64,000 nt of DNA from positions 124,001 to 188,000 of the forward strand of contig OZ025747.1 in the NCBI GenBank assembly GCA_964019335.1, in the 5' to 3' direction. Origin of the DNA: Diplonema japonicum (Eukaryota; Protista; Euglenozoa: Diplonemea). The position numbers and the translations under genes were made by a program. Position 1 is the first letter of the stretch, and each line of letters starts with the position of its first letter. Of this stretch, positions 1 through 64,000 are shown in pieces. Under the pieces are notes generated by a model. It was not told the DNA's origin. It did not search any database and saw only the letters and a program-made list of their open reading frames with translations.

Positions 1-1
1 A

Positions 2-853
2 AGCGAAGAGACAAGCGAGACATCGTCCGAATCATCCTCCAGTTTCGATGAGGAGCATACTATTCACTTCCCAGAGGGAAAAGGGGTGATCTTGGAGGTC
101 TCTACTGAACCCGTTCCTTACCCTGTCAAGGTCGACGGGGTGCTGATTTGTCAAACGGCTTGGGAGGATGAGCTCAATTCGAAAAATCTCGGTACATCGA
201 GTTATGCTTGGTACGAAAGGGGAACACGGTACTGGGGGTCGCTTCCTGTGTCGCTTCGTGGGGTGGAGCTTGACGGGCTTCACTGGTACGATGTTTCTCA
301 CTCCAGAGATTTTTTCAAAAGATTTTCTCTTCAGGGAGGCCATGCTCTTGATCTTGCTGGTGGGTTGGGTAGGTTCGCGAAAACTGTTTTGGTGGATTTT
401 TACGACAAGATCACCTTGGTCGAAGGCGCTGCTCACTTGTCTCGCGCTGCGGGTACCATTCTCAAACCCAGCTACCTCCCGTTCAGGAGAGCCCAGACGA
501 ACATTGAAATCAGAAACTGCCAGCTTCAATCTTACAACCTTCCCCCTTCCTCTTTCGATCTCGTTGCTCTCACGTGGGTTTTGATGTTCCTTACCGACGC
601 CGATGTTGTCGTGTTACTCTGTAAAATCCACGCGTCGCTTATTGGGAGCGATTCTTCTGTATTCATTAAGGAAAACACTCTTGAAGGAGAGTTTGCGGTG
701 AACACTAGGAACAGCAGCACCAATAGGTGCGATTCGCACTACGAGGTGCTGTTTGAACACACGGGTTTTACACTCGTCCACAAGGAGAAGCAGAGCATCA
801 TGCCTGGGAACCTTCATCAACCAACAGCTTTTTTGTTGAGAAGAGCATCTTAA
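2..853 (+). CDS. NTMT1: Alpha-N-terminal protein methyltransferase (NTMT1/Tae1-like), 5'-truncated by the window edge
   Basis: Frame is open from base 2. SAM motif ALDLAGGLGRF, FDLVALTWVLMFLTD and VFIKEN...SSTNR match the NTM1 family. Confidence 0.8.
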   Translation, partial: SEETSETSSESSSSFDEEHTIHFPEGKGVILEVSTEPVPYPVKVDGVLICQTAWEDELNSKNLGTSSYAWYERGTRYWGSLPVSLRGVELDGLHWYDVSHSRDFFKRFSLQGGHALDLAGGLGRFAKTVLVDFYDKITLVEGAAHLSRAAGTILKPSYLPFRRAQTNIEIRNCQLQSYNLPPSSFDLVALTWVLMFLTDADVVVLLCKIHASLIGSDSSVFIKENTLEGEFAVNTRNSSTNRCDSHYEVLFEHTGFTLVHKEKQSIMPGNLHQPTAFLLRRAS

Positions 854-947
854 ATCAAAAGGGGAAATCCCGATCTGTTTTTTTTTTTTTTTTTTTACCC
901 CCCTTTTTTTTTCTCCCTCTAATTTTCTCCAGGCAGGGGCAGAGTGC

Positions 948-984
<37 letters not shown>

Positions 985-997
985 AAATTAAAAGAAA

Positions 998-2131
998 ATG
1001 TTACGCAGGACCGGTTTGCTGAGATTCTTCGAGACGCAACATAGGCAGAAGAAGCACCCTTACCTTGCCATGGCACGGCCGGTATGCATGAGATCCGAGC
1101 AAAAAAAAAAAAAAGAAAATCTTTTTTAAAAATAAAAGGGCGAACTTATGTTTCTCCCTCCCTTCAGCATGAACGGGTGCGTCCCTGGTCTTATCATCTG
1201 CCTCATCTACATCTTCTATGACAAATTCTTCGGCGAGTCTTCCGTGACGGAGCACCACCACAGCAGGTATGATTGTTTTTTATTTCTTTTCTTTTTTTTT
1301 TATACTTCTTTACTGGGCAGAGTCTCTCATAGTCCCCCACGTGTGCCCTAATGATAGCCAATGGGTGTGGGGTCTCCCAGAGGCTCAAGATTTCCCCCTC
1401 CCCCTCCCCCATGGAATAGTATTGTGGCAAGCAAAGGAAGGTGTCTCTCATAGTCCCCCACGTGTGCCCCAATGATAGCCAATGGGCGTGGGGTCTCCCA
1501 GAGGCACAAGATTGAACGCTTCATAAAACTACTCCCAGAGTCTCTCATAGTCCCCCACGTGTGCCCCAATGATAGCCAATGGGTGTGGGGTCTCCCAGAG
1601 GCTCAAGATTTCCCCCCCCCCCCCCCCCCTCCCCCATGGAATGGTATTGTGGCAAGCAAAGGAAGGTGTCTCTCATAGTCCCCCACGTGTGCCCCAATGA
1701 TAGCCAATGGGCGTGGGGTCTCCCAGAGGCACAAGATTAAAACACTTAATATAGCTACTCCCAGAGTCTCTCATAGTCCCCCACGTGTGCCCCAATGATA
1801 GCCAATGGGTGTGGGGTCTCCCAGAGGCTCGAGATATATTGATAAGATTTTCATAGGGACGGGAATGGGGGAAGAAAAAAAAAAAAAAAAAACCAGATTC
1901 CAGTACGGTATGTTTGGTGAGAGGGTGTCGTATCCTGCCAACGGGACTGCCCTGAGTATGTTACAACACGGGAGGGAAACCAAGCACAACACAGCTTTCA
2001 ACTGCCCGGGTGTTTCTGCTTTCGGTTCCTCAGAAATGTGGAACCACGGTAGCTCGAACCCGAAGCTTTCTCCCTTCTCTGAGGACAGAAAAGTGGGTGT
2101 GCCTCGGGATCATGGGCACGGGCACCACTAG
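998..2131 (+). CDS. Spliced small mitochondrial membrane protein, probable complex I subunit NDUFB3/B12-like
   Basis: Exons 998-1081, 1139-1266, 1897-1955, 1995-2131 (the last intron is in frame and less certain). Gives MLRRTGLLRFFETQHRQKKHPYL...PGLIICLIYIFYDKFF...HHHSRFQY. Short MLRRT targeting signal, one TM helix, and an FF..KHPxL / PGL pattern resembling plant/algal B12. Confidence 0.55.
1320..1837 (+). ncRNA. Intronic tandem array of 5 box-AGA (single-hairpin H/ACA-like) snoRNAs: 1320-1393, 1441-1514, 1538-1611, 1666-1739, 1764-1837
   Basis: Lower stem G(A/T)GTCTCT / AGAGGC(T/A)C covaries between copies. Upper stem CCCCACG / YGTGGGG. AGA box plus 3 nt after the stem. Pocket CATAGT + CTCCC is complementary to LSU H69 GGGAG-UA-ACUAUG. 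Confidence 0.8.
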
Positions 2132-2424
2132 ACGGTGTCTCGAGCAGGAGGGGAAATTTATGTATTAAAAAAAAAACCAAAGTGTTTCCTTTCTTTCTCC
2201 CCCCCAGTTCCCCCCACGCTACAACCTCGGTAAAAAAAGAGTCAGCCTGAACAAAAAGAAGAAGAGAACGAAGAAAAGAAAAAAAAAGAAATGAAAAAAA
2301 TGAAACACCGACTCTTTTTTTTTTTTTCCACTTCAGTGTCTTTCCGTCAGAAACTGTTTAAATGTATTTTTTTTTTATTGTTGTATTTTCATCTTTTCCC
2401 ATGTACCCCCGTGTTAAAGGGACA

Positions 2425-2910
2425 ATGGCCGAGGATGCACACTTGGCAGCAGCGTACCTTCTGGAGGCTGCAAAGGATATGAGTTGTGTAAATGAAAAAC
2501 TAAGCCGGATAGTGTCAAGAAGGTTGCTCAGAGTGGTTGGTCGGAACATGAAAAGGGAAAGGAAGCAAAGTGAAGCAAAAGAAGTGCTGGAACACGTATG
2601 TGGAGGCTGTGGTAATTTTTTCGTGGTGGGTCGGACTGCTGAGCTGTCATGCGTGGACCAGTCGGAAAAACTTGAAAAAATCGACATCAATCTTGCAAAA
2701 TACATAAGCCCTGAGGTAATGGGCGAGAAGTTCAAGATTACCTGCAAAAACTGCGGCAAGACCACCGTCTCGGCAGAGCAGCGGTCGATAAAAACGGTGG
2801 CGAAGCAGCAGCATGCCGCGCAGCAGCAAGAGCAACAACCACCTTCTAAAAAGCAAAAAAAAGAAGTCCTCGCTGCCCCCCAACCGAAAAAACAGCCTAA
2901 AAGCAACAGC

Positions 2911-2944
<34 letters not shown>

Positions 2945-3030
2945 GCGGCAACAAGAGAAAAGCGAAACAACAGCAACAAAAACAAACTCAGCCGCAATCG
3001 TCGTTCATGGATTTCATGAAGCAAATGTGA
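2425..3030 (+). CDS. RNase P/MRP subunit Rpp21/Rpr2/Snm1-like zinc-ribbon protein with a low-complexity K/Q/N tail
   Basis: N-terminal helices (YLLEAAK...LSR), VCGGCG and ITCKNCGKT Zn pairs. Confidence 0.65.
2911..2943 (+). repeat. (AAC)n microsatellite encoding poly-Asn
   Basis: About 11 tandem AAC triplets in frame. Confidence 0.9.
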
Positions 3031-3042
3031 AGGGAAACTCCC

Positions 3043-3073
<31 letters not shown>

Positions 3074-3158
3074 TTTTTCCCTTTACTTTCCTGCCCCACT
3101 CTGTAATATATTTTCCTGTAACCAGTTCTTTCTTTTACACACAACAAACAAAAAAAAA

Positions 3159-4817
3159 ATGGTTCAGAGCATGGCGTACTCACGGCTCATGGCCATGAAC
3201 AGTAGAAGCGTGAGCCCAATGAGAAAGGGCAGGCTGCCTCCGAAACCGGAACAAAGACGACATCAACCGTGGTGCACAGGCATGTGTGGAGGAAGGTGCA
3301 TCCCGCAGGTAGCACCACAACACGCTGATTGGTGCAACGGAGCATGTGGAGGGGTGTGCATGAGCACGACTCCTGTTCACCTACCACAGCAGCCCCCGCT
3401 TCCACCACAGGATGAGGACAAGACCCTGTCCCTCGCTGACGAAGAAGAAGACTGGGAGAACATGATGAAGGATGCGGTATTGAGGGTCCGAGCACGCCTA
3501 CCTGCAGAGCCCAGGTCCCCCCCTGAAGTTATCGACCCCACAGGACCAGTCTTCGACCTTGACATGAGCTTGAACCTCCCAAACCCGAACGCACTGTCAT
3601 TCACATCGTCAAATGTCTTGAAAGAACACCATGATCTGCGTTCTTCAGAACCGCAAGGAAGCCCGCCACCACCGCCTGCTTCAGTGGCCACCCACCCGGA
3701 GTCACTCCACACCATTTCAGAAGGGTTGGATGCAACACGTGAAACGCGTGACGAATGTGATCAAAAAAGCAACAATATTTTAATAGAGGAAGAAGCCGAA
3801 GAAAACGAGGAGGGTGTACACGACCACGACCACGACCACGACACGCAACAACAGGAAGAGGAAGAGGTGAGAGACATGGTCACGGAGCCCACGACGGGTT
3901 CAGAGCTTCGTAGAAGCACCGCTGCCTTCCGAAAGACCTTGGAACTGTTGCAGTCGGAGGTGCAACAGGTTCTAAAAAGCGAGCACGATATCGAACAGGA
4001 AGAGGTGTGCAACGAACCACCAGTGTCGACCGCCAAGGGGCCTGTGTCGACCGCCAAGGGGCCTGTGTACGACATCACCACGTTGCAGATACAGTCGCAC
4101 CCGACCGAGCTTGCCGACATCAAAAATCTGTTCAGCGAATCGTTGAAGGACACCTCATCCGAGGCATCTTCGGTCCCAACGGAGCGTGCGAACGACATAC
4201 GAAGGCTCTGCGATTCCCCGAGAGAGATCGAAGAGCGGCACAGCTCGCCCGCAGTTACCAACAAACAACCCTGGAAGATCGTTCAATGGAAAGAGGAACA
4301 AACCAAAAAATGGGGCTGCAAAAAACACGACAAAGAGTTCACCGCGTGGTGCTACGAGGAGGGCTGCAACGCGATAATATGCCCTGACTGCATCAGCATG
4401 GACCACGTAGGGCACAACACCTTGGCGATTCCTGACAAAAAGGAAATGACCCGCAAGCTGGAGGAGATACGAAGCGGGGTGGGAAGCACGGGAAAAGAGC
4501 TTCTTGACGCCCCTGCCAAACTGAAACAAGACTGTCAAACCCGCAACCCCAACAGAGCCGCGCACTCCACATTGGTAACCTGCATAGATTCTCTTGAGAA
4601 CGAGACCTCAACTGCCTTCGCCTCCGTTGATGAGCAGCTGAACTATCTCACGGGTAAGATGTCGGCCACCAAATCGTCATGGCCTACTGTAAGGCGTCGT
4701 GTCAGGCAAGAGCCTTCCTCGTCCCTCGAACCGCCGCCCATGTATGGTCAGGGGATGACCCCTATCGCGCGAGAACATAAGCATCTCCTGTCGCGGTCGT
4801 CGTTCACCACATACTAA
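3159..4817 (+). CDS. B-box zinc-finger protein with a disordered N-terminus and a coiled coil
   Basis: CKKHDKEFTAWCYEEGCNAIICPDCISMDHVGH is a B-box type 2. The ATG follows an A-run. Confidence 0.75.
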   Translation: MVQSMAYSRLMAMNSRSVSPMRKGRLPPKPEQRRHQPWCTGMCGGRCIPQVAPQHADWCNGACGGVCMSTTPVHLPQQPPLPPQDEDKTLSLADEEEDWENMMKDAVLRVRARLPAEPRSPPEVIDPTGPVFDLDMSLNLPNPNALSFTSSNVLKEHHDLRSSEPQGSPPPPPASVATHPESLHTISEGLDATRETRDECDQKSNNILIEEEAEENEEGVHDHDHDHDTQQQEEEEVRDMVTEPTTGSELRRSTAAFRKTLELLQSEVQQVLKSEHDIEQEEVCNEPPVSTAKGPVSTAKGPVYDITTLQIQSHPTELADIKNLFSESLKDTSSEASSVPTERANDIRRLCDSPREIEERHSSPAVTNKQPWKIVQWKEEQTKKWGCKKHDKEFTAWCYEEGCNAIICPDCISMDHVGHNTLAIPDKKEMTRKLEEIRSGVGSTGKELLDAPAKLKQDCQTRNPNRAAHSTLVTCIDSLENETSTAFASVDEQLNYLTGKMSATKSSWPTVRRRVRQEPSSSLEPPPMYGQGMTPIAREHKHLLSRSSFTTY

Positions 4818-5052
4818 CCTTTTGTGAGAACGTCACAGCCAGCACATATTAGCTTTTTTTTTTGAGATTATAATGTACGTGTACAGAATTTAAAAAAAAA
4901 AAAAAAATCCCCCCCTTTATATGATCCCTTTCCCCCCGTGTACTTCTCTTTTCATTTTTCGCCCCCCCCCCTCCCCACCCGTAGCAACGATGTTTTAAAA
5001 CAAAAAAAAGGTGGGTCTTCGAGGGGGTTTCTCCCCTCAAAAAAAAAAAAAA

Positions 5053-5787
5053 ATGGATCCACAAAGCCCGCTTTATAGATTTGCGTCGCATCAAGCAGAT
5101 GACTGGGAGTCTGTGTCGTCCACCGGTGTGTGGGGGCATCCAGATCTGGTCAATGGGGATCAGCTGTTCGAAGCTATGGGAGAGGCGTACGCGGCGAAGA
5201 GGCTGAAGGAGCTCGAGGGTGAAAGGAGGTTTCGCGCACCTGCACCGCAGCAGTTATACCACCAACAGCGGCAACAACAACCTCCACCTCCTCCTCGGGA
5301 TCGGTATCAATCTAAACCGGCGCAAGCCTACCATCAAAGACCGCCTTTGGAGGTCGAAGACCGGGATTGGAAAAGACATGCGCCTGTCTCTGCTCCTGCT
5401 GTTCCTCCTCCCCCTTCTCCAATTGCTCCTATTGAAGTACCGACAGAAAGTGTTTCCGGCTTAGCCGACTCAATACTCCACGATAGCAGCAGCGGTTTAG
5501 GGGACTCAATCGATGGTGAGCTTTACACTAAATTGTCGCCCCACGGGACGTTGATAAGGGGTGCCACGCTGCCCCCAGGGGTGCACGCTGCAACAGGCGG
5601 CGATGTGGACAGCTTTCGAGTTCAACTGCGACAGGAATTTTGGAAGGAGTTCATGCAGTCTTATGACAGGCGGTGCGCCGCGACATATGTCTCGAAGAAC
5701 AAGAAAGGCGGCGATCGCAACAAAGGCACCGGCAAGCCTTCCCCACGGATACCCGACCCACGCAAAATTCCCCGACCCATACGATAG
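5053..5787 (+). CDS. Hypothetical Pro/Gln-rich protein
   Basis: 244-codon ORF, coding-like composition between homopolymer spacers, A-run before the ATG. Confidence 0.65.
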   Translation: MDPQSPLYRFASHQADDWESVSSTGVWGHPDLVNGDQLFEAMGEAYAAKRLKELEGERRFRAPAPQQLYHQQRQQQPPPPPRDRYQSKPAQAYHQRPPLEVEDRDWKRHAPVSAPAVPPPPSPIAPIEVPTESVSGLADSILHDSSSGLGDSIDGELYTKLSPHGTLIRGATLPPGVHAATGGDVDSFRVQLRQEFWKEFMQSYDRRCAATYVSKNKKGGDRNKGTGKPSPRIPDPRKIPRPIR

Positions 5788-5889
5788 ATTTTCTTTTTTT
5801 TTTTTTTTTTTTTTTTTTTTTCTGTTTTTGGTTTGTTTGTTTTTGCCATTGCACCGTACCTACGAAAGAAGAGGGAGAGGGAAGAGAAG

Positions 5890-6618
5890 ATGTCTTACAG
5901 AGGAAGTGACGGAACCCTTCCCATTCTACCGAAGGAAGCTTTTGAGGGAAGGTCGGAAACGGTCACGGACGCGGTTCTAACGAGGTACAGCTGCAGGAAT
6001 TTCAACAATGACAGAGAAGTTGACGGTAAGATGCTCAGAGAGATCTTGATAAAAGCAGCCAGGGCGGCTTCGGGCGGGAACTTACAACCTTGGAAAGTAC
6101 ATGTTTTGCAAGGCGCCGCCAGAAAAACATTCTGCACAACTGTTCGCAAACAGATAGGGAAGCAGACCCCTGCATACGACATCTACCCGAAGAAACTGCC
6201 GGACCCGTACTTCACGCGAAGGGGCAGGCTTGGCGAGGAAATGTTCGAACTGATGGGCATCGCACGACACCAGAAAGCGAAGAGACTGATGGCCGTTGCA
6301 AGAAATTTCTCGTTCTTCGACGCCCCCGTCGGTCTCATCATCACCATACCCAAGCTCATGGGCCCTCCTCAATGGGCTGATCTTGGATTCTACCTAGCAA
6401 CTCTTAATCTCCTTTGCAGAGAAGCCGGGCTTCATACATGCAACCAAGAAGCTTGGTCGACTGTTGCTCCTGCTGTACAGGAAACGCTTAACATCCCGGA
6501 CACTGATACTGTCTTTTGCGGTGTTGCTGTTGGCTACGCGAAGCAAAATGCTCCTGTCAACCAACTCCGCGCTGCGAGAGCGGATCCAGAAGAGTACATC
6601 ATCACAGCGAAACTGTGA
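5890..6618 (+). CDS. Nitroreductase family protein (NfnB-like)
   Basis: RYSCRNF, AASGGNLQPWKV, NFSFFDAPV, DLG and GVAVGY motifs. Confidence 0.9.
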   Translation: MSYRGSDGTLPILPKEAFEGRSETVTDAVLTRYSCRNFNNDREVDGKMLREILIKAARAASGGNLQPWKVHVLQGAARKTFCTTVRKQIGKQTPAYDIYPKKLPDPYFTRRGRLGEEMFELMGIARHQKAKRLMAVARNFSFFDAPVGLIITIPKLMGPPQWADLGFYLATLNLLCREAGLHTCNQEAWSTVAPAVQETLNIPDTDTVFCGVAVGYAKQNAPVNQLRAARADPEEYIITAKL

Positions 6619-6746
6619 ATGCATGAAAAAAAAGAGGGGAAAAAAAACGTACACGCTTTTTTTTATTTTTTTTAGAAAATTTAAGAGATTTTATCTGTTG
6701 TTAATAGGAAGGAGGTTGGAGGGGGGGGAAAAAAAGAGAAAAGGAA

Positions 6747-9700
6747 ATGACCCCAATTGCTCGCCTCCTTCGTTCGGCACTGCTCGTTGTGGTTCTGTTT
6801 GCGGAGTGCTTCGAAGGCAGCGGAGAGAGGTGCGGGTGTCTACAGAAAGGCTACTTCGGTGATTCCTTTTGCGGACAACACTGGACACCTGAAGGCGAAG
6901 TCGAAGAATTATGGTGCTACGCCGACATAAGAAACGAATGCGAATCCAACACATCAGGTGTACGTGCAGGGTACCCATTGATCCCTTTCTTGGGAAAGGA
7001 CAACTGGGTTGCTTGCGACGTTCCAAATGAGCCTGAATACCTCACAAATTACACAGAATCCTTCACACAAAACGTAGGAGAAGACCCAATACACTTCATT
7101 CTATTTTGCGGTGGCAACAACGCGGATACTCGCAAGGTCCAGGTTATCGGTTCGAAAAACAAACTCATCCTCAACAAGATTTCCTTCTATTTTACGGAGG
7201 AACAAAGCTACAAATCGATTCAGTACAGCAAGCAGGAAATATCATTGAAACACAACCCTGTCTCCTCTGATGCCCACTCGTTGTCGGACCTCCTTGCTGT
7301 TGGAACCGACTCTGGGTACCTTTATATGTTTCAAGCTGCATCTAGAGGCCCGGGCTTGGAATTAGCATTGATAGACATTGTCGAAAACCATCACTTGCAT
7401 ACGGATTGGGGTTGGTATCAAGAAGAGGTCAAGGCAACCAGTGTGGTGAGCAATGTTGCGGTGAACGATGAGTTTGTTGCGGCTGCTTTCGGCTGGTGGG
7501 TTGTCGTGCTGCGGTTCTCGTACACCCACACGAATAAACAAACACTGTTCCACCTGCAAGGCCAGGTTTTCTCCCAAAAAATCGTGGACCGCAGGGGGTC
7601 CGGCATCGCCATCGTCACAGGCTTGGCTCTAACCACCAGCAACGCTCTCGTAATCACCGCAACAGACGGCAGTGTCCGTCTCTACCACTACGAGAACGAA
7701 AGAAACACCTTCATTTATTCTGAAATGTCCGTTCAAACAGAGCTACCCCCACCACTAACAAAATACCCCCCTAAAAACAGTGTTGGATACCAGGAAATCG
7801 TCACGAGAACCGGTTTGAACAAAGCGATAACAACAACGATCCCACCAGACGCGGGCTACCCTGCTAAAGGTATCCGCCGGTACTCTGTGGTGGGAGGTCT
7901 TCACGACGATGCATGGTGGAGGTCAGGAACGAACGTGAAAAGTTTTTCACAAGCGTGGGGGATCTCAACATACGCGGTGGTGGGGACGGAAACAAACGAC
8001 GGCGACACTATAAGAAATCTAGAAATCTTCAAATCCCAACAAGGCAACGGTCAGGCCGCAAGGAACTACCACGCGTCCTTCAACATCACCGCGATGAACG
8101 AAACAGACAATTCGTCATCGTCGTTCCCACCGACAGACGACCCCTTCTACCCAGACGGGTCCAACGACACATTACCCTTCGGCGCCGTTTGCTGGACGTC
8201 ATTAAACCCCCGCGGCAACCAACGATGGGAAGGTTGGTGCGTGCTACCGTACAACTGCTTGCCTTTCAATTCTGACTTTTCGACTTATACATGTCAAGAT
8301 CCTGCAATGTACGAGGCTGCCAATGAAGCAGGAGTCATGGTAGGGGTGTCTTCCAATGTGTATACCTTGGGTATCGTTGTTGGGTCGACAGTTACAACGC
8401 ACACCGCAGCCAATGAGCTACTATGTGTGTCGCAGTGGGACTGCACGCATGAAAATGAAAAGCGTTTCGATTGTACTTGGTACGATTCAACAGGAATGGC
8501 ATCCGTGACAGACTGTGTGGATGGGACAACGTGTTCAGGGTGCGATTGTTCCGGTCACGGAGGCATCGCAAGATGCCCGCCGGAGAGTCCTTTAATGTGT
8601 GTTTCAACAGAGTGTTTTAACGGAAATGGTCCTTGCTGTTCCACCAACTGTGACAACCTCTCAGGTGAACGTGAGTGTGCTGGTCCGTTGGGACGGTATC
8701 GACCGATGTCGACTCCAATTTGCATTCCCGGCACACAACATATACAGACGTTGGACGAATGCAAAGAAATCTCCCTTGTGTTGGCCGAAAACTTCACGGT
8801 TTTAAACGGGTCTTCAACTGACCCGTCTTGCTACCATGCCGATGGGGTGGTGACTTGGAACCCGTTGTCGAGTTTGTTCGCCGCGCCCCTTCCGAGTAAT
8901 ATAACTAGTCTGTATTCTATGATGGCCAACACCAGCGTATCCCCGAGGATACCTTACGTTAAGAGGGAGTTGTTTTGGAGGGACCTCGAAGCTTGCCTCG
9001 CAGAATGTTATTTAGATGCAAGCTGCGGTGGTGCAACGTTTGCTGAATACCAGGAAAACTGTACTTTTTACACGAGCACAGTGATGGGGAACGCGTCAAA
9101 CTTCGAAGAGAGTTTCGATGCGGATCTCTACGTCCTTGCGACACGTGATGTGTTGAAGGCAGCGCGTGTTTTTCCGAACGAGACGGGTCGTGCGAACCAA
9201 CTCACATCATTCTGCGAATCCGACAACTGGGTTCTTGGTTCTGGTTCGTCGTCGTCGTCGTCCTGTCAAGCTCTGGCGATGTGGAGCATCATATCTCATA
9301 TGGAGTGCATCCGCGCTGTGGAGAACTTAGTTGAAAGAAGTCTTCTCGTTTTAAACACCACGTTCGTCACGCCTATCCCGCTTAACTACCTCAACCCTGG
9401 ATGTGTTGTCAACGTGAAAGGTGGTTACAGATGGGTTACGTTCAACCCGTACGTGTCGACTGGTATTTTCGAGCCGCTCTCAGAAGGGTTCCTCCCGGTG
9501 TGCGCGACGGAGGAGGACCCGAACAGGCCAACACCGATCCCGGACCAACCAGTGTCACCGACACCTGAACCAAAACCTGTTTCGAGGAAACTGTTCTATC
9601 TCCCGCTTTGGGTTTACATCGTGTTGATGCATGTTATCGGACTGTCGTTGTTGGCGGTGGCGGTGTTCTTCAATAGAACTGGGTATGGTGATGGGAGAAG

Positions 9701-10265
9701 GGAAAAAAAAAAAAAGAAAAAAAAAAAAGGCGTCGGGGTCCGCTTCGCTGGGCACGTCCGGAGCCGGAACTCGCGGAAGAGCTTGTGGCAAGCTACAAGA
9801 AGAGATTCGACCAGTTGTTGGAGTCCTTTGCGGTGGTCATATCAGCAGACGACACCATTGCAACGTGCACCGTGTGCTTGGAGTATGGAAGAGGGAAATA
9901 TTCAAAAAAAAAAAAAAAAAAAAAAAAGAGATCTTATCGAGGGTTGTATAGAACTCCCTTGTGGACACCAGTTGCACCTTCAGTGCATGCAAGACTACAT
10001 TACCCATCAAGTTACAAAGCGGCGTCGGAAAACTGCAAAATGCCCAAACTGTCGCCACCCTGTCGAGCTCCCTGCAGAGGACCCTGAAGATCCTGCCCAT
10101 GCTTATGAAGACGGTGAGGGAGAAGAAGAGGAAGAAGGGCACAACATCCAGGAAGTGGTAGAAGATACTGACGTTGAGATGCAAACTGTACTCCCAGAGA
10201 CTGTAGAAGAAACTGCTTTGGACGACGAAGCTAGTGGTGAAGCGGACTACACTGTGCTTTCGTGA
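6747..10265 (+). CDS. Type I membrane protein: signal peptide, large Cys-rich ectodomain (PAN/apple-like segment), TM helix, cytosolic RING-H2
   Basis: Removing introns 9683-9729 and 9883-9928 restores CTVCLEDLIEGCIELPCGHQLHLQC...CPNCR. TM segment LPLWVYIVLMHVIGLSLLAVAVFF. Confidence 0.8.
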   Translation: MTPIARLLRSALLVVVLFAECFEGSGERCGCLQKGYFGDSFCGQHWTPEGEVEELWCYADIRNECESNTSGVRAGYPLIPFLGKDNWVACDVPNEPEYLTNYTESFTQNVGEDPIHFILFCGGNNADTRKVQVIGSKNKLILNKISFYFTEEQSYKSIQYSKQEISLKHNPVSSDAHSLSDLLAVGTDSGYLYMFQAASRGPGLELALIDIVENHHLHTDWGWYQEEVKATSVVSNVAVNDEFVAAAFGWWVVVLRFSYTHTNKQTLFHLQGQVFSQKIVDRRGSGIAIVTGLALTTSNALVITATDGSVRLYHYENERNTFIYSEMSVQTELPPPLTKYPPKNSVGYQEIVTRTGLNKAITTTIPPDAGYPAKGIRRYSVVGGLHDDAWWRSGTNVKSFSQAWGISTYAVVGTETNDGDTIRNLEIFKSQQGNGQAARNYHASFNITAMNETDNSSSSFPPTDDPFYPDGSNDTLPFGAVCWTSLNPRGNQRWEGWCVLPYNCLPFNSDFSTYTCQDPAMYEAANEAGVMVGVSSNVYTLGIVVGSTVTTHTAANELLCVSQWDCTHENEKRFDCTWYDSTGMASVTDCVDGTTCSGCDCSGHGGIARCPPESPLMCVSTECFNGNGPCCSTNCDNLSGERECAGPLGRYRPMSTPICIPGTQHIQTLDECKEISLVLAENFTVLNGSSTDPSCYHADGVVTWNPLSSLFAAPLPSNITSLYSMMANTSVSPRIPYVKRELFWRDLEACLAECYLDASCGGATFAEYQENCTFYTSTVMGNASNFEESFDADLYVLATRDVLKAARVFPNETGRANQLTSFCESDNWVLGSGSSSSSSCQALAMWSIISHMECIRAVENLVERSLLVLNTTFVTPIPLNYLNPGCVVNVKGGYRWVTFNPYVSTGIFEPLSEGFLPVCATEEDPNRPTPIPDQPVSPTPEPKPVSRKLFYLPLWVYIVLMHVIGLSLLAVAVFFNRTGYGDGRREKKKKKKKKGVGVRFAGHVRSRNSRKSLWQATRRDSTSCWSPLRWSYQQTTPLQRAPCAWSMEEGNIQKKKKKKKRDLIEGCIELPCGHQLHLQCMQDYITHQVTKRRRKTAKCPNCRHPVELPAEDPEDPAHAYEDGEGEEEEEGHNIQEVVEDTDVEMQTVLPETVEETALDDEASGEADYTVLS

Positions 10266-10979
10266 TGAGAGTTGGGCCTTAAGGGTTGTTATTAGCAGGG
10301 TTTCACTCCCCTGTATTGCCCTTCTTTTTATATTTTTTTTCCCCCTTTCATTTACAACGAAGAAGAAACACTTTTCTTTTTTTTTTTTTTTTTTTTTTTT
10401 TTATTCCCACAAATTATTGTCCACTGAAACCAGTGGGGGGGGGGGGGGGGGAGATGATACGAGAAAACGCTGAAACCAGTGAGAATGTTTTTTTTTTTCT
10501 CTATTTTTTTGTTTCTCGTTGTTATTTTGGTTTATTCATTTTTTTTTTAAAGGGTGGTCCTCAAGTGGGAAATGCCCTTAAGCACCTCCTTTTTTTTCCC
10601 CTCTAAAAAAAAAAAACTCGCAATTTCTTGTCGCGGTTCTTCCTGTTTTTTCTTCTTCTATAACTTGAATTGTGAAGGAATTAAAGAAATTAAAAATTAA
10701 AAAAAAAAAATGAACAAAAAAAAAAAGGAAAGGAAACCTAACCAGAATTCTCAATCCCCGTCCCGCCCCCTCTCTCTCTCTTCTCTCTTAAGTTCCGTGT
10801 TAAGTTCGAAAACCTTTTTATACCTTCACCCCCCTTCACTTCCCCTTCACTCCTGTTTATTCATTCTGTTTAATTCAGTACCCCCCCTTTTTCTTGTTAT
10901 ATTTTTTTCCCCCCTCCATTCTTCATTATGGCCTATTACGCCCACCACAGTTTCAAACACAAAACCCTTTAAAAAAAAA

Positions 10980-12194
10980 ATGGCCCTTTTCAAGAGCATC
11001 GAGGTAGGGGCGATGAGCCTGAAGCACAGGATTGCGATGCCGCCTCTGACGCGTCTGCGGGCGGTGAAGGAGACGCTTGCCCCTGGGCCGAGCATGGTGG
11101 AGTACTACTCGCAGCGGGCGTCCGAGGGAGGCCTCTTGATCACTGAGGCGACATGCGTTTCCGTGGAGGGGGTGGGGATCCCGTGCACACCGGGGATCTG
11201 GACAACGGAGCAGGCGGCCGGGTGGAAGAAGGTGACGGACGCAGTGCACGCCAAGGGGGGCAAGATCTTCGTGCAGCTGTGGCACATGGGACGCGTGAGC
11301 CACGAGTCGTACAAGGAGCACCCGCTGCTCGCGTCGCGAACGGGCGTCATGGCACCGTCTGCGGTGGGGTGGGAAGGCGGGGAGGTGCACACGACCAGCG
11401 GGATGCAGCCTGCACCGGTACCTCGCGCCCTGACAACAGAGGAGGTGAAGGAGCTGGTGGGGACATACGCAAAGTCGGCGAAGCTTGCAGTGTCTGAGGC
11501 AGGCTTCGACGGGGTGGAGATCCACTCGGCACACGGCTACCTGCTGGACCAGTTCCTGTGCTCGGCAACGAACAAGCGCACCGACGAGTACGGCGGCTCT
11601 GTCGAGAACCGTGTGCGCCTTCTGCTGGAGGTGGTGGAGGCTGTGAGCGAGGCGGTGGGGTCCCAGAGGGTGGCGGTGCGCCTGTCGCCGACGACCGCGG
11701 ACTCGATGACCTACCACGGGGCAGTGGACGAGGACCCTGTGGGGACCTACAGCACAGCGGTGGAGGGGCTGAACCGCTTCAACATGGCGTACCTCCTCCT
11801 GTCGGAGCCGCGTTGGGACTTCGGGAAGTACGACGACAACATCGAGAAGGACCCTGGGTTCCAGACACCGCTTGTCAACGGTGATGTCTACCGCAAGATC
11901 TACAAGGGAGTCCTCATGGGGGCGGGGGGCTTCACCCCGAAGACTGCGGTGGAGGCCTTGGAGGAAGGGACCTACGACATGATAGCCTTCGGGCGCTGGT
12001 TCATCGCGAACCCCGACCTTCCCGAGAAGATCCGCACGGGTGCTCCCCTCAACAGGTACAACCGTGACACCTTCTACGCCCACACCGAAGTTGGCTACAC
12101 CGACTACCCCACCCTGGAGCAGCGCAAGAACGGCACCACCAACGGCTACAACACCATCGAGCAGGGTGCTGTCGGGGCCACTCTCAAGAAGTAA
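10980..12194 (+). CDS. Old Yellow Enzyme / NADH:flavin oxidoreductase (alkene reductase)
   Basis: MPPLTRLRA, YYSQRAS, QLWHMGR, GFDGVEIHSAHGYLLDQFL, NKRTDEYGGS, FIANPDL, GYTDYP. Confidence 0.95.
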   Translation: MALFKSIEVGAMSLKHRIAMPPLTRLRAVKETLAPGPSMVEYYSQRASEGGLLITEATCVSVEGVGIPCTPGIWTTEQAAGWKKVTDAVHAKGGKIFVQLWHMGRVSHESYKEHPLLASRTGVMAPSAVGWEGGEVHTTSGMQPAPVPRALTTEEVKELVGTYAKSAKLAVSEAGFDGVEIHSAHGYLLDQFLCSATNKRTDEYGGSVENRVRLLLEVVEAVSEAVGSQRVAVRLSPTTADSMTYHGAVDEDPVGTYSTAVEGLNRFNMAYLLLSEPRWDFGKYDDNIEKDPGFQTPLVNGDVYRKIYKGVLMGAGGFTPKTAVEALEEGTYDMIAFGRWFIANPDLPEKIRTGAPLNRYNRDTFYAHTEVGYTDYPTLEQRKNGTTNGYNTIEQGAVGATLKK

Positions 12195-12334
12195 ATGAAC
12201 GGATGGAAAAAAAAAAAAAGAGAGAAAAAAAGGAATAACAGAAAAAAAAAGAAAAAAAAAAAGAATGAGTGATGTTGATTCGAATTCTTTTTTATTCTAC
12301 TTCTTTTTTTTTTTTTTTTAGTCGAACTTTTAAG

Positions 12335-12375
12335 TCAGGCGTCCTGTCACATACCGCAGGTACCCTTAAATGTCT
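12335..12375. repeat. Dispersed ~41-bp repeat, copy 1 (copy 2 at 57033-57073)
   Basis: TCAGGCGTCCTGTCACATACCGCAGGTACCCTTAAATGTCT is identical at both sites, and each copy is followed by a T-run. Confidence 0.85.
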
Positions 12376-12874
12376 CTTTTTTTTTTTTTTTTAATTCTAT
12401 TGATACATATTATTTACATTATACTAACAAGCAACAAAGGAACAAAAAGAAGAAAAAAAGAAATAGGGTAGTAGCCTCTCCCCTTCCTAAATCGTAAAGA
12501 ACAAGGAAGGGCTGCCTATAAGGCGGGCTGTTTTAAGGTCCCCGAAAAAAGGCAGTACCCTCATTCTTTTTTTTCTTGTTTGGTTATTCCTCCCTCTTAT
12601 ACAGATTTAAAAAAAAAAAAGCAAAATAACTAATCACACTACGAAATACAAAATTCCATCCAACTAGCTTGCAATATATGCTTTCATCATATTACAAGAA
12701 GACTTTTTATCCCCCCCCCTATTCCCGTTCCTTTTTTTTTTAAAAAAAAATTCCCTCTCCTCCTTTTTTTTTTTCTGTTCACTATTCCCCGTTTGTTTCC
12801 TGGTTTTTTTTTTTCCTTTTTTTTATTCCTGCGCGCCTGCATTTTTTTTTTTTAAATATTTTTTTTTAAAGGGA

Positions 12875-13585
12875 ATGCCCAAGCGAAAACGAATAGAGGA
12901 AACAGATGACGCAAATATTTCCCTAACGCGTGATGAAAGAGAACTGGTGTCCCAAATCGAGAGGATGAAGCTAGAAGTGTACAGCGAATGCAGTGCAAAG
13001 CGGAAGATGTTCAAGGGATGGAAGTGCCCGAAGGCGATTCTTGACATGTTGATAATGAAAATGGTGAAGCTAGCGAAAATCAATGAAAATGATACATTCC
13101 TCGACCTCGGTTGCGGCACAGGCAACGTCATAGCAAGTATAGCCTCCATCACAGGGTGTAAATGTATAGGTGTGGAGATAACAAAGGAGAATTTCACGGT
13201 TGCTGAGATGTCTCGCGAGAAATTTTCCGAGTACAGGCAAATCCACGGTCTTCCCGACCCCAATGTCACCTTCATCCATGGTGATATTAAAAGAGAGCTT
13301 CCACACCTTGCGCCCTCCGCAACTGTCGTTTGGATCTCAAACATGCTTTTCCCTTTGGACACCGATGTTGCCGTCTACCAGCAGCTTAAGAGGTTCCCCC
13401 CGGGTGCGCGGATTTTCACCATGAAAAACCTTGTTAACCACCACAGGCTAAGCAGTTATAAGCAGGCCGAGGGTGCGAAGTGGTTCACATTCACTGACTT
13501 CTCCTGGGCCCCCAACGACGTGGAATGGTGCAACAACCCGGGAAACATGTATTTGTACAAACGTACCACTTACACGGGGGAGTAG
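12875..13585 (+). CDS. DOT1: DOT1-type histone H3 lysine methyltransferase (short catalytic-core form)
   Basis: TFLDLGCGTGNV, CIGVE, FIHGD, VWISNMLF and VEW motifs. Size is like the short kinetoplastid DOT1A/B. Confidence 0.8.
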   Translation: MPKRKRIEETDDANISLTRDERELVSQIERMKLEVYSECSAKRKMFKGWKCPKAILDMLIMKMVKLAKINENDTFLDLGCGTGNVIASIASITGCKCIGVEITKENFTVAEMSREKFSEYRQIHGLPDPNVTFIHGDIKRELPHLAPSATVVWISNMLFPLDTDVAVYQQLKRFPPGARIFTMKNLVNHHRLSSYKQAEGAKWFTFTDFSWAPNDVEWCNNPGNMYLYKRTTYTGE

Positions 13586-13631
13586 TTTTCACCCTCCCCC
13601 AAAAAAGAAAGAAAAAAAAACCGCAAACCTG

Positions 13632-13864
13632 TCACGGTTTTAAACGGGTCTTCACTGACCCGTCTTGCTACCATGCCGATGGGGTGGTAACTTGGAACCC
13701 GTTGTCGAGTTTGTTCGCCGCGCCCCTTCCGAGTAATATAACTAGTCTGTATTCTATGATGGCCAACACCAGCGTATCCCCGAGGATACCTAACGTTAAG
13801 AAGGAGTTGTTTTGGAGGGATCTCGAAGCTTGCCTCGCAGAATGTTATTTAGATGCAAGCTGCG
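13632..13864 (+). pseudogene. Duplicated fragment of the RING-ligase ectodomain coding sequence (source 8794-9027)
   Basis: 233 bp with 4 substitutions and a 1-bp deletion relative to the source. No start codon context. Confidence 0.9.
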
Positions 13865-14052
13865 CCCTCGTCTGAATCTCAACATTGCTTTTTCGAAAAT
13901 CGAAAAAAAGAAAAAAAAAAAATATTGCTCAGGTCGGGTTTTTTAAAACTACGATTGGATCTTAAACTTAATGAAAGAAAAATGAAATCTAAAAGGGGGG
14001 AGGAAGGGGAGGGGAAAAAAAAAAAAAAAAAAAAAAAGAAACACACCACTAA

Positions 14053-16852
14053 ATGACTGTCAACGACCCCAGCCCGCTTTACACAGGGCTCGACTACGAA
14101 CTACCGCCGCCATCCGTTCGTCTCACAAACTACCCAACTTGCAACTACGACGCTTGCGAGAATGCCTCCTATCGCGCCTACAAGGACAGACTTGTAGAGA
14201 CAGGACAAAGCCGGTATTTCAAACTGTTACAGTGGGGCCTGACCTTCGTCATCGGAGTCGGGACAGCCCTCGTGGCCTACGGGATAGACGTGGTGGTTCA
14301 TCAGTTGGAAGAACATAAAAACGACTGGGTGGTTGACAGAATCAACGACGACAACGGTTCAATGAGCAAACCCTTCGGACTTCTCATGGGGGTTAATATG
14401 GGTTACGTTGCTGTGGCAGCGTTCCTCGTCTTCCTCGTCCCGGCGGCAGCGGGTTCAGGCATCCCCGAGGTTAAGTGCTATCTAAACGGTTTACGGCTAC
14501 CGGACATATTAGCATTACGAACTTTAATCGCAAAAGCGACCGGTGTACTAATGTCGGTGTCAGGTGGGCTGCCCTGCGGGAAGGAAGGACCTATGATTCA
14601 CTCCGGTGCGATAATCGCGTCCGGTGTGTCGCAGGGAATCCTGCCGTGGAAGAGCAGCGGCGAGCATAGTTTCTGGTTCTCCGAGGGTATCCAAAAAATA
14701 TTCCTCCCGTTCCGTGATGATAAGAGCAAGCGGGACTTCATATCTTGCGGTGCAGCTGCTGGTGTATCCGCCGCCTTTGGCGCTCCTGTCGGCGGTGTTC
14801 TGTTCGCCTTAGAAGAAGGCTGTTCATTTTGGGACCCAGAACTGACATGGAGGCTGTTCTTCTGTTCCATTACATGCGCGTTCTCCATGGCGTTCTTTAC
14901 GAATACCGGGACAGGGGAACGGTCTTTGAACGCCCCTGGTATGATTGATTTCGGAGATTTTTCAGGAAGCGAGGTCGTTCCGTTCTCGTCGGTCGAAATA
15001 ATATGGTTTATTCTAATCGGCGGTGCCGGGGGGCTGCTCGGAGCCTTGTTTAATTTCATCAACTTGGAGGTTACAAAATTCAGATCAAAACGAGACGAAT
15101 ACTTCAGCACAATGGGCTACGGTTCTCTAACAGTCCGCGGAGTGAAATTTTTTGAGGCACTGGTGATGTCGCTGTTGGTTACGGGTGCAGCGTTTTTTTG
15201 CATGGCGGGGTTGGACCCTGTTTGTAACTCCGCGCCGAAATTTAACCCGGAAACTGACGGATCAGATGTGACCGATCTTTTGGTGACTGTAAAATGTCCG
15301 GACGGGCAGTACAATTCGCAGGCTACGTTGTGGCTGAACAGCGCGTCAGAATCCCTTCGTTTCTTGTTCCATTTCACCGGCAACTTCGATAAAATATCGC
15401 TCCTGATAGCCGGGATACTATACTTCACGTTGATGGTGGTAAATTACGGGGTTGCCGTCCCATCCGGACTCTTCGTCCCATCGCTGGTGACCGGTGCTTT
15501 GTTTGGAAGAATCGCAGGCGAGCTGATCAAACAGATACCGTACCATGAGTTTCAGAAAATCGATGCTGGGACGTACGCGTTGATAGGAGCTGCTTCATTC
15601 CTTGCAGGGGTGTGCCGCATCACATTCTCGTTGACCGTTATTCTTATCGAGGCTACCAGAGACATCGCTTACGCACTGCCGTTGATGTTTTGCATTATGA
15701 CCGCTAAGCTTGTCGGGGACGCCTTCAACAAGGGTATCTATGATATGCATATTGAACACCGCAAGCTTAGCTTCCTTGAGCCGTCTATCAATGAAACAGA
15801 GGTTCGGCGAACAACCGTGTCCAGCTTCATGACGAAGAAGGAGTCGTTGGTGACGTTCAACCCTGTCGAATCCGTCTCCAGGATTTTAACCGCGTTGAAG
15901 ACACGGAAATTCTGCGGGTTCCCCGTGTGCAGGGACGACCACGCCCACTACGGTACGCAGCACGACGGGCTCATGACAAGGTCGCGGCTGCTCGTGCTCC
16001 TGAAAAAAAAAGCGTTCAAGGACCACCGGAAAATCTTCGTCACGAAAACCCTGCTCGCCTCCTCCCTCGTCACAGAAGATGGGACAGCTGTGCCCGACGA
16101 GAACGAGCAGGGCCATTACACCAGCGGTGCGGAACAGGTTCTCAGTTTCATGCATAAGCATCGGTTGGACAGGTTGTGTGGAAAGGTATTTTAAATTCTA
16201 AAAAAAAAATAATTTCCTTCAAAAGGCTCATGGTGCTTCCAGCATGATAGGCAACATGGTAACGGTAAGCTTGGAGGGCTTCGGCGAAGAAGTGTCACTA
16301 CCATACAAATCTGTTCACGGTATGTTGATGGGAGAAACGAGGACGGGAAATTTTTTTTTTTTTTTTTACATAGATGTGCCCCATGATTCGAATTTTCTAT
16401 CATGGGATGAATTCAACTATCCCAATGTGAACTACAAAGCTCTGCAAGGCTCCGTGGGGCTTCAGGCTATAGAGGACGGTCTAAGTGAGGACGACTACGA
16501 CCAGCTGATCGATCTCAGACCGTACATGAACCCGCAACCTTTTCTCGTCCCCGACAATTTCTCGTACAATCGGTGTTACAAGCTCTTCAGGTCCGTAGGA
16601 ATGCGACATATGCTTGTGATAGATGGTGCTCACAAGATATCTGGAATCGTTACCAGATTTGACTTGTGGCGCACGTATCACCAGCTGGAGCACCCTCCCA
16701 AAGGATGGAAGAACGATAGAGGCGTTCTCGTGAAGGACGCAGAATACTCTGAACCCTCCGAAACCGGAAACGACGACAGCCACACCATTCGAACTGACGA
16801 AGGGGGGTCCATGTGGGATGGGGAAGGGTTGCCCTCCTTCAACCCTTTCTAG
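14053..16852 (+). CDS. CLC chloride channel/antiporter (CLC-6/7-like) with CBS domains
   Basis: GSGIPE, GKEGPMIH, GLFVP and IYD signatures. Introns 16186-16225 and 16320-16373 join the two ORFs, including the second CBS domain. Confidence 0.95.
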
Positions 16853-16982
16853 ACCCTAGATATAAAAAAAAAAAATTTTTTTTTTTGAGGACAACGCACT
16901 GGGGAAAAAAAAAAGTTGGGGGAGTGACTTACACCGGGGAAAAAAAAAAAAAAAAAAAAAAAAAAAATAATAAATAATAACC

Positions 16983-17589
16983 ATGGTGAACCCCCCGAAC
17001 CCCACTGCTACCTTCACGACAAGCTTCGGGCGATTGAAAATCGAGATTTTCGAGGACGACGTGCCAGAGACCGCGTGCAACTTCATAGATTTGGTGCAGA
17101 AGGGTTTCTATACTAAATTGAGGTTTCACGACCTTAAGCCTGGATTTGCTTTCTATACAGGTTGTCCCAACACGGCCCTTGGGTTGCCGAAGGCAAGACA
17201 AGCGCTTGTTGGGACAGGAGGTCCGGTGCCTGGGACAGAATTCACCGTAAGAAGAAGGGGGAAGCCTGTGGAGAGAGATTCCTATGGTTTCATCAAGGAC
17301 GAGAAGACAGCTAAACATTCGAATACGTACGGGACAGTCTCAATGGCGAACTGCGGCCCCGACACCAACGGCTCGATCTTCTTCGTGAATATGGCAGACA
17401 ACACACACCTTGATTGGTGGGACAAGAGCGCACCCGACAGCAACGTTGTATTTGGAAAGATCATATCTGGGATGGACGACATTGAGGATCTGGCGGTATG
17501 AGAAAAAAAAATAAAAAAAATCAACAACTCAACAGCATTCATTTTGGGGCGCTTACCAGCCTTTCATTTACAGCGCAGTAATGGACTGA
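16983..17589 (+). CDS. Cyclophilin-type peptidyl-prolyl isomerase (divergent)
   Basis: PETACNF, GFY..LRFH, GTVSMANCGPDTNGSIFFVN, VVFGKII. Intron 17496-17535 adds the last exon. Confidence 0.9.
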
Positions 17590-17838
17590 AAAAAAAAGGA
17601 AAAAAAAAGGGGGGGGAGAGGGAGGAAGAAATCTAACCAAAAAAAAAACCTTTTTTTTTTCTCTTCTACCTTCCCCCCTCTCCTTTTTCCACTTTTTTTT
17701 TCTCTCTACTTTCTTTTTCGTTCTACTTGTCCTTTTTAGTCCCTCTAAACGTTTTTCTCTTTTTTTTTCTCCCCCCCCGTTCTATTTCTAAACTCATCAA
17801 AGGCCAAAAAAAAAAATAATAATAATAGTAATAAAACC

Positions 17839-19740
17839 ATGGGTGTTCCACAACTGTTCCAGTGGGTATTTTACAGGTACCCCAAGGCCATCAGGGCGGC
17901 GAAGAAGGGGGAGGCGGGTGGGGTGGACTGTCTGTACTTCGATTTAAACAGTGTGATCCACAACTGCTGCCACGGGAGCGACCCGTTACCGGAGGGGTCC
18001 TCCGAGGACGATATGGTTCTACGCATCTTCCAAGCACTGGACGAAGTCATCGAACTGGTGGGCCCGAAGAAGCTGATCTACCTATCCATAGATGGGGTCG
18101 TACCAAGAGGTAAGCTTGTCCAACAACGAAGCAGGAGGTTCAAGGAAAGCGACGAGAAAAAATCCGACTGGGACGCCAACAAAATCTCTCCGGGCACAAG
18201 CTTCATGAAGAAGATCAAGGACGCCTTGACATGGTTTGCCTACGACCGAACCAACACCGACGACATAGTCAAAAAAACCGCTTTTGTTATATCCGATTCT
18301 TCAGTACCAGGCGAGGGTGAACAGAAAATCATAGAGTACATGAAAGAGCTTCGAGAAACCCCGGGTTACGACCCGAACACTACACATTGCATTTGTTCCC
18401 AAGACGCTGATTTAATCCTGTTGGGGCTTCTTGCACATACTCCGCATGTTATGCTGCTCCGTGAATATCAAGAAGTTCGGCCTCCAAAGTTCCATCAACC
18501 CCGATTCAGAGCCAAGGACACTTTAAACTGGGACTTTGTTGATCTTTCCACAGTTCGAGAATACATAGCCGCGGACCACTGTGAGCTGCAAGGAATAGAT
18601 CTTGAGAGGTGTATTGATGATTTCGTGCTTCTCTGCATTCTCATGGGCAGCGATTTCGCTCCGTCGCTCCCTTCAGTTACTGTCAAAGACGGGATGCTCG
18701 AAGCGATTATCGAATACCACAAGGAGCATTTTCATGGGCATCTTATTGAAGGAACGGAGATTAGATTCGACAGGCTGTTTTACATTCTCGATCATCTCGC
18801 GCAGCTTGAGCATCTTGTGTTCCGTGCAAGGGCTGGTATGATGCGTCATGGAGTCCCGGATGGGGAGTTCGACTTCACCACAACTGACTACCCTCAAAGG
18901 TACGCGTTGAAAGTGGGTGCGAAACCGGACCTCGCAAGAGAATATCTGCAAGGAATAGCGTGGAGCGTCAAATACTTCTTCACAGGTGACGCTTCGTGGG
19001 AGTGGTGCTACCCATCGCCGTACCCTCCTTTAGTCTCGTCTCTTGCAATCGCCTGCAGGGATTTCAAACCCGAACCAACGGTGTATGCAGGGCCCTGTTT
19101 GACACCAATGGAAACATTGCTTGCAATCCTACCGAAATCCTCGAATTCCGCTGTCCCGAAATTTTTAAGGCTTCTCACCGATACCGGGGCACCGTTGTCG
19201 CATCTTCACACTGTTTATGTAACGGAGAAGTTAGCAGGGAGAACGCTGACAATTGCTTCGCCCGTCGACACTGATAAGCTGAAGAAAATAGTCGCGCCTT
19301 TGAAGAAAACCTTCACCGCATTGGAAAAGGAACTTGACTTGCTGGGGAATGTAGTGGTGTTTGCCCACAAGGACGTCCTCCCCGGGTTGGTAAAACTTCT
19401 TCCCGTCACAGGCGGGAAGCGGCCCCTCGAAAATGAGGACGAGGAACCCGCTGCTCTTTCCACCGCAGACGTCATTGGCCACAACATAGTCGGGACCATC
19501 AGTGCGTGTCCTACTGCTGTTCCTCTTAATGGGTCGTACCGTCTCTCTTGGGACCTCCTCGATCCTACTGACGAGCTGCAGGTTTGTTGCATACACCTGA
19601 AGCCTTCCCCCCACCTCCAACACCACGAAGCGTTGCTCGCAAACACTGTGCTCCCTCCGAAGGTGCTTGGTGCCACTGAGTCCCTCATGGGGTCTGAGAA
19701 GGTCTTCCCTCCTATTGCAGATTTGAAGCCTAAGTATTAA
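17839..19740 (+). CDS. XRN-family 5'-3' exoribonuclease
   Basis: MGVP, LYFDLNSVIH, DGVVPRGKLVQQRSRRF, ISPGT, PGEGEQKI, DADLILLGL, SWEWCYP. Confidence 0.93.
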   Translation: MGVPQLFQWVFYRYPKAIRAAKKGEAGGVDCLYFDLNSVIHNCCHGSDPLPEGSSEDDMVLRIFQALDEVIELVGPKKLIYLSIDGVVPRGKLVQQRSRRFKESDEKKSDWDANKISPGTSFMKKIKDALTWFAYDRTNTDDIVKKTAFVISDSSVPGEGEQKIIEYMKELRETPGYDPNTTHCICSQDADLILLGLLAHTPHVMLLREYQEVRPPKFHQPRFRAKDTLNWDFVDLSTVREYIAADHCELQGIDLERCIDDFVLLCILMGSDFAPSLPSVTVKDGMLEAIIEYHKEHFHGHLIEGTEIRFDRLFYILDHLAQLEHLVFRARAGMMRHGVPDGEFDFTTTDYPQRYALKVGAKPDLAREYLQGIAWSVKYFFTGDASWEWCYPSPYPPLVSSLAIACRDFKPEPTVYAGPCLTPMETLLAILPKSSNSAVPKFLRLLTDTGAPLSHLHTVYVTEKLAGRTLTIASPVDTDKLKKIVAPLKKTFTALEKELDLLGNVVVFAHKDVLPGLVKLLPVTGGKRPLENEDEEPAALSTADVIGHNIVGTISACPTAVPLNGSYRLSWDLLDPTDELQVCCIHLKPSPHLQHHEALLANTVLPPKVLGATESLMGSEKVFPPIADLKPKY

Positions 19741-19855
19741 CTGGAAAGTGTTTTTTTTTTCCCTTTTTTTTTTCCCATTGCATTTTTGTGATACAATCCC
19801 TCACATTTTTTACAGGAACTTGAAAGGGAAGAGAAAAAAAAAAGAAGCCGCAAAG

Positions 19856-20925
19856 ATGCAGAACATCCGCAGGGTGCCGATGATCATCAACGGGAAGCTC
19901 CGCCAGTCGGAGACGAACAACTGGATCGAGGTGCACGACCCGGCGACGAACGAGGTGATCGCCCTGACGCCCGAGTCGACGCAGAGCGAGATGGACGAGG
20001 CGACGGAGAGCTGCGAGAAGGCGTTCAAGGAGTGGCGGGAGGTGTCGGTGTCGAACAGGATGCGGGTGATGCTGAGGTACCAGCAGCTGATCAGGGACCA
20101 CACGGCGGAGATCCAGAACGCGATCACGGAGGAGCAGGGGAAGACCTTGGACGACGCGAAGGGAGACCTGTTCCGAGGGCTGGAGATCGTGGAGCACGCG
20201 TGCAGCGCGCCGTCCCTCATCATGGGGGAGACGGTGGGGAACGTGTCGGCGCACATGGACACGTACAGCTACCGCCAGCCGCTCGGAGTGGCGGCGGGGA
20301 TCTGCCCCTTCAACTTCCCAGCGATGATCCCTCTGTGGATGTACCCGATGGCGCTGGTGTCGGGGAACAGCTTCCTCCTGAAGCCTTCTGAGAGGGACCC
20401 GACAGCGGCGGTGATTCTGTCGCAGCTGGCGCACGAAGCCGGAGTCCCTGCCGGTGTGCTGAACGTGATCCACGGGTCGAAGGACGCGGTGAACTACATC
20501 TGCGACGCCCCCGCCATCAAGGCGATCTCCTTCGTGGGCTCCAACCAGGCGGGGGAGTACATCCACGCCAGGGGGAGCGCCAACGGGAAGAGGGTGCAGG
20601 CGAACCTCGGGGCGAAGAACCACGCCGTCATCATGGAGGACGCCTCGAAGGACCACGCCGTGAACTCCCTGATCGGGGCCTCCATGGGGGCTGCGGGGCA
20701 GAGGTGCATGGCCCTCTCCGTCGCCATCTTCGTCGGGAAGTCGCAGGAGTGGATCCAAGACGTGGTCGAGAGGACCAAGTCCTCCCTCACCATGGGGCCC
20801 GGGAAGCAGAAGGGTGTCGACGTGGGGCCTCTCATCTCCCCCGGCGCTCGCGACCGTGCTTTCGAGCTCATCCAGTCTGCTGCTGACCAGGGTGCTACCA
20901 TTGCACTTGATGGGAGGGAGGTATG

Positions 20926-20966
<41 letters not shown>

Positions 20967-21519
20967 AGTGCACGCCCCCTGCAGGCTGCGAGAAGGGGAA
21001 CTGGCTTGGGCCCACCGTCATCACCAACGTCACCCCCGACATGAGGTGCTACACTGAGGAGATCTTCGCACCTGTTCTCTGCATCATGGTATGCATACTA
21101 TATTACACCACACCACACCACATACCACACACCACACACCACAGTCTGCGGAGACCCTTGACGACGCCCTGAACATCATCAACAACAACCCCTACGGCAA
21201 CGGAACAGCCATCTTCACCTCCAGCGGGGCGGCCGCCAGGAAGTTCCAGCACGAGGTGGACGCAGGGCAGATTGGGATCAACGTGCCCATCCCCGTCCCC
21301 CTCCCCATGTTCTCCTTCACTGGGTCCCGTGCCTCCATCCGTGGGGACATCAACTTCTACGGGAAGCAGGCCATCCAGTTCTACACCAGCTGGAAGACCA
21401 TCACGTCCAACTGGAACCCCGCCTTCGTCAACACTGGTGCCACGGTATGGATGGGAGTAAGGGGGCAGAAATATCTAACACAACAACAGGTCAACATGCC
21501 CATCCTCGGTCAGAAGTGA
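19856..21519 (+). CDS. ALDH6A1: Methylmalonate-semialdehyde dehydrogenase (acylating)
   Basis: [50 protein letters not shown]. Introns 20921-20968, 21089-21144, 21445-21489. Confidence 0.95.
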
Positions 21520-22072
21520 GAGTAGTGAAGGGTTTAAAGAATACTGTATTATAAAAAAGAAAAAGAAAGAAAGAGGGGAGGGGGGGCCCTTTTATCAAAC
21601 CAAGGTGGAGGGGTACTCTTTTTTCTTTATTTTTTTTTTCTACTTCCGTTTTTTTTCTTTTTAAAAATTTTACGCAATTCCCCCTATTTTTTTTTCTTTT
21701 TACGTTCCTTTATTCTAATTTTTAACGATACAAAATAACCCCTCTAAAAAGAAAAGAAAAAAAGGAAGAAAAAAAAATAAACTACCATTGCTTTTCTTTG
21801 CCTGGTTGCGTTTCTTTGTTGGTTCTCCGCCAGAATAGAGAACAAAATATTATTTTTAACTTTCAAAAAAAGAAAAAATGAAAAAGAGAGAGAGAGAAAA
21901 AGGGAAAAAACGTGGGATGAGTAAAAGGGAAAAAAAGGGAATGAGTAACTTACTTTCTTCTTCTTTTTTTTCGATCCCCCCCCCCACCCTTCCCCCCTTT
22001 TTTATTTATTGTAAAGAAATACCCATAAGCCATTTAATGGCAGTGGGAGGGATTTTTTTTTAAAGTTATTGT

Positions 22073-22107
<35 letters not shown>

Positions 22108-22401
22108 CTTTTTAAATTCTCTGATCTTTCTTTCCTTCCCGCCCCGTTTTTTTTTGATTCAATTTTTTTCACGCTACCTCGAAACAGATTCAAAAAAAAA
22201 TTTTTTTTTAAAAAAACCGGGGGGTGTAAGAAGGAAAAAAAATGGGGGAAATAAGAAAAAAACAGCATCGCATTTAAAAAAAAAAAAAAAAAACGTTGTA
22301 AGTCCACGAAGGGGAATTTTTTTTTTTTAATATATATTTATACTTACATCCACCGGCCACAAAAAAAAAAAAAAAAAAAAATCTCCGTACAAACAGGCAA
22401 A

Positions 22402-23106
22402 ATGACGCGACCCCCGATAATAGAGAATATCCACAACATAACAAAATCCAGCAAATCCACTACAACGAGATGCTGCTGCGAGGTCAGCAGACCTGACAGC
22501 CTGATCGTCATCATAGGAAACGAGAAGGGGATAGTAGGGCGATCGACAAACGGAAAGGTGGTAGGAAAAGCAGAAATACCCGGCGGCACAACATGCATCT
22601 TAAGCTTGGGGACAACAGTATGGCTGGGCAGTGGAGAAGGTGTAGTAGGGCGGTATTTGGTAAACGACGACGGCATCACAGAAGTGAAAAAAAATAAAGC
22701 GCACAAGGGCGCCGTAACGTGCATCTGCACAGACGGTGAGCGGTCCGTACTTTCGTCGTCAGAGTCAGGAGACGTGTTAGAATGGGACGCGGATTTTGTA
22801 GACAAACCTCCTAAAGAAGTCCTTCCTCCCTCCGCTTCCCCCATCACGGCCTTGGCCTATTCCCTGAACACCCTCCTCCTTGGATCTCACTCTGGGCATC
22901 TAAAAGTTATCGACACCCACACCAGCCAAATCACGACATGGACAGGCCACACGTCATCTGTGACATGTATATCTGTTGTGCTCTTGGAGCAAATCTGGTC
23001 CGCCGACAATGCTGGTGATGTTCTGATCCGATGCTTCTCGTCTGGCGAGGTTCTCAAGACGCTGTCGCTTCCCGTGCCTGTCACGTCGATCACTCTTGTG
23101 GGTGAC

Positions 23107-23153
<47 letters not shown>

Positions 23154-24235
23154 CTATACAAACCCCCCATCATCAGGTCTGGCTGTGGTCATCCGATCGC
23201 TCGCTCACGCTTGTTTCCCCGTTGACATTCGCCGCCTCCTACCCGGAACCCGATTTCAAAAAAAAATCAGGGACCGGTATCCCTGTGGGAGTTGTACAGG
23301 TATTCCCCTCCCTTCTTTTCATTAAAAAAAATTTCTTTTTTTTTCTAAAGGTAGCCCAAGCAGACGTCCGCCGTGTCTGGACCCCAAGCACCGATGGCTC
23401 GATAGGTGTGTGGGATGTGACCAGTTTCGGTGTTGGCGATGTGTTGAAGCGAACGGCCGAGGACGGTGCGACGTTCAAACGCAAGGCGGAGAGGTTGCTG
23501 GGCGCTGCGGAGACCCTCCAAGAAATGGCACCCCTCGAGGAGGAGCTGAAGGAGGAACGCAAGCGGGTCGCAGAGCTCGAAGACACCGTAAAGGGTTTGG
23601 TCGCACACTGCACCCAACTGCAGGAATCTGTCTACGAGCATGAAAAAGCAAACAGCGGCGCGCAAAACATCGAATCTTTAAAAGCAGAGCTTGCAGGTTG
23701 CTATGAGCACACTGCCGTCATCGAGACAGACTGTGCGCATCTGTCAGCAGAGCTTCAAGAGTCCAGACAACAAGTCGATAGTTTACGTGATGAAGTTGCA
23801 ACATTACGTTCTGAAGCAGCTGGCGACCGTGCGAAATATGAAGCTGAGACAGCAGAGTTTAGACGCCGATTGGAGTCGGTGTCGTCGAAAGAAGTTGAGT
23901 GCGACAGGGAGAACACCACCCTTCGGAAGCGGGTAAAGTTCTTGGAAGGCATCGAAGAACAAGCAATCGAAGCCCAAGAGATTATCGAAGATATCCACAA
24001 ATCCTACTGCTCTGTCAAATCCGCCAGCCACTGCGCAACAGAAACCGCGCACCGCGCCTCCATCCTCTCTGAAGAGTCCGCGTCTCGTCTCCGTTTCGTC
24101 CAAGAAACCTCCTCCACCGCCACTGAGTATCTTCAAGAGGAGCTTCGGTGCCTCACCCTTGTCGACACCACCCTTCGGCATAGATTGAATGAGACACATC
24201 TCGCCCTGCAAAATGCCAACAAACGATCGGGGTAG
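22402..24235 (+). CDS. WD40-repeat protein with a C-terminal coiled coil
   Basis: AHKGAVTCI...WD, GHTSSVTCI, DGSIGVWD. Introns 23110-23176 and 23300-23350. Confidence 0.8.
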
Positions 24236-24442
24236 AGAGAGCAAAAAAAAAAGGGGGAGGAGTATATGTAGTAGTACTTTTTTTATTGTATCCTTTGTGT
24301 AAAAAAAAAGGGGGGAAAAGAAAGAAGAAGAAGAAAGAAGAAAAAAAAAAAAACACAATTCTTTTTAATCCCTTTTACTTTTATATTCTGTATTCTGCAC
24401 GCGGTAGCTACCACAGCGTATGCGTCTCCTGCGCCGTACTGG

Positions 24443-25669
24443 ATGAGTGTGAAGGAGAAGTCAGCGTCGTGGCGAAAGAGGGCTCAGGAAAAAATCGGTG
24501 CGTACAAAGAACTGTTGAGCGGGGACAGTGGCAACAAGGCAGCCCCCGCAGCGAGGGTGTCCCATTGGACCGACAGGCGGAACGAGTTCTACAAGGGGCT
24601 GAGAAATACACCGCAAAAAGAAGCAGAGGTGCTGACGGAGGCCTCGTCCGCAGTTGCAGAGACAGTCTACATAGAGAGCAGCTACTTCAGCGATGTGAGC
24701 AGCGAGACGAGCACAGACGAAGAGTGGGGTGGGCCCACAGCACGCAGCGGAGCTAGCAGCAAGAAGGTGAGCTTTGTCGGCGAGCCACCGTCACACAGAA
24801 CAGACACTACTCTTCACGCTCACACAGACACAAGTGTGAGTGGGCTTCAGACCAACAGGTCCTTATCAGAGACAACAGAGAAAGACTCCCCTGATGCACA
24901 CCCTCTTACAGACAGAACAGTTGGGACAGAGACTACCCAAAGGACACCAGATGTACAACAGCTTACAGACAGGACCCTGGAGACGGATACCACTAACAAC
25001 GAGAGTACCGCAGATGTGCAACCCCTGACAGATAGGACGCTCGGGACTGATACTACAGCGGAGACACCCGATGTGCAGCCGCTGACGGACAGAACAGCAG
25101 GCACGAGCAGGACAAGTTTGGACACGGCAGCCGGGACACCCGACGTGCAGCAGTTCACAGATAGGACGTTCGACACTGAGGACAACCCCCTTACTGTCGC
25201 AGAGGCACCCGGTGGTATTGATGCGTTGGCAGATGAAACCATTGGCGCCGAGGCAAATCACGGCGGTGATGTGCAAATGGACAAAACTGATGAATGTCAG
25301 AATGAAACTGGGGAGGGCGAGGGCGAGGTTGCCGATTGTGACGCGCAGCATCAGTCGGATGAGGAAACGGCAGAAGTCCCTAGCCTGCCGACAAATGAAG
25401 AAACAGACACACTTGAGACGCTCAGTGCACTCGCCTTGACGGACCAACCAGTGACAGACGATGGCACAAGCTCGGTCCACACGGAGAGCACCGTGTCTGC
25501 GACTACTTCAAATGCTGACGTTGACGATGCTGACGTGAAGGAATCCCTCGTGATCGTGAGCAGCGAGCTATGGGACGAGAAGAAATGGATAGGGGCCGCG
25601 AGAAGGCGTGCTGCGAGGAGCAAGGATTTACTACTGAGGGAGCTGCATTCCGTGCTTCTGCACAGATGA
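24443..25669 (+). CDS. Acidic Thr-rich protein with ~19-26-aa repeats (PDVQxLTDRT)
   Basis: 408-aa ORF with 5 imperfect repeats at about 24890-25170. Confidence 0.7.
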   Translation: MSVKEKSASWRKRAQEKIGAYKELLSGDSGNKAAPAARVSHWTDRRNEFYKGLRNTPQKEAEVLTEASSAVAETVYIESSYFSDVSSETSTDEEWGGPTARSGASSKKVSFVGEPPSHRTDTTLHAHTDTSVSGLQTNRSLSETTEKDSPDAHPLTDRTVGTETTQRTPDVQQLTDRTLETDTTNNESTADVQPLTDRTLGTDTTAETPDVQPLTDRTAGTSRTSLDTAAGTPDVQQFTDRTFDTEDNPLTVAEAPGGIDALADETIGAEANHGGDVQMDKTDECQNETGEGEGEVADCDAQHQSDEETAEVPSLPTNEETDTLETLSALALTDQPVTDDGTSSVHTESTVSATTSNADVDDADVKESLVIVSSELWDEKKWIGAARRRAARSKDLLLRELHSVLLHR

Positions 25670-25730
25670 TCCCCATTCATTTTTTTTTTCTCTTTTAATC
25701 CCTCACACCATTCTTCTTCCAGGTTGGGGG

Positions 25731-28700
25731 ATGAAAAACCAAGAAAGGCTGAACAGCATAAACAGCCATGACGAGGAAGCCCCGAAAGAAATCGTAAAAC
25801 GCGAGGAATTAGAACGAAGAACAGATGGCGTGGTGGCATTGGAACTGGGGAGGAGCCTCATACCGACCATCACGCTGATGATGACAATGGTGGTAACGTT
25901 GGGGATCGCGGTCGACACGGTGGTGGCGGCGTTGGCCTTACGCCCGGGCCACGGGGCGAATGTCAAGGGTTTGGAGTACGACTCCAACCTCACGTGGAAC
26001 AAAAGCATAGCATGGCAACCCATTGTGGCGGTGGAAGTGAGATTCAACACATCCTACACGGTTCCCGACGTACTGGACCTACAATACGAAGTAACATGGC
26101 ACGCTAAGGGGGGAATCAGATCATTCCAGGAGAACTTACACGCGGACTGTAACGTAACGGCAAACGATTGCGATTCTGTGATAATCCCAAAACCACGGAC
26201 GAGACGCGGTGTCCAAACACCATACGGCGGTCCTGTAATCGTAACATTCAAGATTATAAACGGAACACAGGAAGTTCTGAACGAACCGGAAGCTCTTGTC
26301 GTGAACTCGATCACGATCACCCCGATCTTTATAAACGTCATCACGTATACAAGCGGGCTGTCGATGATACTATTGATCCCGTACATCGTTAGATTTTACT
26401 ACATGTTGTCGCACAATGCCGAGCCGAACACCCCTGATCAGTACATTGCTGCTGTGTTGTTGATGCTTTTTCTGCTGCAGATTCAATCCGTCCTCGCAGC
26501 GAGATTTCTCGGGAAAGTTCCTAGCTCGGTGGACAGCCACGCGCTTCGAATTTATCTCACGATTTGCCCGTACGTGTTCGCCCATGCTTTGCAAGCTTCT
26601 GTTCTCGGGCTGACTTCATATTACAAACCAAAGTCGGCTGTCCCGTACGTTAAAATGGGTTTATGGTTCACTGTTATGACAGGTCTTTCTACCGTTTACG
26701 CGTTTCGAGCAGTTCGTTACGAGGAGGATATCTCCGCATCTGCATGGGACGCGCAAACATTGAATGGTCACTTTTCTTGGATGCCGATGAGCTACACATG
26801 TCTTAAATGGATTTACGCATTCTCCATGATGCGTCATGTGTGGACATCGCATAAGCACTTCTTGCACGTTCCGTATCTTGTTTTTAGGAACAAGTATCTC
26901 AAAATGTGCTTTTTGAACGTGATTATAATATCATTGTTCGTGCACGAGTTTGGAACCATCGCCAGCCACATTATATCCGTCTCTCCTATCCAGGGTACGT
27001 CGTTGGGGACATGTTGTAACTATGCTGTTGTGACGCTGTGTTTTGCTGGGTGTTTGATTCCGATTTACCAAAAGGGCGACGATACCCTACCGCCACCCCC
27101 GTCGAGCGATGTTTGGAAAACGTTGACGTGGTCGGTCGAGTGGAAGAAATGGATACACGGGAACTCGCTCTCTTCATTGTACTTCTTCACAGATTCCTCG
27201 GAGGAGAAGGATTTTTGGGTGAAGCAAAACAAGGGAGAATCGGAGGAAATCTGCGAATCACCGTCGTTGTGTTCCAGACGGTCGTCAGGGGTTACCTTGC
27301 GAGCGTGTATCCTCACACTGTTATATGGTGTTCAAGTTTTTTTAACATTCTTCTTCATTCTGAGCGCGTGGCTTGTCGCAATTTTCTTCATTATAATACC
27401 GCCCTTGAAATCTGTGAGACATGCTGCCGTTTTTCAAAGAACGACAACCAGTTGGGTGATCGAGAAACTGTACGCCATCCCACCACGGTCCCGCGTTATC
27501 GGAATGTACCCTTTGAAAACGGAGAAGGACAGTGTGGCCTCATATCTGTGCGACAGGTTCACGTGGCTGACATTGTTATATATGATGATCAACGTTTTCT
27601 TAAGCTATGTGATCATGTTTGTCTCGGGAATGCTCGGGTTGTGGGGTGTCATCTTGAGCATGAACGTTATAACTGCCAGCGTTGGAACGCTGCTGATGAC
27701 GTGCCACCACGTCGCATCGGGTTTTCTACTACGGTTGTCGAGGGGGATCGCAGTTTGCATGCTGATAGAACGTTCCGAGATCGAGGAAAAAGTACACGAC
27801 AAACTACAAGAATACACCGTGACACCCTTTTGCCTAGAGACATGCATCACTATGTCGCACATTGCGTACGAAACATACCGGGAATGCCCTGGTGTTACAG
27901 AGGAAATCTTGCAAGATCAAGACGTGGACCAGAAGAAAAGTATTGTAGCAGGCTGGCTTCCGAAAAGCGGCCTCGCATCAGCGAATGTCCTCGGACCCAC
28001 AGGAACAAAACGCAAAGATCGCAGAATCGATCTCGCCCGGTACGGGTTGGACCTACGTTACGTTTGTGTGATTAATGGACTGCAATTCATAATCGGGGTG
28101 TGGAGCAGCAACAATGCAATATTTGTCGGGTTTCGTGGAACATCGAACGCAAAGAATAAAATGACGGATCTTAATGTGCGGAGGAAACCGTGGGAACCGA
28201 TGACATCGGATTCAAAAGCGAGTGTTGACACAAGTTTTTTGTCGTGCTGGGGATCGACGCCTTTGGTACACCGTGGATTTGCAGCGTTGTGGGAATCCGT
28301 GGCTGAAATAGTTCACGGGAAAATCGCGCAGCTTCTCGAGGAAGGCTACGAGAGAATTTTCATAACGGGGCATTCGCTTGGAGCAGCAGTGGCCACGCTT
28401 TCCGCTTACTCCCTTGCGAAGACGCACGGTACCTCATCCGTTGGCCTTATAACATTCGGGACGCCATTGATGGGGAATCAAGCCTTCGCGGATTTTATGA
28501 TGTTTCGCGTTCCTTACAACATGAATCTACGAAATGAGAACGACGCTTGTACGCGTGCTGCAGGCACCTTTGCCAACGTTCAAACAGGAAATACCATTCT
28601 GGTCGGGCGATGCGGGCAATTGTTGATGAACCCTGCGAAAATCGAAAGAATATTCGCTCCATGGGGTGGAACCGGAAACCCGTTCGCAGCTCATAAATTG

Positions 28701-29192
28701 GTACGTTACCAGTCAGCTCTTTCCATAACTGCAGCATTGTTCCATTCTAATGTAATTGTGTTTATAGGTGAGGAAGTTAAGGGTACTGATAGGTTGGCTT
28801 GGGTAACTGGACCTTCGTTGTCAAATCTGCCAGTTGGTGCGGAGGTGGGTTACCCTCAGAACGGTGTTCTTGTATCTGGTCGTGTGATGGGGTTTCCCAA
28901 GAAAAAGGTCGCGAGGATCAGGCTTCCGTTGACGCCTCCTTTTGACACCCCTGTGACGTGTCTCTTGAAGCCGCCTCTTGCGGTAGAGTCACCTCTTCGT
29001 CTTCATGTGTTCCCGGAGAGGCTTCAGGTGGTGGTGGGGCCTACGAGTAAGAACGTCACATATATAAATCCTTCTGCGTCTCCTAGTGCCCCGCCTTTGC
29101 CTGTTACTTATGGGAACACTTATTTCAACATACTTCCACCACCGCCTTTGTCGCAACAGTCCGAGACAGCACCTAATTACCGGACGATTTGA
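25731..29192 (+). CDS. Multi-pass membrane protein with a C-terminal class 3 lipase domain
   Basis: Many TM segments, then FVGFRGT, VHRGF, ITGHSLG, TFGTP, NEND and H motifs. Confidence 0.88.
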   Translation: MKNQERLNSINSHDEEAPKEIVKREELERRTDGVVALELGRSLIPTITLMMTMVVTLGIAVDTVVAALALRPGHGANVKGLEYDSNLTWNKSIAWQPIVAVEVRFNTSYTVPDVLDLQYEVTWHAKGGIRSFQENLHADCNVTANDCDSVIIPKPRTRRGVQTPYGGPVIVTFKIINGTQEVLNEPEALVVNSITITPIFINVITYTSGLSMILLIPYIVRFYYMLSHNAEPNTPDQYIAAVLLMLFLLQIQSVLAARFLGKVPSSVDSHALRIYLTICPYVFAHALQASVLGLTSYYKPKSAVPYVKMGLWFTVMTGLSTVYAFRAVRYEEDISASAWDAQTLNGHFSWMPMSYTCLKWIYAFSMMRHVWTSHKHFLHVPYLVFRNKYLKMCFLNVIIISLFVHEFGTIASHIISVSPIQGTSLGTCCNYAVVTLCFAGCLIPIYQKGDDTLPPPPSSDVWKTLTWSVEWKKWIHGNSLSSLYFFTDSSEEKDFWVKQNKGESEEICESPSLCSRRSSGVTLRACILTLLYGVQVFLTFFFILSAWLVAIFFIIIPPLKSVRHAAVFQRTTTSWVIEKLYAIPPRSRVIGMYPLKTEKDSVASYLCDRFTWLTLLYMMINVFLSYVIMFVSGMLGLWGVILSMNVITASVGTLLMTCHHVASGFLLRLSRGIAVCMLIERSEIEEKVHDKLQEYTVTPFCLETCITMSHIAYETYRECPGVTEEILQDQDVDQKKSIVAGWLPKSGLASANVLGPTGTKRKDRRIDLARYGLDLRYVCVINGLQFIIGVWSSNNAIFVGFRGTSNAKNKMTDLNVRRKPWEPMTSDSKASVDTSFLSCWGSTPLVHRGFAALWESVAEIVHGKIAQLLEEGYERIFITGHSLGAAVATLSAYSLAKTHGTSSVGLITFGTPLMGNQAFADFMMFRVPYNMNLRNENDACTRAAGTFANVQTGNTILVGRCGQLLMNPAKIERIFAPWGGTGNPFAAHKLVRYQSALSITAALFHSNVIVFIGEEVKGTDRLAWVTGPSLSNLPVGAEVGYPQNGVLVSGRVMGFPKKKVARIRLPLTPPFDTPVTCLLKPPLAVESPLRLHVFPERLQVVVGPTSKNVTYINPSASPSAPPLPVTYGNTYFNILPPPPLSQQSETAPNYRTI

Positions 29193-29333
29193 AAAAAAAA
29201 ATTTTTTTTTTAATTTATTTATTTATTTTATTATGATCTCACTTTTTTTTTTCCTTTTTCTTTCTCGCCTTGTGTGGGGGTTAGCGTCAATGGATCCATT
29301 CCTTCTTTTTTTTTTATTTATTTTATTTGTACT

Positions 29334-29366
<33 letters not shown>

Positions 29367-30925
29367 CCTTCCTTCCCCCCCTCACCAAGTTTACAACTGA
29401 ACGGGACACGCTCTCGTTATTGGTAATTTTTTTTTTTTTTCAATTACGGAAAAAAAAAGTTTTTTTTTCTTCCCGTTGCTCTCTCATTTCGAAAACTCGG
29501 GAAGGGGGGATCTATTTTTTTAAAGCCAACTTTTTTTTTTTCCCCGAGGGCGGGGGGGGGGGGGGGGTGAGAAGATAAAAAAGACCTCTTTTGGTTTTTC
29601 TTTCTTCGTTTAGATTTTTTTTGTTTGTTCATTTCATTTCTTTCTTTAGGGAAAGAAGGAGAATAATAATTTTAAAAAAAACAACACTGAATCTCCCCCC
29701 TCTGTCGCATCTTATTGGTTCGAACTCGTCTTTTCTCTCTCTCTTTTTTTTTTTTTTTTCTTTTGAAGAAAAAACCAGTGGTCTCTGAGAGTTCACACAT
29801 TTATTTTTTATTTATTTTCAATCTCAATTCTTTTCTCCCCCCCCACTTCCCTCCTTCCAATGGGTGGCCCTAACTTCCGATTTTTTTTTTTTTTTTTGCT
29901 TTGTGATTTTTTTTTTTCCCCCTTTTCCAATGAGCGCCCTGGAATTTTATCGAATTTTGTTTTTCTAGGTGGTGTCTCACAAAGACCTTTTAACTCATAT
30001 ATTTCATTCTTTTTTTTTTCTCTTTGGGGTTGTGGGGGAACCCTGAAAGCATCCTGAGGGGGCACTAACCATCAACATCTCGGGCAGGAATACCGCATCT
30101 TTCATTCATGTTAGTCAGATGGGTCCAGTGACTGACCGGAAAAAAGGGAGAGAAAAAAAAGGGGGGGGGGGGGGGTGGGAAGAAGAAGAAAAAAAACAGA
30201 AATGGGTGTGGATAGTGCTCTTGGACACCCTTTTCCTTTACTTTTGCTTGGTTTCCCTCCTCCTTCCCCCCCCCCCCCCCCCCCCTCCCTCCTTCCCCCT
30301 CAAAGTAGGCTGAGCACCAACCAGTAGTGTTCAGCATCGCAAAAGAAATGGAAAAAAAAAAAAAACCCCCTCCCTGCTATGTATCTAGAGTATTGAGTAC
30401 GAAAAAAAAAAAAGAATACTGAATCAATACGTGCAGGGGGAGGGGATGAAAAAAAAAATAATAATAACTTCACCAACCAAACAAAAAAAAGGGGGAAAAA
30501 GGGACAATTTTTTTTTTGCTTCCCATTCTTGCGCCCCCCCCCCCCCCCCCCCCCTTATTGTATTCTACGTTTTCAAATCTCTGACACACACACACACACT
30601 CTTTGTCATCATATCTTTAAAATATTGTCAGAGATTTTGAAAAGTGCTCAACCCCCCCCCCTTTTTTTCGTTTTCTTTTTTTTGAAATGTCGCTTGCCAT
30701 ATCTGACGCAAGACGAGGAGGGAAAAAAAAAAGTGAGAATGGGGTGGGCGGGGAGAACAAAAAAAGAAAGAAGAAAAAAAAATCACAATATTCGTGCATA
30801 TTCCTAGCTTCATTATCCCCTCCACCCCAATTTTTTTTTTCTTCTGGGGAAAAAAAAAAAAAAAAAAAAAAGGCGAGGAGAGGGGGAGGGGAGACGAGGG
30901 GAAAAAAAAAAAAAAAAAAAAATCA

Positions 30926-33853
30926 ATGTCCGACGACGGCCTCGGCCTAGCAGGCAGACGCCATACCCTGCCTCAGAAAACAGTGACAAACAGCCCAGGG
31001 GTTCTGAGCCTCAGCAGGTACTCCAGCGTTCCGGGGCTTAATCTGGGAAAACCATCCTCAACCACATCTGGAAACAACATTAGAACACGGAGCGGGCTAA
31101 TAAGAAAACACCTTGACAAACTAGACACAGAATGCCACGTAACAGCTGTAGTAAGGGTCCGACCGTTACTGGACAACGAGGAAAAAGAAAGGTGTTTGGA
31201 GGTAAAGGACGGGACGGAAATAGTGGTTGCCGACAAGGACGTTTTCGTCTTTGACAAATGTTTTTCGGAGTCAGATAAAACGGATCAAATCTCGCAAGAG
31301 ATTACCAAACCATTACTGTCCTCCGCCCTCGCCGGGTACAACTCCTGCGTCTTCGCCTTCGGCCAAACATCGTCGGGGAAAACCCACACCATGCTCGGAA
31401 CAGACTCTGAACCGGGGCTTATCCCCCACGTTATCACAAATCTCTTTAAATCCATCGATGTCCACAACATTTCAACCATGCCCCCTTTGACCAAAACAAA
31501 TTCCGGATCGTCTCTGCTAACCAACGGATCGGTAATACCTGTCACATCTGTAAGCAATTATGGTATCACGCCACCTACGACACCGCTTCGCCTTACACTA
31601 AGCGAGAAAACTCAAAACGGGAACCATGGACGGTACTATGAAGTTGCGTGCTGTTTCATGGAAATTTACAAGGAGAAGGTTCGGGATCTGCTCCTTGGAA
31701 CGGAGGATTTCAAGGAGTTGAAAATTCGAAACTCTCCTATAGACGGGCCCTACGTCGATGGGTTGACATCGGTACCTGCAACATCCGCTCAACAATTGTT
31801 GGATTTGGTCAAAAAAGGCGGGGTTGAAAGAACAACAGGAAGCACTGCCATGAATTCCCGTTCAAGCCGAAGCCACGCCGTGTTTCAAATTGTTGTCACG
31901 GAAACCGAAACCTTAGAAACCCGCGAAACAACCACGATGAAAACAAGGATAAACCTTGTCGACCTCGCTGGTTCCGAAAAGGCAAAAACTACCACGGATA
32001 TTGAGGAAACAACTTCTATCAATCTGTCCCTGACAACCCTCAGAAGGGTGATCGACGCATTGATAGAAAATTCAAAAAAAGGCGCTGCAAACGCGGTTTT
32101 ACCGCCTTACAGAGAGTCGAAATTAACATGGTTATTATCGGAGTCGTTGGGGGGAAACACCAAAACGGTAATGGTGGGAACGATCTCGCCTTGTAAAGCA
32201 TCGATCGATGAGACGCTGAACACACTCCGCTACACATTAAAAGCAAAAGGGATCGTGAACCGGATTTCAAAAAACGAAGACAAACAGCTGGCGTTGATAA
32301 GATTGCTTCGTACGGAGGTCTCGAATCTACAAGCCCGCGTCTCTGAACAAGAAAACATCCTCGACATTTCTACAGGACAGCTCGCCAACCTATCAACCGC
32401 GTCGGTCGGAACACCACGAGAAATCAACGACACGATGGACGTAACAGAACTAAGAAGGCAATTGCAAGTCCGCAACAAGATCATCGAGGAACTAAACATC
32501 AAGGGAATGACCAGCTCCGGCCGACCGGGTGTTAAAGACACAGGCGTGCAAGCTGTCGAACACGTTCTCTCTGCCTCCATCACAATATCTGCTATCATCG
32601 CTGAATCATGCAAACTTTGCGAAGAAAAACGCAGCGAGATCACGGCATCCATATCTTCCGCTACTAGCGTACCTTTAGAAAGCATCGTCGATTTGTTCTT
32701 AGAACCCGCCTCAGATACAGCAACAAGGGTGTCCTGCGTAGCTACAACAAACCCTTCTTTACTCAACAAAAACAGGGTTAAACAAATCGCGCTTATGAAG
32801 CAACATCATTTCCCCGTGTTGGATTTTCACATTGACGTTGCGGAGGTGAACACTGTTAACCTGTCGGAAGGTACGGCGAACCCGATTCTGGCATTGTCGC
32901 CGAAGGGTCTTCAAGGCCAGCTTCTTTCAGAACAACGGCACCGAACAGAGTTGAATAACAAGGTTAGGATGCTGCAGCACACGGTCGCGAAGCTTAAACG
33001 GGTGGAGGCGAACCAAGGCCAGGTGTTCGAGAACATGGCGAAGGAGATAGAGTCGCTCTGCGGCATCATAAGAGAGAAGAACGATGAAAACTTACAGCTC
33101 TCATCCGCTGTTGACCAGCTTGTCGTCGCAAAATCCCAAATGCAACGGGAAATCAACGAACTCCAAGAAGGCAAGGAAACTGCTGAACGACAAGAACGCG
33201 CAGTCAACATCATAGCAGAATCAACAGAAACAGAGTGCTTAAGCTATCAAGAAAGGCTTGTCGGACTGTCCGCCGCCCTAGAACACAAAGTACGTGTGAC
33301 ACAATCCTTGAGCGACACGATCGGAAAACTGCGTGAGGAGAACAAATCAATGCAACACGACCTCAACAACAAGGAAGAGCTCCTCGGGGAGGAGGTGTCT
33401 TTGGCAGCGTCTAAAATCAACGGGCTGGTTACAACGAATACAGAAATTGAGGTTCAACTTTCTGTTGAAAAAGAAGCACGTATGAAATTAGGTGAGGAGC
33501 GCCGTCTTCTCACCATCCAGCATGACCAGCTGAAGCGTGACTATGCGAAGGTCAAATACCTGCTCGAGAAGAGGGGGCTGGTCATTGTAGGATGCGGTTC
33601 TACTCAGCAGCTCATGACCGCCACCCCAGCTAACACCCGGGCACGTTCTTTCACGCCCCCTTCGAAACCGCACAGGGGAAGGCCTTCGCTTGGTCCACGG
33701 CAGTCTGATACTAGTTTTGACAGGCACACTCCTCCAAGAAGGGCTCATTCTGCGTCTCTACCTGTGCCTTCTTCAGGTCCGCGAGGATCTTCACGTGGGA
33801 ACTCTTATGGCTATGATTATTCTCCTCATATTGCGAGTTCGGTGTGTGGTTTT

Positions 33854-33902
<49 letters not shown>

Positions 33903-34151
33903 AGGATTGGTACCGACCTACGTCGCCTTTGATAACTCGTCGTAAGAATCGGCTTTCTGCGGTGTGGGATTTTTGTTCAAAAAATCAAAAAAAAAAATCT
34001 TTAGGAACATAAGTCACCTTCTATTCATCGACCAGCGTCTCCTCCTGTTAAATTCCCGTCTAGTTTGCCGGGAAAGTCACTCAATAGCGTGATGTCTCCA
34101 CCTGGTCTTCGTGGCGGTCGAGTTCCTGCAATACATAAGAACAGGCGATGA
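30926..34151 (+). CDS. Kinesin motor protein (N-terminal motor, coiled-coil stalk)
   Basis: VRVRP, GQTSSGKT, NSRSSRSH, LVDLAGSE, PYRESKLT. Introns 33842-33904 and 33962-34004 extend the ORF to a stop at 34151. Confidence 0.93.
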
Positions 34152-34445
34152 GGGGGGGTTTTTTTTTTCTTTTTTCTTTTTTTTTCTTCCAGTGTTTTTT
34201 TTTTTTGACTCTTGTACACCCTTTCTCTTTTTCCTTCCCCCTCTCTTATCTTTTTTCTTTTCTTTAAACCCCTATGTAAAAAGGGTGGGGGGGAAATACA
34301 GGAAGAAAAAAAAAAAAAAAAAAAAAAAAAAGCCCCCTCCCCGGAAAAGAATTTCTTTTTAAACATCTTGTTATCCGCTTAATAAAAAAAAAATGAAAAC
34401 ACACCCCCTCACTTTTTTAAAAATTCTCCGAGAAAAAAAAAAGCG

Positions 34446-34477
<32 letters not shown>

Positions 34478-34807
34478 GTTGATAATCTCATTTGTAAGTA
34501 AGTCTTCAGGGTTGGAAAAAGAAAAAAAAAATGCCCACCAAAGCTTGTAACGTACACGAGATGATTCAGTGCATCAAGGCCTGCTCAGCGATACCTGTCC
34601 AGGGAACGACACCGCCGGTTAAAAAAAAAACCCCGGCAAAAGACCTGGGCGACTTTGACTTTCTGTGAAAAAAAATAATAATAATAACGACGGAGCCAGC
34701 AAAAAGAAATCTCTTTTCAGGGGCCAAAACTGGCAAAATCCTATACAAAAAAAAAAGTTTTTTTTTTCCCTCCCCTCATCTCAACCCCCCCAGCAAAAAA
34801 AAATGAT

Positions 34808-35335
34808 ATGAAAACAATGAGACGAGGATCTTCGCCGCGTAGAAAGGACCTTGTAAAGTACCCGGAGGCGCCAGCATTGCAGGTTGATAAAAACAGTGAA
34901 ATGGCAAAGCAAAGGGAAAAACTGGACGCATTTGGGGAAATCTTTAAAATCGTCGAGGCAAGGGGTATGGCTGACGAGCGTAGCCGTGGGAAAGAGCGGT
35001 TGGACAGGTTGAAGGCCCTTGCAGAGACCCGCGCGAAGACGCACGGAAAAACGGATTGCGAGAAAGAACAGGATTTCGAGGCTATGGTGTCTGTGGCACG
35101 GCAGCCTTTACCACCTTCCCCTCCGAAACCCCCGCATCCAGCCGCCCCGGGAGGGCCATTGGCCGAGAAACAACTCGGCCTATCTGAGGACCTGGAGTGG
35201 GAAAAAGACATGAAAGCCATCGACACAAAACTGCAACGTGTCGAGCTGAAAAAACTTCTGCAGAGACAGAACGAAGTCTCGTATCTTAAGCTAATGCGAC
35301 GGTCGAGCCCTCCCCATTTCTCCCCATCCTTGTAG
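34808..35335 (+). CDS. Hypothetical protein
   Basis: 175-aa ORF with coding-like composition. Confidence 0.65.
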   Translation: MKTMRRGSSPRRKDLVKYPEAPALQVDKNSEMAKQREKLDAFGEIFKIVEARGMADERSRGKERLDRLKALAETRAKTHGKTDCEKEQDFEAMVSVARQPLPPSPPKPPHPAAPGGPLAEKQLGLSEDLEWEKDMKAIDTKLQRVELKKLLQRQNEVSYLKLMRRSSPPHFSPSL

Positions 35336-35425
35336 TTGTATTTTTCCCCCTAATCTTTTTTTTTTTTTTCTTTCTTATTTCAAAAAAAAAAAAAAAAAAG
35401 GGAGGTATATAAAGAAAAAAAAAAA

Positions 35426-36338
35426 ATGTCCCGTTCTTCATACGACATCTCGGTGTTCTCCCCTGAGGGGAGGTTGTACCAGGTGGAGTATTCGTTCAAG
35501 ACGCTAGCACACGAAGCGCTGACAAATGTGGGTTTGACCGGGGAGGGGTGTGCCGTGGTGGTGTGCCAGAAGAAAGTCCCTGACAAGCTTCTGAAGGAAG
35601 ACAGCATTACACACGTGTTCAAGGCAGCTAAGGACATCGGCATGGCGATGTCAGGGAGGGTCCCTGACTGCGCCTCTGTGGTGGACGACACTCGCCACGA
35701 AACAATGGAGTTTGCGCATGACTTCGGGTACGACTGTGACGTGGCTTGGCTTGCGAAAAGAATGGGCGAGAAGGCGCAAATTTCGACTCAACGAGCGGGC
35801 CTCCGCCCTCTTGGTGCAGGTACCATCCTCTTTGGCATGGAAATGCTCGACAGTGGGGAACAGGTTCCTAGGGTATGTTCGAGGGGAAAAAAAAAAAAGA
35901 AAAAAAAAAAATCCCAGATTTTCACCATCGATCCTGCAGGGCTTGTCATCGCGTACAAGGCGACTTCGATGGGTCAGAAGGATAACGAGGTGAAATTGAA
36001 CCTTGAGAAGCAGTACAAACCGAACATGAGCGTATGAGTAGGGAGAGGACAAAAAAAATAAAAATATAAAAAAAAAAATTTTTTTTTGTTTAGTTGGATG
36101 ACACTATCATGACCGGTATCCAGTGCCTTCAGAAATCGCTGGGGAGCAGTGAAAGCAACCTGACTGCTGCTGACCTTGAAGTTGCGGTGTGTTAATTTGG
36201 AAGAGGGAAAAAAAAAAAAAGAAAAAAAAAAAAAAAAAAAAAAAAAACCAGGTCGTAACAGCCGACAACACTAAAGTGAGATTCTTGGATGCTACATCTG
36301 TGGAAGAATACATCACCAAAATCGTGGAAAGAGATTAG
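35426..36338 (+). CDS. PSMA6: 20S proteasome alpha subunit (alpha1/PSMA6-like)
   Basis: YDISVFSPEGRLYQVEY, QKKVPDKL, TQRAGLRPLG, DPAG. Introns 35873-35917, 36032-36093, 36187-36251. Confidence 0.88.
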
Positions 36339-36853
36339 AAATAAAAAGTCGAGGGAAAAATTTTTAATAAGTGGTGAAAGGGGGGGGGGGGGGGGGGGGG
36401 AGAAGTTAAGGTGGGGGACCTGTGTTACCTTTTAGATTTAACCTTTCTTTTTTTTAAAAAACTCAACTAACCTTTCTCTGTCTCTCTCTATCCCCTTCGT
36501 TTTTTTTTTTCTTTTCTCTTTCAGTTTAATGAGGGGACTTGAAGAGCGGGACAATGAAAAATAAGTGTTTTTTTTTTCTCTATGAACTGGCAAGAAGGGG
36601 GGGGTTTCTTCCTTTCTTCTCTTTTCCTAAAGCTACACGACATATAGTGGGGGCACTTCTTTTTTGTTGCCAGTTTTTTTTTTTTTTTAACGGAAAACAG
36701 AGAGTTTAGATAAGAAGAGAATAAAAAGGAAGAGGGGGAAGGGTAAGTCGTTTTTTTTTTCTTCTTTTTTTTTCCCTATTTTTATTACTTTTTCTTGTTC
36801 CTGTTGCTCTCGCACAAATGAAGGGGGGAAACAAAAAAAAGGAAGGAGAAAAG

Positions 36854-37144
36854 GTGTCTCTCATAGTCCCCCACGTGTGCCCTAATGATAGCCAATGGGC
36901 GTGGGGTCTCCCAGAGGCACAAGATTGAACGTTTCATAAAACTACTCCCAGAGTCTCTCATAGTCCCCCACGTGTGCCCTAATGATAGCCAATGGGTGTG
37001 GGGTCTCCCAGAGGCTCGAGATTTCCCCTCCCCCTCCCCCATGGAATGGAATTGTGGCAAGCAAAGTAAGGTGTCTCTCATAGTCCCCCACGTGTGCCCC
37101 AATGATAGCCAATGGGCGTGGGGTCTCCCAGAGGCACGAGATTT
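36854..37144 (+). ncRNA. Intergenic array of 3 copies of the same box-AGA snoRNA: 36854-36927, 36951-37024, 37071-37144
   Basis: Same 74-nt unit and the same two alternating spacers as 1320-1837. Confidence 0.78.
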
Positions 37145-37234
37145 GTCTTTTCGGTTGCGTAGAGAGAACGAAGTGTCGCTACACTTAATTTTTTTTTTTT
37201 TAACTCAAAGAAGAAAGTGGGGGGGAAAAAAAAG

Positions 37235-37929
37235 ATGGGTGAGGTAGCGAAAGTAACGGAAAACGACGAGTGGAAAGAGATCGTGAAGAAGATGGACTAT
37301 TTGCAGATAAGGAGGGAGGTATGGGCCAAAAAAAAAAAAAAATAATAATCCCCCTTTAGATCTTAGACGCAGCCGCGGACGATCCGGAGTTTAACAAGTT
37401 GATGGTAGGCTGCTTTGTGAGGGTGGTGGTACTGGTGGACTATGGGAGAACGAAAAAAAAAATGGGGAGGGTAGCAAGGGTTGACGCGGCTGTGGACGCA
37501 AAGGACGGAGAGGAGGTGTACACGATGGCGAACAACTCAAAAAGTAGCAGAAAGCTCCGGGTGTGGTTCGACGGTAAGGTGAAGCTCATTAAAGTAAGTT
37601 CCATAAGTGACACAGTGTTCAACAAGGCGGAACTGCAGTGCTGGCGGGCGACCCTCGAATACCACAAGGAAGAACCCCCCAGCCTCTCTTTCATCAGCGA
37701 AAAGCGCCAGGCTTTCCGCGACTACCTTGATAGAAAAAAGCGCACCTCCCTTTCCGTTGAGTCCATGCTCTCCTCTGACCCAAAACGTGTGAAGAAGGAT
37801 GATCATGGGAACCTCACTTACCGACCCCCTCCGAAAGCTGAGACACCAGCCGCCCCCACCACCTCCTCCGAGTCTTCTATGCTGCCACCCGCGCTACTCC
37901 CGAAACCACCTATGCCTACTTCAATTTAG
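37235..37929 (+). CDS. Plus3-domain protein (Rtf1-like domain)
   Basis: Intron 37319-37359 gives LQIRREILD...PEFNKLMVGCFVRV...SISDTVFNKAELQCW, which matches the Plus3 pattern. Confidence 0.7.
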
Positions 37930-38049
37930 AAAAAAAAAAAAAAAAAAGAATTGGTGGAAAATAATTGGTCGTTTTAGTGTCTCCTTTAGGAAGAGGGGGG
38001 TTTTACTGTAAAACGAAAAAAAAAAAAAAAAAAAAATCTGGAAGAGAAA

Positions 38050-38294
38050 AAAATATCCGGGGAAGGGGTCTGTTGAATGGCAGTTAAGGTCCATTCATCA
38101 TAAATCAGCAGGATGGGGTCAGCAGGCTCAAGACCCCGGGCATCAACTACGTCCTTACAGAAAGAGAGGAATACTTCCTGTACCGGATCCGTGTTTGCCC
38201 AGTGTTTGGGGGGAAGTCGTAAGGCTCTAGTCTGCACGGGTGTGCCACTCTCGGGGCAGAGCTGTTGTCCAGATGTATCTTGGAAATATCCGGG
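38050..38294 (-). mobile_element. Decayed pogo/DDE_1-like transposase fragment flanked by 11-bp direct repeats
   Basis: AAATATCCGGG at 38050-38060 and 38284-38294. Minus-strand peptide KHWANTD...PILLIYD resembles the NHWSN...P.LLIxD motif. Confidence 0.45.
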
Positions 38295-38515
38295 CTTTTT
38301 TTTTTTCGCTTCCGCCGTCCGGTTTTGACTAGGGTATTTCTCTCTCCGTAATTTTTCGCTTTACAGTATTTTTTTTCTTTTTTTTCTATAGTGTTTTGTC
38401 AGTTTTTTTTTTTTTATTTACAATAAGTTTTATTGTTCACCCCGATTTTTTTTTCTTGTAAAAAAAAAAAAAAAAAAAAAAGGATTTTTATTTTTGTTTT
38501 TTTTTTCTCCCTTAC

Positions 38516-40552
38516 ATGCCACTTCCCACCTGCACGGGCTGCAACAAAGCTTTGATATACAGCAGCTATCTAGAACGGAAAGGCGATGCCGTGTGGGCGA
38601 ATGGGTCCTGGGTGTGCGACAGCTGCAAGGGGAGGGGACATGGCGAGCGATGGGCCTGTAAAAAATGCCTAGTTAACGAGTGCTTCAAGTGCAGGGGAAC
38701 AGACGGTGTTCTTAAAAGGAGTAATGCGGTGGTGGCGAGGCAGCCTGACCCACTGCCCACTACCGTGAGAGGGTACACCGAGGACATCGAGGCTCAGCTC
38801 AGACTTCTTACCAAACTGCGTGAAGAGGAATCTTCCCTCCGTGCACAGTGCAGCGAACATCAGCAGACCATTGCCACGCAACGGCTAAAACCACCCGAAG
38901 CCGGAGCCGCAAAGGAAGAAATGCTCAGGAAACAATACGAAATCGAGCAACAGGAACGGCTAGAGGAGCGGCAACGACACAGCTTTGAAGACCAACAACA
39001 AGAGGAGCGAGCACACCTACGTGGCCAACACACCAGCAAACAGGCACAGCTTGAACATCAACAACGGCAAGACGATGCTCGGTCGAGGCAACAGGAGAGA
39101 GAAGAACAAGAGGAGCAGGCACGACTCGTGGAGGAGCAACACAAACTCAGAAAACAGCAACTGGAACAAGAGGAGGAAGAACACCGCCTACGGGAACAGA
39201 GGGAAGAGGAGGAGCGGGCACGACAGGCGGAAGTAGAACGGCAACAAGAAGAAGCAGAGGAAGAACACCGCCTACAACAACGGAAAAAAGAAGAAAAAGA
39301 AGAACAAGCACGACAAGAGGAAGAAGAGGAACAAGCACGGCGAAGGGAAGAGGAAGAACAAGCACAGCAAGAGGAAGAGGAGAAACAAACACGGCAAAGG
39401 GAAGAGGAGGAACAAACACGGAAAGAGGAAGAGGAAAAACAAGCACGGCAAAGGGAAGAGGAGGAACAAACACGGAAAGAGGAAGAGGAAAAACAAGCAC
39501 GGCAAAGGGAAGAGGAGGAACAAGCACGGAAAGAAGAAGCCCGTTTAAAACAACAGAGTGAAGACGAAGAAAATGCCCGACAAGCGGAGCAGGAAGCAGC
39601 GAAAAAAGAGGAAAACCGCATAAAAGAAGAAGAACGGGAAGAAAAACAACGACAAGAAGCAGAAGAAGAACACCGCCTACAAGAACAAAGGGAAGAAGAA
39701 GAGCGGGCACGACAAACAAGAGAAGCGGAAGAACACCGCCTACAAGAACAGAGGGAAGAAGAAGAAGAAGAAGAAGAAGATCTGACACGACAAGCGGAAG
39801 AAAAACGGCAACGAGAAGAAATAAAGAAGGAAGAGCCACGGCAAGCGGAAGAACAAGAACAAGATCAAACCCCAGAAGACGAAGAAGCGAAGTACATGGA
39901 AGAGTACACAAGCGAAGACGACGAGGACAGCACCGCGTCGGGATCAGGCTCCTTCAACGACCTGTTCGAAAGGGTCAGCTCAATGCCGTACAAAAACCCA
40001 GTCCTCAAAGAACAAAGCTTGCAGCCTTACACGGACGACGGGTTCAGCGATTTCAGCGAAATGGACAGCAACACCAACGGAGACTGGGAAGAGGAAGAAG
40101 AGATGGAAAGACAACACCTGGAAGAAGAAGAAAACTCAGCAAGAAAACACCTGGCACGAACACTTCAAAACGAAACACAAACCGCTCAGTACACCGTCGA
40201 CAGGAACTACATGGAGAAGAGAAAGAGCAACGCCATTCTGTACCTTGTACAGGATGAAGAGTCTCTACGGGCAAACACGCTAAGCGAAGAAGAAGTTGCG
40301 TGGCGGTCTCATGAAGTCGACTTTTCCCTTGCCTTAGACAACATCCACATGGAAGAAGAACTTGAGGCACATCCTCAACCAACGGAGCAGGTTGCATGGT
40401 CATGCTTCACAGACGCGCTCCCAAAGGCCAACCTGGACCACCTCCTTTGCCAAGAAGACGAGTTTCGCAACGCATCAGTCTTCACCTCAGCCGACCTCAC
40501 ATCACAGGATTCAATGGACTCTGACTACAGTGAGCTGAACTCTGATGGGTAG
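38516..40552 (+). CDS. Protein with an N-terminal Cys-rich Zn domain and a long E/Q/R-rich (trichohyalin-like) helical repeat region
   Basis: CTGC...WVCDSC...WACKKC...CFKC, then tandem QREEEEQTRKEEEEKQAR repeats. Confidence 0.75.
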   Translation: MPLPTCTGCNKALIYSSYLERKGDAVWANGSWVCDSCKGRGHGERWACKKCLVNECFKCRGTDGVLKRSNAVVARQPDPLPTTVRGYTEDIEAQLRLLTKLREEESSLRAQCSEHQQTIATQRLKPPEAGAAKEEMLRKQYEIEQQERLEERQRHSFEDQQQEERAHLRGQHTSKQAQLEHQQRQDDARSRQQEREEQEEQARLVEEQHKLRKQQLEQEEEEHRLREQREEEERARQAEVERQQEEAEEEHRLQQRKKEEKEEQARQEEEEEQARRREEEEQAQQEEEEKQTRQREEEEQTRKEEEEKQARQREEEEQTRKEEEEKQARQREEEEQARKEEARLKQQSEDEENARQAEQEAAKKEENRIKEEEREEKQRQEAEEEHRLQEQREEEERARQTREAEEHRLQEQREEEEEEEEDLTRQAEEKRQREEIKKEEPRQAEEQEQDQTPEDEEAKYMEEYTSEDDEDSTASGSGSFNDLFERVSSMPYKNPVLKEQSLQPYTDDGFSDFSEMDSNTNGDWEEEEEMERQHLEEEENSARKHLARTLQNETQTAQYTVDRNYMEKRKSNAILYLVQDEESLRANTLSEEEVAWRSHEVDFSLALDNIHMEEELEAHPQPTEQVAWSCFTDALPKANLDHLLCQEDEFRNASVFTSADLTSQDSMDSDYSELNSDG

Positions 40553-40686
40553 TCCTGATGGGTAGTCTTTACAGGTGCCGATGTATTTTGTTGTTGTTAT
40601 TACCCCCCCTTTTTTTTTGAACATTAAAATTTAAGTCAGTTAAGAGTAAAAGGAAAGAGAGGGGGAGGGGGAGGGTTGTAATTGAC

Positions 40687-41085
40687 ATGGCATACAACTC
40701 AGGGTACCAGCACTCTCAATATCCGCACAAGGCACCGTATGGTCAGTATGAACGGCAGTCTCCTGTTCATGCTGCGCCGCAAAGACCGTTGGCGAAGGAG
40801 AATATCCTCGAGCTGGTGCACGGCCATGAGGACGGGCTGATCCGCCCTCAAGTGGAGAGAGCCTGCCAAAAGGTAACCGAAAAGATCGTGGAGGGGGCAC
40901 GGTACGGCCAGCGCCATTTCCAAATCATCGTGTGCAAAAGAGAACAAGGAGAAACAGAAGACTCATGGCACAGACGCCAGGTCTTGATGTGGGACACCCT
41001 GGTCCAGCTTGGCCTGGAAGACTTCGAACTGAAAACCGAATTTATAGACGCAAGACAGGCGATAACATTATCTGTAACATATTAG
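40687..41085 (+). CDS. Hypothetical protein
   Basis: 132-aa ORF with normal coding composition. Confidence 0.65.
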   Translation: MAYNSGYQHSQYPHKAPYGQYERQSPVHAAPQRPLAKENILELVHGHEDGLIRPQVERACQKVTEKIVEGARYGQRHFQIIVCKREQGETEDSWHRRQVLMWDTLVQLGLEDFELKTEFIDARQAITLSVTY

Positions 41086-41204
41086 ATATATTTGTTCTTA
41101 TCCCCCCCCATTTTTTTTTTTTTTTCCGTCTCAAAAAAAATTAATAAGGGGTTTTCTTTCCTTCCCTACACACAAACAACAAAAAAAAAAAGAAGAAGAA
41201 AAAG

Positions 41205-42284
41205 ATGCCCCCTTCGTCTATCCCGCCGCCATGCGCGCCCGCTGATAAAATGAATATAAAAAGGGAGAGACAAAGAAACAGGGAGATGATCGATCGGGGT
41301 GACGGGAAACAAGGTGTTGCGACACCGTGGCAGCCCGGTGGTGCTGAGGGGAACGCTTTCGCTCTAGGGAACGAGGTAAAAGCACTGGCTGAACTGATGA
41401 AACTGACACCTCGCGAAGAGAAGGCGAGGCAACACATCGACACGGTACTGTCGGCAGCTGCGGCGGGTAGCAACTACAACGCGGAACTAATTGACGATTA
41501 CTTTCAAAGCAGATTGCTCCCCCAGCCTTCCGGGTCCATTTTGGTCCATTCTTACGTACTATACGGTTTTACAGAAATGGGCGGGCTGGCCTTCACAAGA
41601 CACTTGAACAAGCATGGTGTGGAATGCTCAAGAGATTCAACAGGTGTTTACATGCAGCTAAGCTACGATGGGTACTCGACAATGGTGTGCATTCAGCCGT
41701 CGAAATGTGTGACGGGGATGAACATTAAGAGTCTTTTGAGGAAGTACCCCGTGGCTGAGGTTGTATTCACAACCGTTTGGTTAGTGTTGCATCAGTCAAG
41801 GTGTAATTTGGTCGAGACTGGCGGGTTGTCCGCCGATGCCGTGATGATGCTGGTATTATTCTGTTGTACTAAAACTGCCAACCCCGACGATGCCGGGCAG
41901 GTACTTGTTGATTTTTTCGCAGGGTTTGGGTCATCGCTTGAGGGGTGTGTGATGGTGCCTGGCAGTGTGTATCCAGATGTTAAGACATCGCCTGGTGCGC
42001 CTTGTTTCATTACGCATCCTTTCACTGGTGAAAACCTTACCCCTTGCCTTACTAGGCATAAACAGATAACGGCCGTTTTTCGTCATTGTGGAGAGACCAT
42101 TGCCAAGTGGTCGGGGTCTTTTTATACAGGATACCGTGGGCGTACACCGTTGTCGTCGATTCTGGCGTATGATCATCTCTGGGAGAGGGTGGACATTGTG
42201 GCGCAAGATACGGAGGGGGAGAGGCCCCTCCATGGTTTTTCGCCCAGTTGGGACCCGGTCACCACTGCTGCAGGGGAACCGTGA
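41205..42284 (+). CDS. Trf4/PAPD5-like nucleotidyltransferase-fold protein with a degenerate active site
   Basis: LTPREEKAR, LRKYP, NLVETGGLS, GQVLVDFF..FG and ITHPF.GENLT are present. The GS..DxD catalytic motif is missing. Confidence 0.65.
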   Translation: MPPSSIPPPCAPADKMNIKRERQRNREMIDRGDGKQGVATPWQPGGAEGNAFALGNEVKALAELMKLTPREEKARQHIDTVLSAAAAGSNYNAELIDDYFQSRLLPQPSGSILVHSYVLYGFTEMGGLAFTRHLNKHGVECSRDSTGVYMQLSYDGYSTMVCIQPSKCVTGMNIKSLLRKYPVAEVVFTTVWLVLHQSRCNLVETGGLSADAVMMLVLFCCTKTANPDDAGQVLVDFFAGFGSSLEGCVMVPGSVYPDVKTSPGAPCFITHPFTGENLTPCLTRHKQITAVFRHCGETIAKWSGSFYTGYRGRTPLSSILAYDHLWERVDIVAQDTEGERPLHGFSPSWDPVTTAAGEP

Positions 42285-42287
42285 GGT

Positions 42288-42327
<40 letters not shown>

Positions 42328-43478
42328 CCTTCATGTGTAATGTAGTTTAGCGTGGCATGTGCTGAGGGTTATTGGAATGGATAAGGATGGGAGGGGAGGG
42401 GGAAGAAGAAGAGAGAAGAAAAAAAAAAAAAAAAAAAAATGTCGATTTTTTTTTGTTGCTCGTTTGACTCAAGGTCGCTTGACTCTTATTTATTCTCCTT
42501 CTCTTTCTTCTTTTTTTTTTTTTTTGAAACTTTCTTTAAATAAAAAAAAGGGAAAAAAAAAAGGAAAAAAAAAAATTAGGGAAGAGAAAGGGGAGCGTAA
42601 AAAGAAAAAAAAAGGGGGGGGAAGCCATGTCCAAACACATCGACCACGCGAGGAGTTTCCTTTTCGAGGGAATGAAATAACTAAAACAGGAAAAAAAAAG
42701 AAGAAAAAGAAGAACGGAAACTCGATCTATTTTACAATTCGTAAAGAAGGGAAAAAGAAAGTCTTTTCATCCAGTGTTGTGTTGGTGTGTTTGTGATTTT
42801 TTTTTTTCCCTCTCCCTTTTTTTTTCCCCCTCCTTTTTTTTTTTTTTTTTCCTCTCGCCCTCTAACTGAAAACATTTCAAATTTCTCCGTATACGTAAAA
42901 AGAAGAAAAAAAAAAAAAAAAAAAAAAAACCTAAAATTAAAAGAGCAGAAACAGGTAACAGAAGTGGCAACTCTTTAAATTATTTGTTACCAAACCGTTC
43001 CTTCTTTCTGTTAATAGATGTACCCTTCCTACGTCCCCCTTTTTTTTTTGTTTTGGGTTTTTTCCTCTTCAATGTTTTGCAATGTGCTCTTCCTCTCGTG
43101 ATTTATTTCTCTTTTTTGTTCCTTTCCTTTCCTTCTGCCTCTCAACTTTTTTTTTTTATTTTTATTTTTTTTTTTTTCCACCCTCTCCAAAAAAAATCCC
43201 TCTCTGGGGAAAAGAAAGAAAAAGAAGAAAAAAAAAAACCCCTTTTTATCCTCGTGAAAGAAATGAACAGAAAGAAAAAAAAGAAGCAAAAAAAAAAAAA
43301 AAGCTGTAAACCTCTTGATTGTTGTCTCTAGGAATTTTATACCCGAGTTCACAATTGGCACACCCGTGCAATTATGAATTCTCGTATTTCTAGGCAAAAA
43401 GTTTCACCGCGCAATTTGGAGTTATAAAGTAAGTGAAGAAAAAGAAGAAGAGTGGTTGCGGGGAGAAAAAAAAAAGAG

Positions 43479-43524
<46 letters not shown>

Positions 43525-44254
43525 TGCCTAACCTTTTCATTTTATCCCGGAAGAATTATGGTCTTTTTTTTTTTTACTGGACATAGATTGATTTTTCATG
43601 GGGATCCTTTATGGCAAAAAAAAAAATAATAATAAAAATAAAACCGTTTTTTTTTTATACCTCCCCTCTTTTTTTCTTTCACCGGAAAATGGTTAAGAGG
43701 TTTCCAGTTACTTAATTGAATTTGAATGAAAAAAGAAAAAGAAAAAAAAAAGAAGTTTAGTGGGTTTTGTTTTTGTTTTTTTTTGCTTATAAAAAAAAAA
43801 AATGTGTGCAAAGAAATGGGAAGGAGTTCCCTATATTTTCTTCTCTTATATTCTATTATCGTGAAAAAAAATCAGAGAAAATGGGACAATAGTCACTTTG
43901 AGACCATTGTGTTCAAAAAGTTTCTATTTAAAAAAGAAAGTCCCTTTTTGCCCTCTGTTCTTTCGTTCTTTTCCCCCCCTTTTTTTTTTCCAGATGGGTA
44001 GTTGTAAACTTTCTTCCCCATCTTTTCACCTCCCATCAGCTAGCTGAGGCACTGTCATGGCTGGACAGAAAAATTTTTTTATCCCCTTGCTGCCCGGCTT
44101 TTTCTCCCCTAGCTGTGTGTTCCCCCCCTTTTTTATATTTTTTCCCCCTTCTTTGCTTTGCCGATGGCCCACGGCAAAACAAAAGGGGGGGGGGGGTGAA
44201 AAAGGCATCTTGCAGCTGTGCATGAATGGTGTTTTTTGTGCTTTATCTCCACCC

Positions 44255-44303
<49 letters not shown>

Positions 44304-44465
44304 TTCGTTCCTCCTCAGGAATTCTGCCCGAAGAGGCGATCTAGCTTTTCAATATTTTTTTGTTTTTTTTTTTTACTGTGAAAAATTCCCAAGCTTTGGG
44401 CATGTTCCTGGAAGGAGAAACATTATTATTATTTTATTTCACTCTTCGTCATTTTCTTCACTCAC

Positions 44466-44933
44466 TAGGGGCCTCATTATTTAACGCGAACATTATTTAA
44501 CGCGAAATCGCCATTATTTAACTAGTTAAATAATGAGATTTTGCAGTTAAATAATGGCCCTTCACGCCGTGGAAAAAAATGCACCCAACCCCTTGAAAAA
44601 GTTTTTTGGGGTGGGGGGTATTTTGACTATTTTTGGCCATCTGAGGCCATTCCAGCCCTTAAAAGTGGGAATAAGTGCCTTTAAATGCCACACCCTGTAT
44701 TACCTTAGGAAAATCCCCAAAAGCTGACCTGCGTGAAAAAAAAAAAAACAGCAGTGAAAGCAGTGAAGAGTGAGTGACTCAAATGACGAAAAGTGAAATA
44801 AAACGACTTACTTGCCACCAAATGAGCCATTATTTAACACTCGTTACCGTTTTTTTGCACGAGGGCCCGCAGGGCCCTCGTGCAAAAAATTCGGGAACTC
44901 GAGTTAAATAATGACTCATTATTTGTTGGCAAT
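44466..44933. repeat. Palindrome-rich element with repeated CATTATTTAAC motifs in both orientations (possible non-autonomous DNA transposon)
   Basis: Motif at about 44475, 44491, 44512, 44828 (forward) and 44525, 44546, 44903 (reverse). Perfect 24-bp palindrome at 44512-44535. 18-bp hairpin stem around 44850-44888. Confidence 0.6.
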
Positions 44934-45014
44934 AAATAGCTAATTTTGGTGGGGTGACGAACAGGCAGCAAACTGCACGAGCGCAGAATCTTGGTTACCC
45001 GGGACGCCCCGGCT

Positions 45015-45153
45015 GGGGTTGAGCTGTACACCGCACGCATTAAGGACACGACGCGGAACGCAGAAGAAGCTACAACTCGGCCGCGGTGCGCCCCCTGTAA
45101 TCAAGTAGACAGTTCTTGTGCAGGGCGCCGCCAACACCGTCCTCCTTTAACTC
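45015..45153. repeat. Diverged dispersed repeat, copy 1 (copy 2 at 61455-61548)
   Basis: Collinear blocks GGGGyTGAGyTG, AGAAGAAGCTACA, GTGCGCCC..TGTA, TGTGCAGGGCG..CCAACAC, CTCCTTTA.CTC. Confidence 0.7.
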
Positions 45154-45480
45154 ATATATATATATATATATATTATTATTATTATTTTTTTTTTCTTTTT
45201 TTTTTTTTTTTTAATTTGCGAAGAACATTTGTAGGCATTGGTTCTCATTGGTATAATGAAATTTAAGATTTTTTTTTAAATTACTTTTTTGCTTTGACAT
45301 AACGTTGCCACAAATAGCGAATAATTGACCATTACATAATAAATAAAAGAGTGCTTTAAAGAGTGGGTAATGATAAAGCCGCAGGGGAGAGATTGGGTTC
45401 TTTTTTTTTTTTTTTTATTCCCTTCAAATTCTGTCTTTCAACCTTTATCAGGTAGATCAACACAAACTTTCTCTTGCCGG

Positions 45481-45534
<54 letters not shown>

Positions 45535-46199
45535 CATTATTATTTTTTTTTTTTAGCTCACGCAAAAAAAAAGGGGGGAAAAAAAAAAAAAACCTCAACA
45601 AACTTTTCTTTTTAATTTTTTTTTTCTGATATTAATTTTGTTAACAAATACGGTAATTGCTGCTTGCTTGGCAGAAGAAAAAAAGAAAACGATTTTGTGT
45701 GTGTGTAGGTGTCACTTGGTTTCAACCAGGATGACTCGTATTTTTTCTTTATATATATATGCTTTCTTTCTTTGCACAACTTTAAAAAAAAAAAGAAGAA
45801 AAAAGGAGTGTTGCCAGCCAGTAGTTATTTATTTTTGGTGAGAGAAGAAAACAAAAAGAAAAAAAAAAGGGGGGGGAAATATGTTATCGCTCGCAGCTGT
45901 GTAACCTTTTGCTCTTTTTTTCTTTTTGCCAAATGAACGTTTTTTAACTTTACTGGTAGAGCACGCTTTTTTTTTTTTTTTTTTTTTAATTTTCTTTTAT
46001 TTTGTCATTAGTATGGATAAAGAAAAGCTAAAACTTTAAACGAAAGAAAAGGGAACAAAAAAAAAACCCCCCCAGTGCTGGTGTTTTTTTATTCCCCCCT
46101 TTTTTTTAATTGGTTTTTATTTTATTTTTTTTTAATACTTTCCACCTCTTATTACTTCTTTCACCGATGGAAAAAGGAAAGAATGAAAAAGAAAAAAAG

Positions 46200-46247
<48 letters not shown>

Positions 46248-46841
46248 AAGGGGCCACAGCCAAAAAAAGAAAGGGAGGAAGAGGAAAACAAAAAGTATTT
46301 CAAAAAAGAAATTGGTCCATGTGTTTATGCAAAAAGAAAATATTTTCTGATTGAGAAAAAAAAAATTTTTTTTTTTCTAAGAATGGAAAAGGAAGAGAGA
46401 AGGAGGGAAAAACAAAAGGAGAAAAAAAGGGGATTTTTTTTTTTTTAAATGTCTCTTTTTTTTTTTTTTCTCGGTGTGATATTTTGAAGTTTCCCCCCTT
46501 TTTTTTCTCACCCCTTTTAAGATTTTTTTTCTCTCCTCCCCTTCCTTCTTCCTCCCCCCCCCCTTTTTTTATATGAAAAGTAAAAAATTCACAGTAAACA
46601 ACGGACGTTGAAAGTAAAGGATATTACCCGAAAAAACAGAAATTCCGCTTAATTATTATTTTTTTCTTCTTCCCTGTGTGCAGATTTGGAGGTAGTGTCT
46701 CTACAAGGGGAGACCACAGCCACAACGCACCACAAGAAAAAAAAATGGGCGAAAATGTGAAAAAACGAGAAAGAAATGCTGGGGATACATCCCGTGTCCC
46801 CCCCTTTTTTTTTCTTCCTCTTTTTTCTTCACAGCTAGAGA

Positions 46842-46873
<32 letters not shown>

Positions 46874-48514
46874 GACAAAAAAAAAGAATAAAAACACGCG
46901 CGTACCCTGGCTTCTATTTTTTTTTTTTTTTTTTTTTCCAACAAAAAAAAAATATATACAAAATGTTTTAAACGTTTTCTCTTCTTTTTTTTTTATCCCT
47001 CCTGTTGAAGGGCAGGGCTGCTAGGGAAGGGAGGGAAGCAGAAAGAGGGGGTAAAAAAAAAAAGCTTCGCAGGAGGGGGAGGAAAACGAGGGTTCCCTCA
47101 GGGCCGACATCCCCCTCTGCAATCAACTCACCTTATTCAAACACCAATTCCCACAGCCTCGCATCTCTTCCTTCGGGTAGGTACCCCCCCTCCCCCCCCC
47201 CCCCCCCCCCTCCCATCTCCTCTTTTCACGCTTCTTTCTTCTTAATTTTTTTTTATATTTTTTTATATTTTTTATACTTTTTTTTTTTTACTCTCTCAAT
47301 TTTTGAAGAAGATTTAAAAAAAAAAAAAAGAAGAAGAAGAAGAAGAAGTATTATTTTGAAGAGAGGAACTTTCCCCACTTTTTTTTTTCCTCTATTTTTT
47401 TTTTATGTGAAACAAAATATGAGTGTCAGTGGTTGAGGGGAAAGGGATTAAAAAAAAAGGTCTCTCTACAATTCACGCCATGGTTTACAGTTCTGTAGCT
47501 GTGGAATGGGGGGGGGGGGGTCAAATTTGTACCGATGTTGGTATGTCTTGTGGGAAGTCTGAGCTAGGCTATAGCCTCCGAAAATTGGAGTTTTCTCTGG
47601 GTTGACCCCCCCCCCCCCCCCCCCTCCCGATTTCCCTTGTTTAAAAAAGTTTTTTTAAAAAAAAATCGAAACCCAGTGAAATGAGTGGGGGGGGGGGAAT
47701 GAAAAGGAGAGGAATTGTTATGTGTGTATGTGTCCCCCTCCCCCCTTTATGGTGTGTTTCAGTTCCCCCCCCCCCCCCCCACTCTGGACGAAAAAAAAGA
47801 AGAAAAAAAAAAGAAATAAACTTTTTTTTTCGATAGAAAAAAAAAAAGAAAAGAAAAAAAAAGCAGTTACTATTAAACCACACAATCACCCTCCCTCCCC
47901 GCCCATCGAGGTGGGAGATTAAGAAGGAAGAAGAAAAAAAAAAAAGAAGAGAAAAGAAAAAAGAGAAACGAGCACAGCAACTGAAAATGCAACACTGCCT
48001 GCTGTCCCGCAGCGGAAAAAAAAAGAAAAAGAAAAAGAAAAAAAAGGGGGGGGGGATTCTCTTCGATGTTAAATCATTCCCTCCGCCCTTCCAAGAATTT
48101 TACTCGGTTTTTTCTTGTATTTTTCGGAGGAGGGGGAATGGACAAGAAGAAGAAGGTTCAATCTGGAGCTATTTTAACTGACGCTAAGACCGATCACCTC
48201 TTAAAACCTTCCTAGGTTCTTACCCTTGTAAGCGGTGGCAACAACAAAAAAAAAAAAAGAAGAAGAAGAAGAAAAAAAAATAGAATTTGTTACACATATT
48301 TATCTTTCAAAGAATGATTTTATTACCTATGCAATTTTTTTTTTTTACATGTAAACTTTAACTTATTGACGATTTTTTTTTTTTTTTCTTTTTGAAGCTC
48401 TTATGTTAGTTTCCTGTTTGGGGCTTTTTTTTTTTCCGGTGTGTCCCCATTTACATGTACAAAAAATTGAAGAAAAAGAAAAAGTTGAAGGGGGGGAAAA
48501 AAAGAAGAGAAAAG

Positions 48515-48538
<24 letters not shown>

Positions 48539-48545
<7 letters not shown>

Positions 48546-50078
48546 CTGCTAACTTGACCCCTAAGTTTGAGAAATGTTCAAGGTCTATCTTTAAAGAGGA
48601 AAAAGTTTCTGATCCAGTCCCCAAGGTTTCTTAAATCTCTGTGTAGTACCCCAAATCTTCAAAAAAACTCATACTCGACCCCTAGGTTTTAAAATGCTTG
48701 AATTCGGTCCCCTTAGTTTCATAAATGCTCAAAGTAGACCCCCTTGGTTTTCAAAATGTTCAAATCCGGACCCCTTAGTTTCCAGAATGCCCAACCTGGG
48801 CCCCCTATGTTTCATAAATGCTCAACAATATTTTTTTCACCCCAACATTTCCTACAGCTCTTTTTCCCATCATAATATCACAAAAACCAATCCATTTTAA
48901 AATGCCTACAACCCAGTCAAAGATTGTTGCTGATGCGGTGTTCTCAGACATGGCCAGACATGGCTGAGGCGTGAAGAGAGGCCTTCTCGGACTGCTACAA
49001 GAGCGGTCGGGTGTTTAGCACTGTGAAAACCACCAGCGAAAAGGTGGTACTTGCCTGCTGCACTGAAGACTGCCAATGGAGGGTGGTGTTCCGGAATAAA
49101 GAAGGGGGGGCATATGTAACATGCCTCCCCATACCTGCACCCTATCCAACCATGGAAAGAAGGCACCAGTTGGCACTGCTGATTGGGTTGCAAGGATGCT
49201 TCGGGACAAGGCGGAGAAATCCTCCGGTTAAGGGCCAACCCAGGCGATGACTGACATACTGGTCTTCAGGGAGGCAGGCATTGGACTTTCCTCTGCTAGG
49301 AGGGCTAGGGAGACTCTTTTCGGATCAGCATCCAGTGCCTATGTGAAGTCTCCCCATACTTCGATGACCTGAAGGCAATCAACCCTGGCACCTTTTTTGA
49401 CATCGAGAGGGACTCAGGGTCGCGCTTCAAGTGCTGTTTTTTTTTTTTTTTTTGCCTTCGCCCCTCAGTCAACGGTTTCACTTATGTGGAGCCCATAATT
49501 TCGATGGAACACACCTGGGTGACTTTGGGGGGGGGTTCTGCTTCAAAAGGTGTAGGGAGGAATAAGAAGAGGATCCCCAGCAAGAGCGAAAGGAAGAATG
49601 CCTGCAGTCGTTGTGGCATTCTTGGCCACAAGACTTCGATCTGCACCAACCCTCCTGGTCCTCCCAAGAAGCAAAGGTTTTCTTTTAAATGCTGTAATCT
49701 TTTACACAGGAAGACACCTTTGGCGCAGCCCTCTAAGAAGTAGCCTTGGTCACCCTGGGCTGTCTTTTTCTTTTCTTTTCAAGTTGCCTATTGTTAAGGA
49801 ACATGCATGCGCACAACCTTGTTGAGCGCTAATGAAACTTAGGGGACCCATTCGGGTTATTTGTGAAACTAAGGGGGGGTTTTTTGAGCATTTTGAAAAC
49901 TAAGGGGTTGACTTTGAGCGATTTCCCGCCGTAGGGGCCTAGTTAGGGCATTTGAAAACCTGAGGGGGCGGACTTTGAACACTTTGAAAACTTAGGGGGG
50001 CGGGATTTGAGCGTTTTGAAGACTTAGGGGGTGGACTTTGAGCATTTTGGAAACTTAGGGTCAAGTTAGGACTCTACC

Positions 50079-50079
<1 letters not shown>
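48539..50079 (+). mobile_element. Internally deleted Mutator-like element (MULE) with long TIRs
   Basis: TIRs at 48539-48827 and 49820-50079 are built of ~31-bp subrepeats (CTAACTTGACCC(C)TAAGTTT / AAACTTAGGGTCAAGTTAG). Broken MuDR-type peptides CCTEDCQWRV, LKAINPGTFFDIERD..RFK, GF..V.PIISM and a CSRCGILGHKTSIC knuckle. Poly-A on both sides. Confidence 0.88.
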
Positions 50080-50117
<38 letters not shown>

Positions 50118-51024
50118 GAAAGACGATACACGACCTGAACACACGCAAGAAATGGAAAGACTCTCCTTTCTATATCAACTGTGGTGGTCGTTGAATTCTT
50201 TCTTTTTTTTTCTCTTTTTTTTCTCTTTTGCGATAAAAAAATTCAAAAAAAAGAAGAAAAAAAACTCCCCGCTTCACCATTTAATTGACACCCTCATAGT
50301 CTTGAATATCTGTTTGCGAATTCGGGTTATTTGTACTTTATCTGAAGCAAATCGATGTGACAGCTGTTTCTGACCTGGTGGTCAAATGTGTGAATTGTTT
50401 TTTTTTTCCCCCTCTTTTTTTTCCCTTCCTGTTACTAGACCTTCGTATATAGTAATAGGATCTAGCCTGTACACACAAAGAGACAAAAAAAAAGAGGGGG
50501 GAGGGAAGAGGGGAGGAGGAAAGAAACAGAAGGGGATTAGAACAATAATATCTAAGTCACCTTTTTTTTCCTCCCCTCCATATTTCTCATATTCCACTCT
50601 TTTTTTTTTTTCCTTCTATTCTCTTGTTCTCTTTGTATTTGTGGTGGCCTGGAAGAGGAAAAAAAAAAGGGAAAATAAAAAAAGCGGGAAATTTTAAAAA
50701 AAAAAAAATTAACTAGTTATGTCTTTTGAGTTTTTTTTTTTTCTTTTTCTTTTTTGCTAAAACAACAACGGGACCATGACTATTCTGGACCGAAAAACAA
50801 TTTAAAAAAAAAAAAAGAACAATTCTTATTCTTTTTCTTGAATTCTTTTTTAAGCTAGCAGTACAGCAGGGGGGGGGGGGGTATTCTTTTTTCCAGCTAT
50901 TTGCCTCGGGGGAATGTTTCCCTGTGCTGTTACTTTATTTCTTACGCGTCCGCGGCTCGTGCTGAGTTTGCGTGCCGTTACGTCTTTTTTTTTTCTTTTT
51001 TTTTTGTTAAGAAAGGGAAGTCTC

Positions 51025-51066
<42 letters not shown>

Positions 51067-52289
51067 GGGGCTTGCCCTTTTTTAAACATACCTTTTTGTT
51101 TGTTTCACATTTAAAAAAAAAAAAAGAAGAAAAAAAAAAAAAAAAAAAAATAGAAAGCAAGAAAATGCTTGAGGAGGGAGGGGAAATGAGAAAGAAGAGA
51201 GAGACCACTATCTCCTCCCCCTGACGTAACCTGTGTCTTTGATGCTATTCTGGACTGGTACCAGGGTGAGGCTGTGATGTCCTCTTTTTTTTCCCCTTTT
51301 TTTCTTCCTTCCCCTGCACGAAGTGAGAAATTCACCCTAAATGGCGACCCAGTTCAGAGCGCTGTTTTGTGTGTCTTGACACATTAAGAGATCGATATCC
51401 CCCTCCCCCACATCTTCCCTCCATCATTTTTTTGAAACGTTTCCTCTTTTTTTCTTTTTCTTTTTTTTTTTCTCTTCGGAAAAGGACAACAGTGAGAAGA
51501 CAGGTAGAATTTTGTCATTTTTTTTTTTTTTTTTCCTCCTTTGAAGTAAAACGTTTTTTTTTTTTTTTTTTCCTTTCCCTTTCCCACTTTTCATGTCGAT
51601 GGCTTTCCAAAAAAAAAATAAAAATAACACGATTGGTTGCAAAGACAAGTCAAGTCTTGGGGGGGGGGGGGGGGGGTGCCATAGTGGTAGAACCCCCCAA
51701 TCAATGAGCGGTTTTTTTTCTTCTTTTTTTATTTACATTCTAATGTTTCTCTTGTGTCTCGTCTGAAGGATTCTTTTCTTACCCAAGCCTCCTCCCCCCC
51801 CCCCCCCCCCCCCAAACAGGGAGGGTTGAAAGAAAAAACTTTTTTGTTTGTTTTCTACTTTTACTTTCTATTTTTTTTTCTCGTGTGTGTAACTAGGTGT
51901 CGCTGTTGCTTACCCATCCCCCCCCCTTTTTTTTTGATAAATAAATTTAATAAAATTGAGAAATAGCGTTATATATTTCTGTTTTCTTTGAGCAAAAAAA
52001 AAAAAAAAAAAAAGATTCAAAAAAAATCTTGTGCTTCATAGGTTTGTGTGCACGAGTTAAAGCAAAAAAAAGGGGGGGAGGGAAAATGCTGTGTTTTTTT
52101 TTTTGGCCGAAAAAAAACCCCCCCAGTCATGACAGCGTGATGAGTTGTCATATTGGACCCCTAAATTGAAGAGAAACAATAAATAAAAAATACTACCAGG
52201 GGCATGGCAATGTTCCATGCCGCTGCTGTAACGCAAGAAAAACGGAGGGGGGGGGGGGGGACAGGAAAAAGGAGTAAACACAGGTTGGC

Positions 52290-52299
52290 TCTTCTCTCT

Positions 52300-52351
<52 letters not shown>
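52290..52351. repeat. (CT)n microsatellite
   Basis: About 30 CT units. A (CA)n tract also lies at about 44271-44301. Confidence 0.9.
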
Positions 52352-52353
<2 letters not shown>

Positions 52354-53099
52354 CCCTCCCTTTTTTTAAACGAAAAAAAGTGATTTATTTAAAATCATCA
52401 AAAAAGCCCCCCCCCCCATTCCCATCGATTCCGTTTTCCCCGCTGGAAAGGAAAACGGGGAAGAGGGGAAAAAAAAAAGAAAAAGAAAAAGAAAAGAATG
52501 GATTTAACAGAAGGTGAGAGGAAGATGGGCCAACCCGGTAATGAGCTTTTTGATAAGAGTGGTCGCACTGGCGACCACTCAACCAGGCGCCAAATTTCTT
52601 CTTTACCTTGAATCTCACTTTTTTTTTTCTCTTTTTTTTTTTGTAAACCCGCACATACTCTCTGTTTTTTTTTCCCCTTCCTTTTTCCCCTTTATGCTAC
52701 AACCCATTTCTCGTTTCTGCCCATTCTGGCTTAATTCCATATTTTCGTAAGTCGGATCACAAAAGTCTCACACTAGGAGATCTCAAATAAAAAAAAAAAA
52801 GAAAAAAAAAGAGGAAGAGATGGAGGGGAAAAAAAAAAAAAAAGAAGTGGGGGGAAAAAAAAAATCAGCCCCCTGTTCTTCAGCTTATTATCTTTTTTTT
52901 TTTCTCCTCGCACAAATTCACACCCTCCCCCAAAAAAAAACCCCCCCCCCCCCCATCTCTCTTTTCCATTTTTTTTTACCTCTCTTCTCTCCCCAATTAT
53001 ATATTTCCATTTTGTTTCCCCCCCCTTTTTTTTTCGTTTCCTTTTCCCCCACTTTTACAGGAAAAAAAAATGTAAAAAAAAAAAGTTAAAAAAAAAAAA

Positions 53100-56090
53100 A
53101 TGTCCAAAGCCATAGAGATGGTGCCTCACGACGAGGCCAAAAAGAAATACTCCAAGCTCCCTATGGAGATCGACAAGGTAAGTGTGGTGAGATACCTGAA
53201 AAAGGATGTATCGAAGACACAGTTGTATCGTTCGCTGCCGATGTACCTTCTGATCTTAGTAATCTGGTCGGTGAACATTTCGCTGCGAAGGTCGGACGAC
53301 CCGACAGGGTACTGGGTGAACAGTAAAGTGAAGGAAGCTCTGGTAGGCGATGTTCTCCCCAACCATCAAAAAGAAGAATTCTTCGAGGTCAATAGCAAAG
53401 AAACATTCTGGGCGTGGTTCGAAAAACAAATTCTCATGGACACCGGCAAAACCCAAGGCGGGTACGTCTCCTTAACAGGATTCACACTGCTTCGACAGTT
53501 CCGGGGGAAATCATACAATTGCAACAACACCGCTGAACAATCGTTGTTCCCAGGGTATCGAACTCAATTCATACCCACAATCTGCTTCGATCCATATCAA
53601 GACAGCTCCTGCTCCACGGCACGCTACGGCCCTGAAAATATCGAAGGAAAACCCATGTTTTTTTCAAACCGAGAATACAATTTTACATCGGTTCAATCCC
53701 CGCCTCTACAGGGCTCCGTTGAAAAATACGGAAACTGGCGGAACGCGTTTCCCATTCTCATACCTAACGGGGTCGATAGCGAAGCTCCTTTGATAAAACT
53801 CCTCCTCGCGAAGATTAACGCGGTAAGCGTTGAAAACTATGCGGAAGCGGATGTTTTAACACAAAAAATCGATCATATAAATGGGGGTGGCACCACAGGT
53901 TGTCACGGAATTGTAAAGGAAGACCAATGCAACATCACTCCCGGTTGCAACTGGGGCACGAACAGTGCCGGGTGTGTACCCATGTCCGCAACTTGCAAAA
54001 AAATCACGAATATTACACAGTGTACATCGCCTTGTTTGTGGTCTGATCAATCTGGGTGTTTCAATGACTGCCCTGCGATCGATAATGAAACAGCTTGTGA
54101 TTTTTCCGGGTGTTCTTACAACAGTACTTCGAGTACATGTTCTGATCCAAGGCCGTTGAACATCGCAATTATTGAAGGGTTGATCTCTCTCGGATGGGTA
54201 GACGAACTAACCAGAGTTCTGACTGTCGACCAGCTATTGTACAACGCAAACTCGAAACATTTCATCTACATCACCTACTTCATCGAGATCCTTCCTGTGG
54301 GAATGTGGATACCGCAGGTTAAATCTCTTTCCTTCCACGTCCTTGCATTGTGGTCTACCTTGAACAAAGTTCTGTTCAGCCTTGATGTCATCATTACGGT
54401 TTACATAACATGGTCGTTCATATCCGTGTGTTTAATGTTTCGACACAATCTTGAAGTGGGAAAAGTCGGAGCGGAACAAGACGAAGAAATAGCAGGGGAA
54501 GAGGTGACCAGCTCGGTGTCGAACGTGAAGAAAAAAGATTCGAAGAAAAACAAGAAAAAAACATGGCTTGAAAAAATCGTGTCGGCCATCGACTTCGCCA
54601 TCATATTCGAACTGGTGTTTACCGTAATATTCGCAGTCTCCTTCGGGTGGAAGTGGGCCATGTGGCAGCGTGGGATAAACATGTCAAAATGGACTCCTGC
54701 AGACAACGAGGATGTCCCGGTGTGGAATTCCATCGTGGAATATCTAAACATCGCCAACACAGAAAAAGTTTTAACAGCCACAGCCGTTATCCTCGCATGG
54801 CTTCGTTTATTCGAATACGTCCAGTACAACGAACGGCTCAACAGCCTCACAGAAACCATTAAAATTGCAACCGGTTCTCTAATTTCCCTCGGGATGATTT
54901 TTCTCGTTATTTTTATCGGATTCATATACGCCGGGAACCTGGCCTTCGGGATCGAACTGTCAGAATTCAACACTTTGTTAAGAACAAGCGGTTACATGTT
55001 ACGATTGTTATTCTCCGCAGAAATCGATGATTATTCAAAGTTCCGCTCGGTCGAACCAAACTGGAGCGTGTTTTATTTCGGGTTGTTCTTCGCATTGGCT
55101 TGGTTGGTCCTTCTAAATATGGTTCTTGCTATTATAACATCGAGCTTCAATGTTGTGAAAGAGAACTCGAAGGATGAGAACGGTGAAGACACCTCCCCTT
55201 CGTGGGAGGTCGGCTCTGTCATGACCGACATCAAAAAATTCTTCAAAAAGATCACGACAAGGGAACAACCCTTCGCGTTCTCCGCGCATTCCGTCAACAG
55301 AACCCACCTCCCGCGAGACGACGAGGAAGTGAAATCAGGCTCCGGGGCGCTCGACGTTGTAAAAGGAAACTACATTGTAGACAGGGTTCGTGCTATTCAA
55401 ATGTTGGACCTCAACAAGGACGACCATTATTTCACGCAGAGAGAGCTTGGAGATGCTCTTTATCACCTGCACCCCAAAGATGTGAAACGAATTTTTGCAA
55501 AATCATGTTGTGAAACATCATTCGGCTCGCGAACATCTCGTCAAACCGATCGACAGGCAACCATGGTCGTCGCTCGCGTCACCGACATCGAAAAGACCGT
55601 TCAACAACTCGTAACCCAAGTCTCCGATCAGGAAGGGCTTTTAAAAACATCACACAACCATCTTCTATCTGTTCAAGACGAACTCGGTGCCGGGCTTGTC
55701 AAAGACATCAATGAGACAGCTCACAACATAGACAGCAATGTTTACAAGCTTCCCCCTCACATCGCTGATCTCCTCCGTACCATTCTCACGGAAAAGCTCA
55801 TGAAGCTTCAAAGGAATGTCGGAGTGCCGATCGACGGTCTCTTAGGTGATATGGATGAATTGATCAATATCCTGAACTCTCCGAAAGCTAAGGCCGTAAG
55901 TAACGGCGGTGATAAAGCGCACGCTGACGGGACCTTGTCTTCACCTTTGCCTCCTGTGAACCCGCTTGACTCAGCTTTTCCCACTTCTCCGAGGCCGAAG
56001 ACGTTGATCAGAGAGGGTTCGCCTAAGACCCCCGGTGTTCAAATTGCTGCATCAAGGGTGACACTAGTGGAAGGGGTGGTCAGTGTGTGA
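53100..56090 (+). CDS. Polycystin-2 (PKD2/TRPP)-like cation channel
   Basis: FWAWF, LLRQFR, WVDELTRVL, YNAN, WLRLFEY, LAFG, LLNMVLAII..SF. Six TM segments plus a TOP domain. Confidence 0.9.
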   Translation: MSKAIEMVPHDEAKKKYSKLPMEIDKVSVVRYLKKDVSKTQLYRSLPMYLLILVIWSVNISLRRSDDPTGYWVNSKVKEALVGDVLPNHQKEEFFEVNSKETFWAWFEKQILMDTGKTQGGYVSLTGFTLLRQFRGKSYNCNNTAEQSLFPGYRTQFIPTICFDPYQDSSCSTARYGPENIEGKPMFFSNREYNFTSVQSPPLQGSVEKYGNWRNAFPILIPNGVDSEAPLIKLLLAKINAVSVENYAEADVLTQKIDHINGGGTTGCHGIVKEDQCNITPGCNWGTNSAGCVPMSATCKKITNITQCTSPCLWSDQSGCFNDCPAIDNETACDFSGCSYNSTSSTCSDPRPLNIAIIEGLISLGWVDELTRVLTVDQLLYNANSKHFIYITYFIEILPVGMWIPQVKSLSFHVLALWSTLNKVLFSLDVIITVYITWSFISVCLMFRHNLEVGKVGAEQDEEIAGEEVTSSVSNVKKKDSKKNKKKTWLEKIVSAIDFAIIFELVFTVIFAVSFGWKWAMWQRGINMSKWTPADNEDVPVWNSIVEYLNIANTEKVLTATAVILAWLRLFEYVQYNERLNSLTETIKIATGSLISLGMIFLVIFIGFIYAGNLAFGIELSEFNTLLRTSGYMLRLLFSAEIDDYSKFRSVEPNWSVFYFGLFFALAWLVLLNMVLAIITSSFNVVKENSKDENGEDTSPSWEVGSVMTDIKKFFKKITTREQPFAFSAHSVNRTHLPRDDEEVKSGSGALDVVKGNYIVDRVRAIQMLDLNKDDHYFTQRELGDALYHLHPKDVKRIFAKSCCETSFGSRTSRQTDRQATMVVARVTDIEKTVQQLVTQVSDQEGLLKTSHNHLLSVQDELGAGLVKDINETAHNIDSNVYKLPPHIADLLRTILTEKLMKLQRNVGVPIDGLLGDMDELINILNSPKAKAVSNGGDKAHADGTLSSPLPPVNPLDSAFPTSPRPKTLIREGSPKTPGVQIAASRVTLVEGVVSV

Positions 56091-56240
56091 GCGAGCAAAA
56101 AAAAAAAAAAAAAAAAAAAATTCGCAGCTTACAAAAAAAAAAGCATATAGTCATAAAGAATTTTTTTTCCCCCCCCCCTTTACATACGAAACGTTTGGGT
56201 CTTTCGTTGCCTCATGTTTTTTTGGCTAAATTGTGAGGCT

Positions 56241-56274
<34 letters not shown>

Positions 56275-56915
56275 GTGTGGTATTTTTTTTTTTTCTTCTT
56301 CTTATAAATGGCCAGTTTTTGGGAAAAAAAAAAGAAATACTTTACCGCAAATTAATTTCCCCCTTTTTGTTTAGAATGTGGAGAACCGACGAATGGAATC
56401 CTATGAAGCGGTTTTTTTTTCCTTTTCTTTTTTTGAGGAATACCCCCTCCCCCCTGGTCATTTCTTTTCCTTCTTTATTTCGTTCCTGTCATAGTGAATT
56501 TTTTTTATTTGCCCTTCTGAGTAGTTTTTTTTCTTCATATAGTGGGGAAAAAAAAAAGAGAATTTTAGATACAGTTAATAGAAAACCCTTCCTTTTTTTC
56601 ATTCTTTTGTTCAACCCTTTTACTTTGTGTATAAGAATGGAAAAGAAAAAGAAAAAAAAAAAAAAAAGGAGAACAAAAAAAGAAGAAGAAAAGTAAAATA
56701 AAATAAAAAAAAGGATGCAATGTCTGTGGTGAGCCTCCCCCCCCCCCCCCCCCCCTCTCTTTCTAGAAAGAGATTTACCGTAGCGCGCACATAGATTTGA
56801 AGATTTTTTTTTTGTTTTTTTTTTTGAAAAAACAAAAAAAAAAAAAAAACACATAGGTGGGGAGGGGGAGGGCGAGAACTTATAAACTCCAAAAAAAAAA
56901 AATAATAATAACGAA

Positions 56916-58212
56916 ATGCACGACCCTCATTTAAAACACAAGGTGTTCGGTTCCATGACGGCTGCCGCGTGTTTCCTGATGTGCTTTATGGCCTTTATCG
57001 TCGGTAAAAGGTATACCCCTCCCTCATTTTTATCAGGCGTCCTGTCACATACCGCAGGTACCCTTAAATGTCTTTTTTTTTTTTTTTTTTTTTTTTTTTG
57101 TTACAATGTTGATTTTATAACTATATGCAACTTGTGCCGAGCAAAAAAACTTTCGCAGCTTTTTAAAAAACCTTTTTTGCTCGTGCGAACAACAAAGACA
57201 TATAGTCATAAAGAATTATTTTTTCCCCCCCCACTACAGCAACGTCGATCTAGCAGAAAACAAAGGAAACCAAATCAAACAAGCTGTCGGGATAATGAGA
57301 GAAAGATTACATCTGTGTAAAAGCGAAACGCTGGAAATGATGGCTAACAAAGACAAAGTAGCATGTACGTGGGGCGGGAAAGAAGAAGAAAAAAAAAAAA
57401 AAAAACTCCTTGCAGCCGATTCTGAATCGCAGGCGAAACTCAAGCTTTCAAATGAGCTCCTTGAGCGTGAAAATGCTCTTCTCATGAATATCTACAAAGA
57501 CCTTTTATCAAACACTGCAGAGTGCGAATCTGAACAGAAACGTGAGGCTGAGCACCGGAGCATGGAGGACACCACCGTTGAGCAAGTCATCGACAGACTT
57601 TCTTTTGAGAACACACAGCTGGAGTCCAACAAGCAGCAAATTAAACAACAAAGCAAAGAGGAGGCTCTTCTCAAGAGGCGATTCATCGCAGCCATGCGGC
57701 TTGAAAACAAAGGCCTTCGACAGCTGCTTGCTGAGGAAATGGTATTTTTTTTTTTTTTTTTTTTTTTTCCCAACTTAACAAGGCAAAACGAGCTGCACTT
57801 GAGTCAAAACGCCCATCGAACGCTCCATCCAGGGGTTACGACGGTGAAAGTGTTGGTAGGAGATCGTCAGGAAGAGGAAAGTTAAGAGGCAATGAGGAAG
57901 AAGAACAAGCCAGAAGGGACGAAGAGGAGTATGAGAGGGTGGCTGAGAGAGAGAGGAGAAAGTATACAGCACGTAAGAGGGAAAGAAGGGAGAAGGACGA
58001 GGAGGAGGACGATGCACCCCCCCCACCCAGGAGGAAGGTGTGTGTGTGGAGGGGGGGGGGGAAATCTTTTTTTTTTACAGCGATGCGAAGACCTTCACGA
58101 GGAATGCCCAACATGGGCCGAAGATGGGGAGTGCCATAGCAACAAAGCTTACATGCAGAAACACTGTAGAAAATCTTGCAAACTGTGCAGGCGTGAAAGG
58201 GAGAGGGACTAG
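56916..58212 (+). CDS. Signal-anchored coiled-coil protein with a C-terminal ShKT domain
   Basis: Introns 57011-57239, 57365-57415, 57742-57782 and 58038-58080 give one continuous frame ending CEDLHEECPTWAEDGECHSNKAYMQKHCRKSCKLC. Confidence 0.75.
57033..57073. repeat. Dispersed ~41-bp repeat, copy 2 (intronic)
   Basis: Identical to 12335-12375. Confidence 0.85.
57111..57224. repeat. Foldback/MITE-like ~110-bp palindromic repeat (intronic copy)
   Basis: Arms TTATAACTATATG / CATATAGTCATAA and CGAGCAAAAAA / TTTTTTGCTCG. Essentially identical copy at 62183-62296. Confidence 0.8.
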
Positions 58213-58230
58213 TGAGGTAGTGGGGTGTGT

Positions 58231-58266
<36 letters not shown>

Positions 58267-58624
58267 AGAAGATCGAAGAAGAGAAAAAAAAAGATGAAGA
58301 TAGATGCTTTTTTTTTTCTTTCTTCCATAACCAGTTTTAACCATCTACTCTGCTTTTTTTATCTGAACCCTTTTTTTAATATACACCCCCACAAAATTTT
58401 AATTTTTTTTGACCTTTTTTTTTTTAAAAAAACTAAGAATTAAAGGGAAGCTGAGGGATTTTTTTTCCTTACCCCCCCACAAAAAAAGAGAAATCTGTTT
58501 TTTTTTCTTTCTTTCTTCTTTTTTTATTTATCTTTTTTTTTATTTATTGATTAAAAAAAAATTACACGATTCTTCCATTCACGACCTACCTTCCTCCCTT
58601 TTAAAAGAAAGAACAAAAAAAAAA

Positions 58625-58661
<37 letters not shown>

Positions 58662-59372
58662 ATGGAAGCCCCAAAACAACATAAGCTAATGGTTGTAATA
58701 TGCGGTGTAATGGGAAGTGGAAAAAGTACCCTAGCCAAGGAAATTCAAAGCATTGTAGGTGGGCAGGTGGTGTCCCAGGAGGACATGTTACAAGTCGAGG
58801 AACAATGTGGGGCAGCAGAGGTGGTTCTAGGGATACGAAACGAGTCGGTCATAGTGGACCGAATAAACTCTGACCGGGGTCAAAGAGTAGTTTTCGCGAA
58901 AAAGGCAAGAGATCTCAAGGTAGCCTGCGTGTGTATATGGGTGTGCCCTCCCGTTGACCTGTGCGTTTCACAACTAGAAACTCGTGGGGCAGACCACCCT
59001 CGTTTTCATTGGTCTCCCCAAAACGCCGCTGTTCTTAGACAAACATATCTTTCATTCCAACCGCCCTCTTCGTCAGAAGGGTTCACCCACATCTGGAAAA
59101 TCTGCAACCAAGCGGATCGAGCGAACCTTTCCCGCTGCCTTTCTCTCATCGTATCTGAAGAGCCCCCTTCCGGGTGGAGCAAGAAACGGTCTCGCGAAGG
59201 CGAGGAGGAAAGAAAACGACGGAAGCTCGCAGGGCTTCTGAGCAAGCTGTCCATAAAACCCAACCCAACGGAACACGACGACAACGACGACCCGATGGAG
59301 GGAAGCGACAGCTCGGAGGAAGGGAAGGGTCTTAAACACATGTGGCGTGGAAAGGCGTTCATGATGGTTTAA
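58662..59372 (+). CDS. P-loop nucleotide-kinase-fold protein (AAA_33-like)
   Basis: VICGVMGSGKSTLA, VSQE, VIVDRIN...QR, FQPPSSSEGF. Confidence 0.8.
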   Translation: MEAPKQHKLMVVICGVMGSGKSTLAKEIQSIVGGQVVSQEDMLQVEEQCGAAEVVLGIRNESVIVDRINSDRGQRVVFAKKARDLKVACVCIWVCPPVDLCVSQLETRGADHPRFHWSPQNAAVLRQTYLSFQPPSSSEGFTHIWKICNQADRANLSRCLSLIVSEEPPSGWSKKRSREGEEERKRRKLAGLLSKLSIKPNPTEHDDNDDPMEGSDSSEEGKGLKHMWRGKAFMMV

Positions 59373-59448
59373 AAAAAATTTTTTTTTTTTCATTTTTCCC
59401 CCCCAAAAAAAATTTTTTTTTTTTTTTTCCAGGAGAAAAAAAAAAAAA

Positions 59449-61278
59449 ATGAAAGAAGCCGCTCTTGTAGCAGGCGTTGGGTTTGGTGCGGGCATCCTTG
59501 CAGCCCGATGTGTTTTTTCGGCGAAAAATTGCGACGCCACCTCGGGGGCTTCTAAAAGAATCGAACGGTGTCAGGTGTTTAAAGACCTCGCAGTAGAAGC
59601 CGGGCAGTGCACAGGGATCAAAGAAATCATCGACAACATCCTCCAAAAAGCCAGAAAACTAGTCAGATGCGAGGCATCGTCCTTGTTCCTCGTGGACAAA
59701 GAGCACGGCGAATTGTACACTCTTACACTTTCAGGCCCGGAGGAGGCATACGAAGTAAGAATCCCGCTTGATAAAGGGGTAGCAGGGCATGTCGCTTGGA
59801 TAGGTCAGTCCATGATTGTCAACGACGCATATTCCTGTGCTTACTTCAACCCTGAGGTCGATTCAAAAACAGGCTTCAAAACGAGGAATATGCTGTGTGT
59901 TCCTATATACAGTAACGAAAAGTTAGACCCCCCCTCTGCCAAGAGGGACGTGATAGGTGTTGTTCAGTTGTTGAACAAAATAGATGAAACCTGTCTGCAG
60001 TTCACAGAGGACGATCTAGTGGATCTAGAGGAGCTGACTCTCCTCGCCAGTGTTTTCCTTTGGTCCTCAGAGGTGACGAAGTTTAAAAAATGGGCCGAGG
60101 CAGAGTCGTCACAGCTAATTCGTTCGATGACCCGCCTCTCGTCCCTCCGCGGCGGGGCATCCTTGTCCTTCTTGAAAACCAAACCATCCTCACCCAAACA
60201 ACGATCTCGACTAACCTCCGCAGAAATAGAAGCTTTCATGAAAACTGTTGAAGAAAACGTCATAGATGATATGCGTGCTGTGGTATTTTTTTTTTTTTTA
60301 AACTTTTTTTTTTTAAAAAAGAGCAAATTCGACGTGTTGGCGTACAGCGACAACCCTGCGAAGAAGGACATCTTGATACCGTTGTTGGTGCAAATGTTCA
60401 CCGATTTGGGTTTCGTCGACCAGTTTGGGTATTTTTTTTTTTTTTTTTTTTTAAAAATTAGTTTCACGCCGGCCAAACTTACCCACCTCTGCGTGATGAT
60501 GCGGGGGCAGTACAGAAACGTCCCTTACCACAACTTTGCTCACGGGTTTGATGTGAGCCATTCTGTGTACGGGTACCTTACGAAAGGCGGGCTCGCCGAG
60601 AAGTTCGAGCCGACCGAGAAGCTCGCTCTCTTCTTGGCAGCGATGTTCCACGACGCGGACCACCACGGCCTCAACAACCAGTTCCACCTGAGATCCAACC
60701 ACCCAGCCTCCATCTTGTTAGAGACTACCGCCTCAGAGATGGGGTCTGTTCTTGAAATTCATCACTGCAATGTTGCAATTTCTATTTTGACCGACCCTTC
60801 TGTAGAACTTTTAGATGTTCTACCTGACGACCAACGGACAAAAGTGTGGAGAGACATGATTTCGTGTATCTTAGCTACCGACATGAAGGAACATGGAACA
60901 TTCGTTAAGGAAGCGGGGCAGCTTAAAAAACCCGGGTCTTCAAACACGCTGTTGATGATGCAGGTTTTGCTCAAGTGTGCGGATATTTCAAATCTTGCAA
61001 AACCGTTTGAACAAAGTAAGAAGTGGGGCACGCTGGTCCAGGAAGAATTTTATGCCCAGGGTGACAAGGAGCGGGAACTGGGGCTTGAGGTCAACGCTGC
61101 TTTCGATCGGAACCAAGGCTCCAACACCGCACAGAACTCGCTTGGTTTTGTGGCCATGGTTGCCAAGCCCTACTTCGAGCTCGTCTGCGATATCTTCCCC
61201 AGCATCTCTTACGTGCTTCAGGGTGTCCAGGAAAACGAAAAAAGGTGGATCGCTATCGCTGCTAACGAGAAACCATGA
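59449..61278 (+). CDS. GAF-domain class I cyclic-nucleotide phosphodiesterase
   Basis: GAF motif (FNPEVDSKTGFKTRNMLCVP, QLLNK). Catalytic YHNFAH, FHDADH, LEIHH, ATDM, KCADISN, EEFYAQGD. In-frame introns 60283-60321 and 60429-60461. Confidence 0.93.
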   Translation: MKEAALVAGVGFGAGILAARCVFSAKNCDATSGASKRIERCQVFKDLAVEAGQCTGIKEIIDNILQKARKLVRCEASSLFLVDKEHGELYTLTLSGPEEAYEVRIPLDKGVAGHVAWIGQSMIVNDAYSCAYFNPEVDSKTGFKTRNMLCVPIYSNEKLDPPSAKRDVIGVVQLLNKIDETCLQFTEDDLVDLEELTLLASVFLWSSEVTKFKKWAEAESSQLIRSMTRLSSLRGGASLSFLKTKPSSPKQRSRLTSAEIEAFMKTVEENVIDDMRAVVFFFFLNFFFLKKSKFDVLAYSDNPAKKDILIPLLVQMFTDLGFVDQFGYFFFFFFLKISFTPAKLTHLCVMMRGQYRNVPYHNFAHGFDVSHSVYGYLTKGGLAEKFEPTEKLALFLAAMFHDADHHGLNNQFHLRSNHPASILLETTASEMGSVLEIHHCNVAISILTDPSVELLDVLPDDQRTKVWRDMISCILATDMKEHGTFVKEAGQLKKPGSSNTLLMMQVLLKCADISNLAKPFEQSKKWGTLVQEEFYAQGDKERELGLEVNAAFDRNQGSNTAQNSLGFVAMVAKPYFELVCDIFPSISYVLQGVQENEKRWIAIAANEKP

Positions 61279-61454
61279 AGAAAAAAAAAAATAGACTGAG
61301 AAAAAAAACCCCCCCCTTTTTTTTTCTTATCTCGTTTCCCAGAAGAAACGAAGGAAGGAACGAACAAAAAAAAAAGGGTGTTCTTTTTTTTTTTTTTTTC
61401 CTGGAGATGTAAGGGAGCACATCAGATGTGTTGTTCGCTGTTGACCTCCTCGTC

Positions 61455-61548
61455 GGGGCTGAGTTGGCAGAAGAAGAAGCTACAGCTGGTCGAAGTGCGC
61501 CCTTGTACTTGTGTGCAGGGCGTCTCCAACACTGGTCTCCTTTATCTC
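61455..61548. repeat. Diverged dispersed repeat, copy 2 (downstream of the PDE gene)
   Basis: Collinear similarity to 45015-45153. Confidence 0.7.
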
Positions 61549-61550
61549 TT

Positions 61551-61608
<58 letters not shown>

Positions 61609-62146
61609 TAATAACCTTCTTGCCTGTGTCCTCGAGATGAAACAATTTGTTTTTTAACCAACAGTGAGAGTAAAAGAAAAAAAAAAGGAAGAAAAAAAAA
61701 AAAAAAAAAAAAAAAAAACAGAAGTGTCCAAAATTGTATGCCACCCATACCCTCTTTCCCTCCCCTTTAAAAAAATTCAAATCCTCTCTTCACTTCTCAA
61801 CTCCCTGGACAAAAAAAAAAAAGAATAGAGGTTTCCCCCCCGTTTCTTCCCCCAATACTAACAGCTTTTCTCAGTTATGTTTCTTCCTCTTTGTCTCCTC
61901 CTTTTTTTAATGTTTTTTTTTTTTTTTTTTTTGCTAAGGTTTTCTTTTTCTTTTTTTTTTCCCCCATCCCAGTCATCCCTCTTTGTTTCTTTCATGAGAT
62001 ACAAAAACAGAAGGGGGAGGGGGGGGGGGGGGGGGGGAAAGAAGGGGAAGGAAGAAGAAAAAAAAAACAAGGGGGAGGAAATACATTAAAAACAGTTTTT
62101 ATAAAAAAAGTTAATTCCCATCTTTCCCTTCCCACTCTTTTTTTTT

Positions 62147-62296
62147 TTGTTACAAATATTTATCTTTCAAAAATTTAAAAATGATTTTATAACTATATGC
62201 AACTTGTGCCGAGCAAAAAACTTTCGCAGCTTTTTAAAAAACCTTTTTTGCTCGTGCGAACAACAAAGACATATAGTCATAAAGAATTATTTTTTT
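62147..62296. repeat. Foldback/MITE-like repeat, longest copy
   Basis: Matches 57111-57224. Its 5' extension matches 48287-48334. Confidence 0.8.
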
Positions 62297-62438
62297 CCAA
62301 TCCCGTTTTTTCTGACATACCCCCTCCCCCCCCCCCCCCATTTAGCAAAAAAAAAGAAGACTAGTTAGCGAACTGAGAAGAGGGAAAAAGTTGGCCCAAT
62401 AACTCCCTTAAAAGAGAAGTGATTTTAAAAAAAAAAAA

Positions 62439-63917
62439 ATGTCAAAGCAAGGAATTCAATGGCCGGAAACGAACGGAAAAGTGAGCACGATGGCCACGGG
62501 GAAGGAAATATGGAAAGCTGCCGCGGCAAAGTCCGGAGACGAGACCTTGGCCGGAAGAATCGCCGGGGAGAAGAATTGGAGGAACGGCTACCCAAAACAC
62601 TGTGTCAGCCTCGCAGAAGAACAGACAAAAAGCGTTGAGATCGCCACCGCCTCCGCCAGGGCCGGCCTCGAGGAAGCCTACAACCGGTTCCTATTCGTAA
62701 GAAACGACACAACATGCAAGATCACCGAACTATCAACCATTGAAATCGACACACCATTCACCACAACAGAGGTCAAGGGAACCGGCGAGACCACACAAAA
62801 AATCGAGGTCCCATTGAACGGAAAGACCCTAACCGACGAAACTCTGGCAAGCACTACCAAAGGCTGGGCCGATTTCGGTTCCATGGAAGAATCGTGCCAC
62901 AAAGCGATAAAGGAAATCGTTGAAATGACCACCTCGCAACGATCCGATATTTTAAAAGACAAAATATTCGTTCTGTTGGGTGCTACATCCGCCGCGGGAC
63001 CCGCCATCCCGCTGTTAAAACTCGGAGCTACAGTGGCAATGATCGCCCGTCCGGGAAAAAAACTGCAAACTCTCATAGAAGAAGGGAAATCAACATCGGG
63101 CACCATGCTCATTCCAACCAGTGGTGAAAAACAAGGCGCGGATGTTTTAACACAGACCCCAGAGATTATCGAATGGTGCCGTTCCCTCGACGCTTCAAAA
63201 ACGCTTGTTATCGGATCGTACATTTATCTTGACGGTGAAGCACACGTCAGAGCAAGTATAGCTTCTGATGTCATTACGCAAAGTGTTTTTGAAACCCGCC
63301 GTTCTACGTGTGTTGCGTTCCTTGGAAGCCCTTCAATCGCTCATGCGTTCTCGGAAGATGCTCACACCGACAGTATTGCGAGGTACGAATCCTCTGGGTT
63401 GCTTAGCAAATGCAACCCGATGAGGGTGTTTAAATATGAGAAGAATTCTCGTCCTGTTAAATATAACATCCCCGTCACCGACGGACTTGTCGTTTTTCAG
63501 GGCCCGAATTATGCGTTAGCAAAGACGTTGCAGTCGTGGAGGGCAGTGTTGTGTAAGGTGGAAGGACGTTTTGCTTCGATTAACCTTGCACCGCCTATGT
63601 ACACGGAGTCGATTTGCCATGTTCCTGCAGCGATGGCCGCGCTTAACGGTTTTCAGGGGTTTCCTCCCCTTGCCGCGTTCCAGCCTGAAACTATGTCGCC
63701 CGTTTTGACTTGTATGCTTTTGTGGGACCTTGTGTCGCCTTCTTCTACGGCACAGCCGGAGACTGCTCTGGATAGCCCCACGCAGATTTTTGTTCAGAAT
63801 GCGTTTCATGGTGGGTCCTGGAGGTGTGCGTACAGTCAGGAGTCTATTGGGTCGTCGATTTTTATTCTTGGGAAGTGTTGGTACACAAAGCCCCCTCTGA
63901 CCCCTCCTTCTATGTGA
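62439..63917 (+). CDS. Uncharacterised protein with a Rossmann-like motif
   Basis: 492-aa intronless ORF. FVLLGATSAAGP glycine motif and QGPNYALAK (YxxxK). Confidence 0.75.
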   Translation: MSKQGIQWPETNGKVSTMATGKEIWKAAAAKSGDETLAGRIAGEKNWRNGYPKHCVSLAEEQTKSVEIATASARAGLEEAYNRFLFVRNDTTCKITELSTIEIDTPFTTTEVKGTGETTQKIEVPLNGKTLTDETLASTTKGWADFGSMEESCHKAIKEIVEMTTSQRSDILKDKIFVLLGATSAAGPAIPLLKLGATVAMIARPGKKLQTLIEEGKSTSGTMLIPTSGEKQGADVLTQTPEIIEWCRSLDASKTLVIGSYIYLDGEAHVRASIASDVITQSVFETRRSTCVAFLGSPSIAHAFSEDAHTDSIARYESSGLLSKCNPMRVFKYEKNSRPVKYNIPVTDGLVVFQGPNYALAKTLQSWRAVLCKVEGRFASINLAPPMYTESICHVPAAMAALNGFQGFPPLAAFQPETMSPVLTCMLLWDLVSPSSTAQPETALDSPTQIFVQNAFHGGSWRCAYSQESIGSSIFILGKCWYTKPPLTPPSM

Positions 63918-64000
63918 AGAAAATAATTTTTTTCTTTTTTTGCTTTACTCATTTTTCCCCCCCCCTTTTTTTTTCTTGCCCGTTCCCCCCGTCTTCTGCG

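Follow-up and report, generated by a model that had tools for sequence, protein, structure and literature searches.

The window analyzed here is a 64,000-nt stretch of the Diplonema japonicum genome (contig OZ025747.1), and all of the long open reading frames (ORFs) in it are on the plus strand. Near its start, a tandem repeat at 1318-1835 was identified by Tandem Repeats Finder, with a period of 225 bp, 2.3 copies, and 94% matches. Reading and alignment of the sequence revealed that each 225-bp period is a dimer that consists of two variants (A and B) of one 74-nt unit (Table 1). The layout of array 1 is as described in the first-pass annotation, with five 74-nt units of alternating types at 1320-1837. 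The A-type units have the form GAGUCUCU...AGAGGCUC and the B-type units the form GUGUCUCU...AGAGGCAC. The spacers also have a fixed order, in which S1 (47-54 nt) follows A units and S2 (23-24 nt) follows B units. Array 1 begins and ends with an A unit, and array 2 begins and ends with a B unit. Array 2 is intergenic, located after an ORF that ends at 36037 and before a gene that starts at about 37236. The frame of the latter gene is broken at 37320-37359 by a GTATGG...TTTAG segment that resembles a cis-intron of 40 nt and shares its initial GTATG with the candidate intron at position 1268 (Table 1). Array 1 is flanked upstream by a gene for an NTM1-like N-terminal methyltransferase (86-853; PF05891, E = 2e-22) and downstream by a gene with a weak match to an RNase P Rpr2/Rpp21-like zinc ribbon (2362-3030; E = 1e-5, under the Pfam cut-off); both genes share the orientation of the array.

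Table 1. Coordinates of the repeat units, spacers, arrays, and candidate intron in the window.
Feature	Position	Strand	Description
Array 1	1320-1837	+	Five 74-nt units, A and B types alternating
Unit A1	1320-1393	+	Hairpin followed by N-AGA-NNN; A-type (A2-U66)
Spacer S1	1394-1440	+	C-tract, then a semi-conserved stretch of about 30 nt
Unit B1	1441-1514	+	B-type (U2-A66, with G22-C47)
Spacer S2	1515-1537	+	Only the last bases (CUACUCCCA) common to copies
Unit A2	1538-1611	+	A-type
Unit B2	1666-1739	+	B-type; identical to B1 over 71 nt, from hairpin foot to AGA
Unit A3	1764-1837	+	A-type; final unit of array 1
Array 2	36854-37144	+	B-A-B (units 36854-36927, 36951-37024, and 37071-37144), with S2 and S1 spacers as in array 1
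Candidate GT...AG cis-intron holding array 1	1268-1896	+	629 nt; would join ORF 1148-1267 in frame to 1897-2131

In the 62.5-Mb assembly, 10 full copies were identified by BLAST and with a covariance model derived from the unit sequences, rather than the eight given in the first-pass annotation. The covariance-model scan scored the best 150 first-look candidates, such that very divergent copies could escape. Five of these copies are in array 1, three are in array 2, and the remaining two are lone copies on contigs C100 and C96.

When correctly framed, every unit folds into an 8-bp lower stem (with one G.U pair), a pocket, a 7-bp upper stem, a 6-bp apical helix, and a 5-nt loop. This fold agrees with the two stems, internal loop, apical region, and trailing N-AGA-NNN that were noted at first reading, and has the 6-bp apical helix besides. 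The pocket is composed of 7 nt on the 5' side (CAUAGUC) and 6 nt on the 3' side (UCUCCC). The AGA is invariant in all 10 copies and is located 1 nt (A or G) after the lower stem. The minimum free energy of the units ranges from -25 to -31 kcal/mol. The correctly framed units have z-scores of -3.4 to -3.6, and at most one of 200 shuffled sequences (0-1/200) folds as well, whereas the reverse strand folds worse (z -1.0 to -2.1). The distance between the top of the pocket and the AGA, originally given as 14 nt, is correct if the count starts at the first rRNA-pairing base of the guide, but is 15 nt if it starts at the upper stem. In the consensus fold by RNAalifold, two more pairs are closed inside the pocket (A12-U56 and G13-C55), which is common for free guide RNAs.

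The boundaries of sequence conservation coincide with those of the hairpin. In an alignment that included 15-nt flanks, the identity among all 10 copies runs from the first base of the lower stem to the AGA (plus one U), and the flanks are unrelated between loci. Units of one type differ by only 0-2 nt over 71 nt. The spacers are more variable. For example, about 35% of the positions differ between the S2 copies at 1515-1537 and 1740-1763, whereas the units adjoining them are identical or 1 nt apart; the S1 copies have approximately three substitutions in 30 nt as well as changes in the length of the C-tract. The retention of the hairpin and AGA while the spacers diverge suggests that selection or gene conversion acts on the unit and not on the whole repeat.

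The substitutions within the stems are all of a kind that retains pairing in the eight arrayed copies. The C/T variant at position 47 only changes G-C to G-U and back (pair 22:47), in agreement with the initial description of the upper stem, and the variants at positions 28 and 30 only change C-G to U-G (pairs 28:46 and 30:44). At pair 2:66, A units have A-U and B units have U-A, and this holds in eight of eight arrayed copies. The lone copies combine an A-type 5' strand with a B-type 3' strand, resulting in an A.A mismatch at this pair, such that the lower stem has 8 bp in the arrayed copies and six contiguous pairs in the lone copies. The compensatory A-U/U-A swap that had been pointed out in the first-pass annotation is thus present in the arrayed copies but is one evolutionary event amplified by duplication and is contradicted by both lone copies; moreover, 40 of 500 shuffles were as good, such that the swap is not significant, and the comparison involves paralogues only. 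The expectation that copies across the genome would keep the stems and the AGA is borne out for the AGA in 10 of 10 copies, with one stem mismatch in the lone copies. Pattern scans of metagenomes for orthologues returned no loci in the first round and 10 chance-level loci in the second, none of which has the AGA or the stems.

A predicted target for the pocket is found in the large-subunit (LSU) rRNA of the same organism. Helix 69 reads ...GGC-GGGAG-U-A-ACUAUG-ACUCUC... in seven rDNA copies, which confirms the GGGAG-UA-ACUAUG that had been given for eukaryotes at first reading. Within the pocket, CUCCC on the 3' side is complementary to GGGAG and CAUAGU on the 5' side to ACUAUG, which would leave U-A unpaired under the upper stem, 15 nt from the AGA. 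This predicted guide duplex has 5 + 6 Watson-Crick bp, or 5 + 7 with the opening of one pair of stem I. When the pocket was aligned to the organism's own SSU, 5.8S, and LSU rRNAs in nine registers, as had been proposed, helix 69 was the single best site (11 Watson-Crick bp, compared to 7 for the next best). The target U is at LSU position ~2327 (L013:1506), which corresponds to position 1911 in E. coli 23S rRNA, and the pairing supports, at the sequence level, the earlier suggestion that the guide would bracket the equivalent of Psi1911. In bacteria, RluD, a stand-alone protein enzyme that works without a guide RNA, modifies this position of helix 69 (Psi1911 in E. coli 23S rRNA) as well as 1915 and 1917.

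The specificity of this match depends on the stringency of the search. Shuffled pocket strands attain 11 bp in 10 of 2000 trials, and a loose Psiscan-like scan yields four to five false candidates of at least 11 bp per 64 kb of reversed sequence; given these false candidates, the pocket match alone is not decisive. In a strict Psiscan-like scan, which combined a stem I of at least 7 bp, a stem II of at least 6 bp, the AGA, and a distance of 13-16 nt, only the eight units pass in the window, and none of 22 control sequences of 64 kb gives a match of at least 10 bp. In pattern searches of the organism's own genome for RNAs that could guide the two U's that follow in helix 69, the counts were below those of the reversed-pattern control, and no convincing hairpin was among the matches.

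The H/ACA-like RNAs of trypanosomatids provide a reference for evaluating these units. According to the rules used by Psiscan, such RNAs are single hairpins of 57-91 nt whose AGA is located 3 nt from the 3' terminus. Stem I is perfect, has 5-8 bp, and is separated from the AGA by 1-3 nt. The pocket strand on the 5' side measures 5-11 nt, stem II is perfect and has 3-7 bp next to the pocket, and the apical loop contains at least 5 nt. The target position is 13-16 nt from the AGA, and the guide duplexes have 3-9 bp on each side of an unpaired U-N (PMC2613932). The units fall within all of these structural limits, with a length of 74 nt, stems of 8 and 7 bp, a 7-nt 5' strand, and a 5-nt loop. The sum of the 3' pocket strand, stem I, and the spacer to the AGA is 15 nt (6 + 8 + 1). 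The geometry of trypanosomatid and Euglena single-hairpin AGA guides that had been invoked for the array is consequently in line with the published rules (PMC2613932). The only departure concerns the base 1 nt upstream of stem I, which is A or rarely C in a frequency rule derived from trypanosomatids that is not absolute (PMC2613932); this base is A in the A-type and lone copies and G in the B-type copies.

Judging by these sequence features, each unit of ~74 nt is very probably a gene for a single-hairpin AGA-box H/ACA-like snoRNA that would guide pseudouridylation in helix 69. Alternatively, the hairpin RNA may be made without being a Cbf5 guide, or the copies may be decaying duplicates that now have no function. 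In trypanosomes, a class of 'AGA-like' RNAs has the same structure and is not destabilized by Cbf5 depletion (PMC2613932), and the stem mismatch in the lone copies is also consistent with such explanations. However, this alternative is improbable given that the pocket has a unique match of 11-12 bp in the right geometry at a site that is pseudouridylated in a relative, and decay in particular is difficult to reconcile with units that are far better conserved than their spacers.

Comparison with the guides of helix 69 in Trypanosoma brucei further supports the assignment of the target. Helix 69 of T. brucei has five pseudouridines, namely LSU-beta 518, 522, 524, 528, and 530, each with its own guide encoded by a solitary snoRNA gene; that for Psi518 is TB9Cs2H1 (PMC10662448). 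The 4-2-4-2 spacing of these positions matches that of the helix-69 U's (GAG-U-AAC-U-A-U-GAC-U-C-U), which indicates that Psi518 corresponds to the U bracketed by the units described here. Five helix-69 pseudouridines are likewise present in Leishmania (PMC11156624). Based on a published probe, TB9Cs2H1 is about 75 nt in length and ends in ...CCG-AGA-AUU (PMC4855143 supplement). It resembles the RNA predicted for the D. japonicum units in being a single AGA-box hairpin of about 75 nt with its 3' end 3 nt past the AGA, and its target is the first of the five pseudouridines in helix 69. From the probe, we infer that its 3' part has a pocket strand similar to CUCAC, located about as far from the AGA as in these units. 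The units are accordingly best described as putative functional equivalents of TB9Cs2H1; the comparison is by guide logic and probe, and the claim is one of equivalence and not of orthology. The genomic organization differs, in that TB9Cs2H1 is a solitary single-copy gene in T. brucei, whereas D. japonicum has 10 copies, eight of which are in two tandem arrays of alternating isoforms. Clustered and reiterated AGA-box guide genes on the coding strand of polycistrons are also typical in trypanosomatids and Euglena. However, the clusters found here contain one guide species in two isoforms instead of C/D and H/ACA-like genes mixed together. For diplonemids, we found no paper that describes H/ACA-like guides.

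The canonical two-hairpin H/ACA snoRNAs share with these units a Cbf5-type pocket, which has a bipartite guide, an unpaired U-N, and a distance of 14-16 nt to the box. However, the units lack a conserved H box and a second distinct hairpin, have AGA instead of ACA, and have no Rfam H/ACA match. More generally, no Rfam family matches the window at the gathering score, relaxing the threshold to E values up to 10 for 1100-2100 yielded chance-level matches only, and ARAGORN identified no tRNA in the window. It is conceivable that the functional RNA is a B-spacer-A dimer that forms a two-hairpin H/ACA RNA, in which the H box would be supplied by the AGA of the B unit with the bases after it and the ACA box by the AGA of the A unit. 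The 225-bp repeat period is that of a dimer, and the AGAUUA of one B copy fits ANANNA. Yet the remaining B copies have AGAUUG or AGAUUU, which do not fit, and the hinge would be about 30 nt in length and differ at a third of its positions between repeats. Moreover, array 1 begins and ends with A units and array 2 with B units, one of the lone copies is a single hairpin, and both hairpins of such a dimer would guide one site. For these reasons, we consider a dimeric RNA highly improbable.

The lone copies provide information on how the units may have spread. The marker at position 47, which is linked to pair 2:66, differs between the two lone copies, and because of this difference they look like single-step intermediates or A/B recombinants. 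One of them is followed by a truncated second unit. A block of ~250 bp with ~97% identity precedes both lone copies (L020:1575-1826 on C100, at ~66.6 kb, and L021:2009-2262 on the minus strand of C96), and it starts directly after a polypyrimidine tract and AG. The presence of the same block in front of both lone copies suggests that the guide and the block were spread jointly by segmental duplication. In addition, the flanks of array 1 and of the lone copy X1 are related.

These duplications, together with the false positives of the loose guide scans, could also be taken to mean that the array is a repeat at the DNA level, such as a satellite or a mobile or duplicated segment that carries a hairpin, and that its likeness to a guide is coincidental. 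This explanation is highly improbable. The limits of conservation are exactly the hairpin foot and the AGA and not the ends of the repeat, there are only 10 copies, which have neither terminal repeats nor coding capacity, the strict scan has zero control matches of at least 10 bp, and the predicted target is a known pseudouridine site. Two-hairpin, reverse-strand, and CRISPR-like readings were ruled out on anatomy.

If the units are single-hairpin guide genes, as we favor, their mode of action can be outlined as follows. The arrays, which have the orientation of the genes around them, would be transcribed within a long precursor. Single hairpins would be trimmed out, with the 3' end about 3 nt after the AGA. 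Each hairpin would assemble with Cbf5, Nop10, Gar1, and Nhp2. The open pocket would then pair with LSU helix 69, with one more base of the 5' strand engaged if the lower stem breathes, and U-A would stay unpaired where the upper stem begins, at a distance of 14-15 nt from the AGA. Finally, Cbf5 would convert the bracketed U (LSU ~2327) to pseudouridine. The genome encodes one Cbf5/dyskerin domain (DKCLD). Transcription, processing, protein binding, and modification of the predicted guide are what we infer from these features; the sequencing runs that contain this stretch are DNA-like only, with no RNA run among them.

Under the same assignment, the array is a small cluster of near-identical guide genes, which is an ordinary kind of gene for Euglenozoa and involves no change to existing knowledge of how such guides work. 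Its tandem A/B isoforms and possible intron host are the only mildly unusual aspect. The intersubunit bridge B2a of the ribosome is formed by helix 69. In T. brucei, cells that lose helix-69 guides die or have altered translation (PMC10662448). A guide for the first helix-69 pseudouridine in a euglenozoan outside of the trypanosomatids would extend the single-hairpin AGA-box system and this conserved modification across the phylum. With this assignment, a sequence that would otherwise be called a satellite also receives a clean annotation. The two-isoform, multi-copy layout represents a small case of guide genes spreading by tandem and segmental duplication, in which apparent single-step intermediates of a compensatory stem change (i.e., the A.A copies) are still present.

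The immediate setting of array 1 is compatible with several interpretations. The ORF at 1148-1267 encodes a predicted membrane helix and ends at AG|GTATGA, and the ORF at 1897-2131 would continue in frame after ...CCAG|, such that the two may be exons joined across a candidate intron (Table 1). The upstream ORF (exon 1) has a weak match to NDUF_B12 (E = 0.12), and searches with the ORF of exon 2 against 5.8 billion clustered proteins and 1.84 billion representatives returned no homologue. The candidate acceptor at 1896 is preceded by poly(A) and not by pyrimidines. A polypyrimidine tract and CAG are present directly upstream of unit A1, which allows for two other readings: 1268-1319 may be a mini-intron of 52 nt, or the tract and CAG may act as a spliced-leader acceptor. 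It is possible, though rather doubtful, that array 1 resides inside a genuine 629-nt GT-AG intron of a small lineage-specific membrane-protein gene and would thereby form an intron-hosted polycistronic array of one guide. The guide is present here in 10 copies, compared to a single essential gene in trypanosomes; if the intron is genuine, this would suggest dosage-sensitive control of helix-69 pseudouridine and splicing-coupled guide release in a lineage that relies mainly on trans-splicing.

The wider genomic context is also informative. A spliced-leader sequence that ends in CAGTTTCTGTACTTTATTG has 232 occurrences in the genome, compared to zero for the control. The part upstream within this leader presumably resembles the leaders of diplonemids. 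The spliced leader and the same-strand ORFs together indicate that the organism is a euglenozoan, i.e., a member of the group in which such guides are known. The spliced-leader exon sequence is dispersed over most contigs (e.g., L022:1480-1520 and L023:1480-1520) and not confined to one tandem array, and the copy in L022 is located directly after a long poly(A) tract. This dispersal could reflect either SL RNA genes scattered over the genome or retroposition. The rDNA repeat has a length of only 6,825 bp (L019, C119:5200-12100), with a spacer of ~790 bp between LSU and SSU. In contrast to the six-piece LSU of trypanosomatids, the LSU here is in one piece without large insertions, as judged by Rfam coverage. 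Elsewhere in the window, a T-rich tract is present at 5781-5847, and two arrays of ~31-nt repeats (48677-48825 and 49883-50060) have consensus units that are reverse complements of each other, forming an inverted pair about 1 kb apart.
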